From: an uncultured Gemmatimonadales bacterium
Lineage (GTDB): Bacteria > Gemmatimonadota > Gemmatimonadetes > Gemmatimonadales > GWC2-71-9
Assembly (NCBI GenBank): GCA_963748815.1
Contig: CAVVKJ010000010.1
Coordinates: forward strand, 384,001 to 448,000
Length of the DNA: 64,000 nucleotides
Reading direction: 5' to 3'
Below, piece after piece: positions 1 through 64,000 of the stretch. The first letter of the stretch is position 1. The number at the start of each line of letters is the position of its first letter. A model generated the notes under the pieces. It was not told the DNA's origin. It worked only from the letters and a program-made list of their open reading frames with translations, and ran no database searches. The translations under genes were made by a program, and so were the position numbers.

Positions 1-380
1 CAGTCCAGCTTGAGCGCGCGGAGGAAGATGAACATGAAGAGGCCGGCCAGCACGAGGTGGAGCATGAAGCCGAGCGTCACCCCGGCATCCGGCGAGAGCA
101 TGAGCCGGAGCAGGAAGGTGGGATAGAAGGTGTCGCCGTTGCCGGTGTTGGCGAGGAACGGCATGCCGCCGAAGGTATACGGCATCCACTGCAGGATGCC
201 GCCGTTCGCATGGAAATAGGACGCCGCCAGTTCCCGGCCCGGAAATCCGGTGCGGGCGTCGCTCATCGCGTTGACGAGGAACTGCCCCCGGAAGAACGGG
301 AGGAATGCGAGCACGACCGTCACGCTATAGAGCGCGGCGGCGGTGAGGACGGGGAAGCGCTGGGTCAGTCGCGAAAGCAT
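1..380 (-). CDS. YfhO-like multi-pass membrane glycosyltransferase (GT-C), N-terminal part; runs off the window
   Basis: Manual translation from ATG at 380: MLSRLTQRFPVLTAAALYSV...ILQWMPYTFGGMPFLA...TFYPTFLLRL. The WxPYxFGGMPF pattern is typical of YfhO-like proteins. Not in the ORF track. Confidence 0.6.
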   Translation of the reverse strand, partial: MLSRLTQRFPVLTAAALYSVTVVLAFLPFFRGQFLVNAMSDARTGFPGRELAASYFHANGGILQWMPYTFGGMPFLANTGNGDTFYPTFLLRLMLSPDAGVTLGFMLHLVLAGLFMFIFLRALKLD

Positions 381-389
381 GGGCTCAGG

Positions 390-1328
390 TCACTCCGAGG
401 AGGAGACGCGCCGGGGGTGCCACGCGAGCACGCCGAGGGCGGTGAGGATTTCGAGCGCCACGAGCCAGAGCCGGGACGCGATGGCGAGCAGGAGCGCCGG
501 GGCCGGGCCGGTGATCGGCGAAAGCAGGATGACCATGGCGGCCTCCCGGACCCCGAGTCCGCCGGGGGCGAAGACCGCGATGATTCCCGCCACGTAGCTC
601 CCGATGAACGCGGCGGCCGCCGGCAGCACCCTCGGCGCGGCGTCACCCAGCAGCGCCAGCCCGAAGAGCCAGAACGCCACGCCGTAGGCCATCCAGGGGA
701 GGACCAGGGTGCCGACGTAGGCCATCATTTCCCGGTGCGTGGGAGCAGGCCACCTGATGTCCCGCCTGAGGAGCCGGCTGCTCCACCGCTCCAGGGTCGG
801 GGCGGCGACCGGGAGCAAAATAATGGCGGCGACCACCCCGAGCGAGGTCAGGCCGAGGGCGAGGACCGGGTTGGTGGTCCCCGTGACGGAGGTCGGCAGG
901 ACCGGCGCCAGGGACACGGTGAGGGCGATGCCGGTCCCAAGGAGAACCAGCTGCTGGAAGAGGATGGCGCCGGTGGCGGCGACCGGACTGATGCGCGCGC
1001 TCAGCGCCTCGGCCGAGACGTGGGCAAACTGCCAGATGGCGCCGGGGACGAAGCGGCTCAGGTTGGTGATGAACCAGATGCGGATGGCGGGGCCGAACGG
1101 GAGCGAGTCTCCCCACCAGCGGAGGCTCCGCGACCAGGTGCGCACCAGCAGGAACCAGGTGAGGACGGTCAGCGCGGAGGCGGCGAGCAGCGGGAGCGGG
1201 CGCAGGGCAATGGGGACCGCGCCCAATGCTTCCCGGTGGGAAAGCGCCGTGCCCACCAGGTACCAGGCGGCGGCGGTGAGGCCGGCCACCTGCAGCAGGC
1301 GGCGGAACCAGTGCCGGGCGCCGCTCAT
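390..1328 (-). CDS. Lysylphosphatidylglycerol synthase TM / flippase-like membrane protein
   Basis: MSGARHWF start overlaps the upstream stop (ATGA); motifs SRFVPGAIW and APGGLGVREA; hydrophobic throughout. Confidence 0.75.
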   Translation of the reverse strand: MSGARHWFRRLLQVAGLTAAAWYLVGTALSHREALGAVPIALRPLPLLAASALTVLTWFLLVRTWSRSLRWWGDSLPFGPAIRIWFITNLSRFVPGAIWQFAHVSAEALSARISPVAATGAILFQQLVLLGTGIALTVSLAPVLPTSVTGTTNPVLALGLTSLGVVAAIILLPVAAPTLERWSSRLLRRDIRWPAPTHREMMAYVGTLVLPWMAYGVAFWLFGLALLGDAAPRVLPAAAAFIGSYVAGIIAVFAPGGLGVREAAMVILLSPITGPAPALLLAIASRLWLVALEILTALGVLAWHPRRVSSSE

Positions 1329-2519
1329 CGCGCCGCCACCGCCCGGCGATACACGGCGTCGAAACCGGCGGCGAGCCCGCCGGGGGAGAAGCGACGGTCG
1401 AGGTCGGCCCGCGCGGCCGTCGCAAAGCGCACCGAGAGCGCGGGATCGTCCAGCAGCCGGGCGGCGGCGGCAGCCAGCGCCTTCCGCATCCCGTTCCGGC
1501 ACGAGGAGGCCCGTCGCCCCGTCGGTCACGACATCGGGAATCCCGCCACACCGCGTGGCCACGACCGGCAAGTCGCTCGCCATCGCCTCGACGAGGACCA
1601 TGCCGAATCCCTCCTGCTCGCCCTTCCAGTCGGTGACCGCGGGCATCAGCAGCATGCTGGCGGTTCGGTAGTGCTCGGCGATGTCGTCGTGCGGGAGGGC
1701 GCCGGCGAGGTCCACCGCGTCGCGGAGGCCGAGTTCCTCGATCAGCGCGGTGAGCCTGGGGCGCTCCGGCCCCTCACCGATGACGGTGAGGCGTACCGCC
1801 CTCCCCTGCCCGCGGAGTTCGGCGACCGCGCGCACGGCGTATTCGGCACCCTTGCGCTCGATGAGCCGGCCGACGAAGAGCAGGCGGCCGGTGTCGCGCA
1901 CATTGTGCATGGGCGGTGCGAAGCGCTCCGCGCTGACCGGCATCGGGAGAACCGTGATGCGATCGGCGGAGACACCGAGCCGCTCGACCCGCGGCACGAG
2001 CGGAGTGGAGATGACCGTCACCTGCGCCGCGGAGCGGAAGATCGGCCCTGCGACGGCGCGGGCGACGGGGAAACGATCGAGCAGGAAGAGATCGGTCCCG
2101 TGCGAGGTCAGCACGATCGGCACGCCCGCGGCGTTGCCGGGCCAGGTCGCGAACCCGCCCGGCACCCACCAGTGGACGTGCAAAACGTCGGGGCCGAATG
2201 CGTCGCATTCGCGCCGCAGGGCGCGGCGACTCGCACGGAGGAATTGGACCAGCCGCCACCGGGCGCGCCACGAACCGAGCGCCTGTTCATGCATGGTGCC
2301 GGCATAGGCGAGGGTCTCCTCCCGGTCCGCCCCGTACCGATACCGGACCACCTCCACACCGCCGACCGACTCCCGCTCGGCGAGCCCGGGCCCGTGGGGC
2401 GCGAGCACGCGCACCTGGTGGCCGAGGGTCTGTTGCCCGCGGACGAGGGCGAGCAAGAACGCCCCCGCCATGTCGTCGACATGCCGGGGGAAGTTGTGGG
2501 TGACGAGGAGGATCTTCAG
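1325..2519 (-). CDS. Glycosyltransferase family 4, frameshifted near 1480 (likely sequencing indel)
   Basis: KILLVTHNFP, TSHGTD, FVGRLIERKG, EGFGMVLVEAMA. C-terminus continues in another frame (ALAAAAARLLDDP...RRAVAAR*). Start is either CTG 2519 or ATG 2561. Confidence 0.85.
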
Positions 2520-2550
2520 GTGGGGACTCCGGCGGCCATGGCGTCGTGGC

Positions 2551-3519
2551 TCATCCGTCATCCTGCTTTCGCGTGAGTGCCGCGAGCCGGCTCACGTCCC
2601 GCCGCATCCCCTGCACGTCCTCCCGGAACCCCGCGATCATCTCGCCGACGAACCCGAAGCCGAAGAGCACGATGCCGCTGATGACCATCGTCTCGACCAG
2701 GTTGAGCAGGGGCCGAAAGCCGATGCCATACCCGAACCGCAGCACCAGCGCCACGATGCCGGCCAGGAACCCGACCCCGAAGAGCAGCGCGCCCAATCCG
2801 CCGAAGAAGAGGAGGGGCTTCCGCGAGAACCGGAGCTGGAACCAGACCGAGAGGAGGTCGAGCACGCCGACGGGAATCCGCTTCCAGTTGAACTTCGACA
2901 CGCCCGCCTTCCGGGGGTACAGCGGCACCGGCAACGACGTCAGCCGCGCCCCTTCGGCGGCGGCCACCACCACCATGTAGCGATGCCAGTCGGGCCGCAT
3001 AGGCACGTTGGCCATCACCTCGCGCCGGTAGGCCTTCACCGAATTGAGGTCGGTCACGCGGATGCCGAAGAGCCAGCGGCAGAGCGCGTTGTAGATGCCG
3101 GAGACGAACGCCTTCTCGTACTTCCCCTGCTTGGTCCCGGTCACGATGTCGGCCCGCCCCGCCAGGATCGGCGCCACCAGCGACGGGATGTCTTCGGGGA
3201 GGTACTGCAGGTCGGCGGGATAGAAGACAAACACGTCCCCGCGGGCCGCGTCGCCCGCGGAGCGCAGAGCATCGGCGATGCCCCGCTGGCGGGCGTGCGT
3301 CACCACCGTCAGGAAGGCGTTCCGCCCCCGCTCCGCCTCGAGCACCAGCGCGGTCCGGTCGCGCGAGCCGTCATCGACCACCACCACCTCGAAGGTGAAC
3401 GGCGCCGGCCCCAGCGCCTCGGCGCAGAGCCGGAGGAACTCGGGGAGGTTGTCGGCCTCGTCCTTGGCCGGCACCAGGACGCTGACGTCCACCGGGCCGG
3501 TGCGCGCGGGCAGGCTCAT
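2551..3519 (-). CDS. Glycosyltransferase family 2 (DPM/ArnC-like) with two C-terminal TM helices
   Basis: VSVLVPAKDEADNL, VVVVDDGSRD, YPADLQY, RKAGVSKF. Confidence 0.88.
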   Translation of the reverse strand: MSLPARTGPVDVSVLVPAKDEADNLPEFLRLCAEALGPAPFTFEVVVVDDGSRDRTALVLEAERGRNAFLTVVTHARQRGIADALRSAGDAARGDVFVFYPADLQYLPEDIPSLVAPILAGRADIVTGTKQGKYEKAFVSGIYNALCRWLFGIRVTDLNSVKAYRREVMANVPMRPDWHRYMVVVAAAEGARLTSLPVPLYPRKAGVSKFNWKRIPVGVLDLLSVWFQLRFSRKPLLFFGGLGALLFGVGFLAGIVALVLRFGYGIGFRPLLNLVETMVISGIVLFGFGFVGEMIAGFREDVQGMRRDVSRLAALTRKQDDG

Positions 3520-5033
3520 ACCCGCTTCCGCATCCGGGCCGGCAGGATGCCCAGCTGGTCGCGGTACTTGGCCACGGTCCGCCGGGCGATCTTGATCCCC
3601 TGCTCCTGGAAGAGGTGCACGATCTGCTGGTCCGTCAGCGGTTTCCCGGTGTCCTCGTCGGCCACCATCTTCTCGAGCTTGGCGCGAATGGACCGGGCGC
3701 TGGCGTCCTCCCCCGACGAGGTGCTGAGCGCGCTGCTGAAGAAGAACTTCAGCGGCAGCACGCCGCGCGGGGTCTGCACGAACTTCTCGTTCGTCACGCG
3801 GCTCACCGTGGACTCGTGCATGTTGATGACCTCGGCCACCTCGCGCAGGGTGAGCGGCTTGAGGTACTCGATGCCCTTCTCGAAGAATTCCCGCTGCCGG
3901 TCCACGATGAAGTTCATCACCTTGAGCATCGTCTGGCGCCGCTGCTCGATGGCCTGGATCATCCAGGTGGCGCTGTTCATCTTCGACGCGATGAACTCGC
4001 GGTTCTCCTGGGTGAGCCGCTTCCGGTCGCGGGTGACCTCCTGATAGGCGCGCGACAGGCGGAGGCGCGGCATGCCGGTGTCGTTGAGGAAGACCTTGTA
4101 TTCGCTGTCCACCTTGTTGACGATCAGGTCGGGGGTGATGTACCCGTCGTCCTTGCCGGAATACTTGAGCCCCGGCTTCGGGTCGAGTGACGCGAGCGAA
4201 TCGGCGGCCGACTGCACCGCCACGGCCGGCACGCCGAACCGGCGGGCCAGGTCGTTCCATCGGTGGGCAATGAGGTCGCCGAACGCCTCGGACACCAGCC
4301 GGTAGGTGAGCGTCTCGGTCTGGTCGAGCTCGCGGAGCTGGATCAGGAGGCACTCCTGGATGTCGCGCGCGCCGATGCCCGGCGGGTCGAGGGCCTGGAT
4401 GATGCGGAGCATCTCCTCCGCCTCGCCCATGCCGTACAGTTCCACGCCCTCGGGGAGGTCGCCCACGGCCGGGTCGGCGTCGAGATTGTCGAGGTCCAGC
4501 TCCTCGTCGAGATCGGCGTTGTCCCGGGCGTGCGCGGTGATCAGCTGGTTGACGGAGCCGACGATCTCCTCCAGGGAGGCGGCCAGGAAGCCGTCCTCCT
4601 TGATGTTCCCGATGAACTCCTCGCTCAGGAGCACCTGCCGCGGCGAGAGGTCGAGCATCTTGAGCTGCTCGCGGAGGTGGTCGGTCAGATCCCGGCTCTG
4701 CACCGTGACCGCCTCGGTGTACTCGAGCTGCTCGTGCTGCTCGCGGGTGCCGCCGACGTCGAAGCCGTTGAGGAGGATCTCCTCCCAGTCCATCTCCTCC
4801 TCCTTGGCGGCCTGCTCCTTCTCCTGCTCCTTGTCCTTCTCTCGGTCCGCGCCGTCCTGCTCTTCCTCCTCCGGCTCGAGCAGTTCGAGGAACGGGTTGA
4901 CGAGCAGCTCCTGCTTCAGGTGCTGCTGCAGGTCCATCATCGGCATGTAGAGCATGTCCATCGCCTGGTAGAGGCGCGGATTGATGCGCAGTTCCTGCCG
5001 CTGGCCGAGGTGCTGCGAGAGTCCTGTCTTCAC
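3516..5033 (-). CDS. rpoN: RNA polymerase sigma-54 factor
   Basis: RpoN box ARRTVAKYR, HESTVSRV, DPPGIGAR; sits next to lptB. Confidence 0.98.
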   Translation of the reverse strand: MKTGLSQHLGQRQELRINPRLYQAMDMLYMPMMDLQQHLKQELLVNPFLELLEPEEEEQDGADREKDKEQEKEQAAKEEEMDWEEILLNGFDVGGTREQHEQLEYTEAVTVQSRDLTDHLREQLKMLDLSPRQVLLSEEFIGNIKEDGFLAASLEEIVGSVNQLITAHARDNADLDEELDLDNLDADPAVGDLPEGVELYGMGEAEEMLRIIQALDPPGIGARDIQECLLIQLRELDQTETLTYRLVSEAFGDLIAHRWNDLARRFGVPAVAVQSAADSLASLDPKPGLKYSGKDDGYITPDLIVNKVDSEYKVFLNDTGMPRLRLSRAYQEVTRDRKRLTQENREFIASKMNSATWMIQAIEQRRQTMLKVMNFIVDRQREFFEKGIEYLKPLTLREVAEVINMHESTVSRVTNEKFVQTPRGVLPLKFFFSSALSTSSGEDASARSIRAKLEKMVADEDTGKPLTDQQIVHLFQEQGIKIARRTVAKYRDQLGILPARMRKRV

Positions 5034-6196
5034 GCGACGTTCTCCAATCGGGCCCGGAGCCTGGCCGTCAGGGTGGGCCCCAGGTAGAGCTCGGCGACCC
5101 GCTCGTCGAACACGAGTTCGGGCACGGTGCCGGCGGCCTGGACTTTTCCTTCGAAGAGGATGTACGCCCGATCCACGATGTCGAGGGTCTGCTCGACGTT
5201 GTGGTCGGTGATCAGCACGCCGAGGCCGCGGTGGCGCAGCCCGGCGACGATGTTCTGGATGTCGTTCACCGCGATCGGGTCCACGCCGGCGAACGGTTCG
5301 TCGAGCAGCATGAACTTCGGTTCGGTCACCAGCGCCCGGGTGATCTCGAGTCGCCGCCGCTCGCCGCCGCTGAGCGAATAGGCCATGCTCTTCCGCAGGT
5401 GCTTGATGGAGAGCTCGTCCAGCATCTTCTCGAGGCGCTCAAGCCGCTCGGTCCGCGACAGGGGCAGCATCTCGAGGATGGCCAGCACGTTCTCCTCGAC
5501 GGTGAGCCGCCGAAACACCGAGGGCTCCTGCGCGAGGTAGCCGAGGCCGCGGCGGGCGCGCTGGTACATGGCGGAGTGCGTCATGTCGTCGCCGTCGAGG
5601 ATGACGCGGCCGGCGTCGGGACGGATGATCCCGGTCAGGCAGTAGAAGGTGACGGTCTTTCCGGCGCCGTTCGGGCCGAGGAGCGCCACGATTTCGCCCT
5701 GCTCGACTCGCACCGACACGTCGTCCACCACCCGGCGCTGCCGAAAGCTCTTGCAGAGGCCGATTCCCTCGAGCACGCTCGCCGGTCCGGCGGGGCGCGT
5801 CTCGCCGGTGGTGTGGCGGCTCTGCCCTTCCTGGGCGGCGGAAAGGAGGTGCGTCAGCGCGGCACTCCGGTCCGCGACCGCGACGGACCACCAGTGCGGC
5901 GTCGCTCGAACGGTAGACCAGTCGCTTCCGCTCGCCTCGACGATCCAGCCGCCATCCGCCAGTCTGGGCAGGACCGACCGGGTGAGGCTTTCACGGAGCT
6001 GGTCGCCGCTCAGTTCCGACCGCGGGAGGCCCGGAATCGTCTCCACCGCGCTCAGGAAGGTGCTGCGATACCCCATCACCAGCCGGTCGAGCCCCACCGA
6101 TCCGTCGTCGGCGGCGGTGTGTGTCATGGCCGCGAGCGCCAGCGAGAGCGACGCATCGCGCTCCGCGAGCCCGTCCAGCCAGCCGGGGCGGCTCAC
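5030..6196 (-). CDS. lptB: LPS export ABC ATPase LptB with a roughly 140-aa N-terminal extension
   Basis: GPNGAGKT, YLAQEPSVFRRL, LSGGERRRLEI, LLDEPFAGVDP, ITDHNV; GTG start overlaps the upstream stop (GTGA). Confidence 0.93.
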   Translation of the reverse strand: MSRPGWLDGLAERDASLSLALAAMTHTAADDGSVGLDRLVMGYRSTFLSAVETIPGLPRSELSGDQLRESLTRSVLPRLADGGWIVEASGSDWSTVRATPHWWSVAVADRSAALTHLLSAAQEGQSRHTTGETRPAGPASVLEGIGLCKSFRQRRVVDDVSVRVEQGEIVALLGPNGAGKTVTFYCLTGIIRPDAGRVILDGDDMTHSAMYQRARRGLGYLAQEPSVFRRLTVEENVLAILEMLPLSRTERLERLEKMLDELSIKHLRKSMAYSLSGGERRRLEITRALVTEPKFMLLDEPFAGVDPIAVNDIQNIVAGLRHRGLGVLITDHNVEQTLDIVDRAYILFEGKVQAAGTVPELVFDERVAELYLGPTLTARLRARLENVA

Positions 6197-7540
6197 GGCT
6201 GCACCGCGGGAAGCGAGTCGGCGGGAGCGGCCGCCGAATCGGCCGGCGTCGTCGTCGTGTCCCGGGCGGGCGGCTTCGGCTGCAGCTGCACACCGTCCAC
6301 CTTGCCGAGAATGTCGACCCGCTCCACGCCGCCCTTTGGTTCGGCCTTCATGACCACGAGAATCCGGTTCCCGCGCGCATAATTCAGCGAGGGCACACCG
6401 GGCCGCGCGGGGTCGATGACCTGGTAGAACGAGCTCGCGTCGGTCCACGCCTCGATCTGGTGGACCACCGTCTTCGTCCTGCCCTCCACCTCGAGCTGCG
6501 CGAACCGCGCGGTCACCGTGTCACCGCGGAGCCAGTCGCGGTTGGCCGCGGTCGTGTCCTCCCCGCTGGCCACCCACGCCTTGCCGATAGGCCCGGGCCT
6601 CGGTGAGGATCTTGGCGGGCGTGTCCAGGGCCAGCGAATCGGCCGTGATCTCGTACGTGCTGGAGATGGCGTGCGGCCGGACCCCCTTGCCCCAGGCCAG
6701 CGTCTGCTCCAGCACCCGGGCGTTGACGTCGAGGCCGATCGTGTCGGCCACGAGGGTCCAATCGGCGCTGACCGCCCTCCCCGCTCCATCGGCCTGCACG
6801 TAGGTCAAGTCGTTTTGCTCCAGCTGAAGATTGATGCGGTCCCCGAAGAGCGAAAACGGATCCTTGCCGAGGCCGTTGATCTGGGCGCCGCGAATCAGGG
6901 CGCCGTCCTGGCCCGGTCCGGTGTCGAGCCGCATCGAGTCGGCGCTGGCGGCGACGTCGCTGCGATTGATGGTGACCCGGCCGCCGGCCCAGAGGCGGTC
7001 CTCCCCCTTCATCCGGATCCGGTCGCCGACGATCACGTAGGGCTCCTGCTCCCGGCCGGTGGAATCCCGCGGGACGTAGTCGATGGTCGGGCGGCCGTCG
7101 GCGTAGACCTCGACCACCGCGCGCTGTCCAGGAAGAATCCGGTAGTAGTCGAGCGACGGCCCCCGGAGTGTCGATCCTCCCGAACTCCTGGTGACGACGT
7201 TGCCGCGCGCCTCCCAGATCTCCCCCGCCCGCCGGTACGTGCCCCGGTCGGCGGTCATGACCATCGACGAGTCCTCGTACCGCACATGGCCGATGAACTC
7301 GGTGATCTGCCCGCCGTACGACGCCAGGCTGTCGCTGCGCATCCGGATCGTGGTGCCGTCGCAGGCCAGCTGGACGTTGCCGGAGGCGAAGTAGTTGTCC
7401 TGCCCCACCGTGGCGCCGGAGTCGGCGTGAATCAGGCGGATCCGGCAGCGCTGCTGGGCAGACGGCTCCTGGGCGGCAGCCGGCGAAGGCGCGAGCGCCA
7501 TCGCCACCACGACCACGGCACCGACCAACCCGTCGCGCAT
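6193..7540 (-). CDS. LptA/OstA-like beta-jellyroll periplasmic protein, frameshifted near 6590
   Basis: Signal peptide and repeated ADSL/GNV/GHV beta motifs; lies between lptC and lptB; ORFs 6521..7744 and 6193..6789 join. Confidence 0.72.
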
Positions 7541-7541
7541 C

Positions 7542-8102
7542 CTATTGCCCCGGCAGGATGATGCCTTCGTCGGCGCGTCCGCGGGGGCTGCCCGTCTTGG
7601 TCCGCTGGATGTTCGGATCCGACGTGAACCCGACGCCCTCCAGGTGGTTGGCGCCCTGGTCATACGTGTAGAACAGCTCCGACGAAATCTCGTTCCGTCC
7701 CGGATCGTACTTGAGCTGCTCGCTCTTGAGCGTCCGGGTGCCATCCGTGGACCGCACCACCACGTCGCCGCGGCCCTCCATGACGCCGGTCATCGTCTGG
7801 TAGGTGCCCTCGTGCGACGTCAGTTTCGAGGTCGGCGTCCCGTCCTTGTCGTAGAAGGTGACGGTCACCACGCGCAGCTCGAAGGTCTGGGATGCCTCGT
7901 AGTAGTAGGCGGTGTCGGCCTCGACGAGGCTCTTCTGGACCCCATCCCGCGTGATGATGTGCCGCACCTGGAGGAGCGTCTGGTCGGCGGTGTCCGCGGC
8001 CGTACTGAGCACGCCGGGCCGGGCGCCGGTTTCGTTGCAGGCGGCACCCACGGCCATCGCGCCGATCAGCGCGGCCACCCGCAGCGCCGCCGCGCCCCTC
8101 AC
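7542..8102 (-). CDS. lptC: LPS export periplasmic protein LptC
   Basis: Lipoprotein-like N-terminus; TLKSEQLKYD and LEGVGFTSD; kdsD-lptC-lptA-lptB order. Confidence 0.85.
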   Translation of the reverse strand: MRGAAALRVAALIGAMAVGAACNETGARPGVLSTAADTADQTLLQVRHIITRDGVQKSLVEADTAYYYEASQTFELRVVTVTFYDKDGTPTSKLTSHEGTYQTMTGVMEGRGDVVVRSTDGTRTLKSEQLKYDPGRNEISSELFYTYDQGANHLEGVGFTSDPNIQRTKTGSPRGRADEGIILPGQ

Positions 8103-9064
8103 CCGGCCCCCGCGCGCATCAGGTCGTGGAGGTGGATGACGCCGGCCAGGCGCCCGTCCCCATCGAGGACCGGCATGGCCATGATGCCGTGACGCTCCAT
8201 CCGACCGAGCACTGCGGCCGCCAGTTCGTCGCCGGCCGCCGACTTCGGCGCCCGCGTCATCACGGCGGAGGCGAGCCCCTCGAGAAAGGCCGGGTCCGAC
8301 TGCGCCAGCCGGCTCAGGTCGCCGGCGGTCACCACGCCCAGCACCTTCCCCTGGTCAGCGACGATGGCCAGGCCGCGGTGCCGGGCCAGCGCGACGACGC
8401 ACTCCCGCATGGTCGCGGCCGGCGCCAGGACACCTTCCGGGGGAAGCATGACGTCGCGCGCGCGGAGCAGGAGCCTTCGTCCCAGCGTCCCGCCGGGATG
8501 CAACTCGGCGAAATCCTCCCGCTGGAACCCCTTCACCTCGAGGAGCGCGACGGCCAGGGCGTCGCCGAGGGCGAGCGCCACGCCGGTGCTGGTGGTCGGC
8601 GCCAGGTCGTGGGGGCAGGCTTCCTCGGCCACGCCGGCGTCGAGCACCTCGCGCGCCACCTTCGCGAGCGTCGAGTCGCGGCCGCCGGTCAGGGCGATGA
8701 TCGGCACGTTGAGTCGCTGCAGCGCCGTCATCAGCCCGAACAGTTCCTCCGTTTCGCCGCTCTTGCTGAGCAGGATCGCGATGTCGTCGCGTCCGACGAT
8801 GCCGAGGTCGCCGTGCAGGCTGTCCACCGGGTGGAGATAGGTGGCGGGCGTGCCGGTCGAGGTGAGGGTCGCGGCGATCTTCCTGGCGATGAGCCCCGAC
8901 TTCCCGACGCCCGAGACGATGACGCGCCCCTTCGCGGCGGCGAGCAGCGCCACCGCCCGCGCAAACGCGCCGTCGAGCCGGCTGGCGGCGCCCGCGATTT
9001 CGCGGGCCTCGAGCTCGAGGACCCGGCGGCCGAGCGCGGTCAGCGCCGCGGGATCACGCGTCAC
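8099..9064 (-). CDS. kdsD: Arabinose-5-phosphate isomerase (KpsF/GutQ family, SIS plus CBS)
   Basis: SGVGKSGLIARKIAATLTSTGTPA, HGDLG, EEACPHDLAPTTS, HPGGTLG. Confidence 0.95.
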   Translation of the reverse strand: MTRDPAALTALGRRVLELEAREIAGAASRLDGAFARAVALLAAAKGRVIVSGVGKSGLIARKIAATLTSTGTPATYLHPVDSLHGDLGIVGRDDIAILLSKSGETEELFGLMTALQRLNVPIIALTGGRDSTLAKVAREVLDAGVAEEACPHDLAPTTSTGVALALGDALAVALLEVKGFQREDFAELHPGGTLGRRLLLRARDVMLPPEGVLAPAATMRECVVALARHRGLAIVADQGKVLGVVTAGDLSRLAQSDPAFLEGLASAVMTRAPKSAAGDELAAAVLGRMERHGIMAMPVLDGDGRLAGVIHLHDLMRAGAG

Positions 9065-9608
9065 GGCCGTCTCGCGTGGCGAGGTACCGATCGACGGCGG
9101 CCTCGTATTCGTCGCGGGCGCGGAGCATCGCAGTCACGACCTCGCGCACGGCGCCCCGGCCCCCCGCGGCTTCGGTCACGTACGCCGCGATGGCCTTCAT
9201 TTCCGGCACGGCGTTGGCCACCGCGATCGGCAACCCCGCCCGCTGCATGACCGGCACGTCGGCCAGATCGTCGCCGACGAAGGCGACCTCGTCCCACGCG
9301 ATGCCGTGCTTCTCGATGAGGGCGGCGAGGGCGGGCACCTTCCGGGCGCCGGCGTCCTGGATGACATCGTCGATGCGCAGCTCGGCGGCGCGCAGCGCGG
9401 TGGCGTCGGAGACCCGCCCGCTCACGATCGCCACGCGGATGCCGGTCCCCCGCAGCAGCGCGAGGCCGAGGCCGTCCTGGATGTCGAACCGCTTGAGCTC
9501 GATCCGTTCCCCCTGCGACGCGCCGATGTACACGCCGTTGTCGGTGAGGACGCCGTCGACGTCGAGCGCCAGGAGGCGAACCCGGCGCGCCACGCGCGGG
9601 TCAAGCAC
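9054..9608 (-). CDS. kdsC: KDO-8-phosphate phosphatase
   Basis: LDVDGVLTD, GDDLAD, GGRGAVREV. Confidence 0.95.
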   Translation of the reverse strand: MLDPRVARRVRLLALDVDGVLTDNGVYIGASQGERIELKRFDIQDGLGLALLRGTGIRVAIVSGRVSDATALRAAELRIDDVIQDAGARKVPALAALIEKHGIAWDEVAFVGDDLADVPVMQRAGLPIAVANAVPEMKAIAAYVTEAAGGRGAVREVVTAMLRARDEYEAAVDRYLATRDGRDA

Positions 9609-10408
9609 GGGTGCCCTCGCGGGCGCGGGCCCAGAGGTCGAGCGTGCGGCCCATCAACGCATCGAGTTGGTCCAGCGGCCACTGGGTGGCTGCGTCGCTC
9701 GGCGCGTTGGCCGGGTCAGGGTGCGTCTCGAGGAAGAAGCCGTCGGCGCCGCTGACCGCCGCCGCCGCAAGCAGCGGCGGAATGAAGTGCCGGAGGCCGC
9801 CGCTCGCGCCCCCGTCGCCCTGCCCCGGCTGCTGCACCGAGTGGGTGGCGTCGAAGATGACCGGCACCCCGGTGGCCGCGCCATCCGGCGGAAGCTCCGC
9901 ATGTCGACCACGAGATCGCCGTAGCCGAAGAAGGTGCCGCGTTCGGTGACCGCCACCTCGCCGGCGCCGGCCCCCTGCACCTTTTCCACGGCGCCGAGCA
10001 TCCCCTCCGGCTGCATCCACTGGCCCTTCTTGATGTTGACCGGGCGCCCGGTCCGCCCCGCCGCCACGAGCAGGTCGGTCTGCCGGCAGAGGAACGCCGG
10101 GATCTGCAGGACGTCCACCACTTCGGCGGCGGGCGCGGCGTGCGCGGCCTCGTGGATGTCGGTCAGGATCGGCAAGCCGGTCGCGGCGCGCACCCGTTCG
10201 AGCGCGCGCAGTCCCTCCTGCAGCCCGGGGCCGCGCTGGCCGCCCCTGCGCGAGCGGTTGGCCTTGTCGAAGCTCGCCTTGAAGCAGACCGGCAGGGCGT
10301 GCCGCGCGGACAGCGCGGCCAGGGCCTCCCCCACGCGGAGCATGAGGTCGTCGTCCTCGACCATGCAGGGCCCCGCGATCAGGAACGGGGCCCGGCCGAA
10401 GGTCCAGG

Positions 10409-10412
<4 letters not shown>
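9601..10412 (-). CDS. kdsA: KDO-8-phosphate synthase, frameshifted near 9880
   Basis: [51 protein letters not shown]. Confidence 0.95.
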
Positions 10413-12081
<1,669 letters not shown>

Positions 12082-12085
12082 GGTG

Positions 12086-12829
12086 TCACCTCAGCAATGC
12101 GTGCCAGTGGGCCTCGGCCCGTTTCAGGTCTTCGGGCGTGTCGACGCCGGGCAACGCCGAAGCGCTGAGGCGGGTCACGCCGATGGTCATGCCGTTCTGC
12201 AGGGCGCGCAGCTGCTCGAGCCGCTCCGCCAGTTCCGCCGGCGTGGGGGGAAGCGACACCCACCGCGTCAGGGAGGTCCGCGTATAGGCGTAGATGCCGA
12301 GGTGCTGCCAGTAAAGTCCCTCGGAGGGGTCGTCGGCTTCCCGGCGATGGGGAATGACGGAGCGCGAGAAGTAGAGCGCGCGCCCGTTGAGGTCGGTCAC
12401 GACCTTCACCCGGGCGGGGTCCTTGACCAGGTCGAGCTCGAGCGGCGCGGCGGCGGTGCCGACCTCGTCCCCCTGCGCCACCCGCGCCAGCGAACCCTCC
12501 AGGGCCTCGCGATCGAGGAACGGTTCATCGCCCTGGATGTTCACGATCACGTCGAAGTCCCGGTACTCTGGGCGGGAGGCCACTTCGGCGACGCGCTCCG
12601 TGCCGGTCGAGTGGCTGTCGTCGGTGAGCACGGCGTGGACGCCGGTCCGCTCGACCACCTGCGCCACCATCGGCGAATCGGTGGCCACGACCAGGCGGTC
12701 GACCAGGTCGTACGCGGCCACGCGCTCGACGACCCGGGTGACGAGAGGCTCGCCGGCCAGGAGCTGAAGCGGCTTGTTGAGGAGGCGGGTGGACCCGAGG
12801 CGGGCCGGGATGACACCGAGGACGCGCAT
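12086..12829 (-). CDS. kdsB: CMP-KDO synthetase
   Basis: [48 protein letters not shown]. Confidence 0.96.
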
Positions 12830-12834
12830 CCCAA

Positions 12835-12863
12835 AATCTAATAGGGAGCGGCTCCCGCGTCAA
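12835..12863 (-). promoter_or_regulatory. Sigma70-type promoter of the kdsB-pyrG-kds-lpt-rpoN run, probably giving a leaderless mRNA
   Basis: TTGACG-17 nt-TAGATT on the minus strand; the -10 box ends 5 nt before the kdsB ATG; no Shine-Dalgarno sequence. Confidence 0.6.
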
Positions 12864-12932
12864 AAGTCGTGCCGGGAATCATCTGGGGGCTTGACAAACT
12901 GCTAGAAGGTTGTGTCACAAGGGCTTAGGCTG

Positions 12933-13943
12933 CTACTTCAGCAGCCCGACGAGCAAAATCGCCCCCAGAATGACGGCCCCGAGGATGATCGTCAGCCTGG
13001 TCGCGTGAGGAAGCCTGCTCCACCACGACCCCGGTTTCGCCGGCACCGCGCCGCCGAAGCCCGGGAGACTTGGCGTGCCCATGGCCTCGATGGCCTCGAG
13101 GATCTCCTCCGCGCGCTGGTATCGGAGGTTGGGGTCCTTGATAAGGCACTTCATCACCATCGCCTCGAGCATGGGCGGGACGTCGAGCCGCCTGGTCCGC
13201 AGCAGGGCCGGTTCGACCGAGACCTGGGCGGCCAGCATCCCCTGCGGAGTGGGGGCGTTGAAGGGGACGTCCCCCGTGAGCATCTCGTAGGCGACGATGC
13301 CCAGGGCGTAGATGTCGGCCCGGTGGTCGATCTTCGGGTCGCCCGCCGCCTGCTCCGGGGCCATGTACGCCGGGGTGCCGATGGTGAATCCGGCGGTCGA
13401 GCGCCCGGCGAGCACCGAGTCGGTGGCCTCGCTCAGCGCCTTGGCCACGCCGAAGTCGCTGACGAGGGCGTGGCCCTCCTCGATCAGGACGTTTTCCGGC
13501 TTGATGTCGCGGTGGATGACGCCGGCCTTGTGGGCGCGGGCCAGGGCGTCGGCCACCTCCCGGATCAGGCGAACCGCCTCGGGGATCGGGAGGGCGCCCT
13601 CCTTCTCGATCCGCTCACGGAGCGTGTCTCCGGACACGTACGGCATCACGTAATAGAGAATTCCGCCCTCCTGCCCCGAATCGATCAGGCCGAGGATGTG
13701 CGGGTGGTGCAACTGCGCGGCGATGTGGATTTCCCGGAGGAACCGTTCCGCGCCGATCGCCGTGGCGACGTCCGGCTTGAGGACCTTGATCGCCACCCAG
13801 CGGTCGTGCCGAGGGTCCTCGGCCAGGAAGACGGTGGCCATCCCCCCCTGCCCGATGAGCGCTGGCTTGCCGTCCACCCGCATCTCGAGGCGGTAGCGGT
13901 CGCCGAGGATGGCGTTGAGCCGGTCCGGCAGGTCGGCCTTCAC
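12933..13943 (-). CDS. Hanks-type Ser/Thr protein kinase with a C-terminal TM anchor
   Basis: GQGGMATV, VAIKVL, HRDIKPEN, DFG, GTPAYMAPE, ADIYALG; ends in a hydrophobic helix. Confidence 0.95.
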   Translation of the reverse strand: MKADLPDRLNAILGDRYRLEMRVDGKPALIGQGGMATVFLAEDPRHDRWVAIKVLKPDVATAIGAERFLREIHIAAQLHHPHILGLIDSGQEGGILYYVMPYVSGDTLRERIEKEGALPIPEAVRLIREVADALARAHKAGVIHRDIKPENVLIEEGHALVSDFGVAKALSEATDSVLAGRSTAGFTIGTPAYMAPEQAAGDPKIDHRADIYALGIVAYEMLTGDVPFNAPTPQGMLAAQVSVEPALLRTRRLDVPPMLEAMVMKCLIKDPNLRYQRAEEILEAIEAMGTPSLPGFGGAVPAKPGSWWSRLPHATRLTIILGAVILGAILLVGLLK

Positions 13944-15415
13944 TCGCCGGTCCCCCCGGTCGACGCCAGCGCCCGCTCGGCCGCCGCCATCCCGTCCACC
14001 GACAGCAGGCGATTCGGCTGCAGCGCCAGCGATCGCTGAAACGCGTCCTTCGCCTCACGCGGGCGGCTCATCGCGAGGAGCAGCTCGCCACGGAGCTCCC
14101 ACGTCGGCTTCACGATCGTCGGCGGCCCAAACTCGACCGGCAATCCGTCCTCGATGCGGTTCGCCTCGGCGATGAGCAGGAGTGCCTCGTCCCGGTGCCC
14201 GGCGTGGAACGCGACCGCGGCGTCGAGCGCCTTGGCGAGGGCATCGACCGAGCCAGGCATGGTGTCGTCGGGACGGGTTGCCGCTCGCGCCTGCAGCGCC
14301 GGGAACCGTGCCTGCTGGGCGGCCGCGAGACCGGCCTCGCCGCGCTGCAGCGCCGCATACCCCTGCGCAAAGGCGTCGGCCGCCTCCGACCCCGTGCTGG
14401 TGCCGGACGTCTCGAGCACGCTGTAGAGGGAGGGCGCGCGCCACTGGCGGCCGTTGATGATCTGCGCCGCCCGCATGCCGAGCGCGTAGCTGGCGCGGCC
14501 GCCGGTGAGCGGCGTCCCGGCGTGCGCCAGCGTGCGCCGAAGAAGCGAGTCGGCCTCGGCCGTGCGGCCAAGCTGCAGCAGGCCGTACTGCAGCCACTGG
14601 GTGTAGTGCCCCGGCGTCCACTTCGAGGTGTCGGGCCCGGCGGCGATGATGTTCTGGCTCACGACGTCGTCCCACATGCCCAGCGCGAGGAAGATGTGGG
14701 TCGTCATGTGCTGGGCGTGCGGCGCGCCTGGCGCGATTTGCGAGTAGGCGCGCGCAGCCGGCAGCCCGAGGATGGCGTGGTCGGGGTCGTCGAAGGAGTG
14801 GATGGTGTAGTGCGCCGCACCGGGATGGTCGGGATACTGCTGCAGCAGGGCCAGGGAAATGGCCCCGGCCCGCATGTAAGTCGGGATGACCCGCTCCCCC
14901 TGGCTCAGCCCCAGCAGCGAGAGCGCATAGAACGCCTGCGCCTCGGCGTCGGTCGGATAGGCGGCGGCCAGCGATCCCATCGCATCGGCGTAGAGGGTGT
15001 CCCGCCCGTTCTTCGATCCGGTTTCGCCGTACAACACCTCCACCGCGTGCAGATACATCCGTTCCCGCTCGGTCGGCGCGCGCGCCGCCCGGGCCTCGGC
15101 GGTCGGCGCAAGCCGGGCCAGGACGGCCTGCGCGGCCGGACGGTCCTGCTGGTTCCAGACCGGGTGGTTCAGCGTCATCGCCTCGCCCCAGTACGCCATG
15201 GCGAAAGCGGGCTCGAGCCGCTGCGCCTCCTGGAAGGCCCTGGCGGCGGCGGCATACTCGAAGCTGTGGAGGTAGAGGACGCCGCGGACGAATGCGGCCT
15301 GGGCGGTCGGCTGGCCCGAGGTCGGGAAGTCGATCGTGCCGAGTCGTTGTTCCTGGGCCGCGGCGGGACTGGGAGCCGTCAGGAGCAGGGCCAGCAGTGT
15401 CAAAGCTCGAGGCAA
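13940..15415 (-). CDS. Secreted TPR-like helical repeat protein
   Basis: Signal peptide; FAMAYWGEA, PDHPGAAHYTIH, APHAQHMTTHIF; helical repeats. Confidence 0.7.
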   Translation of the reverse strand: MPRALTLLALLLTAPSPAAAQEQRLGTIDFPTSGQPTAQAAFVRGVLYLHSFEYAAAARAFQEAQRLEPAFAMAYWGEAMTLNHPVWNQQDRPAAQAVLARLAPTAEARAARAPTERERMYLHAVEVLYGETGSKNGRDTLYADAMGSLAAAYPTDAEAQAFYALSLLGLSQGERVIPTYMRAGAISLALLQQYPDHPGAAHYTIHSFDDPDHAILGLPAARAYSQIAPGAPHAQHMTTHIFLALGMWDDVVSQNIIAAGPDTSKWTPGHYTQWLQYGLLQLGRTAEADSLLRRTLAHAGTPLTGGRASYALGMRAAQIINGRQWRAPSLYSVLETSGTSTGSEAADAFAQGYAALQRGEAGLAAAQQARFPALQARAATRPDDTMPGSVDALAKALDAAVAFHAGHRDEALLLIAEANRIEDGLPVEFGPPTIVKPTWELRGELLLAMSRPREAKDAFQRSLALQPNRLLSVDGMAAAERALASTGGTGE

Positions 15416-15502
15416 TGCATCGCTCCATCAGGGACAGAAGTCAGCCCACAAGACGGAGGAATGTCCCCGTGGACGCCGCCCACCGCAAGGGCGTGGGGGC
15501 GG

Positions 15503-17101
15503 TCAGTCGAGGGCGACCTGCCGGACGGCCGTTACCTCGGGTAGGGCGCGGAGCTGTTTCACGACGGCAGGGCTCAATCGGGCGTCGACACCGATGGCCG
15601 CGAGGGCCTCTCCCCCCGCCTCGAGCCGGGCTACGTGATACTGGCCGATATTGATCGTCGCGGCGGCCAGCGCGGACCCGACCCGGCCGATGACGCCCGG
15701 GACGTCCCGGTTGCGGAGCAGGATGAGGTCGCCCCGGGGGTGAATGTCGACGTGGTAGTCGCCGATGCGGACGACACGCGGGTGGGCGCCCTCGAGCACC
15801 GCCCCTCCCACGCGAAGGGTCTCCCCGTCGCCGGTCAGGCGCACCTCGAGGTATTCCGCATAGTCGTCGCGCGGACTGAGCCGGGTGCGCTCGACGGCAA
15901 TCCCCCGCCCCGTGGCGAGGTGCATCGCGTTCACGACGTTCACCGCGCCGTGTCCCAGGACCTCCGACAGCACGCCGATGAGCGCCGCCGCCGCGATCGG
16001 CCCCAGTCCGTCCTCCTCACGCCCCGCGTACCGGACCTGCACCGTCTTCAGCGGCGCCGCGGTGAGGGTCGCGCCGATCCGGCCCAGCCGCTCGGCCAGG
16101 TCGAGCAGCGGCCGGAGCCGGCGCATCCGATCCCCGCCCACGCCCGGGGCGTTCACCGCCCGGCTGAGGTCGCCGTCGAGGAGCGCGGCGCGCACGGCCG
16201 CGGAAATCTCAAGCGCGACGTTCTGCTGCGCCTCCTCGGTCGAGGCGCCGAGGTGGGGCGTGAGGACGGCGTTGTCGAGCGACCGGAAGGGGTGGTCCGC
16301 GGGCAGCGGTTCGACGGTGTAGACATCGAGGCCCGCGCCGGCGATCGCCCCGGTGCCGAGGGCATCGGCGAGCGCCCCCTCGTCGATGATCTCTCCGCGG
16401 GCGACGTTCAGGACGATGGCGCTCGACTTGAGCTTCAGCAGCTCGGCCGCGCCGATCAACCCGGCCGTGGCATCGGTCAACGGGACATGGACGGACAGGA
16501 CGTCCGCCTGCCGCAGCACCTCGTCCAGCGTGCCGAGATCGGCGCCGAGGGACTTGGCGCGGTCGGGCTGCAGGAAGGGATCGTAGATCAGCACGCGCAT
16601 CCCGAAGGCCCGGGATCGGGTGGCGACCTCGCCGCCGATCCGACCGGCGCCGACCAGCCCGAGGGTCTTGCCGTAGAGCTCGCCGCCGCCGAGCTTGGCG
16701 CGGTCCCACGCCCCCGCCTTCATCGACCGATCGGCCGCGGCGACCCGTCGCACGACGGCCAGCATCAGCGCCATCGTCAGCTCCGCCGCCGAGATGGTGT
16801 TGCCGGCCGGGGCGTTCAGCACGGCGATGCCCTTCTCGGTCGCCGCGTCGACGTCGATCGTGTCGACGCCCACGCCGGCGCGGCCGATCACCTTGAGGCG
16901 GGTGGTCGCTTCCAGGGCCGCCCGCGGCACCTTGGCCGCGCTCCGGACGATGACGGCGTCCACCTCGGTGAGCGCCTGCGTGAGGTCGGCGAGGCTCAGC
17001 CCCGGCTTGGTGATCAGTTCGAACCGCGGGTCCTCGCGCAGCGGGGCGAGGCCGTCGGCGGCGATCTTGTCGGCGATGAGGACGCGGAAGGTGGCGGTCA
17101 T
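15503..17101 (-). CDS. serA: D-3-phosphoglycerate dehydrogenase
   Basis: GRAGVGVDTID, GAGRIG, TPHLGASTEEAQ, C-terminal ASB/ACT region; own ATG at 17101. Confidence 0.95.
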   Translation of the reverse strand: MTATFRVLIADKIAADGLAPLREDPRFELITKPGLSLADLTQALTEVDAVIVRSAAKVPRAALEATTRLKVIGRAGVGVDTIDVDAATEKGIAVLNAPAGNTISAAELTMALMLAVVRRVAAADRSMKAGAWDRAKLGGGELYGKTLGLVGAGRIGGEVATRSRAFGMRVLIYDPFLQPDRAKSLGADLGTLDEVLRQADVLSVHVPLTDATAGLIGAAELLKLKSSAIVLNVARGEIIDEGALADALGTGAIAGAGLDVYTVEPLPADHPFRSLDNAVLTPHLGASTEEAQQNVALEISAAVRAALLDGDLSRAVNAPGVGGDRMRRLRPLLDLAERLGRIGATLTAAPLKTVQVRYAGREEDGLGPIAAAALIGVLSEVLGHGAVNVVNAMHLATGRGIAVERTRLSPRDDYAEYLEVRLTGDGETLRVGGAVLEGAHPRVVRIGDYHVDIHPRGDLILLRNRDVPGVIGRVGSALAAATINIGQYHVARLEAGGEALAAIGVDARLSPAVVKQLRALPEVTAVRQVALD

Positions 17102-18187
17102 GCGGCGAGCACCTCCTCGAGCGCCGTCAGCACCCGCTCCAGTTCCGGGAGGGTGTGCTCTCCCATGTGGCCGATGCGGATGGTGGAGTCCTTGAGCTTG
17201 CCGTAACCGGCGGAGATGGTGATCCCCTTCGCCTTCATCGCCGCGTTGACCTCGCCACCCAGCTTGCCCGGGGGCACGCGTCAGGCAGGTCACCGTCCAC
17301 GACCGGTACCCCTCCGGAGCCAGCACGCGCACGGGTACACCGCGCGCCGTCATCGCGTCGGCCCAGGCCCAGGTGCGCCTGGCCATCGCTTCGTGCCGCG
17401 CCCAGCGGGCCGGCATCGTTTCCGCCTCCATGCGCTCGAGCTGTTGCGCCAGCGCGTAGAGCAGCGAGAGCGCCGGCGTGTTGGGCGTCTGGTTCTTCAG
17501 GGTGAACTTCTCGAATTCGAGGAAGTCGAAGTAGATCCCCCGGCTGCGCTGCGCGGCGGCCCGCTCGAGGATGTTGGGCTGCGCCACGCCGAAGGCGAGC
17601 CCGGGCGGAAGCGCAAACGCCTTCTGCGAGCCGGTCAGCACGAAGTCGAGATTCCAGGCGTCGCTCTCGACGGGCACACCCGCCACGCCGCTGACGCTGT
17701 CCACCAGCAGCACGACGTCGCCCGCGGCGTGCGCCGCCTTGGCGAGTTCGGCGACGGGATTGAGCGCGCCGGTCGAGGTCTCGGAGTGCACGACCGTCAC
17801 GGCGTCGTAGTTGCCGCCCTTGAGCGCCTCGAGGAGACGCGCCGGGGTGTGGACGTCGCCCCACTCCACGGCGAGCGCGTCCGCTTCGAGCCCGCAGGCC
17901 AGCGCAATCTTGTGGAACCGGTCGCTGAAGGCGCCGTTGACCAGCGACAGCACGCGCTTCCGCGCGCCGTTTCGGAGCGCCCCCTCCATCAGGCCGGTGG
18001 CGGAGGAGGAGGAGATGTAGACCGGGCGCGCGGTGCGGAACACCCGCTGCAGCGCCGGCTGGATGCGGGCGAGGAGCTCTTCCATCCCCTTGCCACGGTG
18101 TCCGATCATCGGGCGGGTCTGGGCGGCGAGAACGTCCTCGGTCACTTCGGTGGGGCCTGGAAGGAAGAAGCTGCCGAACGGTGCCAT
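17098..18187 (-). CDS. Class V PLP aminotransferase (serine-pyruvate/phosphoserine type), frameshifted near 17275
   Basis: LPGPTEV, VHSETSTG, VDSVS, TGSQKAFALPPG; C-terminus GYGKLKDSTIRIGHMG lies in a shifted frame ending at 17098. Confidence 0.88.
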
Positions 18188-18253
18188 GTTGGGGCTCGCA
18201 GGTGGGGGCGGAAAAAGTCGACGGCGTAAGATAGGCGGCGCGAAGCTAAAGAA

Positions 18254-18916
18254 TCAGCCCGGGTCCGTGTGAAGAACCTCGGCGAGGACCGGGAGGAGCG
18301 ACGGGGACCGGATGACGGCGTCGGCGGCCCCGGTCACGGCCGTTCGGTCCACGACCCCGGCATACGCCACGAACCGGTCGACGGCCGGGCGGGCCTCGAG
18401 GTCGGTGATGCCGTCGCCGACCATGAGAATCGGCCCGGGGAGCGCGCTCCGCCACGCCTCCACGACGGTGCGCTTTCCGCCGGAGCGGCTGAGGGGCGAC
18501 GCCTCGTCGTAGCCGGCATAGCTCCCATCGGCGTGGAAATGGAGATCGACGGCGGCAACATGATCCGCGGCGAGCCCGAGCCATTCGGCAAAGGGAGCGA
18601 TGGCCGGCCGGAGCCCGCCGGAGAGGATCCGCACCTCGACGCCGTGGGCGCGGAGCTGCTGCACCGTCTCCCTCGCGTCCGGGACCGCCGCGGCGATGTA
18701 CTGCGCCGCCAGGGCGTCGACGGCGGCCCGGGTCGGGCGGATCAGCGCGAGTCGCTGGCCGTAGACCGCCTCCAGGGAGACCTCGCCCCGCATGGCGGCG
18801 TCCGTGAGCGCGGCGATGGCCTCGCGGTGGCCGGCGGCGAGTTCGTCGATGCCCTCGATGGCGGAGAGGGTGGAGTCGCAATCGAAGATGACGGTCCGGA
18901 ACCGGGGTGTGGCCAT
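18254..18916 (-). CDS. serB: HAD-IB phosphoserine phosphatase-like protein
   Basis: FDCDSTLSAIEGIDELA, ILSGG, MVGDGITDLEA; adjacent to serA. Confidence 0.8.
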   Translation of the reverse strand: MATPRFRTVIFDCDSTLSAIEGIDELAAGHREAIAALTDAAMRGEVSLEAVYGQRLALIRPTRAAVDALAAQYIAAAVPDARETVQQLRAHGVEVRILSGGLRPAIAPFAEWLGLAADHVAAVDLHFHADGSYAGYDEASPLSRSGGKRTVVEAWRSALPGPILMVGDGITDLEARPAVDRFVAYAGVVDRTAVTGAADAVIRSPSLLPVLAEVLHTDPG

Positions 18917-18922
18917 CCGGCG

Positions 18923-19843
18923 CTAGTTCCGACGCAGCGCGACGTCGTCGCTGCGGACGTTGCGGCCGATGACCAGGACCAGGAGGCGCGGCTCAAAGCC
19001 GGGGGCGCTCACCCGGACGTACTGGGTACGGCACTGGTCGAGGAGGGATGCGTCAAAGGTCAGGACGTATTCCCCGTTCTGGTCGGTGAAGGTGGTGAAC
19101 GAGGTGCCGATGATCTGGAGGTGGGCGTTCGGCATCGGTGCCCCGCCCTGCACCATGAGCACGCGGCCGCTCGCCGATCCCATCCGCGGCTCCCCCGGCT
19201 TGGTCGAATCGGGCATGACCGTCGGGCACTCCTCGGCGCCCGTGTCCGGCATCGACTGTTTCCAGGGGCGCGGATCGCGCGGGGCCATCCCCAGGCGTGG
19301 GCCCAGCTGGATGCCCCCGGGGGTGCCGGAGGAGGCCGGGGCCGAGGTCGGTGCCGGCTCGGCGGGTGAGGGGGCTGACGGCCCCGGGTTCAGGGCCAGC
19401 GGCATGGGCCGCGGCGGCGCGATCTTCGGCTGATTCGCCTCGGCGCCGTCGCCCAACCTGGTGGCGTCGCCGCCCGGATCCGCCACCGGCGAACGAATGG
19501 CACGGATCGGATCGGCTTGCGGATCGGGATTCTTTTCCTCGCCGCCGGATCTCGGAGCTGGAAGTGGTGGCGGCTTTGGCGGCCGGCGCCGCCTCAGGGG
19601 GGCGCGCGGCGGGAGGCAGGTACACCATGCGTACCTGTCGCTTCTGGAGCTCCTCCCGGGCGGCCTGAATCTCTTCGGGGGTGGCAGTGTTGTCGGGGTG
19701 GTGGCGGAACTCGGTCGTCGCTGGATCCACATCCCTCCCAGGATGAGGACGGCGTAGATGGCCAGCGAGATTGCCATGCCTTGCCAGCGCGGCTCGGGTC
19801 GTAGCGGTGGCGTGAGCGAGAACGCCCTGTTGGCAGGCATCAA
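18923..19843 (-). CDS. Membrane-anchored Pro-rich protein with a C-terminal carboxypeptidase-regulatory-like domain; possible compensating frameshifts at 19600-19700
   Basis: N-terminal TM, Pro-rich linker, then SGRV...FTDQNGEYVL...VSAPGFEP. Confidence 0.55.
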   Translation of the reverse strand: MMPANRAFSLTPPLRPEPRWQGMAISLAIYAVLILGGMWIQRRPSSATTPTTLPPPKRFRPPGRSSRSDRYAWCTCLPPRAPLRRRRPPKPPPLPAPRSGGEEKNPDPQADPIRAIRSPVADPGGDATRLGDGAEANQPKIAPPRPMPLALNPGPSAPSPAEPAPTSAPASSGTPGGIQLGPRLGMAPRDPRPWKQSMPDTGAEECPTVMPDSTKPGEPRMGSASGRVLMVQGGAPMPNAHLQIIGTSFTTFTDQNGEYVLTFDASLLDQCRTQYVRVSAPGFEPRLLVLVIGRNVRSDDVALRRN

Positions 19844-19876
19844 AGAAATATAACCCCATATGCGACAGCATGTTGC

Positions 19877-21253
19877 TTACGTGGTGTGCCCGTGGTCATC
19901 GATGATGACGCGTCCCATGCGGGCCTGCAATCGGTGCCGGACCCTGCCGAGCAGGATGACGGCGACCGCCGCCAAACCGAACACAAGCCCCCACCAGAGA
20001 CCGCGGGCACCCATGCCCGCCTGGAAGCAGAGGAAGAGGCCTGATGGAATACCTACGATCCAGAAGCCTATCACGTTGATGATCATGGGCGACCGAGTGT
20101 CGCCGAGCCCCCGCAGGACCCCGCCAGCCACGACCTGGATCCCGTCGAACACCTGGAAGATGCCGGCCAGCGGGAGGAGTGCGGCGGCCATGACCAGGAC
20201 GGCATCGGCGTTGGTGTAGAGGCCGGCGAGCGAACGCGGAATGGTCAGGAAGAGCGTCGCTGTGATGAGCATGAAGGTCGCGCCGACCATGAGGGCGGTC
20301 CGGGCGGAGCGGCGGGCGCCGAGGGGGTCGCCCCGGCCGACGGCCTGGCCGACGAGGACCGCGACCGCGGCGGAGACGCCGAGGGGCACCATGTAGGTGA
20401 GGGAGGCGAGATTCAGCGCCACCTGGTGTCCCGCCATCTGGTTGGTCCCGAGGCGGCCCATCATCACGCCGGTGAGGCCGAAGGCGCCGTACTCCAGCTC
20501 GAACTGGGCACCGATGGGGGCGCCGAGTCGGAGCATGCGCCCGAGCGGGGCAAGCCGCAGCACCTCGGGTCGGATGGGGAGGAGGTGATGCCGGAGTGCG
20601 GGCCAGCTGAGCCCGAGGAGGACGAGCGCCATGACCCACCGGCTGCCGGTGGTCGCGATGGACGATCCGGCCACGCCGAGGGGCGGCACGCCGAGATGTC
20701 CGTAGACCAGGATCCAGTTGAGGAAGACGTTCAGCAGGTTGGCGGCGACGATGGTGATGACGATGGCGCGCAGCCGGCCCATCGCCTGCAGCGTCTGGCG
20801 CAGGACGGCGTAGACGAGGAACGGCAGGACGCCGGGAATCACGAGCCGGGCATAGGTGGCGGCGAGGGGCACCACGTCGGCGGGTTGCTCGAGCCACTGA
20901 AAGACCGCCCCGGCGGGCCAGAGGAGTAGCATCGCCGGAATGGAAAGGAAGAGGGCGAGCAGCAACCCGCGCTGGACGCCGCGCGCGATCGCGGCGTCGT
21001 CCCGGGCGCCGACGGCCTGGGCAATGATGGGGTCGAGCCCCATCAGGACGCCCATGCCGAAGATGGCCACGGCAAAGAAGTAGAGGTTGCCGAGGGCGAC
21101 GGCGGCGAGGGCGGCGGGCGAGACGTGCCCTACCATCAGCGTGTCCACCACGCCCATGAGCATCATCCCCACCTGGACGGTGACGACCGGCACCGCCAGC
21201 GTGAGGAGCGCCCGCAGTTCTTCACGGGTCGGGAGGAGGGACAGGGTCGACAT
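19877..21253 (-). CDS. MATE family efflux transporter
   Basis: VDTLMVGH, LGVAGSSIAT, FQVFDGIQVVAGGVLRGLGDT. Confidence 0.93.
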   Translation of the reverse strand: MSTLSLLPTREELRALLTLAVPVVTVQVGMMLMGVVDTLMVGHVSPAALAAVALGNLYFFAVAIFGMGVLMGLDPIIAQAVGARDDAAIARGVQRGLLLALFLSIPAMLLLWPAGAVFQWLEQPADVVPLAATYARLVIPGVLPFLVYAVLRQTLQAMGRLRAIVITIVAANLLNVFLNWILVYGHLGVPPLGVAGSSIATTGSRWVMALVLLGLSWPALRHHLLPIRPEVLRLAPLGRMLRLGAPIGAQFELEYGAFGLTGVMMGRLGTNQMAGHQVALNLASLTYMVPLGVSAAVAVLVGQAVGRGDPLGARRSARTALMVGATFMLITATLFLTIPRSLAGLYTNADAVLVMAAALLPLAGIFQVFDGIQVVAGGVLRGLGDTRSPMIINVIGFWIVGIPSGLFLCFQAGMGARGLWWGLVFGLAAVAVILLGRVRHRLQARMGRVIIDDHGHTT

Positions 21254-21276
21254 GGAAACCGGCAAAGGGAGTGGGA

Positions 21277-21350
<74 letters not shown>

Positions 21351-21493
21351 GCGATCCGTGGCGGCGTGGAGCGCTGTATGATAGTGTGCTGCCGTGCGAA
21401 CCGACAGCATCCGGGGTCGGCGCCGGGGAAACCTCCACTGCCGTCCGCCCGTACGGCCCCTGTCCCACGTCACCACACCTCACGGAGGCCCCG

Positions 21494-22243
21494 GTGCTCG
21501 TTCTGTCACTGACGCTCGCCCTGCTCACGGTTGCCCCCTCGGCGGCTCCCCTGCCCGATCCAGTCACCGGCGCGGAGGTGATCCGGATGATGCAGGCCAA
21601 GTACGCGGGCAAGTGGTACCAGACGCTGACCTTCGTCCAGGCCACCAAGCACGCCGACGGGTCCGTGGAGACGTGGTACGAGGCGATGCGGGTGCCGGGC
21701 GCCCTCCGGATCGACATCGCTCCGCTCTCGGCGCAGAGCGTCATTCTGTTCCGCAACGACTCCATCTACCGCTACGTGGGCGGCGAGCTCAAGCTGGCCC
21801 GCCCGCTGGTGCATCCCCTGCTGCTCCTCGGATTCGACGTCTACGGCCAGCCGCCGGAGAAGACGATCGCCACGCTGAATGGGCTGGGATACGACCTGTC
21901 GAAGGTGCGGAGCGGCAGCTGGCAGGGACGAAAGGTCTGGATTGTCGGGGCGGCGGCGGGCGACAGCACGACGACGCAGTTCTGGGTCGACCAGGAGCGG
22001 CTGGTGTTCGTGCGGAGCCTGGGAACGAATCCGCAGCGGCCGGGGGTCGTGACGGACGTGCAGTTCAACAAGTTCATCAAGGCGGGCCACGGCTGGATCG
22101 AGACCGAGGTGCTCTTCCTCGAAAATGGGGTCGTCACGCTGACCGAGGAGTACCGGGACGTGAAGGCGGACCCGACGCCGGCGCTCAACCCGGCCATCTT
22201 CGAACCGGGGGCCTACCTGGCGCCGGGGTGGGTCACGGAGTAG
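21494..22243 (+). CDS. Secreted hypothetical protein (LolA-like / lipoprotein-sorting fold suspected)
   Basis: GGAGG RBS, signal peptide, ETWYEA..PGALRIDI, QFWVDQERL. Confidence 0.6.
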   Translation: MLVLSLTLALLTVAPSAAPLPDPVTGAEVIRMMQAKYAGKWYQTLTFVQATKHADGSVETWYEAMRVPGALRIDIAPLSAQSVILFRNDSIYRYVGGELKLARPLVHPLLLLGFDVYGQPPEKTIATLNGLGYDLSKVRSGSWQGRKVWIVGAAAGDSTTTQFWVDQERLVFVRSLGTNPQRPGVVTDVQFNKFIKAGHGWIETEVLFLENGVVTLTEEYRDVKADPTPALNPAIFEPGAYLAPGWVTE

Positions 22244-22259
22244 CAGCCAAACCCGGTAG

Positions 22260-22509
22260 TTGCGCTCCGGGAGGGACTTAGGTACCTTTGTTCAGCGGTC
22301 GAAGCACGTATACGCGGAATGATTCCGAGTGAACGTTGGGGGCCCGGCTGCATGCTGTGGCCCCCCTTTTGTTGCCGAGACCGTTGGGAGCGACCGGGGA
22401 TGTCCCTGGCGCTGTCGCACCACCCTTCCCGTGAGGGCTTGTCACGGGGCAGTAGAAGTCGGTATACACGGCAACGCCGCGGTCCGATTCAAGAATATGG
22501 AGTACAGCA
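22260..22509 (+). promoter_or_regulatory. Candidate promoter and long structured 5' leader of the csp gene
   Basis: TTGCGC-17 nt-TACCTT at 22260-22288, followed by about 215 nt with several stems. Confidence 0.5.
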
Positions 22510-22722
22510 ATGCGTACCACCGGAACGGTGAAGTGGTTCAACGATGCGAAGGGCTTTGGATTCATCACTCCCGAGGGGGGCGCGAAGGATTGTTTCGTGC
22601 ACCACTCCGCCATCAGCGGCAGCGGCTTCAAGTCGCTGGCCGAGGGTGAAAAGGTGGAGTTCGATGTGGTCCAGGGCGCCAAGGGCCCGGCGGCCGAGAA
22701 CGTTACCCGCGCGGCTTCCTAA
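22510..22722 (+). CDS. Cold-shock protein (CspA family)
   Basis: [33 protein letters not shown]. Confidence 0.97.
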
Positions 22723-23665
22723 GCACGGGCACACGACAGCTCTTGGACTGCATGGCGGCATGCCACATGTGCGGCGCGCCGACCGGCACCAGCAGGTTGA
22801 CGCGGTTGAACCGCTGCAGGATGGAGAAGACCGCGGTATGCGCCGGATCGGGGGCGGGCATCCCCTCGCTCCGCCCCGCCGCCTCCGGTTCGAAGGTCGG
22901 GTCGAGCTGGTACTCGAACCCCTCGCCCGGGAAGAGGGTGGCCAGCTGCCGGAGATCGGCCAGCGGGATGGGCGGCGGCACCGTCCGCAGCGAGATGAAC
23001 TCTTTCACGTTTGTCTTGTACACCGGGCGCTGTTTCCAGGGCCCGAGCGACTGGTCGATGTGGGCGTACACGCTGCCCGGCGTGATCTCCCCGGCCAGGT
23101 TCGCCGCCGCGCCGCTCAGCGCATCGACGAACAGCGTGGTGAAGACACCCCGGCCCCCGCTCTCCTTGGCGATCTGCGCCGTCGTGGCGGCCGTGAGAAT
23201 CGACATCCCATCCGACAACTGGGCGGTATCCTGTCCGGACAGGTTTCCCGCGACCCCCGAATGGCAGCTGTCGAGCACGATGATCGTGTTGCTCGACTTC
23301 GACCGATAGGCCAGCGTCATCACCTCCGAGAGCGCCAACCCCTCGTCCCCCTGCAGCGTGTCGCTGGAACAGAGGTAGCCTCCGCCGGTGTCCTCCACGT
23401 TGCCATGGCCGGCGTAATACAGCAGCGCGATCTCGTTGTCGTCGGCGAACAATTCGGTGACGGCCTTCTTCAGGTCGCGGCGGGAGATCGTCTCATCGGC
23501 GGTGCTCGCGGTCTGGAGGCGGACCGCGAAGTTCGGCGACCCGTCCCCGTGGGTCTCGAGGATCGTGGCGACCGCCTTGGCGTCGTTCACGCACCCGCTC
23601 AAACTGGGATAGTTGGGGAACTGGTAGTAGTCGATCCCGATGACAAGTGCCTTCCTGCGTCCCAT
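22703..23665 (-). CDS. Caspase-like peptidase C14 with a C-terminal extension; 3' end possibly truncated
   Basis: [18 protein letters not shown], catalytic YYAGHG and [34 protein letters not shown]. Confidence 0.92.
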
Positions 23666-23702
23666 CCGCGCGTCCTCCCAAAGTGTGGTGTGCCCCGTTC
23701 GG

Positions 23703-25262
23703 CTAGGTCGCGGTCGGCGCTTCCGGCTGCAGGAGCGTCTTGCGGATCTTCTCGAAGAAGTCCGGCGTCTGGTCGACGATGCTGGTGTCCAGGTGCGAAT
23801 AGATGGTCGGGATGGCGGTGACGGTGGTCGCGACCGGGAGCAGCCCGAGCTTGCCGTCCATCTTGCGCTTGTAGGCGAGGTCGATCTCGTTCCGGCAGTG
23901 GTTCTTCCCGTAGTACTCGGGCGAGAAGACCGGCAGCACGAAGCGCGAGTCGACGATGGCCCACATGTACTTGGTCGTGAAGGGCTCCCCGATGCTGATC
24001 GATTCCCGGTCAAAGTAGATCGAGAGCGGCGTTCCGTCCGCCTTCCGCAGCGCCTTGAGCGGCTCCAGCAGGTTGGCCGCGACCCAGTCGTATTGCTGCC
24101 GGGAGTAGCTGATGAAGACATCGTACTGGCCGCTCCCCTCGGCCATCCCGGTCACCAGGAACTTCAGCGCGAAATGCGCCGCCAGGAACGCCGCGACCGC
24201 GATCGCCACGAGGGTGAGCCCCACCGGCGTGGCGAAGCCGAGCTGCCGGCCCGCGGCGGCGAGGGCTGCGAGCGCCGCCGCCGACAGGGTGCCCGACAGG
24301 ACGGCGGTGAGCCGTGGTGTGGTCTGAAGCCGCTTGACGTACTGGAAGAGCAGCGCGAAAATGGCGGCCGTGAGCGCGCCAAACACCAGGATCTGGGCGA
24401 GGAGGAGGACGGGCCGGTTATTGGGCTGGGGGACGCCCTCGGGAGTGAGCAGGGCGCTGAACGCCGACGCTACGACGAGCGGGCCGGCGACGGCCACCTG
24501 CCCCGGGCGATCCTCGTCGAGGCTCCCCACCAGCACAATGGCGTCGGCAAGGTCGAGGCCGGTCGTGTCGGCTCCCCGCAGGAACCGGCCGCCGGAGGTC
24601 ATGCCCGGCGCGTGCTCGAAACGCCAGGTCTGGGCGTTGATGGCCGATGAATCGGCCAGGGGTAGCACCAGGGACGCCCCGGTGGGGGGCGGCGTCCGGT
24701 TCCGGTCCGTGACGACCTTCACGGCCAGGGCCATCAGCGACATGCGCGAATCGTCGGGCAGTTTCAGTTCCAGCTTCGTGTCGTAGCTCAGCACGCCCAT
24801 GAACGGCGCGTTGATCTGGGTGTGGCCATAGCCGGTGAGATGTTCCTGGTAGAGGCTGGCCGCCTGATCCTCCCACACTTTCTCCCACGGGAGCAACATT
24901 CCACCGCCGCTCGCTTCCTGCGGGTCCACCACCGCATACACCGCCACTTCATTGCGCACGAGCGAGTCGACCGCCGCGGTCAGTTCGGCCAGCCCCCGCG
25001 CGTCGCTGGAGAACACGACGTCGAGCGCGACCGCGTCGGGGTGCCGCTGGCGGGCGGCGAGGTTGTTCAAGAGGTCGGCGAGCCGGAGCCGGAAGTCGGT
25101 CGGGTCGGCGTGGTCGCTGGCCGTGCGGATGCGGGGCACGTCGACCAGCACGATGCCGGGGGAGAACGGAATATTCTTTGGCAGGTAAAACCGGTGGTAG
25201 ACGGCGTAGTCCACCCTGCGCCAGATGCCGGTCAGGGCGGCGAACGCCGAGACCGCAGTCGC
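23703..25262 (-). CDS. CHASE2 periplasmic sensor - 3 TM - TIR domain protein; N-terminal TM region disrupted, true start uncertain (about 25310)
   Basis: [32 protein letters not shown] (CHASE2-like); three hydrophobic helices; [43 protein letters not shown] (TIR). Confidence 0.85.
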
Positions 25263-25325
25263 AGGATGAATGCAGCCGGTCCGACGTCAGTCGGGCCGGC
25301 TGTTTTCGTTGGGGCGTGTCGCCCT

Positions 25326-25925
25326 TCAGAACACCGTCAATCCGACCCCGAACCCGACGTCCCACTGCGTCATGTTGCCGCCCGCCGGGAAGAATCCATA
25401 CGCCGTCGCGTCGTCCTGGTGCGCGTACTGCACGAACGCGAACGGCGCGATGCCGAGGTTGCCCATCGAGAGGTCGATCCCCACGCCGAACTGCGCGCCG
25501 AAGCCGTGGGCCTCGCTGCTGCGGACGCCATCGGCATCCTTCGAGCCGAGGTACTTCGAGCTGCCCGCCCCTCCCTTCACGAACGCACCGGAGGTGGGCC
25601 AGGGGTACCAGGCGACGGTCAGGAGGATCAGGGAGATGTCACCCTGGTTGCCCTGTCGGCTGATGGAGCCGAGTTCGAAGCCGACGGCCACGGCCGGCCA
25701 GGCATACCCGCCGACGAGATTAAAATTGGAGGCGATGCCGGCACCGGTGAACCGGCAGGAATCACAGGACTGGTCGAGGTTGCTCATCCCGAACGTCGCG
25801 CGGCCCCACAAACCGCGGGGGCGGAGCTGATCCTGGGCCATGGCAGTCGAGACGGAACCGAGGATGAGGCCGGCCAAGAGGCCGGTGAACACCGCGGCCC
25901 GGGCGATGCGGGCTGGTGGCCTCAC
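25326..25925 (-). CDS. Small outer-membrane beta-barrel protein
   Basis: Signal peptide, alternating beta strands, WYP, C-terminal VGFGVGLTVF; CDSC motif. Confidence 0.75.
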   Translation of the reverse strand: MRPPARIARAAVFTGLLAGLILGSVSTAMAQDQLRPRGLWGRATFGMSNLDQSCDSCRFTGAGIASNFNLVGGYAWPAVAVGFELGSISRQGNQGDISLILLTVAWYPWPTSGAFVKGGAGSSKYLGSKDADGVRSSEAHGFGAQFGVGIDLSMGNLGIAPFAFVQYAHQDDATAYGFFPAGGNMTQWDVGFGVGLTVF

Positions 25926-26278
25926 CGGCGCGCCCGTGCGCGGAACACGACGATCCGCTTGATCAGGTCGAGGGGAATCGGCTCGTCGTGGGGAAATTGG
26001 ACGGTCCCCTTCCCTCCGCCGTACCTCGCCAGCTCACGCTTGAAGCCCGGTTCCCCGCGGGGCGCGGGGTAGAGGCCGATGTGGTTGGCGTGCGCGGCAA
26101 AATAGACCACGATGCGTCCCTGCTTGTAGGCGGGAATGCCGTAACTGAGCAGTTCGATCGCCTCGGGTGCGGCGGCGCGGACCGCCTTGCGGACCGCTCG
26201 GAGCCGCGCACGGACGGCCGGGGGAAAGCCGGCGATGTAGGCATCCACCCCTTTCCGGTCCTCACGGGGCGTCCTCAC
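25922..26278 (-). CDS. DUF1801 / YdhG-like protein
   Basis: VDAYIAGFP, LSYGIPAY, HIGLYP, KGTVQFP..EPIPLDLI. Confidence 0.85.
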   Translation of the reverse strand: MRTPREDRKGVDAYIAGFPPAVRARLRAVRKAVRAAAPEAIELLSYGIPAYKQGRIVVYFAAHANHIGLYPAPRGEPGFKRELARYGGGKGTVQFPHDEPIPLDLIKRIVVFRARARR

Positions 26279-26808
26279 GGTGCCGGGGCTCCACAGAGCC
26301 GCGCGGCGCGCTGGACGACCGAAGCGATGAGACGGGCGGCGTCGATGTCGGCGGCGGGAATGGTGGCCAGGTACGACCGCAGTTCCCCGCGGCTCGTGGT
26401 GGTGGTGAACGGAAAGCTGTCCGGTGCCCGGGCGGGAATCGTGACGAAGTACTGGCCGGGAATGTAGATGAAGTCGTGGTAGCCGTCGGGGCGAGAGACC
26501 CCTCGCACCCCTCCGGTCTCCACATCCTTCAACGGCACCTGCATCGTGGTCCGCGTGCCGGAGACACCGGCATTGTCGGTCACCACGATGGTCAGGCGGC
26601 AGTCATGCATGGCGAGCGTGGCCTTGGCGGTCAGGTCGATCCGCCGAACGTTGGTGGTGGCCGTCTCGTCACTCGAACTGACCGCGAGGTCGGTGCCGTC
26701 CCGCTCCAGCCAGCGGGCGGTCTCCTCCAGGGTCATGTCGGACTGGGCGGCGAGGGGGCCGACCATCAACGCCACCAGGCACCCGCCGGCCACGGCACAC
26801 CGCATCAC
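26275..26808 (-). CDS. Secreted hypothetical protein
   Basis: Signal peptide; overlaps both neighbours by 4 nt. Confidence 0.55.
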   Translation of the reverse strand: MMRCAVAGGCLVALMVGPLAAQSDMTLEETARWLERDGTDLAVSSSDETATTNVRRIDLTAKATLAMHDCRLTIVVTDNAGVSGTRTTMQVPLKDVETGGVRGVSRPDGYHDFIYIPGQYFVTIPARAPDSFPFTTTTSRGELRSYLATIPAADIDAARLIASVVQRAARLCGAPAP

Positions 26809-27776
26809 CGGATGACCGTCTCCTCGACGGCGTCGAGCAGCCATCCCATCTGCCGGGCGCTGTTCGTGGTCATGGTGAACGACCGCTCGCCCCGCCGCTC
26901 CAGGTTGAACTCCTTGAGGTTCGCGATGGAGTCCACGATGCTGTCGGCAAAGCTCCGCCGCAGCATGAACTCGACCTTGTAGGGCCGCTTCATCGTGAAG
27001 GGCGCAAATTCGCCGTTCTTCTCCCGGCGCACCGCCTCGGCAGCCCCCGCTTCCAGCATCGCCTGTACGTGGGCCGGGCTGTAGGTGATCGCCGCGTTCC
27101 GCCCCATCGCCACCTTGGTGACGACGGCGACGAAGCCATCGGGAAGCATCTTCTGCGTCTCCGCGATCAGGACGTCGTCCCCGCTGACCAGCGACACCGA
27201 CACCCCGACTTCGCCGGCAATCAGCGCGTTGATGCCGACCTCGTTCAGCACCTTCCCGTTCACCGTGAAGGAGTCGAACGCGAAGTTGTGCGGCATCACC
27301 CCCCGGCTGCCGGCGTTGGCGTGGGCGCCGGTGAACATCATCGTGCCGAAGGTGCTGTCGATGCCGGTGACCATCACCAGCGGCTTCGGGAAGCCCCGGA
27401 TGAGAAGTGCCTGCTGGTCGAGCTCCCAGGGGAGAACGTTGGCGAAGCGGTTCCCGCCGTGCCCCTCGTTGACCACGAAGCTCTGCGCCCCCGCCGACCG
27501 CGCGCCGCGAATGGTGGCGTTCACTTCGGCCGTGACCAGTTTCCGGAAGCCATCCCAGTAGTCGGGGCCGGTGAGGTTCTTGTAGTTGGGTCCCTCGTTC
27601 CCGGCGATGACCTCGTAAATGCTCACCGTGCTCCCCATCCCCTCCATGTCGGGCACGAGGAAGACCCGGAAGCCGGGTTCGAAGGGAATCGTCTTGTCAC
27701 GATACGGGGCGGAACCGGACTGGGCCTGCACGACGGAGGCGAGGCAGAGAAGCGCGGGCACGAGGAGGCGTCGCAT
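26805..27776 (-). CDS. M55 family D-aminopeptidase (DppA-like), secreted
   Basis: DMEGMG, EVNATIRGA, NEGHG, GAHA, VSGDD, VVTKVA. Confidence 0.88.
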   Translation of the reverse strand: MRRLLVPALLCLASVVQAQSGSAPYRDKTIPFEPGFRVFLVPDMEGMGSTVSIYEVIAGNEGPNYKNLTGPDYWDGFRKLVTAEVNATIRGARSAGAQSFVVNEGHGGNRFANVLPWELDQQALLIRGFPKPLVMVTGIDSTFGTMMFTGAHANAGSRGVMPHNFAFDSFTVNGKVLNEVGINALIAGEVGVSVSLVSGDDVLIAETQKMLPDGFVAVVTKVAMGRNAAITYSPAHVQAMLEAGAAEAVRREKNGEFAPFTMKRPYKVEFMLRRSFADSIVDSIANLKEFNLERRGERSFTMTTNSARQMGWLLDAVEETVIR

Positions 27777-27801
27777 CAAAACTCCGGGAAGGTGGTGAAT
27801 G

Positions 27802-29229
27802 TCAGCGGTCACCGAGCACCAGCAGCCTGAGCTCGGTCATTTCGTCCATCGCGTAGCGAACCCCTTCCCTCCCCAGTCCCGATGCCTTGACCCCGCCATA
27901 GGGGGCGTGGTCCACCCGGAAGCCTGGGACGTCGTTGACCACCACGCCGCCGACCTCGAGCCGCTCAAAGGCCCGAAGGATGCGCCGCATGTCGTGCGTG
28001 AAGAGCCCCGTCTGGATGCCGTAGGGGGAGTCGTTCACCTCGGCGATGGCGGCGTCGAAGTCGGCGTACGGCCGGACGGTGGTGACGGGGGCGAAGACTT
28101 CCTCACAGTTGACCCGCATGGCACCGGTGGTGTCGAGCAGCACCGTCGGCTGGAGCACCGCGCCGTCACGCTGGCCGCCCACGGCCACTCGCGCCCCCGC
28201 CGCGGCGGCCTCCGCGATCCACTGCACCGCCCGCTCGGCGTTGGCCTCGTCGATCATGGGGCCGACATCGGTGGCTTCGACCATCGGATCGCCGGTGCGG
28301 AGGGCGCCGACCGCGGCCACGAGGCGTTTGGTAAAGTCGGCGTACAACGACTCGTGCACCAGGATCCGCTGGGTCGAGATGCAGGACTGGCCGGCGTAGA
28401 GGTATCCGCCGCTGACGCAGCGGCTCACGGCGTGGTCGAGGTCGGCGTCGGGCTCGATGACGACGGCAGCGTTGCCGCCCAGCTCGAGCGCCACGCGCTT
28501 GGTGGAGGCGCGCTGCCGGATGGCCCAGCCGACGCGCGCGGAGCCGGTGAAGGTCACCATGCGGATGCGCGGGTCGTCGATGAGCGGGGCGGCCACCTCG
28601 TTGGTGCACGGGAGAATGGAGAGGGCGCCGGCTGGGTAGCCGCAGTCCGCCAGGAGCTCGCCGAGGAGCAACGTGGAGAGCGGATCCTGCGGGGGAGGCT
28701 TGAGGATCATGGTGGCGCCGCAAGCGATGGCGGGCGCCAGCTTGTGCGCGGCGAGGAGCACCGGAAAGTTGAACGGGGTGATGGCGGCGATGGGGGCGAG
28801 CGGGAAGCGGCGGGTGATGCCCCAACGCCGTTCGCCGTGGGGCTGGAGATCCATGGGGATCACCTCCCCGCCCATCCGTGTGGCTTCTTCCGCGCCCTGC
28901 TGGAAGACGAAGATCGCCCGGTTGAGCTCTGCCCGGGCCAGGCCGAGGGGCTTCCCTGCCTCGGCGGCAAGCAGTCGGGAGAACTCCTCGTGCCGCTCCG
29001 TGAGCCCGGTCACGATGCGGTGGAGGACGGTGGCCCGGGCGTGGGAGGGGAGCGCGGCGGCTTCCGGGGCGGTCGTGACGGCGGCGGCAATGGCGGACTC
29101 GACATCCGCCGGGCTGGCCTGTGCCGCGCCGCCGATCCGGTTCCCGGAGAATGGACTGCGAATCTCGGTCACATCCACGCCTGCCTGTACCGTTCCGGCG
29201 AGCAGGAGACCGTAGCGCTGATGGGTCAT
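27802..29229 (-). CDS. Aldehyde dehydrogenase family protein
   Basis: ITPFNFP, FTGS, LELGGNA, AGQSCIS, EEVFAP, PYGGVKASGLGREG. Confidence 0.95.
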   Translation of the reverse strand: MTHQRYGLLLAGTVQAGVDVTEIRSPFSGNRIGGAAQASPADVESAIAAAVTTAPEAAALPSHARATVLHRIVTGLTERHEEFSRLLAAEAGKPLGLARAELNRAIFVFQQGAEEATRMGGEVIPMDLQPHGERRWGITRRFPLAPIAAITPFNFPVLLAAHKLAPAIACGATMILKPPPQDPLSTLLLGELLADCGYPAGALSILPCTNEVAAPLIDDPRIRMVTFTGSARVGWAIRQRASTKRVALELGGNAAVVIEPDADLDHAVSRCVSGGYLYAGQSCISTQRILVHESLYADFTKRLVAAVGALRTGDPMVEATDVGPMIDEANAERAVQWIAEAAAAGARVAVGGQRDGAVLQPTVLLDTTGAMRVNCEEVFAPVTTVRPYADFDAAIAEVNDSPYGIQTGLFTHDMRRILRAFERLEVGGVVVNDVPGFRVDHAPYGGVKASGLGREGVRYAMDEMTELRLLVLGDR

Positions 29230-29294
29230 GCCGTAGTCTACCGTGGCCCGGGGCGGGCGCAAGCTTGCCCGGGAGGCAACCCGCTGGCGAGACG

Positions 29295-29786
29295 CTACTG
29301 GTCGGCGGCGATCCGCCTCAGCTCGTAGTACGGTCGCGGCTCGCCGGCCGTGCGGGCCGGAAATACCGCCCGCCAGGTGTCGTCCGACAGGCGGACGTAC
29401 AGCGTCCCGCGTGCCGAGCCGAATTGAATGGAGTCCTCCGAGAAGCGGCTCACCATCCGGGGATTCCCGCGCGCGCCAACGGCGCGCAGCGTCCCCCCTC
29501 GCCATTCGAAGCTGGTCGAGTCAATGAACCGGACGAAGGTGGAGTCGGCCGCGGTGCGCATTTGGATGGTCGAATCGTTCGTGGACCGGTACTCCTCATA
29601 AAAGGTGCCGACGGCGGCAAGCCGGCCCACACCGACCCCGCGCCAGCGTCCCACGATCCAGTGGAACTGCGCAAATTGCTTTCTTGACACCGCGGCCGGC
29701 GTCGGTGCGTCGGTGGCAGGGGACTGGGCGGGGAGCACGCTTACCACGCCGCACGCCAGGAGGGGGATGAAGCGGATTGCTCGCAT
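29295..29786 (-). CDS. Secreted hypothetical protein
   Basis: Signal peptide; FHWIVGRWRG; beta-rich. Confidence 0.55.
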   Translation of the reverse strand: MRAIRFIPLLACGVVSVLPAQSPATDAPTPAAVSRKQFAQFHWIVGRWRGVGVGRLAAVGTFYEEYRSTNDSTIQMRTAADSTFVRFIDSTSFEWRGGTLRAVGARGNPRMVSRFSEDSIQFGSARGTLYVRLSDDTWRAVFPARTAGEPRPYYELRRIAADQ

Positions 29787-29989
29787 ATAGGTCCGTCACA
29801 GAGGAGGGTGCCACGGCGGCCCCGATTGGGCCGCGGTGCACTACGAACGACAGGCGCGTGGAGTTGAGGGCGGAATGTGTGCAAACGGTAAGATCGTCGA
29901 ATCCCCGCCGCGCACCTTGTGCGACCTGTGTGATCCCAGCATCATCACTCGTCCTCTTCCCCGCCAGGTTCACCCAGGGAGCCAGCCCG

Positions 29990-30679
29990 GTGGAACGAAT
30001 CCTCATCATCGAAGACAACGAGAGCATCGCGGCGACCGTGCAGGAGCACCTCGGTGCCGAAGGCTATCACGCCGAGGTGGCGTCGAGTGCTTCTGAAGGA
30101 CTGGCACGTGCCCGGGCCGCTCCCCCCGCGGTCATCATCCTGGACCTGATGCTGCCCGACGAGCCGGGGGAAACGGTGCTTCGAACGTTGCGGGCGGAGG
30201 GGTGTCCCTCCGCCGTGCTCATCCTCTCGGCGAAGAGTGACGAGATGTCGAAGGTCTTCGGATTCCGGGTCGGGGCGGACGATTACCTCACCAAGCCGTT
30301 CGGGCTGCTGGAGCTCCTGGCGCGGGTGGACAACCTGGTGCGCCGTTCCCGGGCGGGCGGACTGCAGCAGGATGTCGTCCGGTTCGGCACCGCCGAGGTG
30401 TTCCCCTCGGCCCGTCGGGTTACCCTGGGGGGCGTCGAGCTCGACCTCCGGCCGAAGGAATACGATTTGCTGCTGGCGTTGCTGAGCCGCCCGGGACGGG
30501 TCTGGTCCCGCCGGGAACTGCTCGACACGGTATGGGGCTACGACCCTACCATCGAGTCTCGCACGGTGGACTGGCACATGGCGGAGCTCCGCCGCAAGGT
30601 CGAACCGGATCCGGGCCAGCCGCGTTTCCTCCAGACGGTCCGCAAGGTGGGCTATCGGTTCGAGTATGGTACCGGGTAA
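29990..30679 (+). CDS. OmpR-family response regulator
   Basis: ILIIEDN, LDLMLP, GADDYLTKPF, SRTVDWHMAELRRK, TVRKVGYRF. Confidence 0.95.
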   Translation: MERILIIEDNESIAATVQEHLGAEGYHAEVASSASEGLARARAAPPAVIILDLMLPDEPGETVLRTLRAEGCPSAVLILSAKSDEMSKVFGFRVGADDYLTKPFGLLELLARVDNLVRRSRAGGLQQDVVRFGTAEVFPSARRVTLGGVELDLRPKEYDLLLALLSRPGRVWSRRELLDTVWGYDPTIESRTVDWHMAELRRKVEPDPGQPRFLQTVRKVGYRFEYGTG

Positions 30680-32288
30680 CACCGTTTCGGGGCCTCTGCG
30701 CTCACTCCGCAACCGATTCCGGCTGCTGGAGGTCGGCCTCTTCCTACCCGTCCTCGTCACCGGTATTCTCGGCGTGGCGTACTTCAAGGCGCTCGGGTCG
30801 CGGCAGCGGGCAGTCGAGGCCGCCGGCCAACAGATCGCCCAGCGGGTTGGAGACCGGGCGCGGGCACTGGCCTCCGCGCGCGGGGATCAGGCGGCGCAGT
30901 CGATCCTCGAGCCGGTGAGCCGGGTGCGTCCCTTCGACGCCGACCGGGCCTTTGCGGCGATGCAGGCGGCGACCGATTCCCTCCGGGCCTGCGGCTGTGG
31001 ACCGCTGAAAGAGGGCGCCTATTTCTTTGTCTGGGTGCCAACGACCGGCGAGTATCTGGCCTCGCATGAGGGCGCCCGGGTGGACGGGGCCAGGAAGCGG
31101 GTTCCCGCCGTGTTGCCGCCGGGCAGCGACGAGAAGTTCGGCATCTGGGCGATGGGCGGCGGGATTGCCGGGCAACCCTGGCTGATCCACTACGCAGTGG
31201 TCCGTGGTGTGGGCGGAACGCCAACCGTGGTCGGGTTCGACATCGGGATGGCCTCGCTCTGGTCGGGTACCATCGTCCCGGCGGTCGAGCGCGCCCGGCA
31301 TGACATCTTCCCGATGCTGGGTGATCCCGACACGGCATTCGCCGCGGCATTCGTCGTCAACGACCGGGAGCTCGAGCGAACCGGCCCCGCCTATCCCGGC
31401 CCCAGCGCGCGGACCAGCCTCCTCGGGAACGACTATTTCTCGCTCGACGTCACCCTCAATCCCGCCATCCTGCCGGTGCTGCTGTCCGCCGCCACGCCGC
31501 CAAGCTATCCGCTGCTGCTCGGCGCGCTGGGCGCCTCGTTCCTCGCTTCCATCATGGCGCTCCTGCTCCTGCGCCAGCTTCGACGCACCGTTGCGCGGCG
31601 CGAGGCGTTCGTGGCGAGCATCTCGCATGAGCTCCGCACTCCGCTGACAGCCGTGCTCCTCCACGCGGAGACCCTGACGCTCGACCGCCAGACACCGGAG
31701 GCGAAGGGACGGGCGGCGGGAGCCATCGTCCGTGAAACCCGCCGACTGATTGGCCTGGTGGAGAATTCCCTGACCATCGCGGGCGCCGGCCGCGCGGCCG
31801 ACCCGGCGCATCCGCCAGCCGCCATTTTCCTGGCGCCGGTACTGCGCGAGGCGCTCGCGTCGCTCGAGCCGGCGGTGGCGGAACGTCGCGCCACCCTGGT
31901 CGTCGCGCTCGACGAGACGGCGGTCGCCCTGATCGATCCGGTGTCACTCGACCGCATTGCGATCAATCTGGTGGAGAATGCACTGCGATACGGCCCGGCG
32001 GGCCAGACGCTCCACGTGGGGCTCGCGCGTGGAAGCGGGATTGCGGCGCTGACGGTCGAGGACGAGGGCCCGGGTGTCTCGCGGGCCGAACGCACAAGTA
32101 TCTGGAGCGCTTTCGAGCGCGGCACGGCAGCGCGGGGCGCCGCCAGCACCGGGCTGGGGTTGGGACTCGCCATCGTCAAGCACCTGACCGAGGCGGCGGG
32201 CGGCACTGTTATGACCGATCAGGCGCCGGGCGGCGGCGCCCGGTTCACTGTTTCACTTCCCTCGCCCCCCGGTGCCCCTCCGATGTAG
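30666..32288 (+). CDS. Sensor histidine kinase with two TM helices
   Basis: SHELRTPL, NLVENALRY, VEDEGPG, GLGLGLAIV. Confidence 0.93.
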   Translation: MVPGNTVSGPLRSLRNRFRLLEVGLFLPVLVTGILGVAYFKALGSRQRAVEAAGQQIAQRVGDRARALASARGDQAAQSILEPVSRVRPFDADRAFAAMQAATDSLRACGCGPLKEGAYFFVWVPTTGEYLASHEGARVDGARKRVPAVLPPGSDEKFGIWAMGGGIAGQPWLIHYAVVRGVGGTPTVVGFDIGMASLWSGTIVPAVERARHDIFPMLGDPDTAFAAAFVVNDRELERTGPAYPGPSARTSLLGNDYFSLDVTLNPAILPVLLSAATPPSYPLLLGALGASFLASIMALLLLRQLRRTVARREAFVASISHELRTPLTAVLLHAETLTLDRQTPEAKGRAAGAIVRETRRLIGLVENSLTIAGAGRAADPAHPPAAIFLAPVLREALASLEPAVAERRATLVVALDETAVALIDPVSLDRIAINLVENALRYGPAGQTLHVGLARGSGIAALTVEDEGPGVSRAERTSIWSAFERGTAARGAASTGLGLGLAIVKHLTEAAGGTVMTDQAPGGGARFTVSLPSPPGAPPM

Positions 32289-32438
32289 CCGCCCCTCTGC
32301 CTCCCTGCTCTGCAGCGTCGCCTTCCGCTCACACCAGCCTCACACATTCGCACCGCCCTTCCGTACGTCTCCTTCCGTAATGCTCGATAGCTCGTCACGC
32401 CGGCTGCTCCGGCGTCTGCACCCATCCTGTGAGGCCGC

Positions 32439-33554
32439 ATGATGCGCTCGGTGAATATCCTCTTCTGCGCGGTGTTTCTCACGCAGTGCGCAAGCGATCC
32501 GAACGATCCCGCGGACTGCCCCACGGCGTCCAGCGCCTTTGCAGCCATTCTTGCCGACAGTTCCCGCGTCAACGGCGTGTACGGTGCCCAGGCCACGGTG
32601 CTGATGCCCGGACATCCGGCCTGGCGCGGCGCCTATGGGAAGAACGGCACGAGCGACCCGATGCGTTCGAACCTGCTGATCGGCACCGGCAGCATCTCCA
32701 AGATGTACACCATCGTGGCTGCGCTCCGGCTGGTTGATCAGGGCGCGATTGCCCTCGACGACACGCTGGGCCGGTGGTTCCCGAACACCCCGAACGTCAA
32801 CCCCTCCATCCCGCTTCGCCTGCTCATGCAGCAAACCAGCGGCCTCGCCGACTATTCGGCAGCGCCGAACTTCGCGGCCACTATCCTGGCCGATCCCAAT
32901 CGATTCTGGTACCCGGACGAACTGCTGCCGTTCATCGGGCCGCCGCTCTTTGCGCCCGGCACCAGCTGGAATGCCTCCAATACCAACCGGCTGCTGCTCG
33001 GCATCATCGTGAGCCGGGAGACGGGCAAGTCGCTCGGCACTTACATGCGGGAGGAACTCTGGCCCGGACGCAGCGAGAGCTGGCTCTCAGGCGAGGGCAC
33101 CCCGCCCGCCACCCTCGCCACGCAGTGGGCCACGAATGCCTCAGGCGCGCTCTACGACTACAGCGCGCGGTACTTCGGCCCGGCCCTGTTTTCCTCCCGT
33201 AACGAGGTGCAGGCGTCATCGGACGATATCGCGTCTTTCGCCCAACGACTCTTCGCGGGCAACCTCCTGAGCAGGGGCACCCGGGCCGCGATGCTGACAA
33301 TCGTCCCGGACGACGGCCGGATCCCCGGCCAGACCGGCGGCGGGCTCGGTATCCGGCGCTACAACTATCTCGGGCGAACCCTCTACGGCCACAGTGGCGC
33401 CACCCCCAACTCCACGGCCCTGGTCCTCTTCGACCCCGCCACCGGGGCCGTCGCTGCCGTGAGCATCAATCAGGGCGGGCCGAGCCACGGCAACTCGCAT
33501 TTCAGGACCACCCCTGCCCTTCTGCAGGCAGCCATCGCCTGCCTGGAGTCGTGA
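32439..33554 (+). CDS. Beta-lactamase-like serine hydrolase, probable lipoprotein
   Basis: GSISK (SxxK), LMQQTSGL, GHSG; the YxN motif reads ASN. Confidence 0.85.
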   Translation: MMRSVNILFCAVFLTQCASDPNDPADCPTASSAFAAILADSSRVNGVYGAQATVLMPGHPAWRGAYGKNGTSDPMRSNLLIGTGSISKMYTIVAALRLVDQGAIALDDTLGRWFPNTPNVNPSIPLRLLMQQTSGLADYSAAPNFAATILADPNRFWYPDELLPFIGPPLFAPGTSWNASNTNRLLLGIIVSRETGKSLGTYMREELWPGRSESWLSGEGTPPATLATQWATNASGALYDYSARYFGPALFSSRNEVQASSDDIASFAQRLFAGNLLSRGTRAAMLTIVPDDGRIPGQTGGGLGIRRYNYLGRTLYGHSGATPNSTALVLFDPATGAVAAVSINQGGPSHGNSHFRTTPALLQAAIACLES

Positions 33555-33558
33555 GCCC

Positions 33559-35643
33559 ATGTCCATCGCACCGACATCCCCTCAGCCGACAAGTGAGCCT
33601 CGTATGCGAATGACGCGAATCCCAGTGGTCCGGAGCTCCACTGTCTCGATGCTCCTCGGTCTGGCCCTTTCAGTTGGGGGATGTGGCGGCGAGAGCTCGG
33701 GGCCCGATGAGGCGTCGGCGGACCTGTCGGCCACGCTGGCTGGGCCGGCGAGCCTGACGACCACCGACACGGCGACCTACACCGTCACCCTTCGGAACGA
33801 TGGTCCTGATGAGGCGACGAATGTGGTGGCCAGTCTTGAACTCCCAACGGGAATGGCGCCGGTTGCGGGGGAGCCGGTCACCGTTACGAGTGGCCGCGCC
33901 ACCTGGCCCGCCCTGGCGACCCTGGCCGCCGCGGGCAGCGTCGCACTGACAGTACGGCTGACGGCAACCTCGGTCGGGGCAGGAACACTGGTGGCACGTG
34001 CCTCTGGTAGCGTGAAGGACCCGCAGGGCTCCAACAATGATGGCAGCGCCTCTGGCGCCCGCGTTGCGGTCACAATCTCCATGACCCCAACCGCCACTGA
34101 CCTCCAGGTCTCCTTCCTCGGCACCCTCAACGGGGCGAGCGGCACGACCGTGGGTGCCAGCATCCAGGTTCGGAATGCTGGCCCGTTGGCCGCTGGCAAC
34201 GTCACCGCCGTGCTGATGCTTCCGGATGGGATCGCGGCTACGAATCTGGTGCCGGCCGGTGGGGTGCGGACCGCTGGGCGCATCACGTGGGCGCTCGGCG
34301 CGTTGGCCGCGGGAGGGACCACCACGATCACCCTCGATCTGGGCGTCCCGTTGTTGAGCCTGACAACACTGAACGCAACGGTGGCCAGTGATACCGACGA
34401 GGGCGTGCCCGGTAACAACGTCGCGTCAGCCGCCCTCCGCGCGGTCGTGGCGGCGGTGTACACGCTGGTTGGCGAGGCGAACGGCGACAACTTCGGTTGG
34501 ATCGCGCGCAGCATCGGCGACGTGAATGGGGACGGCCGGGAGGACGTGGTGATTACCGCGCCGTACAACGACGCCGGGGGTGTCAACGCGGGCCGAGGGT
34601 ATGTGTACTCCGGCGCATCGGGGCAGCTCTTGTATATGGTGACTGGCGACACTCCCAACGGCGAGCTCGGGCTGAGCGTGGATCCGGTGGGTGATATCAA
34701 CGGCGACGGCATCTCGGATATTGCCTTCGGCGCTCCCTTTGCCAGTACCGCGGCGGCTCCCGGGTATGTCCTCGTTGTCTCGGGGTCCAATGGCGCCACC
34801 CTCTTTCGGTTCGGGACTTCGGCTATCACCTTCGCCGGCTACAGCGTCGGTGAAGCGGGTGATCTCACGGCCGACGGCGTGCGCGATGTCCTCGTTGGTG
34901 TGCCGGGGCGAAGCCCGGCCGGGGTGCCCGGTGGCGGCAGTGTGTTTGTCGTGTCCGGTGCCACCGGCACGGTCGCAGCCATCGTGGATGGTACCGTCTC
35001 GAACGGCCTGTTCGGAGCGGGAACCCGTACTCTGGGGGACCTCAACGGCGACAACATTCCAGACTTCGCCGTGGGATCGTCCAATGAAGCCGGGGGTCGG
35101 GTCCGGGTCTACTCGGGGGCCGACGGTTCGCTGCTCTTCCCCGCGATTTCGGTCACCAACGGCGGGACGCTCGGCCAGTACTGGCTCTTTTCCCCGGGCG
35201 ACTACGACAACGACGGAATCCCCGACCTCTTCGCCGCCGACATCAACAACGCAACGGGGGGCTTCGATCAGGGGCAGGCCTACATCTTCTCGGGGGCGAC
35301 CGGGAACCGAATCCGCACCTTCAGCGGGGAATCCCCCAACGACCAGTTCGGCATGGGGCGCGTCGTGAGCGACCTGACCGGCGACGGGGTCGGAGACTTT
35401 GTGCTTGCCGGCTGGCTCAGGAGCGAAGGGGCACCCCAAGCGGGGAAGATGTACGTGGTGGACGGCGCGACGGGGGCGACGCTCCGGTCGCTGGTGTCCG
35501 TCGTTCCGAATGAGACGCTCGGCTTTGACGTCCTGGGGATGGGCGACGTGACGGGTGATGGCCTGGAGGACTATATGATCACCGCGGGACAGTTCACCGG
35601 CCCCGGAAAGGCGTACCTGATTGCGGGGGTGCCGCTGCCGTAG
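33559..35643 (+). CDS. Lipoprotein with two DUF11-like Ig domains and an FG-GAP (integrin-alpha-like) propeller
   Basis: ADLSAT..YTVTLRNDGP, VRNAGP..GNN; seven GDxNGDGxxD-type repeats. Confidence 0.85.
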   Translation: MSIAPTSPQPTSEPRMRMTRIPVVRSSTVSMLLGLALSVGGCGGESSGPDEASADLSATLAGPASLTTTDTATYTVTLRNDGPDEATNVVASLELPTGMAPVAGEPVTVTSGRATWPALATLAAAGSVALTVRLTATSVGAGTLVARASGSVKDPQGSNNDGSASGARVAVTISMTPTATDLQVSFLGTLNGASGTTVGASIQVRNAGPLAAGNVTAVLMLPDGIAATNLVPAGGVRTAGRITWALGALAAGGTTTITLDLGVPLLSLTTLNATVASDTDEGVPGNNVASAALRAVVAAVYTLVGEANGDNFGWIARSIGDVNGDGREDVVITAPYNDAGGVNAGRGYVYSGASGQLLYMVTGDTPNGELGLSVDPVGDINGDGISDIAFGAPFASTAAAPGYVLVVSGSNGATLFRFGTSAITFAGYSVGEAGDLTADGVRDVLVGVPGRSPAGVPGGGSVFVVSGATGTVAAIVDGTVSNGLFGAGTRTLGDLNGDNIPDFAVGSSNEAGGRVRVYSGADGSLLFPAISVTNGGTLGQYWLFSPGDYDNDGIPDLFAADINNATGGFDQGQAYIFSGATGNRIRTFSGESPNDQFGMGRVVSDLTGDGVGDFVLAGWLRSEGAPQAGKMYVVDGATGATLRSLVSVVPNETLGFDVLGMGDVTGDGLEDYMITAGQFTGPGKAYLIAGVPLP

Positions 35644-35671
35644 GAGGAGCTGGAGACCAGGGAGCGCGCAA

Positions 35672-35703
35672 AGACCCCGCCGTCCAGCGAGACGGCGGGG
35701 TCT
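35672..35703. terminator. Bidirectional hairpin terminator
   Basis: AGACCCCGCCGTC-cagcga-GACGGCGGGGTCT, a 13-bp perfect stem between convergent genes. Confidence 0.75.
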
Positions 35704-35714
35704 GTCATTGCTCA

Positions 35715-35788
<74 letters not shown>

Positions 35789-35928
35789 AACGACCTGCAA
35801 GATAACGAGTTGGGGCATTCTGCCAAGCTGGCGGGTGGTGGGGTGTGCCGGGAACGATGCTCCCGCGTCCACCGCGCACGGTGGACGGCGAGCATATCGG
35901 TTTGGTGAGCATGAAGTGTCAGCGGCTC

Positions 35929-37251
35929 CTATCGACCGGCTTCATGGAGCAGGTGTTCCGCTCGCCACCGCATCGCCATGAAGATGCGGTTGCGCCCACT
36001 CGGATGCGTATAGAACACCGTCTCTTCGATCCAAGGCGGGTCGAGTCGCCTGGCGTCCGCATCACGAATCATGAACTCGGCAAGGCCCAGGGGCTGCTGG
36101 GAAGCGTTGAGGCCGTAGAGGTCCGCTTCCGTCTCTTGCCCACGGGTGATGCTGTTGGACAATGGCATCGAGAGGATGCCCCAGAGCATGAGCAGACACC
36201 AAAAGAGCGGCAAACCGCCAATATCGCCTGGGCCGCTGACGTCCCACCGAGGTCCGAATCTCCCGATCAGCTGTAGCAGACCCCAACCGACGAACAGGAA
36301 GCCCATCCCCGTGACCAGGGTGTCGAAGACGATACCCTTCACGACGTGCGAGAGTACATAGTGACCGATCTCGTGCGCCATGACCATCTCGACTTCCCGA
36401 TCCGGCGTCGCGGCGATCGTATTGTCGTCCAGGACGATCTGGGCCGTCCCGCCAAACCCTGAGACATGGGCGTTGAGTAGCACGCTCTGCCTGGAGGCAT
36501 CCTGCATGAACACGTCTGTGGCAGGCACCCCGCTGGCCCGGGCGAGCGAAAGGATTGCCTGCTTCTGCGGCCCATCGGCCATCGGCCTGATCTGGTTGAA
36601 CAGCGGGTCAAAGTACTGTGGACCGAGCATCACGAAGCTGGCGGACAGGAGAGCGTACACCGCCGTGGCCCACCCGGCCCAGCCCTGGGGTCGCCGCCGG
36701 ATCAGCCAATAGATAGCGACCACCCCGACGATGTAGAACACCGTTAAGATCGCCCATTGCAGGGTCGTATCGGTGAGCCACTGCAGGTAGGGGGCACGCG
36801 AAAAGCCCGCCTGCCGAAACCGGACGAACCCGGCATAGGTACTGACTGGAAGGCCGAGCAGGAAGAAGGTCGCGAGGACCTGAAGCGCCACCATCGCGTC
36901 CTGTGCAGGCGCAAACGACGAGACGCGCCGAGCGAGGCCGCGCATTGCGGTCGCCGCACCGGAAAACATGAGGAGCGCTGCCGTTCCAACGAGGGCGATG
37001 ATCCGAAGGGGGAGGGCGATGTACCGTGTATTTTCGAACGCGTCACCCCGCGCCCGCGCCGTGGGGGGAATCCGATCCAGGTACGCGGCGGTCGCCGCGG
37101 CAGGGTCCGCTGGCAGAGCCGCATACCAAGCGGAGTCGACCTCCGCCCCATGTGCGTCTGTCCGTGTCGGTATGGGCTGACTGCCGACAACGAAGCCCCA
37201 GACGAGGGCGCTCAGGACTGCCACGGAGACAAAACCCAGCCAGGTCTTCAC
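35929..37251 (-). CDS. M48 (Ste24-like) membrane zinc metalloprotease
   Basis: NAHVSGFG, AHEIGH, ETEAD, YTHPS; multiple TM helices. Confidence 0.92.
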   Translation of the reverse strand: MKTWLGFVSVAVLSALVWGFVVGSQPIPTRTDAHGAEVDSAWYAALPADPAAATAAYLDRIPPTARARGDAFENTRYIALPLRIIALVGTAALLMFSGAATAMRGLARRVSSFAPAQDAMVALQVLATFFLLGLPVSTYAGFVRFRQAGFSRAPYLQWLTDTTLQWAILTVFYIVGVVAIYWLIRRRPQGWAGWATAVYALLSASFVMLGPQYFDPLFNQIRPMADGPQKQAILSLARASGVPATDVFMQDASRQSVLLNAHVSGFGGTAQIVLDDNTIAATPDREVEMVMAHEIGHYVLSHVVKGIVFDTLVTGMGFLFVGWGLLQLIGRFGPRWDVSGPGDIGGLPLFWCLLMLWGILSMPLSNSITRGQETEADLYGLNASQQPLGLAEFMIRDADARRLDPPWIEETVFYTHPSGRNRIFMAMRWRAEHLLHEAGR

Positions 37252-37539
37252 GACCCCCCCGAATCCTCTGAACCGTACACAAAGATCGGGCACGGCTCCG
37301 GACGAACTGGCGGATCAGCGGCGAGGCGGTCGAAGGTGTCGGTCAGGTCATTGGCTCGCCGATGAGGGACGTCCTCAACCTACGGTTCAGCGGTCGGCTA
37401 CGCCAGCGACTGTGCACAGAACCTGTGCAAGATCAGATACGCCAAAGGTGCGAAACCCAGTCCTGAGGCTTCGCACCGCTTCCGTGCGAACCGGCTGATT
37501 CGTACGGAATTACTGCGACAATCACCCTGATCTCGGCGC

Positions 37540-37592
37540 GCTCCCAAAGCAGGCGCTCTACCAGGCTAAGCTACGCCCCGAACGACCTGCAA
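37540..37592 (-). repeat. 53-bp direct repeat of 35748..35800 (tRNA-Pro nt 1-41 plus 12 nt upstream); att-like tRNA fragment
   Basis: gctcccaaagcaggcgctctaccaggctaagctacgccccgaacgacctgcaa is identical at both sites. Confidence 0.92.
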
Positions 37593-37626
37593 AATTTCCG
37601 AGGTGACGGAGCCTGCGAAGCTCGAC

Positions 37627-37809
37627 CCGTGGCTAAAGCCACGGCTCGGCTAGTGTCACTAAAGTGACGTGGAATCAATTCTCGCTCCCCATCTCTGAAA
37701 TCGAGATCCTCAAAGTCTCCCAGCTGCCAAGATGATGGCGTGCCCGACCATCGTGGGAAGCCCACGCGTCGCTTTAGCGACACCAGCCGAGCCGCCGCTT
37801 CAGCGGCGG
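37627..37809. repeat. Inverted pair of double-hairpin units (REP/REPIN- or IS200/IS605-end-like)
   Basis: 37627-37668 and 37768-37809 are inverted copies whose stem differences are compensatory. Confidence 0.7.
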
Positions 37810-37862
37810 ACTCGCGCAACCATATTTCGCGTGTTCGTACACGCGTCCCATGCCCGAGCCGC

Positions 37863-38045
37863 CTACCGTGCCAGGTCGACTTGCAGCAGCGCCCGATATT
37901 TCCCCGCCACCCGCCGGGCGGTCTCCACCGCATCCCCCGTCGGCTCCGTCGGAAACGTGCCGGTCTCGTTCGACCACGCCTGTTCCCACGCGCACATCGC
38001 CGCCGCAAACGGGGCCCGGTCGAATGGAACCCCAGTGGCGACCGA
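37863..38045 (-). pseudogene. Duplicated 3' fragment of the GH89 gene
   Basis: 37891..38045 aligns without gaps to 39857..40011; 67-bp identical core at 37911-37977. Confidence 0.85.
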
Positions 38046-38183
38046 TAGGCAGTGGCGAGCAGCTGCTGCCCCCGATGACCATCCTCCGCGACCTCCATCG
38101 CCCATGCGGATCATCCACAGTCCCACCGAGCGCACCAGACGGCTGCGTGCCCCGCGACGGCTGTCGTCTACCTGCGGGTCAGA

Positions 38184-38220
38184 ATATGCGCTTGCCAGCA
38201 TATGCGCTGGTGTGTATATT
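38184..38220 (+). promoter_or_regulatory. Promoter with an overlapping ArsR-type operator
   Basis: ATATGC-N8-GCATAT spans TTGCCA (-35); 17 nt spacer; TATATT (-10); ATATGCGCT occurs twice. Confidence 0.7.
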
Positions 38221-38225
38221 CAGGT

Positions 38226-38525
38226 ATGGACGAACTCAAGCCCCTCCTGATCGCCATCGCCGAGCCCACCCGGCTGGGTGCCCTCCGCCTCCTCTGGGAC
38301 GGTCAGGAGCACTGTGTCTGTGAGCTGATGGAACGGCTCGGCGCCTCACAGTCACGTATGTCCCGGCACATGTCCCAGCTGAAGCGGGTCGGCCTCGTCG
38401 TCGATCGCCGGGACGCCCAGTGGGTGCGGTATCGCCGGAACCCTGCCCTCCCAAAGCCGCAAGTCCGCATCGTTGAGGCCGTCCTGGCCACCCTCGGCTC
38501 GCCCCCCGTCAGGAAGGTCGCATGA
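38226..38525 (+). CDS. ArsR/SmtB-family metalloregulator
   Basis: AIAEPTRL, EHCVCEL, SQSRMSRHM, RRDAQWVRY. Confidence 0.92.
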   Translation: MDELKPLLIAIAEPTRLGALRLLWDGQEHCVCELMERLGASQSRMSRHMSQLKRVGLVVDRRDAQWVRYRRNPALPKPQVRIVEAVLATLGSPPVRKVA

Positions 38526-39586
38526 GCACCAGCGCGGCTCTCCCCACTCCCGGGCGGCAGCCGGCGCCATCCACCGTCAAATGGCTCAGCTTCACGCTGG
38601 GCGCGATAGTGCTCTGGTTCGTCGTCTACAGCCAGCTGGTGCCGTTTTCGGAGTGGGTCTCCGCCGGTCTCGGCATGGAGCGCGGGACCCACCTCGAGGA
38701 GGCCGTCCGCTTCTTCGTGTACGACACGCCGAAGGTCCTGCTGCTGCTCACGCTGGTGGTCTTCGTGATGGGCGTGGTGCGGAGCTATTTCTCTCCCGAG
38801 CGGACCCGCGCGCTGCTGAGCGGCCGGAGCGAAGGCGCCGGGAATGTGGCGGCGGCGGGACTCGGCATCTTCACCCCGTTCTGCTCCTGCTCCGCCGTCC
38901 CGCTCTTCGTCGGGTTCGTGTCCGCGGGCGTGCCGCTCGGGGTGACGTTCTCGTTCCTCATTGCGGCGCCCATGATCAACGAGGTGGCGCTGGGGCTGCT
39001 CTTTGCCCTGCTGGGCTGGAAAGTTGCGGTCGCGTACCTCGGGTTCGGGCTGGGGGTCGCCATCGTCGCCGGTTGGGTGATCGGGCGCCTGCACCTGGAA
39101 GGCTGGCTCGAGCCATGGGTCCGGGAGGTGCGCGCGGCCGATGCCATCGTGCCGTCGGGAGCGTCGACCCTCGTCGACCGGTTGAAGGAGGGCGTGAGCG
39201 CCATGCGGGAGATCGTCGGCCGGGTCTGGATGTGGCTGATCGCTGGAATCGCTGTCGGCGCCTTCATTCACGGCTTCGTGCCGGCGGATCTCCTGGCGAC
39301 CATCATGGGGAAGGAATCGTGGTGGTCGGTCCCGGCCGCGGTTCTCCTCGGCATCCCGATGTACTCCAATGCCGCGGGCATCATTCCGGTCGTCGAGGCG
39401 CTGCTCGGCAAGGGCGCGGCGCTGGGGACCGTCCTGGCCTTCATGATGTCGGTGATTGCGCTTTCGCTCCCCGAGGCGATCATCCTGCGGAAGGTGCTCA
39501 CCCCGAAGCTACTGGCGGTCTTCCTGGGGGTCGTGGGGGTGGGCATCCTGTCCGTCGGGTTCCTCTTCAACCTTCTCTTTACCTGA
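38522..39586 (+). CDS. ArsP/DUF318-family permease
   Basis: FFVYDTPK, TPFCSCSAVP, PMINEV, GIPMYSNAAG, ALSLPE. Confidence 0.92.
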   Translation: MSTSAALPTPGRQPAPSTVKWLSFTLGAIVLWFVVYSQLVPFSEWVSAGLGMERGTHLEEAVRFFVYDTPKVLLLLTLVVFVMGVVRSYFSPERTRALLSGRSEGAGNVAAAGLGIFTPFCSCSAVPLFVGFVSAGVPLGVTFSFLIAAPMINEVALGLLFALLGWKVAVAYLGFGLGVAIVAGWVIGRLHLEGWLEPWVREVRAADAIVPSGASTLVDRLKEGVSAMREIVGRVWMWLIAGIAVGAFIHGFVPADLLATIMGKESWWSVPAAVLLGIPMYSNAAGIIPVVEALLGKGAALGTVLAFMMSVIALSLPEAIILRKVLTPKLLAVFLGVVGVGILSVGFLFNLLFT

Positions 39587-39602
39587 TCCAAGGCAGGGCA
39601 TC

Positions 39603-39836
39603 ATGATCGATATCAAGGTACTCGGCTCCGGCTGCTCCAATTGCAAGTCTACCGCTGGGTTGATCGAGACGGTCGCCCGGGCCAAAGGGGTCGAGATCAC
39701 CCTCACCAAGGTCGAGGGGATGAAAGAGATCATGTCCTACGGCATCATGTCCACTCCCGGCGTGGTGCTCGACGGGCAGGTCGTGCACGCCGGCGGCGTA
39801 CCGGCCCGAGCCAAGGTTGAAGGATGGTTCGCCTGA
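39603..39836 (+). CDS. Small redox-active disulfide protein (thioredoxin-3 type)
   Basis: IKVLGSGCSNC, YGIMSTPGVVLDG..VHAGGVP. Confidence 0.92.
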   Translation: MIDIKVLGSGCSNCKSTAGLIETVARAKGVEITLTKVEGMKEIMSYGIMSTPGVVLDGQVVHAGGVPARAKVEGWFA

Positions 39837-39849
39837 CCGGCGTGCCGTC

Positions 39850-42054
39850 TCACCGTGCCTGATACTTCGCAGCCAGCCGCCGGGCGGTCTCCACCGCATC
39901 CCCCGTCGGCTCCGTCGGAAACGTGCCGGTCTCGTTCGACCACTCCTGTTCCCACGCGCACATCTCCGCCGCAAACGGCGCCCGGTCGAACGGCTTCCCC
40001 GTCGTGACCGACCGGTTGAGCAGCTCGAAGAACGCCTCCCAGCGCGGCAGGTAGTACGACGTGAACATCCCCTCCCATTCCTTGAACGCATACAGGTTCA
40101 GGTCGTCGTTCTGCCCCTCGGTGCACTTAGTGCCCCAGAGGGTGATGATGTTCCGCGCGTTCCACTCGTAGAGGCGCCGCTCCTCGGCGTTGGTGCCCCA
40201 CCGCCGTGCGTCGGCCAGCCACACCCCGAGCAGGAACTCCCGGCGAGTGCCGACGAGCGTGTTCAGGTCCCGGAGCAGGTCGAGGGCCCGCGCTTCCGCC
40301 GCCTGGAGCGCCGGCAGGTCCTTGCGGTCATACGCGGCCTGCACGTCGTTGATGAACGGCAGGCCCAGCTCACCCAGCACCTGGCGGGCGAGGTTCACGA
40401 CGTCGTAGCGGTAGGCGTCGCTGCGGCCGAGCGCAGGCGCCGCGGCGAGCAGCGAGTCGAGCGCGTCCGCCAGGAGACGCGGGTCGTACGGCGGGATCGG
40501 TTCCGACCGGTACCGGGTGCCCTTCTCGTAGAACTGCGGGCGTTCGGCGAGGAAGTTCCCCGTCTGTGCGCCCGCGCGATACGCCGTAGCCAGCAGCAGC
40601 TGCCAGGCGTGCCCTGCCTGCGCGTTCGGCGCGCCGTAGCGCCGCGCGACGTAGCCCTCGGTCCACCGCTCCAGCGACGGCACGCTGTCGAGCCAGGTCT
40701 GGCCCATGACGAAGTCGGGCACGATCGGATTGGTACCGAGCCCTTCCATGGTCATCCCGAGCCCGATCAGGTCACCCTTCTCGGGACTGCGAAGCACGCT
40801 GTCGAGATTGGCGGCGATTCTCGGCAGGTCGCCGTTCATGCTCACCTTGCCGCCGAAATTGTACAGGACGTTCCAGACCCACGGCTTGCCGTAGAACCCT
40901 TCCCTGGCCTTCCACACCGGGTAGCGGTCGCCCCAGAGGTCGAGCACCACCATGCGGTCGTCCGGCACGGCGCCCATCATGGCGCGGGCCTGCGGGGCCC
41001 GCCAGAACTTGGCCTGGTAGTAGAGGAACCACCCCTGCAGGACCCACGTCGCCTTGGGGTCCGCCGCTGCCATCGCGCCGTAGATGGCCGTCCCCATCCC
41101 CGCCAGGAAGGTGGAATCATCGGACGGCGGGTCGATCTCGTTGAAGGGATCGGCGGCGTAGAGGTGGTCGGTTCCGAAGATTTCGGTCTGCGCCTCGACG
41201 AAGCGCCGGCCGAAGCGCTGGAAGAGCGAATCGGTCGGGTCGAGGAACCAGGTGCCGCTGAAACCGGCCGACCAGTCCCCGGTCTGGTGAATTCGGGCGG
41301 CAGGATGGATCGTCGTGATGGACTCCGGCACATGCCCGGTGAACCCCTGGAGCACCGGGGTCATGCCCAGCGCGCGCTCGCGCGCGAGGATCCGGCGTTC
41401 GAGGCCGATGTGGCTGTCGATCCAGGAATCGGGGAGCGGTCCACCCAGGCCGTCGATGTTCCCCATCCACCCCCAGGGGAGGTAGGCGGGGCCCACGAGG
41501 AACTCGCCGACCTGGCTCCGGCTGAACCCGAACTCCTGCAGCACCTGCCGCCACACCGCCTCCTGCCCCGTCACCGCCAGCGGCGCGTTGACCCCCTTGA
41601 GCGCCATCCAGTCGATCATTCGCTGCCAGTCGGACCAGTCCCACCAGGCCATGGAGTAGGAGAAGGTGCAGTAGTTGAAGAAGTAGCGGATGCGGTAGCG
41701 GGTGGTTTGCCGCACCCGGGCCGGCACCGGCGGGAGGGCCTCCAGGATGATCGGCTGGAGCGGGAGGGAGACGCCCACGCCGGCCACCTGCTCGAGGTAC
41801 CAGTTGAGCGCCGAGGCGAGGGCCACACCCGAGGAGCCGCGGAGGACCACGTGCCCTGGCGCCTGGTCGACTTCGAAGACGTCGAGCCCCGCGCTGTCGG
41901 GAATCACCTCGAGCTGGAAGCCCTGGGCGCGGCCGGGAAGCACCCGGTCGATCAGCTCGGCGATGGCCGGAAGATCGACCGAGTCGCGGGAAGCCACGCT
42001 CGGGGCGACGGTTGTCCCCGCGAACATGCCGGTGAGAAGCAGCATTGCGATCAT
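39850..42054 (-). CDS. Alpha-N-acetylglucosaminidase (GH89)
   Basis: RYFFNYCTFSYSMAWW, IDWMALKGVN, WGWMGN, DPFNE, TMEG, NARNIITLWG. Confidence 0.95.
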   Translation of the reverse strand: MIAMLLLTGMFAGTTVAPSVASRDSVDLPAIAELIDRVLPGRAQGFQLEVIPDSAGLDVFEVDQAPGHVVLRGSSGVALASALNWYLEQVAGVGVSLPLQPIILEALPPVPARVRQTTRYRIRYFFNYCTFSYSMAWWDWSDWQRMIDWMALKGVNAPLAVTGQEAVWRQVLQEFGFSRSQVGEFLVGPAYLPWGWMGNIDGLGGPLPDSWIDSHIGLERRILARERALGMTPVLQGFTGHVPESITTIHPAARIHQTGDWSAGFSGTWFLDPTDSLFQRFGRRFVEAQTEIFGTDHLYAADPFNEIDPPSDDSTFLAGMGTAIYGAMAAADPKATWVLQGWFLYYQAKFWRAPQARAMMGAVPDDRMVVLDLWGDRYPVWKAREGFYGKPWVWNVLYNFGGKVSMNGDLPRIAANLDSVLRSPEKGDLIGLGMTMEGLGTNPIVPDFVMGQTWLDSVPSLERWTEGYVARRYGAPNAQAGHAWQLLLATAYRAGAQTGNFLAERPQFYEKGTRYRSEPIPPYDPRLLADALDSLLAAAPALGRSDAYRYDVVNLARQVLGELGLPFINDVQAAYDRKDLPALQAAEARALDLLRDLNTLVGTRREFLLGVWLADARRWGTNAEERRLYEWNARNIITLWGTKCTEGQNDDLNLYAFKEWEGMFTSYYLPRWEAFFELLNRSVTTGKPFDRAPFAAEMCAWEQEWSNETGTFPTEPTGDAVETARRLAAKYQAR

Positions 42055-45000
42055 CAGATTACCCGCCGCAACCGCCGCCCCATCCACCGCTGCGTGCTGG
42101 TGCCGGGAGGCAGGTACTGCTCGAGTTCCTCTGGACTCTTGACCCAGGTGACGAAGCCCCACTCGGCAAAGAAATCAGGCCAGCCGATCAGGCTCCAGTC
42201 TCCCGAGAGGACGTACACCGTCTCCCCGTCGAGCACCGCGCTCCGATAATCCTTGTTGAGCGACCCGACGGTCAGGTAGGACACGTTCCGGGCGCGCACG
42301 GCCGGCGGGAGGGCGTTCAGCGCCGTCGCCAGGCGGCGGAACGACGTGATCTCCGGGCGGTCCTCGATCGGGACATGGCTCACGGAATCGGTGAAGGGGA
42401 CCTGGAGCTGCGTCGACCAGTCCTTCAGGAACCCGGACATTTCCGGGCTCCGCGCGATCTCGTCGAGCGCCTCGCGGGTGCCGAAGAACTGGGTCTTCCG
42501 GTGAATCGTGACGGCGCGCTCGAATTCGTCCTGAAGCAGCTGGTTGGAAGGGAGGTCCAGCTTGGAGAGTGAATCCGCCAGGCGCTGCACCCCCGCATAG
42601 ACCTCCGGCCCGAAAGGATACTCTTCCTTCAGGAACGGATACTTCTCGTAGTTGCGGGCGACTTCCTCCGCCGCGCCGGCGATGTCGCCGACCGGCGACT
42701 GCCGGGTGTACACCCCGACGTGGAGCGCCCCGCCGGTGGCCTCGATCTCCGGTTCGAGCATCTCGTAGACCAGGGCGAGCCGGGCGTAAGTCTCCTGCAT
42801 CCGCGACATTGTGAAGGTGGCCGCGCTCGGCGCGTGCCCCACGGCCGGCGCCACGACATAGACATGACAGCCGCGCATGGCCGCGGCCACCAGCTGGCCG
42901 GCCCAGAGGAAGTTGGTCCAGATCGAGTCGGGAATGTACAGCACGCTCCCCGGGGGCATCAAGTTGTAGAGCGCCATGTGGACGATGCTGGCGTCCTTGC
43001 GGGCCCACCCCGTCAGGTTGTGAAGGTTCATGCCCCGGGCCACGGCCCCGCGGGCCTCGAGCGCGGCCACGAGCGAGTCGTAGTTGGCCGGTTTCGGCTG
43101 CGGCTGAAGCGGCGCCGGGATCTCGGCCTCCGTGAACCCCTGCTGCAGCAGCAGGAGCCGCGCCTCGTGCTTCAGTTCCAGGAGCGACGACCCGCTCACG
43201 AGGATGGCGCGATCCTCCCAGGTCGGCGTCGCGTAGTGTTCCCCGATCCCCACGCCGGTGAAGATGGCTTCCCCGCTGGCCGGGTCCGCCTCGGTGATGT
43301 CGCGGAACGCGAGCTTGCGGTGGTCCCGGATCAGGTTGTCGGGCGCGAACGGCAGCCCGAGCAGGTGGCTGGACCGGAACGAAAGGTCCGACGGGTTGGT
43401 GATGCTGACATGCACGCGAATCGTCTGCCGCAGCCATGCGCCTGGGTCGGGGTGGCGGGCCGCGTCGGCCTGCAGGCGGGAGGCGCCGGCCACGGCAGCG
43501 CGGAGGCTGTCCTGGCTGGCGCGCATCGCCGCCTGCATCGGACCGACAGCGAATCGTCGCCCGGAAGTGAGAAGGGGGCGCCCGTCGGGTCGTCGAGCAC
43601 GCCGAGGAACATCTTCCCCTTGTTGGCCTCGTAGTAGTTCTGGTCGAGGAAGATCATGTAGGTCGGGAAGACGCCTGTCCGTTCGTACTCCTCCACCTTC
43701 CGGCGCAGGTTCTTCATGTACCCATGGAGGGTCATGGCGAAGGCGACCTTGTCCGGTCGCCCCTCGGGGGTCACGCCGCGGTAGTCGTGGATCCAGAGCA
43801 CGTGATATCGCTCGGTCTGCGCGATCATCCGCGAGAGCTCGAACTGGAACTGCTGCCCCGATAGGTAGGCGGCGGCGTTGTCGTCGGTGAACTCCTGCTT
43901 CACCAGGCGTTCGATGATGGCGTCGATCTCGCCCTGCTCGTCGTGCTGGTCGGGCCGGAGGGCCAGCTGCATCGGCAGCCAGATCAGCCGCGTGTCGTTG
44001 GTGCTGTCCAGGGAATACTCGGCCCGCAGGCGGTCGAGCACCGCCACCCACCGGTCGAACACCGCCAGCACCGCTCTGCGCTGCGTGGGCGAGAGCGCCG
44101 CCTGCCCGCCCAGCCACTCCTGAAACTGGTCGTGCGCCGCGGCGCCGAGGCCGAGCAGGGAGTTGTGATCCTTGTATTGGCCGAAGACCCGGTCGTAGGG
44201 AAGGATGACCCGGTCGAGGACGATGGCCTCCGCCTGGCGGGCGAGCGGCCGACCGAGCGTGGTGTCGGGGTGCCCGCCCGTGATCGCGGCGCCAAACGCG
44301 GCGTCGAGGGCGCGGTGATAGCTGGCCTCGGTGGTGGCGTAGCTCGGCGCAGGGGTGTTGGGTGGCACGGGCGCGTTGAAGATGGCCTTGACCTCCATCG
44401 CACGGGCCCGGCCGCGCTCCAGCGATTTCTCGTAGCTGCCTCCCTCGTCATCGAAGAAGAAGGAGCTGAACTTCAGGAGCTGTGTTCCGCGCAGGTACAC
44501 CCGCGCCATCAGGGAATCGAGGACCGCCGGGGCGACCCGTTGCTCCACGAGCGCCGGCGCCGGCTTGGGGAGGTCGACCTCCAGCTTGTATTGCCGGGTC
44601 TTCCCGATGTAGGGCTGGAAAATCGGCATGCGGAACCCGATCTCGAAGCTCTGGGCTCGCGCCGGGATCCAGTCGAGGCGCACCTCGGTGCCACGATGGA
44701 AAAACCCGCCGCGCGTGGTCGGGAACATGGCCGACAGGATGAAATCGGCCTGGTCGAAGCTGATGCTGTAGTCCACGCCGGCGGCGACCCAGATGACCGG
44801 GATGGCGAGCAGCAGCCGCCCTCCCCCGTTCGCCCCTGCCGCGGTCCCGCCGAAGTAGGCCTCGCCCCGAAGCGCCGGACCGCCGAGGATCGGGTTCATC
44901 AGTTCCTTGTGGATGCCGACGAGGCCCTGACCACCGACGTCGGTGCCGGTCTCCGTGTTGCTGACGAGGAGCGACGCTCCGATGTAGGGCTTCCAGGTGG

Positions 45001-45109
45001 AGGGGAAGCCCATCGACTTGACCGGGGCGGGCAGACTGTCCTGGGCGGACAGGGTGGGCAGGGGGACGGCGAGTGCCAGCAACGTCAGCCAAGCGCTCGC
45101 TCTGTTCAT
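42054..45109 (-). CDS. Large (about 1000 aa) exported phospholipase D-superfamily protein, frameshifted near 43555
   Basis: Signal peptide; DHRKLAFRD (HxKxxxxD); IHRK..; VGSLNKDYRS..DGE; ORFs 43331..45118 and 42054..44117 join. Confidence 0.65.
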
Positions 45110-45253
45110 GGTGGGCATCTACCGAGTGGACGCAGGGTGGCGGGTGCACGGGCGGCGAGGAGCGCGGAGGCGGTCAGCCCCGCGGCGACGGCAGCACCAG
45201 GAAGAATGTCCTGCAAGCTACGATTCGCGGGCAGTGAGAGCAATGCACCCTGT

Positions 45254-45347
45254 CAACGACGAGCGCCTCGCGCACAGCAGATGTGCGTGAGGCGCCCGAC
45301 ACCAACGACGGAGCGCCTCACGCGAGAAGCTTCGCATGAGGCGCCCG
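45254..45347 (-). terminator. Two tandem related hairpins downstream of the Ig-repeat lipoprotein gene
   Basis: caacgac(g)gagcgcctc...tgaggcgcccg occurs twice with different loops. Confidence 0.55.
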
Positions 45348-45368
45348 GTTTGTGAACTGCTGCGCCGC

Positions 45369-46067
45369 TCAGGGCGTGACGGTCAAGATCAGGACCGCGG
45401 AGTCATCCCCAACCGATCCGGTTCCCGAAACGGTGATGTCATAGACGCCCGGCGGCGTGGCCGCGCCGACCGTGATCGTCAGCGTCGAATTGACTCCAGT
45501 GGGAGCCACCGGGTCGAAGGTCCAGGTGACGCCGGCCGGGGCGCCACTCAGCCCCAGGGTGACCGCCCCGGTGAAGTCGGTCCGGGTGATGATCACCCCC
45601 GAGCCGTTGGAGTTGCCCTGGGCAATCGTGAGTTCCGAGGGGGCGAGCGACAGCGAGAAGCTCGGCGGCGGGTCCGCCACGGTGAGGGCCAGCTGCCGCG
45701 AGCGGTCTCCGATGGAGGCAGCGCCCCGGACGGCCATGTTGTAGTTGCCCGGGGCGGTGGTGCCGCCGACGGTGAGGGTGACGGTGGAGGTCGTCCCGGC
45801 GGTGATGACCGGATCGAAGCTGGCCGTCACCCCGATGGGGGCGCCGCTCAGGCTCAGGGTCACATCGCCGCCGAAGTCGGTGCGGTTGATCGTGACCGTC
45901 GCGACATCCTGCGCGCCCGGCACGATGGAGAGCGTCGCGGGCGCCAGGGTGATCGTGTAGTCGGGGGTGGTACCGGTCCCGCCAGAATCGCTGCAACCGG
46001 CCACCAGCGCGAACCCCGCGAGGAGGGTCAACCACCGCTGCGGGCGTAGGAATGAGGCTGGGGTCAT
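45369..46067 (-). CDS. Lipoprotein with two tandem Ig-like repeats
   Basis: LVAGC lipobox; the repeat RTDF.G.VTL.LSGAP.GVT..FDP...STLTxTVG..T.PG.Y occurs twice. Confidence 0.8.
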   Translation of the reverse strand: MTPASFLRPQRWLTLLAGFALVAGCSDSGGTGTTPDYTITLAPATLSIVPGAQDVATVTINRTDFGGDVTLSLSGAPIGVTASFDPVITAGTTSTVTLTVGGTTAPGNYNMAVRGAASIGDRSRQLALTVADPPPSFSLSLAPSELTIAQGNSNGSGVIITRTDFTGAVTLGLSGAPAGVTWTFDPVAPTGVNSTLTITVGAATPPGVYDITVSGTGSVGDDSAVLILTVTP

Positions 46068-46219
46068 CGTCGCCCTCCGGGCGTAGGGGTTGGGCAGCCG
46101 CATGGGCAGCGCAGCGGCTGAAAGATAAGACGCCTGTGCCCTAATCGCTTGTACACCCGGCGATACACTCCGCGGATGGTGACTTGACACCCCGCCCCCC
46201 GGGACCGCGTATTACCGGA

Positions 46220-48071
46220 ATGCTCCCCCGCCCCGGTCTGCGGCGCCATCGTCGCATCTCCCTTCTGCTTCTCCTGTCCATCCCCACCCTGCCTGCCCTG
46301 CTCTCGGCGCAGCGGCCGCTCAACCTCGGGTTCGAGATGCCGAGCGTCGCCTACGCCGACCGGCCATGGGGGTGGTCCCTGGGCTGGTCGGCGTTCACCG
46401 GCACCGGTGCTGCCACCTACACCCTCGACCCCGCCGTGTTTGTGGAAGGCGCGCGCAGCCTCCGGATCACCGCGGCCGATTCCGGGGCCGAGCCGCCCGC
46501 CCGGGAACTGATGCTGCAGCTGCCCGCCGGGTTTGCGCGAGGGAAGGAACTCCGCCTTGGCGGACGGATCCGAACCACCGGTCTCACTGGCCGGGCGGTC
46601 CTGACCCTCGCCGCCTGGGGCGATCGGGTCGTGCCCGCGGCCGATTCCGGGGTGATCCCCGGCGGCGTTCCCGAAGGGGCCTGGCACCCCGTTGACCTTC
46701 GGATTCAGGTTCCCGCGGACCCGTCCATTCACTCCATCGTCATCGCCGTCGGAATCCGGGGCTCCGGCTCGGCCTGGTTCGATGGCTTGTCGCTGCGGGT
46801 GGACGGAACGCAGTTCCTCTCGCTCCCGTCAGACCTGCCACCGCCGTCACCGGCGGACCTCAGCTGGCTCGCCGCCCACACCGCGCCCCTGGACAGCGCC
46901 GGCCTCTCCCTCTTCGACCGGATCGTCGGGTCGGCGCGCCTGGTCGGACTCGGCGAGTCCACGCATGGGACCAGCGAGTTCTTCACGGTGAAGCACCGCC
47001 TGCTGGAGCACTTGGTGCGCACCAGAGGTTTCGACGTCTTTGCGATCGAGGCGAACCAGCTGGCCGTCGAGTCCCTCAACGCGTACGTGGCAGGAGGGGC
47101 GGGAACGGCGCGCGAGGCGATGCGCGTGATGTTCCGGGTCTGGAATACCGAGGAGATGGAGGAGCTGGTGGCGTGGATGCGCCGGTACAACGCCGACCAT
47201 CCGACCCGGCCGGTCCGGTTCATCGGGTATGACATGCAGGAGCAGCGCCAGCCGGCGGATTCGCTGGCGGCCTTCCTGGGCCGCCGCGATCCGGAGCTGC
47301 TGCCCCGCTTCGAGGCGCTCACAGGCGAGTACCGCACGCAACCGTCGTACTTCACCCCGCAGGCCGCGGACACCACGCGCCGGCGGTGGGCCACCGACGG
47401 TGATGCGCTCGCGAGCGAGATCGCGGCCCGTCGGGCGTCGTGGCTGGCCAGTGCCGTGAGCCGAGGCGACACGGTCGAGGTGGAATGGGCGGTGCACGAG
47501 GCCGACCTGTTCCGCCAGGCGGCGCGCCTCAATGCCTCGCTGTACTCGCCGGACCGGGACAGTCTGATGGCCGCGAACCTGGCCTGGGCCATCCGGACCC
47601 TCTATCCTGGGTCGGGCGTGGTGGTCTGGGCCCACGACGTGCACGTCAGCCACGGTGGGCGATCCGGCGCGGAGCTTCAACGGGGGCGCGCAGATGGGGG
47701 CGTACCTGAAGCACCAGTACGCCCTCGACTACGTGGCGTTCAGTCTGCTGACGGCGGAAGGGGAATACAGCGCCACGCGGAGTTTCACGGACCACGAGAT
47801 GATCGTTGCCGCGGCGTTTCCCGCGCCGGCAGGCAGCCTCGAGGGTGCGCTGGCGACCCTCCCGATCCCGGTCGGAAGTCCGGGACTCGTCGTGGACCTC
47901 CGGATGCCGGCCGACGATGCCGAGGCCGCCTGGCTGTGGCAGCCGCGGCCGGTGCGACACATCGGTTACGCGGCATACGACTACGGATTCGACCTGCTGG
48001 GCGTCATGCCGCTCGAGTTCGACGGCGTGGTGTTCATCAAGGAGACGACGGCGTCCCGGCTCCTGCGGTGA
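46220..48071 (+). CDS. Erythromycin esterase family protein with an N-terminal CBM-like domain, frameshifted near 47660
   Basis: LVGLGESTHGTSEF, FAIEA, FIGYDMQ, RDSLMAANL, VWAHDVH, MGAYLK, EFDGVVFI. Confidence 0.88.
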
Positions 48072-48537
48072 GTGCGCCGCCCCGCAATTGTTTCTCGTAC
48101 TCCGCCGACGGGAAGTGGCCCCGCGACCGGGCGATCAACCCTTCGGGGGAAAAGGTCCACTGCTCGTACCCGCTGATCCAGACCGGGTTCCCGCTGCCAC
48201 CGGGGCCGCTGTTGGTGCCCGTCAGCGTCCAGAAATACTCGGCGCCGCCCCCGACCAGCTTCACCGAGTCCATGAAGAGCGCCATGTCAGGGAGCGCCGT
48301 CATGAATCCCTGGGCCGCCGTGATGATGGCCTCCCGCCCGGCGGCAGGCGACCCGTCATTGATCGTCAGCGAACCATCCTCCGCGTAGAACGCCGCCACG
48401 CTGGCGGGGTCCTGGCTCCCCCACGCGGCGGTGTAGCGCGCGGCGAGGTCCTGCAGCGCCGCGTATTCCATCGGCCGGTCGGTCGTGGCGCAGGCGGCGA
48501 GTGCGCAGAGGAGGGTGACGCGGATCAGGACTCGCAT
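48037..48537 (-). CDS. SnoaL/NTF2-like lipoprotein
   Basis: YTAAW..D...VAAFYAEDG, WTLTGTN, ISGYE.W. Confidence 0.8.
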   Translation of the reverse strand: MRVLIRVTLLCALAACATTDRPMEYAALQDLAARYTAAWGSQDPASVAAFYAEDGSLTINDGSPAAGREAIITAAQGFMTALPDMALFMDSVKLVGGGAEYFWTLTGTNSGPGGSGNPVWISGYEQWTFSPEGLIARSRGHFPSAEYEKQLRGGALTAGAGTPSSP

Positions 48538-49604
48538 GTCGGCTCACATCGCTGGCCCAGGCGCAGGATGGCATTGCCGAGCCCGGTGAAGTAGATCATC
48601 TGGTGCGGTCCGAGAATGACGCCCGTCATGAGACCGGGCAACGGCTCCCAGAGGGCTGGCGTCATCAGCTCCAGGCGCGGTATGCCGGCGTCCATCCGGC
48701 GAATGAACTCGGCGGAGAGCGCCGCCTGCTCCGGCGTCTGGCTCTGGAAGACGGATTCGTAGTGTCCCGATTCGGGATCGACCACGATCAGTTCGTTCCG
48801 CGCCGGGAGCGCCACCCAGAGCATGCCCTGGGCATCCAGCTCCAGGTTGTCCGGCACCGGAATCTCGAGCAGCGTCGACTGGTGGCCGAGCTGGCTGGTC
48901 GCGGTGTCGAAGTCGAATTGCAGGATCCGATTCCCCACCGATTCCGCCACGTAGAGCTTCCCGCGGGCGTGGTCCACGACGAGCCCGTTGGCGAAGCGCA
49001 GGCCGTCCACGAGGAGTTCCGGTTCCCCGAACTTCCCGTCCGCCCACGGCAGCCTCCAGAGCGACCCGTCCCCCTCGGGAAAGTCGACCGCCGCGAACAT
49101 GCGCGCCTCGCCGTCCTGCGGCGTGTTCCTCGTGCTCTGGGTGAACCAGATCGTGCCGTGCGCATCGCGGACCGCGGTGTTGACGCCAAAGGAATGCTGG
49201 TAGACCAGTTCCGCCTGGCCGGTCGCAATCTCGACCCGGTAAATCCCGCCTCCCAGGACATCGGCCAGCACCAGGTGGGTGCCGGCCGGCTCGAGCGACA
49301 CCCCGTTGATGGCCCCCGCGTGCACCGGAGGATTGTTCAGGTAGCCGGCGTCGGCCAGGTTGCCGAACGGCGCGCTGTGGCCATCCGGCTCGACCAGGCG
49401 CAGGCCGGACACCTGGTCGGAGACAATCAGGCGGCCGTCCGGCAGTGCGACGCCGTCTTCCGGGCGGACCAGCGAGCGGTCGGCGGGATAGACCATCGAC
49501 GGCGCGAAGGTCCACTGCGGAGGCGGGGGCGTCGTCGGCTTTTCCGTCGGCGGGGCGCAGCCGACGAGCAGGCCGAGGAGCACGGCATGGGTCATGGATC
49601 GCAT
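48525..49604 (-). CDS. SMP-30/gluconolactonase family lipoprotein
   Basis: RPEDGV, FANGL, LYVAES, PDNLELDAQGMLWVA. Confidence 0.85.
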   Translation of the reverse strand: MRSMTHAVLLGLLVGCAPPTEKPTTPPPPQWTFAPSMVYPADRSLVRPEDGVALPDGRLIVSDQVSGLRLVEPDGHSAPFGNLADAGYLNNPPVHAGAINGVSLEPAGTHLVLADVLGGGIYRVEIATGQAELVYQHSFGVNTAVRDAHGTIWFTQSTRNTPQDGEARMFAAVDFPEGDGSLWRLPWADGKFGEPELLVDGLRFANGLVVDHARGKLYVAESVGNRILQFDFDTATSQLGHQSTLLEIPVPDNLELDAQGMLWVALPARNELIVVDPESGHYESVFQSQTPEQAALSAEFIRRMDAGIPRLELMTPALWEPLPGLMTGVILGPHQMIYFTGLGNAILRLGQRCEPTCES

Positions 49605-49681
49605 CAGTGTCTCCTGAACGAGCTTGCTTCGTTGGCCACTCGCCGGCCCGCCACGCAATGTCGGATGGCGTCCGCCCCGGG

Positions 49682-50293
49682 TTACGCCTTCAGCGCCGCG
49701 ACGAGCGCCCTGAACGCCCGACCCCGGTGGCTCACCCCGTCCTTCTCCTCGTCGGTGGCCTCCCCGAAGCTCTTGCCGAGGTCGGTCGAGAAGAAATGGG
49801 GGTCGTAGCCAAAGCCCGCGCTGCCCGCCGGCGCCTCGAGGATGCGCCCGGCGCATTCCCCTTCGAACACCTCCGGCATGGCGCCGTACTTCCGGAACAG
49901 CACCAGCGCGCAGCGGTACCGCGCCATGCGCTTGAGTTCCGGCGCCCCGGCGAGTCGCCGGACCAGTTCGGCGTTGTTGGCGGCGTCGACCTCCTCGGCC
50001 GTCCCGCTCGCGCCGGCCCACCGTTTGGAGCGGGTGCCCGGCGCGCCCCCGAGGTAGAACACCTCGAGCCCGGAGTCGTCCGCCACCGTCGGGAGTCCCG
50101 ATCGCTTGGCGAAATGCTCCGCCTTGGCCAGGGCGTTGGCGCGGAAGCTGTCTGCGCTTTCGAGGAGGTCTTCGGCGGCGTCTTCGAAGAGGTTGAGGTC
50201 TTCCGGGAAGACGAGCTCGAGCCCGGCGTCGGCCAGCAATCGCTTCACTTCGCGCTGTTTCCCGGCGCTCCGGGTGGCGACCAGCAGTTTCAC
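49682..50293 (-). CDS. rdgB: Non-canonical purine NTP pyrophosphatase
   Basis: ATRSAGK, ADDSGL, GFGYDPHF, SHRGRA; lies downstream of rph. Confidence 0.93.
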   Translation of the reverse strand: MKLLVATRSAGKQREVKRLLADAGLELVFPEDLNLFEDAAEDLLESADSFRANALAKAEHFAKRSGLPTVADDSGLEVFYLGGAPGTRSKRWAGASGTAEEVDAANNAELVRRLAGAPELKRMARYRCALVLFRKYGAMPEVFEGECAGRILEAPAGSAGFGYDPHFFSTDLGKSFGEATDEEKDGVSHRGRAFRALVAALKA

Positions 50294-51000
50294 CGGCCGA
50301 GCGCCTTCCGCTGCAGCGCGAAGAGCTGGGCGATCCCCCGCTCGCCGTAGGCCAGCAGGCTGTCGAGTTCGGCGCGGCTGAAGGTGCCGGCCTCGCCCGT
50401 GCCCTGCACCTCGACGAACTTGTCCGGCTCCAGCATCACGAAGTTGGCGTCGACCCCGGCGTCCTTGTCCTCGAGGTAGGCTAGGTCGAGCCGGACCTCT
50501 CCCTCCACCACGCCGACCGACACCGCCGCCACCAGGCAGCCGAAGGGATCCGGCACGCCGGTCGTCCTCGCGAGCCAGGCGGTCGCGTCCGCCAGCGCCA
50601 CGCAGGCGCCGGTGATGCTGGCCGTGCGGGTGCCGCCATCGGCCTGCAGCACGTCGCAGTCGACCCGGATGGTGTACTCCCCGAACGCCATCGTCCCCAT
50701 GGCCGCGCGGAGCGAGCGGCCGATCAGCCGCTGGATTTCCTGCGTGCGCCCGCCCGGTCCGTTCCGTTCCCGGGAGGTCCGTTCGCTGGTGGCGCGCGGC
50801 AGCATCGCGTATTCCGCCGTGACCCATCCCTGCCCCGACCCCCGGCGCCAGGAGGGGACGCCCTGCTCCACGCTCGCGGTGCAGTGCACCAGCGTGCCCC
50901 CGGCGCGCACCAGGCAGGAGCCCTCGGCGTAGGGATTGGCGCCGCGCTCGAGCACGAGCGGGCGAAGTTCGTCGTTCTGTCGGCCATCAGGACGGGGCAC
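50290..51000 (-). CDS. rph: Ribonuclease PH
   Basis: GWVTAEYAMLPRAT, GRTQEIQRLIGRSLRA, DCDVLQADGGTRTASITG. Confidence 0.97.
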   Translation of the reverse strand: MPRPDGRQNDELRPLVLERGANPYAEGSCLVRAGGTLVHCTASVEQGVPSWRRGSGQGWVTAEYAMLPRATSERTSRERNGPGGRTQEIQRLIGRSLRAAMGTMAFGEYTIRVDCDVLQADGGTRTASITGACVALADATAWLARTTGVPDPFGCLVAAVSVGVVEGEVRLDLAYLEDKDAGVDANFVMLEPDKFVEVQGTGEAGTFSRAELDSLLAYGERGIAQLFALQRKALGR

Positions 51001-51463
51001 GCAGGCGCTCCACGAGTCGGGTGGTGGATTGGTCAGGCACGAGATCGACGCGGACGACGCGCCCCCCGCGGGATTCCACGAAGTCGGCGCCGACGATCTG
51101 GTCACGGGTGTAGTCGGCGCCCTTCACGAGCACGTCGGGCTCGAGGGCGCGGATCAGCTCGAGGGGGGTCTCCTCGTCGAACAGCACGACACAGTCGACC
51201 GCCGCAAACCCCGCCAGCATCCGCGCGCGCGCCGACTCCGGGACGATCGGTCGATCCGGGGACTTGCCGAGGCGGCGGACCGAAGCGTCGGAGTTGACGC
51301 CGACGACCAGCGCGCCGCCCTCGGTGCGGGCCGTTTCCAGGAGGGCCAGATGGCCGGGGTGCAGCAGGTCGAACACCCCGTTGGTGAACACGACGTTGCC
51401 CATCTCGGCGCGGCGCCATGCCTGGGCCTCCGCCAGCGTGCGGACCTTGCGCTCGGTATTCAG
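50987..51463 (-). CDS. rfaE2: D-glycero-beta-D-manno-heptose-1-phosphate adenylyltransferase (RfaE domain II)
   Basis: FTNGVFDLLHPGH, GVNSDASVRRL, LVKGADY, STT; start uncertain (CTG 51463). Confidence 0.9.
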   Translation of the reverse strand: MNTERKVRTLAEAQAWRRAEMGNVVFTNGVFDLLHPGHLALLETARTEGGALVVGVNSDASVRRLGKSPDRPIVPESARARMLAGFAAVDCVVLFDEETPLELIRALEPDVLVKGADYTRDQIVGADFVESRGGRVVRVDLVPDQSTTRLVERLRAPS

Positions 51464-52739
51464 AGCAGGTGCTCGGCGCCGACATCCGCCGACCGCCCCC
51501 GGAAGAGCAGCTTGAGGAGCGGCGGCGCGACGAAGGTGGTCCCCATGACCATCAGGAGGACGACGCTGAAGACATCATCGGTCAGGAGGCCGGACCGGCG
51601 TCCGACGTCGGCGAAGATGAGACCGACCTCGCCCCGGGGCACCATGCCGACGCCGACGGCCAGCCGGCGGAAGCTCTTCCACGGTGCGGCGTAGCCCGCC
51701 GCCACCTTGCCGAGAATGGCCAGGATGGTGAGGCCGAGTGCCACGAGGAGGAGGAAGCCGCCCCCCGGACGGGTGGGGTTGAGCAGGTTGACGTCGAGCG
51801 AACTGCCGACGCTCACGAAGAAGATCGGCGTGAGGAGCGCGCCGACCGGGCGGACGCGCTGCTCGATGGCGTTGTACTGCTCGGTGCGCGCCAGGATGAT
51901 GCCGGCGGCGAAGGCGCCCATGATGAGGGCGGAGCCGGCCCATGTCCGCCACCGCCGCCAGCCCGAAGGCGAGCGCCAGCGCGATGATCGGGACGGCGTA
52001 CGAGACCTTCATGTTGGCGATGGCCCGGAACAGCCGTGGCGCCACCCAGCCTCCGATCGCGATCGCGATGACGAGGAAGCCGACGGCGACCGCCAGGATG
52101 CGGGCCACGCTGAACGGCGACAGCGCGCCTGCCGGCGGCGATGCCCGACACGACCGTCAGGATCACGAGCCCGAGCACGTCGTCGATGACGGCGGCGCCG
52201 ATGATGATCCGTCCTTCCGTCGAGCCGAGATTCGAGAGGTCGGAGAGCACTCGGGCGGTGATGCCGACCGAGGTGGCGGTCAGCGCTGCGCCGATGAAGA
52301 CGGCGGCGGTGCTGAGGGTCGTCGGGTCGCCCATGCCGTGGGGAACGTTCGCCCAGAAGAGGTAGCCGGCCAGGAAGGGCAGCACCACGCCGACCGCCGC
52401 GACCGACACCGCCGACCCGCCCACCTTCCGCATCTCCCGGAGGTCGGTCTCGAGCCCGATTTCGAACAGCAGCACGAGGACGCCCAGTTCGGCGAGAATC
52501 GTGATGATGTCGACCGTCGGGCCGGTGGCGGGGATGATCCCCAGCGCGCTCGAGCCGAGGATCACCCCGGCGAGCAGCTCACCGAGGACGGCGGGCTGGC
52601 CGACGCGTTCGGCAATCTCCCCGAAAAACTTGGCGGCCACGAGAATGGCAGCGAGGGTGAGGAGGAAGCTGGCGATGCTGTGTCCATCTCCCCCACCCGC
52701 GGCCGCCAGCACGGGGGTAACGGCCCCGATGGTTGGCAT
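51460..52739 (-). CDS. CPA2 cation:proton antiporter, frameshifts near 52130 and 51940
   Basis: GQPAVLGELLAGVILG, TATSVGIT, AAVIDDVLGL, GAFAAG, GMVPRGEVGL. Confidence 0.92.
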
Positions 52740-52746
52740 CACGATA

Positions 52747-53115
52747 TCAAAGCCCTTCGACGGCGCTGGGCCGGAAGTGGAAGGTGTGGTTGAAGAGCGG
52801 CAGGTGCACTTCCTCGGCATACTCGCTGCCAATGCTGATTTGCCGCGGCCTCGAGGTGCGCTTGATCTGGATCTTCTGCGCCTCGGCCGGGAGGCCGAGC
52901 CGGTCGACGGTCAGCAGCAGCCGGCGGCGGATCACGCCGTCCGAAATACTCGGCGCCAGCCGCGCCTGCGAGCGCATCTCGTCCTGGAACTGGTAGAACC
53001 GCCAGTAGACCTCGCCGATATTGACGCCGTAATACAGCACCGCGGAAAAGACGAGCAGCGTCAGGAGGCAGCCGGTCGAGCTGGATCCCCGTCGGTTCGA
53101 TGCGCGAGTTACCAT
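52747..53115 (-). CDS. Small membrane-anchored hypothetical protein (DUF4845-like)
   Basis: RRG-SS-GCL plus a TM helix at the N-terminus. Confidence 0.55.
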   Translation of the reverse strand: MVTRASNRRGSSSTGCLLTLLVFSAVLYYGVNIGEVYWRFYQFQDEMRSQARLAPSISDGVIRRRLLLTVDRLGLPAEAQKIQIKRTSRPRQISIGSEYAEEVHLPLFNHTFHFRPSAVEGL

Positions 53116-53654
53116 TGTGATTGCGCTCCGTCCACGATGTCCGTCACCAGTTTGTCCAAGGCCCGCACCCGGCCATCCTGTTCCCTGCCGGGATCGTAGT
53201 TGGCCTCGACGATGAGGCCGCTGCGCTGCCAGATGGCCTTGCCGGCCTTCTGATCGTAGATCTCGATGTTCACCGTCATCTGCAGCGCCCGCTGCGTGAC
53301 CACCACGTTCTGGTTGCCGGCGCTGTTGGTCGCGCCCGCCCCGGTATACGCCACCGGCAGGTCCGGTTCGTATCGCGTGATCGATCCGCGCACGATCGCG
53401 TCGGCGGTGTTCTCGCCCGCGGCGCGCAGTCCCAGCCGGCCCTCCATGGCGACCTTCACCGCCTCGTTCACCTGCTGCGTCAGCGCCGGCTCGGTCGTCA
53501 GATTGTCGAACGGCATGATCGCGACCGTCTTGATGTCCGCCGGCAGTCCCCCCCCCGCGAACCCGTACCAGCAGCCCACCAGCAGCGGGAGGCTAGCGAG
53601 CAGGCGGCGTCCAGACCGACGGGGGGAAGGCAGGCGCAGTCGAATCAGCGACAA
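53109..53654 (-). CDS. lptE: LptE-family lipoprotein
   Basis: GCWYGFAGGGLPADIKTVAIMPFDNLT, ADAIVRGSIT, C-terminal QW. Confidence 0.7.
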   Translation of the reverse strand: MSLIRLRLPSPRRSGRRLLASLPLLVGCWYGFAGGGLPADIKTVAIMPFDNLTTEPALTQQVNEAVKVAMEGRLGLRAAGENTADAIVRGSITRYEPDLPVAYTGAGATNSAGNQNVVVTQRALQMTVNIEIYDQKAGKAIWQRSGLIVEANYDPGREQDGRVRALDKLVTDIVDGAQSQW

Positions 53655-54297
53655 TCGTCAGGTCCAGTCTCGCCGGTACGGAAGGAACGGTGAGCCGCGC
53701 GGAGACCGGTGCGCCGCGGGCGTCCAGCCTGGTCTCGACGATCCCCATCGTGACCCCTGCGCGTTGCCACTGTGCCCGCAAGGTACCCGGACTGGCGGTC
53801 CGGCGGGAATACCGCACCGTGTCGATGCCGGAGGCCCACTCCAGCGCGGTCGTCGTCGCATCTTGCTGGCCCCGGACCCGGGCTCCGGGCGGGGGCGGCC
53901 GAATGACCCCGAACATGGCCCACATGAGGGGATAGCTCGGAATCAACTGGGCGATGACCTCCGGCGGCTGGACCCACCGGGCCTCGTCGCCCACTACCAT
54001 CGCCGCAGCACCGCCGAGGCCCCACGGCCCCGCGATGTCGAATCGCATCGAGTCCGGTCCCGCGATCCGCGCACTGCCCTGGCCACCAACCGACGCCTGT
54101 CCATTGTTGAACAGCCACTTGAACCGGGACAGCTGCTGCCCGGTCGGTGCGGTGGCCAGGGCCCAGCGTGCCGCCTCGGCGTGGCCGACCGCCGGGAGTG
54201 GCTGGGGCGAGGTGACCGGCGCCGCCTTGGTGCAGGCAGCCAACAGGCAAAGATACGAAAAACGATGCAGGTGGTCAAGCCGAAAGTGTTGTGGCAT
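53593..54297 (-). CDS. Hypothetical lipoprotein
   Basis: LAAC lipobox; beta-rich (PDSMRFD). Confidence 0.55.
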   Translation of the reverse strand: MPQHFRLDHLHRFSYLCLLAACTKAAPVTSPQPLPAVGHAEAARWALATAPTGQQLSRFKWLFNNGQASVGGQGSARIAGPDSMRFDIAGPWGLGGAAAMVVGDEARWVQPPEVIAQLIPSYPLMWAMFGVIRPPPPGARVRGQQDATTTALEWASGIDTVRYSRRTASPGTLRAQWQRAGVTMGIVETRLDARGAPVSARLTVPSVPARLDLTIVADSTAPAFPPSVWTPPAR

Positions 54298-54327
54298 AGG
54301 AGGTTATCGGGTTTCAGCTCAAGCGCT

Positions 54328-56386
54328 TCATCGCCTGATGACCCGAATCGGATCGCCCTCCGTCACCCGGAGCAGCGTGGTCGGGGTTCCCACGACCCTC
54401 CCGAAGATCGTGTATCGGCCATCGAGCTGCGGCTGGCTGCCCAGGGTCAGGAAGAACTGACTCCCTCCGGTATCGGGCCCCGAGAGGGCCATGGCCATCT
54501 GGTACCCGTCGAAGCGCCGCTGGTTGATTTCGTCGCGGATGGCGTAGCCGGGTCCCCCCCAACCGTCGCCGCGGGGATCACCGTCTCGCGCCACCAGGTC
54601 GGGGATGACCCGCTGCCACCGTCCGCGGTCGAAGAAGCGACGGTCGAGAAGGGTCAGGAAGTTGACCACGGTCAGCGGTGCCTCCGGACCGAGCAGTTCG
54701 ATCTCGATGATGCCGCGCTGGTCGGTCTCGATGAACACGTGGGGCCGGGCGTCCGGTGACTCGGGAACCGCCACGAACCGGCGGGTGATTTCCCGGTAGT
54801 CCTCGAGCGTGCGGCTGGTCTCGAGCGGGAAGGCCGGACCCCAGCGCGCCGCGGCGGCTGGCCAAGCCGATTCGGCCCAGAGGCGTATCACGTAGTTTGT
54901 CGGGCGGGAGGTGACCGAGAGGAAATTCCGTGAGACGTCGCCCGCGAGCTCGTCGGACTGGCTGGCGAGCGACCGGAGCGCCAGCAGCGCGCCGATCGCC
55001 GCGTCGGGGATGGAATCGCGTCCCGCGCGGTCGTACGCCGCCGCCAGCGGGACGACGTCGGTGGGGACGGGGGCGCGCGCGATCGCCTCTGCGGCGAGCG
55101 TGCGCACGCCGACATCGGGGTGGCTCAACAGGCGCCGCGCGGCGGCGAGCAGCTTGGGATCGGGACCCTGCACCGCCTGGAACCACCCTTGCAAGCGCGG
55201 CGGCGGCGACCCGGCCGTCCGGGTCGGCCATGAAGTCGGGATGCGACACGTCGGGACCCGGGGCGACCCATCCCCAGCCCTCCGCGGCCGCCGCCCGCTC
55301 CGGCCAGCGGGGACTCGCCGTCCAGGGAGCCGAGAGCGCACGGAACGAATCGGCGCTGATCCGTGCCAGCCCGAGGAGCGCCTCCTGCTGCAGCGCGAAG
55401 GTTCCCTTCCCTTCCCGGACGATGCGCGACAGTTGCGCCACGGCGACCGGTCCTCCCGACTGCGCCACCGCCCTGGCCGCCTCCACCTGGACGTTGAAGG
55501 TCTGGTCGGCGAGCTGGGCGACGACCTTGTCGGCCACCTCCGGACGGCCATACGTCCCCAGCGCCCGGAGGGCGTTGATGCGCACGCTCGCCTGTTCGTC
55601 CCGGGCGGCGCGCGTCAGCAGCTGGATCACGCTGCCCTGGTCCAGCTGCGCGGCGTCGGCGTACGATGCGGTCAGGGCGCGGGCGGCATAGGTCCGCACC
55701 AGCGGGTGCTTGTCCTGGAGGGCGGTGAGCATCGTCGCGCCGGCCGCGGGGGCGCGGAGCTGGGCGAGCGCGAAGACCGACCGCCAGCGGAGCTCCTCGT
55801 CGTCGCTCTCGGCCAGCGCCATCAGCTGCCGAACCGGGCCGGCCGCTCCCAGCCGCCACGACTCGGTCGCGGCGTGGCGGACGAGGACGTCGCTCGCCCC
55901 GGTCATCGAGAGGTTGGCGGTGTTGCTGAGCACGCGAATCACCATGTCCGACGCGGTCGGCCCGCCGATCTTCGCGAGGGCGGTGACGATTTCCTTTGCC
56001 GTTTCGAGCGTGGGCGTCGGGAGTCCGGTCAGGCGCGCGATGAGCGGCGCCACCGCGGCGGTGTCCCGCAGGAGCCCGAGGGCAAAGGCGACGGTCGCGT
56101 GGGAGGTGGAGTCGAGATCGCGGAGCATGGGGATCAGGAGGGCGGTCCCCCGCAGGTCGCCGATCCGCCCGATTGACAGCGCGGCCGCCCGGCGCACCAG
56201 CGGTTCCGGCGACAGCGTGCCCGCCTCGAGCGCGGCCGGGGCCCACCGGCGCGCATCCTCCGCCTGCAGCATCGGCGCGATGGCCTCCACGATGGCGGCG
56301 TCCTGCGCGCGCGCCGGCGTGGCCCCCCAGAGCAGCAGCCCCACTATGGCGGGCAGGAAGCGGGACACCTGCAGGGGCGCGGTCAC
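54328..56386 (-). CDS. HEAT-repeat plus cyclophilin-type PPIase, frameshifted near 55190
   Basis: Repeated VRxxAAxAL units; APLTVVNF, GDPRGDGWGGPGY, DTGGSQFF, LDGRYTIFG. Confidence 0.88.
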
Positions 56387-56802
56387 GCAGGATCGGGGAT
56401 GGGGTGCAGCAGCGCGGCGACTTCGGCTGGAAGCCGGGTGGGCGTGAACGCGTGGTCGAGGCTCAGCATCCGTGTCTCCGCGCTCACCAGGAGGACGCCC
56501 GTCTCGGCGTGGGTCAGTCGGTAGGCAAAGGTCACCCGGCGGCTGGCGAGCTCGCGCACCCAGCACCGGACCTGCACCAGGTCGTCGTAGCGCGCGGGAC
56601 GATGATAGCGCATCGTCAAGTCGCCCACCACGAGGAAGAACCCCATCCCCTCCAGCTCGCGATAACTCATGCCGGCCTGCCTCAGATACTCGGTGCGGGC
56701 GACGTCGAGCCAGACGGCGTACCGGGCGTGATACACGACGCCCATCGCGTCGATCTCGGAGTAGTTGACCCGCGCGAAGGTGTCGGAGTGGGTGACGGGC
56801 AT
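56383..56802 (-). CDS. Acyl-CoA thioesterase (YbgC/4HBT family)
   Basis: EIDAMGVVYHARY..WLDVARTE, PARYDD. Confidence 0.9.
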   Translation of the reverse strand: MPVTHSDTFARVNYSEIDAMGVVYHARYAVWLDVARTEYLRQAGMSYRELEGMGFFLVVGDLTMRYHRPARYDDLVQVRCWVRELASRRVTFAYRLTHAETGVLLVSAETRMLSLDHAFTPTRLPAEVAALLHPIPDPA

Positions 56803-56905
56803 CGGAGGCCGGGAAGGGGGTTGGCTGAAGGTAGGCCCGGGAGTCGCCGAAAGTCAAATGCCGCAAGCGCTTGCGAGACAGCCAGAGTGGTTCCTATCTT
56901 CGGTC

Positions 56906-57637
56906 GTGTTCGGCACCCAGCTGCTTGTCCTGTCAGACGCCCACGTGGGCGCCTCCCCGCCGGAAATCGAGGAGGCGCTCCTCGAGTTTCTCGATCGCGC
57001 CCCCACGCTGGGCGACTCCCTCCTCCTGAACGGCGACATCTTCGATTTCTGGTTCGCCTACCGGCGCCTGATTCCGCGGCGCGGGTTCGAGGTGGCCGCC
57101 GCCATCCGGCGGGTGCGGAAGCGGATGCCTGTCGCCATGGTGGGAGGCAACCACGATCGGTGGGGGGAGGATTTCTGGGAGCAGGATCTCGACGTGCGAT
57201 TCGCGCCGCTCCGCATGGAGCTCCTCGTCGGGACCCGGCGGGTCCTCGCGATCCACGGCGACGGCGTGACGGAGTCGCACTGGTCCGCCGTGCTGCTCCA
57301 GGAAATCACCCGTCACCCGGCGTTCGTGACGATCTGGAAATACGCGCCGACCTGGTTCGCCTTCTGGGTGGTCGATCGGATGACCCATTCGCTGGGGAAC
57401 ACGGTGCGGGAGGAGGAGATCCTGCAGCGGGCGTCGGTGCGGCAGCGGGAGTGGGCGGAGGCCGAGCTGGCCAGGGATCCGGGACTCGGCTGCCTCGTGA
57501 TGGGCCACACCCACCGGCCCGTCCTCAGCGAACCGAGCCCCGGCCAACAGTTCCTCAACCCCGGCGCCTGGCTCGACGGCCTTCGGTACGCAGTCGTCAC
57601 GCCGTCCGGTGCGGAGCTCGCCGTCTACAAGCGGTGA
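56906..57637 (+). CDS. lpxH: UDP-2,3-diacylglucosamine diphosphatase (LpxH-like)
   Basis: SDAH, GDIFDFWF, GNHDRW, IHGDG, MGHTH, NPGAW. Confidence 0.8.
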   Translation: MFGTQLLVLSDAHVGASPPEIEEALLEFLDRAPTLGDSLLLNGDIFDFWFAYRRLIPRRGFEVAAAIRRVRKRMPVAMVGGNHDRWGEDFWEQDLDVRFAPLRMELLVGTRRVLAIHGDGVTESHWSAVLLQEITRHPAFVTIWKYAPTWFAFWVVDRMTHSLGNTVREEEILQRASVRQREWAEAELARDPGLGCLVMGHTHRPVLSEPSPGQQFLNPGAWLDGLRYAVVTPSGAELAVYKR

Positions 57638-57664
57638 GGCTACCTTCGTCGGTCCTCAGTCCTC

Positions 57665-58465
57665 CTACCCCAGCCGCACCAGTTCCGGCTCCCCCAGCCG
57701 CTCGCCGAGAAACCGCGCCCCCACCTGAAGAAAGCGGGCCTGGTCGTCGCTGACCACGAAGCGGTGGCTCCCCGGCACGGTGGTCCCGCTAGCCGTCCCT
57801 GCCTCCTCCAGCGCTTCGGCGAGGCTGATGGCCGTCTCTTCCGCGCTGTCGATCAGCGCGACCGTCCCCCCCATCACTTCGTGCAGCAGCGGCTTCAGCA
57901 GCGGGTAGTGCGTGCACCCGAGCACAAGGGTGTCGGCGCCAGCCACCCGGAGCGGGGTGAGGTATTCCTCGGCCACCAGTCGCGTCGCCGGATGGTCGAA
58001 CCATCCCTCTTCGACCAGCGGCACCAGGAGCGGGCAGGCGACCTGCTCGATGCGCGCCGCGGGGAGAATCCGCCGGATGGCGGCGGGATAGGCCTGGCTC
58101 GCGACGGTACCGGCGGTGCCGATCACGCCGATGCCGCCCCCGCGGGTCGCCCTCGCGGCCGCGCGGGCGCCGGGTTCGATGACGCCGAGGACGGGCACCG
58201 GCGACGCCGCACGAAGGGCGTCGAGGGCGTGGGCGGTGCTGGTGTTGCACGCGACCACCACCGACTTGACGCCCTGCCCCAGCAGCCAGTCGAGAATCTC
58301 CAGGCTGTACCGCCGCACCGTCTCCGGGGACTTCGGCCCGTAGGGGACGCGCGCGGTGTCGCCGAAGTAGATGGTGGATTCGAGCGGCAGCCGCTCGTAG
58401 ATGGCGCGGGCCACCGTCAGGCCGCCGATGCCGGAATCGAAGATGCCGATCGGCGCGGCGTTCAC
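57665..58465 (-). CDS. murI: Glutamate racemase
   Basis: FDSGIGGLTV, PYGPKS, ACNT, LGCTHYP. Confidence 0.97.
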   Translation of the reverse strand: MNAAPIGIFDSGIGGLTVARAIYERLPLESTIYFGDTARVPYGPKSPETVRRYSLEILDWLLGQGVKSVVVACNTSTAHALDALRAASPVPVLGVIEPGARAAARATRGGGIGVIGTAGTVASQAYPAAIRRILPAARIEQVACPLLVPLVEEGWFDHPATRLVAEEYLTPLRVAGADTLVLGCTHYPLLKPLLHEVMGGTVALIDSAEETAISLAEALEEAGTASGTTVPGSHRFVVSDDQARFLQVGARFLGERLGEPELVRLG

Positions 58466-58992
58466 CGGAGGCGCACCGGCACGGAGACGGCGCCAGCCAT
58501 GCCGCCGTTGGGCGCCGCCTGGATGGAGAGGTCGCCCGGGAAGTCCCACAGGTGTGCCGACACGTACGCCTCCATGGCCGCGAGCAGGTGGTTCAGGCCG
58601 AGCAGGACGAGCCAATCTTCCTTCTGCTGCTGCTTGGAGTCCACGCTGCCGCTATTGATCGATTCGAGGTAGTTCAACTGGCTGCTGGTGGTGAGCACCA
58701 TCCCGAGGGTGACTCCTTCCGCCGCCACGAAGAAGGCGCCGGCGGTCTTCCGTCCGAGCGTGGCCTGCCCCCACCCGGGAATGAGCAGGGAGCGGAAGAA
58801 GGCTCCCATCGGGGTCGCGGGCGGCCGAATTGTCGGCACGGTGTCGAGGGCAACCGCCGGGCGCTCGGCGGTGATGGCGCTGGGAACGGAGTCCCTGGCC
58901 TTGGTGGTGTCGAGCACCGCCGCGGAGTCCTGTGCCCCGGCGGTGGCCGCCGGGACGAGGCACAACAGCAGGAACGCCGCCCAGGGTTTCAC
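58462..58992 (-). CDS. DUF5683-like protein
   Basis: RSLLIPGWGQ, EAYVSAHL. Confidence 0.65.
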   Translation of the reverse strand: MKPWAAFLLLCLVPAATAGAQDSAAVLDTTKARDSVPSAITAERPAVALDTVPTIRPPATPMGAFFRSLLIPGWGQATLGRKTAGAFFVAAEGVTLGMVLTTSSQLNYLESINSGSVDSKQQQKEDWLVLLGLNHLLAAMEAYVSAHLWDFPGDLSIQAAPNGGMAGAVSVPVRLR

Positions 58993-59900
58993 GCCGAACG
59001 TCCCTCCGGGGCGGCCACCAGCACCGGCAACGCCGCCGCGTGCACTGTCACGTCCAGCGAGCTTGATCCAGGCGACCGGAGTTCGCCGTCGAGGTGGGCG
59101 GTCAGGGGGCCGTCGTCAGAGCGCACCTGCACCCGCCTCCCCCGCGCCATGCGCACCTCTTTCAACCCGGTGTGCTTCCCGGTCAGGACCCGGGGAGCCT
59201 TGGTCAGCAGGAAGCCCAGGCCGAACTGACCCACGGCGCAGACGTCGAGCAGTCCGTCGTCCGGGCGCGCATCAGGCACCAGGTAAAAGACTCCGCCGGC
59301 GCAGGGCCCGATGCCGATTTCGAGGACGGTGGTCGGTTCGCTCCAGGCCGTGCCGTCGACGTCGATGTGGAGCTGCAGGGCGCGGCGATGAATGACCGCC
59401 TGGAGCGCCGCCACGACGTAGCCGAGCGCCCCGGGCCAGTGCTTGTACTGGTTGACGCGCCGGGCCACATCGGCGTCGAGGCCGACGCCGATCGAGTTCA
59501 CGAAATATTCGCCCCAGGCCGCCCCGACGTCGAACGGTCGAACCTCGGCCCCGGCGAGCGCGGCGACGGCGGCTTCCGGCGTGCGGCCCGTCGTGCCGGT
59601 CATCTTCGCGAAGTCGTTCCCGGTGCCCACCGGCACCACACCGAGTGGCGGCCGGACACCCGCGTCCCGCGCCAGCAGCCCGTTCGCCACCTCGTGCACC
59701 GTCCCGTCGCCCCCGACGGCGATGATCCGGGCCACCCCGTCGCGCACCTGGCGCGCGAGCGCCGTGGCGTGTCCCGGCCCGTTGGTCAAGGCCAGCTCCA
59801 CCTCTCCCCAGTGCGCCCGGGCAGCACGCACGACATCCTCGCGGAATCGTGCGCTCCGGCCATGCCCGGCGGCTGGGTTGAGGATGACGAGTGTCTGCAG
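58989..59900 (-). CDS. Diacylglycerol/lipid kinase family protein, frameshifted near 59855
   Basis: VILNPAAG (upstream frame), GGDGTVHEVANG, GTGNDFA, DDGLLD, LDGE. Confidence 0.9.
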   Translation of the reverse strand: MQTLVILNPAAGHGRSARFREDVVRAARAHWGEVELALTNGPGHATALARQVRDGVARIIAVGGDGTVHEVANGLLARDAGVRPPLGVVPVGTGNDFAKMTGTTGRTPEAAVAALAGAEVRPFDVGAAWGEYFVNSIGVGLDADVARRVNQYKHWPGALGYVVAALQAVIHRRALQLHIDVDGTAWSEPTTVLEIGIGPCAGGVFYLVPDARPDDGLLDVCAVGQFGLGFLLTKAPRVLTGKHTGLKEVRMARGRRVQVRSDDGPLTAHLDGELRSPGSSSLDVTVHAAALPVLVAAPEGRSA

Positions 59901-59924
59901 GCGGCCCTCGACGGGGAGGAAAGA

Positions 59925-60022
59925 TGGCGGGAGCGTGTGGGAATCGAACCCACCGGAGCCGCCTGAGGCGCCTCCATCGCGGTTTTGAAGACCGGCCGAA
60001 CCACCAGGCCCGATCCGCCCCC
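59925..60022 (-). tRNA. selC: tRNA-Sec(UCA)
   Basis: 98 nt; extended acceptor stem; 6-bp D stem with TGGT loop; anticodon loop CTTCAAA; long variable arm; GTTCGATTCC; ends GCCA. Confidence 0.93.
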
Positions 60023-60030
60023 GGGAAACC

Positions 60031-60417
60031 TCAGTCCGTACACGCGACTACGTCGATCTCCACCCGCGCCCCCTTGGGGAGCCCCGCGACCGCGACGGTG
60101 GAGCGCGCCGGCCGGTGGCTCCCGAAGTGCTTCGCGTAGACCTCGTTCATCGCGCCGAAGTCGGCCATGTCGATGAGATAGACGGTCGTCTTGACGACCT
60201 TGTCGAATCCGGTGCCGGCGGCGGCGAGCACCGCCCGCAGGTTCGCGAAGACCCGTTCCGACTGTTCCGCCACGCCGCCCGGCACCAGCTCCATGGTGGC
60301 CGGATCGAGCGCCACCTGGCCCGCGGTGTACACGTAGGCACCGCTGACGATGGCCTGGCTGTACGGGCCGATCGCCTTGGGGGCGTCTGGCGTGGAAACG
60401 ACCGTGAGTTTCGTCAT
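60031..60417 (-). CDS. ridA: RidA family enamine/imine deaminase
   Basis: AIGPYSQAI, VVKTTVYL, PARSTV..LPKGARVEI. Confidence 0.95.
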   Translation of the reverse strand: MTKLTVVSTPDAPKAIGPYSQAIVSGAYVYTAGQVALDPATMELVPGGVAEQSERVFANLRAVLAAAGTGFDKVVKTTVYLIDMADFGAMNEVYAKHFGSHRPARSTVAVAGLPKGARVEIDVVACTD

Positions 60418-62096
60418 CAGGAGAGTCCCTCGATTCTGCCATCGGGGTAGACCCGCATCCCTTCGGCGGCGGGCGTCTTGCCGAGGCCCGGCATCGTCAT
60501 GATGTCGCCGGCGAGGGCGACCACGAACCCGGCGCCCGCGGACGCATAGACGTCGCGGATCGTGATCCGGAAGCCGGACGGGCGGCCCAGCTTGGTCGGA
60601 TCGTCGCTGAAGGAGTACTGCGTCTTCGCGATGCAGACCGGCGTCTCACCGAGGCCCATCGCATCGAGCTGCTTGATGGACCGCTCGGCGACGACGGTGT
60701 AGTCGACACCGTCCGCGCCGTAGATCTCGCGGGCGATCGTCTCGATCTTCTCCTTGATCGGCATGGCGGCGTCGTAGATCGGCTTGAACTTCCCCTTCTT
60801 CTCCGCCAGCACGTCGAGCACCTCGCGGGCCACCTCCTCGCCCCCTTCCCCGCCCTTCGCCCAGACGTCGCTCAGGGCCACCCGCGCGCCCCACGACTTC
60901 GCCGCGGCGATCACGGCCTCGATCTCCTCCGGGGTGTCGGAGAGGAACCGGTTGACCGCCACGACCACCGGCACGCCGAACTTCTTCACGTTCTCGACGT
61001 GGCCCTGGAGGTTCGTCATGCCCGACCTTCAGGGCGGCGACGTTCGGCGTGTTGAGGGCGTCCTTCTTCACCCCGCCGTGCATCTTGAGCGCGCGGATCG
61101 TGGCGACCACCACGGCCACCTCCGGGTTGAGTCCGCCCATCCGGCACTTGATGTCGAAGAACTTCTCCGCGCCGAGGTCGGCGCCGAAGCCGGCCTCGGT
61201 GAGCACCAGGTCGGCCATGCCGAGCCCGAGTCGCGTCGCCACCACCGAGTTGCAGCCGTGGGCGATGTTGCCGAACGGCCCGCCGTGCACGATGGCCGGG
61301 CCGCCCTCGAGCGTCTGCACCAGGTTCGGCATCAGCGCGTCGCGGAGCAGGAGCGTCATGGCGCCCGCCGCCTTGAGCTCGCCGGCGGTCACCGGCTTCT
61401 TGTCGCGGGTCAGGCCGACGATGATGCGCGCAATCCGCTGCTCGAGGTCGCTCACCGACGTCGCCAGGCAGAGAATCGCCATGATCTCGCTGCCCGGCAC
61501 GATGACGAACCGGTCCTCGCGCGTCGGGCCGCCGTTCAGGTTCCCGAGCCCGACGACGATGTGCCGGAGGGCCCGGTCGTTCATGTCGATGGTGCGGGGC
61601 CAGAGAATGCGGCGGACGTCGATGCCGAGGGCGTTGCCCTGGTGCAGGTGGTTGTCGAGCAGCGCCGACAGGAGGTTGTGCGCCGAGGTGATCGCGTGGA
61701 AGTCGCCGGTGAAGTGCAGGTTGATCTCGTCCATCGGGATCACCTGCGCGTAGCCGCCGCCCGCGGCGCCGCCCTTGACGCCGAAGACCGGCCCCAGGCG
61801 AGGGCTCACGGATGCAGACCATCACCTGCTTTCCCATGCGGCGGAACGCCTGCGCCAGGCCGACGCGTGACCGTGGACTTGCCCTCGCCGGCCGGCGTCG
61901 GGTTGATCCCGGTGACCAGGACGAGGCGGCCTTTCGGCGGGCGGGCGGCGGCGGCTTCCGGCGTGATCTTGGCCTTGAACTTCCCGTACGGGAGGAATTC
62001 GTCCGGCCCGAGCCCCGCCTCGGCGGCGATCTCGGCGATCGGACGGGGGACGGCGGCCTGGGCGATCTCGATATCGGTGGGAAACTTGGGTGTCAC
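60417..62096 (-). CDS. fhs: Formate-tetrahydrofolate ligase, frameshifts near 61865, 61800 and 61022
   Basis: [55 protein letters not shown]. Confidence 0.96.
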
Positions 62097-62178
62097 GCGC
62101 TCTCTCCGGATGAAGGCAGCAAAGATCTGACGCTGGAACGGTAACCGGCGCCGGGGCGCACGGGAATGGCTGTGCTGT

Positions 62179-62949
62179 TCAGGCGGCCCGCAGCCGGGGA
62201 CCGAACACGCGCGCCGCGTTCCGGCCGGTGCGCGCAATCAGTTCCGCGGACGCCTCGCCACGCGCCGCCGCCACCCGTTCGGCGACGAGCCGCACATAGG
62301 CGGGCTCGTTCCGGTGTCCGCGGTGCGGGACCGGGGCCAGGTAGGGCGCGTCGGTCTCCACCAGGAGCCGCTCGGGCGGCGTGGCGCGGACCAGGTCGTC
62401 GAGGCCCCAGGAGCGGAAGGTCACCATCCCGCTGAACGAGATGTAATGCCCCAGCGCCACCCCGGCCTCGAAGAGCGACGGCCCGCTGCTGAACGAATGG
62501 AGAATCGCGGTCACGCCGGGAAAGGCCTGCAGCACCGCCGCGACGTCGGCGTCGGCCTCGCGGGCGTGAATGACGACCGGCTTCCCCGCCGCGGCCGCCA
62601 GGGCCATCTGCCGTTCGAAGACGCGTCGCTGCACGTCCCGCGGGGAGTGATCGTAGTGATAGTCCAGCCCGATTTCGCCGCAGGCGACCACCCGCGGATC
62701 CTGCAGGGCGGTCGTGAGCCACTCCGCGGTCGCGTCGGTCCAGGTGCGGGCGTCGTGGGGGTGGAGTCCGGCGGTGGTGGAGATGCGGGGCTCGTCGTCG
62801 GCCATCGCGAGGCCGAGGTCGGTGGCGGCCCGGGATTCCCCGATCACCACGAGGTGCCCGACGCCGGCCGAGAACGCCCGATCCGCCGCCTCGGCGCGGT
62901 CGCCCGCGAAGGCGGCGTCGCCGAGATGGCAGTGGGTGTCGACCAGCAC
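62179..62949 (-). CDS. TatD family nuclease
   Basis: DTHCHL, GLHPH, GEIGLDY, IHAREA, ETDAPYL. Confidence 0.95.
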
Positions 62950-62953
62950 GGGG

Positions 62954-63928
62954 TCAGACGGTCGGCTGGGCCTTGGCGACGCCGGCCCGGGGTGCGCTCG
63001 CCTTGACGCCGCGCGCGTCGGCCCCCGGCCAGCGCTGCTCGATGGCGAGGAGGAGCGGAGCGGCGATGAAGATCGAGGAGAAGGTGCCGGTGAAGACGCC
63101 GAACGCCATGACGAGGGCGAACGGCCGGATCACCTGGCCGCCGAAGATGGCCAGGGCCAGCAGCGTGGCGAGGGTGGTGCCGTGGGTGAGCACGCTCCGC
63201 GGCAGCGTCTCGTTGATCGAGCGGTTCAGGACCGAGATGAAGTCGTCGCGCCGGTACTTGTGCAGGTCCTCGCGCACCCGGTCGAAGATGATGATCGTGT
63301 CGTTCAGCGAGTACCCGACCATCGACAGCACGGCGCCGACCACCACGAGGCTGACCTCGATGCGCATGACCGCGATGAACACGATCGTGGCCAGGATGTC
63401 GTGCGCCGTCGCGCCGACGGCCGCCAGCCCGAACCGCCACTCGAAGCGCCAGGCCAGGTAGGCCAGCACCGCGAAGAACGAGAGGAAGATGGCCAGGAAC
63501 GCCTGGGTGCGGAGTTCGCCGCCCACCTTCGGACCGACGCCGGCGGAGTTCAGCATGGTGTAGGTCCCGGCGCCCAGCGAGGCGTCGAGCGCCGCGCCGA
63601 CGGCGATGGCCGTGGCCTCGGTGTCGTCGGCGTCGGTGCCTTCCTTGGCCACCCGCGCCCGGATCGAATACTCCTGCGCGCTGCCGATGGTCTGGATCTC
63701 GGAGCCGGGGATGCCCTGGGCGTCGAGGGCCGCGCGCAGCTGCGACGCGTCGAGCGGCTGTTCGCTGCGGATCTGGATCAGCGTCCCGCCGGTGAACTCG
63801 ATGCTGTAGCTCAGCCCGACGATCAGCAGGAAGAGCATGCCGGGCAGGAGGATGGCCGCGGTCACACCGTAGGCGTACTTGCGGACGCCAATGAAGTCGT
63901 AGTTCGCGTTGGCGAAGAATCGGGTCAT
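62954..63928 (-). CDS. secF: Protein translocase subunit SecF
   Basis: IEFTGGT, VGPKVG, HDIL, GYSLNDTIIIFDRVRE. Confidence 0.97.
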   Translation of the reverse strand: MTRFFANANYDFIGVRKYAYGVTAAILLPGMLFLLIVGLSYSIEFTGGTLIQIRSEQPLDASQLRAALDAQGIPGSEIQTIGSAQEYSIRARVAKEGTDADDTEATAIAVGAALDASLGAGTYTMLNSAGVGPKVGGELRTQAFLAIFLSFFAVLAYLAWRFEWRFGLAAVGATAHDILATIVFIAVMRIEVSLVVVGAVLSMVGYSLNDTIIIFDRVREDLHKYRRDDFISVLNRSINETLPRSVLTHGTTLATLLALAIFGGQVIRPFALVMAFGVFTGTFSSIFIAAPLLLAIEQRWPGADARGVKASAPRAGVAKAQPTV

Positions 63929-63930
63929 CG

Positions 63931-64000
63931 TCAGATGCTCAGCGTAGTGAGGTCAGGCCGCCGCTGCAGCCAGATCATGAAGAAGGTGCGGGTCACGAAG
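63931..64000 (-). CDS. secD: SecD C-terminus (partial)
   Basis: FVTRTFFMIWLQRRPDLTTLSI*, directly upstream of secF. Confidence 0.7.
   Translation of the reverse strand, partial: FVTRTFFMIWLQRRPDLTTLSI

Follow-up and report, generated by a model that had tools for sequence, protein, structure and literature searches.

Type IV Thoeris consists of a TIR protein, ThsB, and a caspase-like protease, ThsE, with N7-cADPR as the messenger that switches on promiscuous, Arg-specific proteolysis and so stops phage through abortive infection (10.1101/2024.10.24.620036). The system is detected as a TIR gene (by a TIR_2 or ThsB profile) located within one gene of a caspase, and Glu79 and Cys129 are the residue numbers mutated in its validated Pseudomonas representative (10.1101/2024.10.24.620036). 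Genes encoding FecR and TPR proteins have been published beside CHASE2 receptors that have other outputs (PMC9239204, PMC5192318). What CHASE2 domains sense was stated to be unknown in 2016 (PMC5192318).

The locus described here lies in a 64,000-nucleotide stretch of a contig (CAVVKJ010000010.1) from an uncultured Gemmatimonadales bacterium (genome G000), referred to below as the window. A sequence-only reading of the window proposed that a transmembrane CHASE2-TIR receptor signals to a caspase-like protease encoded by the next gene. Such a pathway is supported for an intact operon found in relatives, by the kinship of the caspase, the recurrence of the pairing, the lack of ThsB in three genomes and the CHASE2 domain. 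It is not supported for the window copy, because that copy is truncated at both ends, and the two-gene description overlooks a constant FecR-TPR partner.

The window copy and its origin

The CHASE2-TM-TIR receptor gene (23703..25254, minus strand) is separated by 37 nt from a type IV Thoeris-like (ThsE-like) caspase gene (22703..23665, minus strand), a 320-aa reading frame that is native only down to 22734. A GGAGG ribosome-binding motif read in the sequence (23674..23678, minus strand) stands 8 nt before the caspase ATG; the caspase gene of each of the two intact relatives has one like it upstream. The caspase matches Peptidase_C14 (Pfam, E=1e-17, residues 3-217) and carries the His-Cys dyad as H87 (codon 23405-23407, minus strand) and C134 (codon 23264-23266, minus strand). 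The receptor matches TIR_2 above the Pfam cut-off (E=2.5e-12), and this cytoplasmic domain (23802..24119, minus strand) has Glu at the catalytic column (codon 23886-23888). The spacing, the ribosome-binding motif, the dyad and the TIR with its Glu are as the sequence-only reading described them. The CHASE2-like extracytoplasmic domain that it recognized (approximately 24426..25211, minus strand) matches Pfam CHASE2 (PF05226) at E=5.5e-5, below the cut-off. The three transmembrane helices that it counted are present by hydropathy (24141..24416, minus strand), but they correspond to TM2-TM4 of an intact protein with four. The extra C-terminal region of the caspase, put at about 80 aa, measures about 100 aa.

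The two genes had been taken for an intact pair extending to 25325, but both are truncated. Reading back from the receptor gene, an in-frame stop is reached before any start codon. About 30 N-terminal codons, comprising the start and most of TM1, are missing, and the intact protein (532-548 aa) thus has four helices rather than three. The first remaining in-frame start (GTG, 25214) would yield 503 aa without TM1. At the other end, the final 17 caspase residues are swapped for nine that are read from the antisense of the end of a cspA-like cold-shock protein gene (22510..22722, plus strand; Pfam CSD E=1.5e-30), which forms the left flank and is convergently overlapped by this foreign tail. The C-terminal domain of the caspase is therefore incomplete, with the loss of seven columns that at least 90% of ThsB-linked homologs conserve. 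An intact two-gene system in the window is ruled out by these truncations, and so is a frameshift error hiding the receptor start in 25255-25325, since that stretch matches the terminator of cspA in the empty allele. The stretch faces cspA and contains an intrinsic-terminator hairpin (25272..25303, plus strand; z -6.65, 0/200 shuffles) that lies directly 3' of cspA in the empty allele, as in genome G002; cspA-to-terminator joints are found in contigs of three of four sequencing runs. The next gene (25326..25925, minus strand), whose product has a signal peptide and no Pfam match, is outside the system; in genome G001 it delimits the island on the distal side, and in G002 it comes after the terminator. 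Judged by its sequence, the window copy probably cannot work, and it is the wrong copy for functional testing.

Homology of the window to the intact locus L001 is confined to a piece of 2,521 bp from inside the operon (22734..25254), situated between the cspA stop, 11 nt away, and the cspA terminator. The piece is 91.2% identical to L001 at the nucleotide level without gaps, versus 82.9% in the flanking core. We consider it likely that the assembly has fused two alleles here, one empty and one filled, into a chimera. Neither junction is bridged by any contig piece listed, both breakpoints fall within 2-3 nt of a single target position, and the normal place of the piece in G001 is only 477 bp away. 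Near-identical contigs of run X3 show the empty site (flank pieces with 0-1 differences; 22804-25215 uncovered), the genes of other near-identical contigs continue past the junctions (X1 by 106 nt, X7 by 49 nt), and the core genes of the window look frameshifted. For the window copy alone, these observations make it rather unlikely that the arrangement is real DNA, in which illegitimate recombination inserted an island fragment behind cspA and left two pseudogenes. Such an event would fit the absence of indels in the piece and its low dN/dS versus G001, as expected of recent capture, and the cspA 3' end is duplicated close by in G002, which may mean that insertions favour this site. Both junctions show 1-3 nt of microhomology, and relative to the ends of cspA in G001 and G002 no target sequence has been lost. 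Searches of G000 (86% complete) by blastn, tblastx and tblastn did not find the remaining parts of the island elsewhere; the FecR-TPR gene is missing from the window and was not found in G000 either.

The intact operon and its wider family

The intact operon is found in two Gemmatimonadales genomes of the same genus (loci L001/L089 and L078/L090). These are the two intact loci read as DNA, and the remaining receptor-caspase links are indirect. The gene order is kinase, secreted FecR-TPR, CHASE2-4TM-TIR, caspase and a convergent Trypco1 gene. The operon is patchy, being present in 2 of 16 other same-genus genomes, and in the two intact genomes it occupies different chromosomal sites with no clear defence-island setting. 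The kinase-TPR gene (75% identical) and the Trypco1 gene (59%) nevertheless flank it in both. Directly upstream of the caspase, and so within one gene of it, is the TIR_2 gene, whose product is a 546-aa, four-helix receptor and not a short soluble ThsB-type TIR. The ThsB profile (PF08937) has no match in the three genomes searched, and tblastn with ThsB gives none in L001, L078, L089, L090 or G000. The receptor is the sole TIR_2 match in genomes G003 and G015; a second TIR_2 gene is present in G000. Among genomes sampled for further receptor loci, which is not proof of absence elsewhere, only G003 was positive in 400 phylum and 300 family genomes, with 0/301 around G433 and 0/291 around G432. 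The shares in sequencing runs are all <0.5 and are not taken as evidence of habitat.

In the structure model of an intact relative, the helices span residues 12-37, 311-335, 343-368 and 375-398, which places the CHASE2 domain after one helix and before three; the window copy lacks most of the first. CHASE2 is matched at E<=0.01 (Pfam) in 18 of 51 family members, and the N-terminal part of the intact relative scores 0.95 to CHASE2 clusters in the ESM Atlas (29 of 30 hits). Profile and cluster matches of this kind support the predicted CHASE2 identity of the domain, in agreement with the sequence-only reading. The catalytic Glu is invariant in 51/51 homologs and in 178/178 members of the wider family, which does not by itself identify the product of the TIR. 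The best fold match of the TIR is that of a Hydra Toll-related receptor (Z 16.6, rmsd 2.5 Å, 124 aligned). In two fold searches with the whole receptor model the lists were filled by TIR matches, and in one with FecR-TPR by TPR hits, ahead of the CHASE2 and FecR parts. Compared with ThsB, the receptor TIR has an hhalign probability of 0.2% and forms a separate clade, and a sequence search of solved structures puts AbTIR, annotated as an NAD+ hydrolase, among its best matches. Thus, N7-cADPR synthesis is not implied. Of the PADLOC models, part of the checks proposed earlier, none covers the receptor; the hits are TIR-domain and generic caspase ones only.

In a tree, the protease groups with ThsB-linked caspases of the type IV Thoeris kind, as the sequence-only reading anticipated, and is 56-64% identical to them. 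At 74 of 78 loci (69 of 76 scanned ORFs plus five more found by tblastn), the other close caspase homologs are preceded by a short ThsB TIR, and the receptor fills this slot upstream of the caspase in L001 and L078. Glu79 is present in all 42 ThsB proteins of 123 aa found, and Cys129 in 52 of 80 caspases. The caspases of the intact relatives have PF00656, H87 and C134 and lie in a clade among ThsB-linked caspases. They are assigned to the type IV Thoeris group on the basis of gene order and Cys129/Glu79 numbering. Of 139 columns conserved in the family, the seven receptor-linked caspases retain 120; for the C-terminal domain the figure is 30 of 35. All seven differ from ThsB-linked caspases at positions 38, 127, 160 and 165, and these substitutions may signal another trigger or specificity. 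A search of solved structures with the caspase gave metacaspases only, and a literature search found no ThsE structure paper. Scores to the EACC1-caspase NCBIfam model NF047832 are 94.9-95.6 bits (cut-off 140), and a ThsB-linked control scores alike.

Recurrence of the pairing was assessed indirectly, by comparing receptor and caspase clusters for contigs of identical size. Seven of eight receptor clusters at >=65% identity are linked to one caspase clade, through 14 of 23 contigs of at least 2.6 kb; six are shorter than 8 kb and one is of 2,842 bp. Controls gave no matches to 113 other caspase representatives or 15 sister-cluster members. The linked caspases form one clade with 96% SH-aLRT support in a quick tree and 95% in a second analysis, as do the linked TIRs (99%, FastTree). 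The pairing, whose conservation in other genomes was among the checks proposed earlier, recurs across one clade, but the majority of the receptor homologs examined lack a neighbouring caspase.

The receptor belongs to a family far wider than the caspase-linked clade, and its constant partner is FecR-TPR. This gene is directly upstream of the receptor in all 11 Bacteroidota genomes examined (a contig end truncates one), and an exported FecR-domain gene with TPR or Sel1 repeats adjoins the receptor at both intact Gemmatimonadales loci and at 7 of 10 metagenome loci. FecR clusters account for 26 of 30 hits of the protein, with a score of 0.93; the Pfam match to FecR is weak (E 0.004 in one member). 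One natural receptor-FecR-Sel1 fusion was found, which is only a hint that FecR-TPR and CHASE2 are in contact. No caspase lies near the receptor in the 11 Bacteroidota genomes or at the 10 metagenome loci, which represent 21 more distant copies, and only one of ten of these Bacteroidota genomes has a full-length caspase homolog elsewhere. Thus, the receptor usually appears to work without a caspase, and this caspase-free majority points to further TIR outputs.

A candidate receptor-gated pathway and its alternatives

We estimate a probability of roughly 55% that the TIR of the intact operon makes a messenger under the control of a periplasmic sensor and thereby activates the caspase, as a receptor-gated variant of type IV Thoeris. 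The domains, topology model, gene order, catalytic-residue conservation, caspase ancestry, recurrence of the pairing and the failure to find ThsB come directly from the data. To judge from gene linkage, the secreted FecR-TPR protein would work with the periplasmic CHASE2 domain of the four-helix inner-membrane receptor. By analogy to known TIR enzymes, an envelope cue may alter the oligomeric state of the receptor, so that the cytoplasmic TIRs assemble. They would then convert NAD+ to a cyclic-ADPR-type messenger, presumably N7-cADPR or a near relative. As in type IV Thoeris, binding of the messenger to the caspase C-terminal domain would trigger proteolysis, followed by growth arrest or death. 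The trigger is most likely contact with a phage or predator, or envelope damage, and the data single out none of these.

FecR-TPR and CHASE2-TIR might instead be complete on their own, with the TIR acting as an effector by NAD+ depletion or signalling to unlinked targets, and the caspase a passenger that joined once and was co-inherited. The 21 more distant loci have the pair without a caspase, the NAD+ hydrolase TIR is among the closest solved sequences, and a single acquisition would account for the clade. Moreover, receptor and caspase pairwise distances are not congruent (Mantel r=0.09; 1764/5040 permutations). However, comparison of G001 and G002 indicates purifying selection on the caspase (dN/dS 0.13, versus 0.28 for the TIR), its C-terminal domain has been kept while the receptors of the clade diverged to 62-77% identity, and no ThsB that could activate it was found. 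This alternative is unlikely.

Improbable as well, in our view, is that the operon is coupled as proposed in the receptor-gated reading but serves non-defensive signalling, for example in community behaviour, dormancy or envelope stress. The CHASE2-FecR modules in the literature govern biofilm or cAMP outputs (PMC5192318, PMC9239204), several Bacteroidota receptor copies sit among housekeeping genes, and matches in viral contigs (IMG/VR) comprise one TIR-only match and no full-length receptor. However, the caspase derives from a group of abortive-infection effectors, the locus is patchy within the genus, and other receptor loci sit among patatin, CHAT/TPR-S, SLATT, TIR and STAND genes. Coupling by contact or phosphorylation (through TIR assembly or the Ser/Thr kinase) or through limited regulatory cleavage by the caspase, with the receptor or Trypco1 as substrate, rather than by a diffusible nucleotide, would suit the kinase-TPR and Trypco1 genes that flank the operon at both sites, the clade-specific caspase substitutions and the CHASE2-caspase fusions with proposed autoproteolysis in EACC2 systems (PMC8195603), but it is very doubtful given the invariant TIR Glu, the conserved caspase domain proposed to bind nucleotide, the uncleaved TIR of type IV Thoeris (10.1101/2024.10.24.620036) and a kinase and Trypco1 linkage based on two genomes.

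Comparison with described systems

Beyond the receptor-gated reading of the operon itself, we tentatively suggest that FecR-TPR with CHASE2-4TM-TIR could be a widespread, undescribed class of surface receptors with an enzymatic TIR output. One clade would have taken over the type IV Thoeris caspase, relaying a periplasmic cue, before phage DNA is expressed, through an NAD-derived messenger to a death protease, as a bacterial counterpart in function to Toll-like-receptor-to-caspase signalling. The Toll-like and IL-1 receptors of animals likewise have a sensor outside, a membrane span and a TIR inside. However, their sensors are LRR or Ig domains on a single helix, whereas here CHASE2 is combined with four helices, and the shared TIR fold shows neither whole-receptor homology nor function.

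DdvA-DdvS of Myxococcus xanthus (PMC11506125) is similar in that an anti-phage output is under the control of a transmembrane protein that has a TPR region in the periplasm, but it is described as an anti-sigma/ECF transcription switch without TIR or nucleotide messenger. EACC2-caspases with a C-terminal CHASE2 (PMC8195603), which belong to bacterial conflict systems, are likewise predicted to link CHASE2 sensing with a caspase. There, a single polypeptide without a TIR is proposed to undergo autoproteolysis, whereas here separate genes are bridged by a TIR. A FecR (and TPR) gene adjoins a TM-CHASE2-3TM receptor both in the Campylobacterota module with an adenylate cyclase (PMC9239204) and in the Burkholderia BiofilmReg operon with a histidine kinase output (PMC5192318). 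The output here differs, being a TIR that conserves its Glu, with a caspase after it in one clade. With the published peptide reporter, caspase activity can be read directly, so what CHASE2 senses and whether FecR-TPR is a co-receptor become questions testable with an existing readout.

In type IV Thoeris a TIR gene is likewise directly upstream of a C14 protease of ~325 aa with a conserved C-terminal domain. In that system the TIR is the short soluble ThsB, whereas here a TIR_2-type domain ends a four-helix membrane receptor, with genes for a secreted FecR-TPR protein, a kinase and Trypco1 alongside, and the caspase differs at four positions. The Thoeris TIR sensors in the cited literature are soluble proteins whose response takes place within the infected cell; with a membrane receptor upstream of the same kind of caspase, detection would shift to the envelope.

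A damaged gene pair behind cspA

The caspase ORF in the window (22703-23665, minus strand) encodes 320 amino acids and lies downstream of the receptor gene. The sequence-only reading described the pair as a CHASE2-TM-TIR receptor and a peptidase C14 with a His-Cys dyad. These domain calls hold, because Peptidase_C14, TIR_2 and a supported CHASE2 are found. In profile searches, Peptidase_C14 spans residues 3-217 of the caspase, whose putative catalytic dyad is H87/C134, and TIR_2 matches the receptor with an E value of 2.5e-12. CHASE2 falls below threshold in the window receptor itself; it is matched in 18 of 51 homologs and by 29 of 30 ESM Atlas matches (score 0.95). The 37-nt gap from the receptor stop to the caspase gene is present, as is the GGAGG ribosome-binding site, 8 nt before the caspase ATG.

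The closest relative, locus L001 of the same-genus genome G001, aligns gap-free with the window at 91.2% identity over 22734-25254, versus 82.9% across the core genes on the left side. The intact L001 proteins have 546 (receptor) and 328 (caspase) amino acids. The window receptor lacks its first ~30 codons, and with them the start codon and the greater part of the first membrane helix; read further upstream, the frame reaches a stop before any start codon. The window caspase lacks its last 17 residues, in which fall seven columns kept in at least 90% of 69 ThsB-linked homologs.

The matching piece measures 2,521 bp and lies 11 nt past the cspA stop. Beyond it lies a terminator hairpin that, in a second same-genus genome (G002), is found directly 3' of cspA. 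In G001 the entire island sits behind cspA, and the window's piece lies 477 bp into that island. The window arrangement is probably an assembly chimera, in which an allele without the island was joined to one that carries it. Joints of cspA to the terminator occur in contigs of three of four public runs; one organism with near-identical flanks (X3) has no coverage across the piece, and near-identical gene pieces (X1 and X7) continue beyond both junctions. Among the matches listed for the four runs, no contig piece bridges either junction. The rival reading, a real illegitimate insert, is less likely. Chimera or insert, the window copy is a damaged fragment that is unlikely to work. The remaining island genes were not found in the source genome, which is 86% complete.

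In G002, the cspA 3' end is present a second time, together with a separate terminator, ~0.8 kb from cspA (L091:7585-7630), which suggests that this end is prone to insertion or duplication. At window positions 11542-12081 and 15503-18187, a CTP-synthase-like gene ends early and an aminotransferase-like ORF is continuous with one resembling phosphoglycerate dehydrogenase (labels by eye); these look like consensus frameshift errors. Contigs C2 and C19 of the source genome carry tandem arrays of many Ser/Thr-kinase-like genes, spaced at roughly 3 kb (11 and 6 matches, respectively).

The intact operon and its recurrence

Both G001 and G002 have the co-directional order Ser/Thr kinase with TPRs, secreted beta-rich and TPR protein, receptor and caspase; the next gene, Trypco1, is convergent. 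The two copies occupy different chromosomal sites, with identities of 75% (kinase), 65% (secreted protein), 65% (receptor), 86% (caspase) and 59% (Trypco1); dN/dS is 0.13 for the caspase, 0.28 for the TIR and 0.34 for CHASE2. In the receptor structure model (pLDDT 89, pTM 0.82), a single helix precedes CHASE2 and three follow it, so that CHASE2 would lie outside the membrane and the TIR inside. The three membrane helices originally counted are those after CHASE2, but the intact form has one more before it, mostly missing in the window. The N-terminal part of the secreted protein is FecR-like (Atlas 0.93, 26 of 30 matches; weak Pfam match). The receptor was found in two of 16 other same-genus genomes. 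Searches of 400 genomes of the phylum and 300 of the family each found it in only one genome, the same both times.

Because only these two intact loci could be read as DNA, further linkage was assessed by matching contig sizes between protein clusters. Of the eight receptor clusters with at least 65% identity, seven have contigs in common with the caspase clusters that are most similar; with the two intact loci, this suggests that the pairing recurs in other genomes. Shared receptor contigs number 14 of 25 overall, or 14 of the 23 of at least 2.6 kb; six are shorter than 8 kb, and one, of 2,842 bp, has barely room for the two genes. No contig was shared in the control comparisons, which covered 113 other caspase representatives and 15 members of the sister cluster. 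The linked caspases form one clade (96% in a quick tree of 100 rows, 95% with 30 rows), as do the linked TIRs (99%, FastTree). Of 139 conserved columns these caspases retain 120, including 30 of the 35 that fall in the C-terminal domain, and positions 38, 127, 160 and 165 deviate in all seven. The pairing recurs in one clade, on mostly indirect evidence from contig matching. Since receptor and caspase distances within the clade are not congruent (r 0.09), the history shown is one acquisition followed by co-inheritance, and nothing beyond.

Caspase ancestry and the wider receptor family

Caspase loci were examined for the best 80 of 382 confirmed relatives. With L001 and L078 (the G002 locus) left out, a short ThsB-type TIR lies upstream in 74 of 78 (69 of 76 by scanned ORFs and five by tblastn; two loci had no ORF to scan), which supports the proposed relation to TIR-linked type IV Thoeris caspases. 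Glu79 occurs in all 42 ThsB-type TIRs of 123 amino acids and Cys129 in 52 of 80 caspases. In the accessible text on the validated Pseudomonas system (10.1101/2024.10.24.620036), these are the residue numbers mutated, TIR-made N7-cADPR activates Arg-specific proteolysis, and the caspase C-terminal domain is proposed as the N7-cADPR binding site. Gene order and residue numbering, rather than direct alignment with the validated protease, place the caspase in the type IV Thoeris group. In L001 and L078, the receptor occupies the slot of ThsB. It is the sole TIR_2 match in each intact genome; the source genome has a second TIR_2 gene, and PF08937 matches none of the three.

A conserved ORF of ~90-100 amino acids directly 3' of the caspase (L022, L032, L033, L046, L049, L052, L069-L071), seen in many ThsB-linked loci, may be a third type IV Thoeris component. 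At locus L003 (3621-4961), the caspase is sister to the receptor-linked clade; because a MAP3K_TRAF_bd/TPR-S gene stands upstream in place of ThsB, sensor exchange may have happened repeatedly in this branch.

Receptor searches produced 93 homologs and, with E values no higher than 1e-30, 184 representatives. From 234 retrieved proteins, 187 spanned the profile and 178 had the first TIR strand motif (nine dropped); all 178 carry the catalytic-position Glu noticed in the window. Genome searches centered on a Maribacter locus found the receptor in 10 of 401 genomes, and those centered on a Flavisolibacter locus in 1 of 221; in two further groups, with 301 and 291 genomes, it was not found. An exported protein of 385-420 amino acids is encoded directly upstream in all 11 of these Bacteroidota genomes, though in one of them a contig end cuts it. 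Seven of 10 metagenome loci also show a partner; of the other three, one has a Sel1 gene instead and two are truncated or too short. No caspase lies near the receptor at these 21 loci, and one of ten genomes searched has a full-length caspase homolog elsewhere. The constant unit is FecR-TPR plus receptor, and the caspase is a clade-specific addition.

One 1489-aa protein (P0213) joins a CHASE2-like receptor, TIR, FecR and 18 Sel1 repeats; this single natural fusion could be a gene-calling merge. At two Bacteroidota loci (L187:8097-8846 and L093:11782-12531), a conserved 249-aa protein without Pfam or NCBIfam matches is encoded between the receptor and a CHAT/TPR-S gene, and is possibly a protease-activated effector. 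Receptors P0068, P0077, P0078, P0088, P0109-P0111, P0114 and P0118 extend 130-190 amino acids past the TIR; wherever this extension was scanned or annotated, it matched no Pfam family.

Proposed signaling and known systems

In the reading we favor (probability about 0.55), FecR-TPR and CHASE2 would sense an envelope cue, receptor TIRs would then assemble, an NAD-derived cyclic messenger would form, and the caspase would be released. Two main points weigh against it: the receptor TIR is unlike ThsB, with an NAD+ hydrolase among the TIRs that it resembles, and a caspase is missing beside most receptors. It is unlikely that the TIR is itself the effector and the caspase a passenger, and less likely still that the two are coupled through contact, a kinase or limited cleavage. 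A non-defensive output, which is a separate question, seems improbable. Some receptor copies lie amid patatin, CHAT/TPR-S, SLATT, TIR and STAND genes, and others adjoin ribosomal-protein or polA genes (housekeeping labels by eye).

In the accessible parts of published work, EACC2-caspase proteins have CHASE2 among their variable domains (PMC8195603, the one paper found that mentions both CHASE2 and TIR domains), and FecR and TPR genes adjoin CHASE2 cyclases or kinases (PMC9239204, PMC5192318). The words "periplasm," "sensor" and "fused" are absent from the accessible text of a systematic Thoeris survey (10.64898/2025.12.03.692087). The type IV detection rule, as available, accepts TIR_2 (10.1101/2024.10.24.620036), and supplementary listings (Table S1) of both papers could include this receptor. 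Literature searches, with thin coverage of subscription papers, found no description of a CHASE2-TIR receptor. The window fragment points to a receptor-caspase operon, and to a broader receptor family for which the literature searched gave no earlier description. The operon appears to be real and recurrent, with a TIR-bearing membrane receptor in the place of ThsB, next to a type IV Thoeris-like caspase, and with a predicted signaling function.
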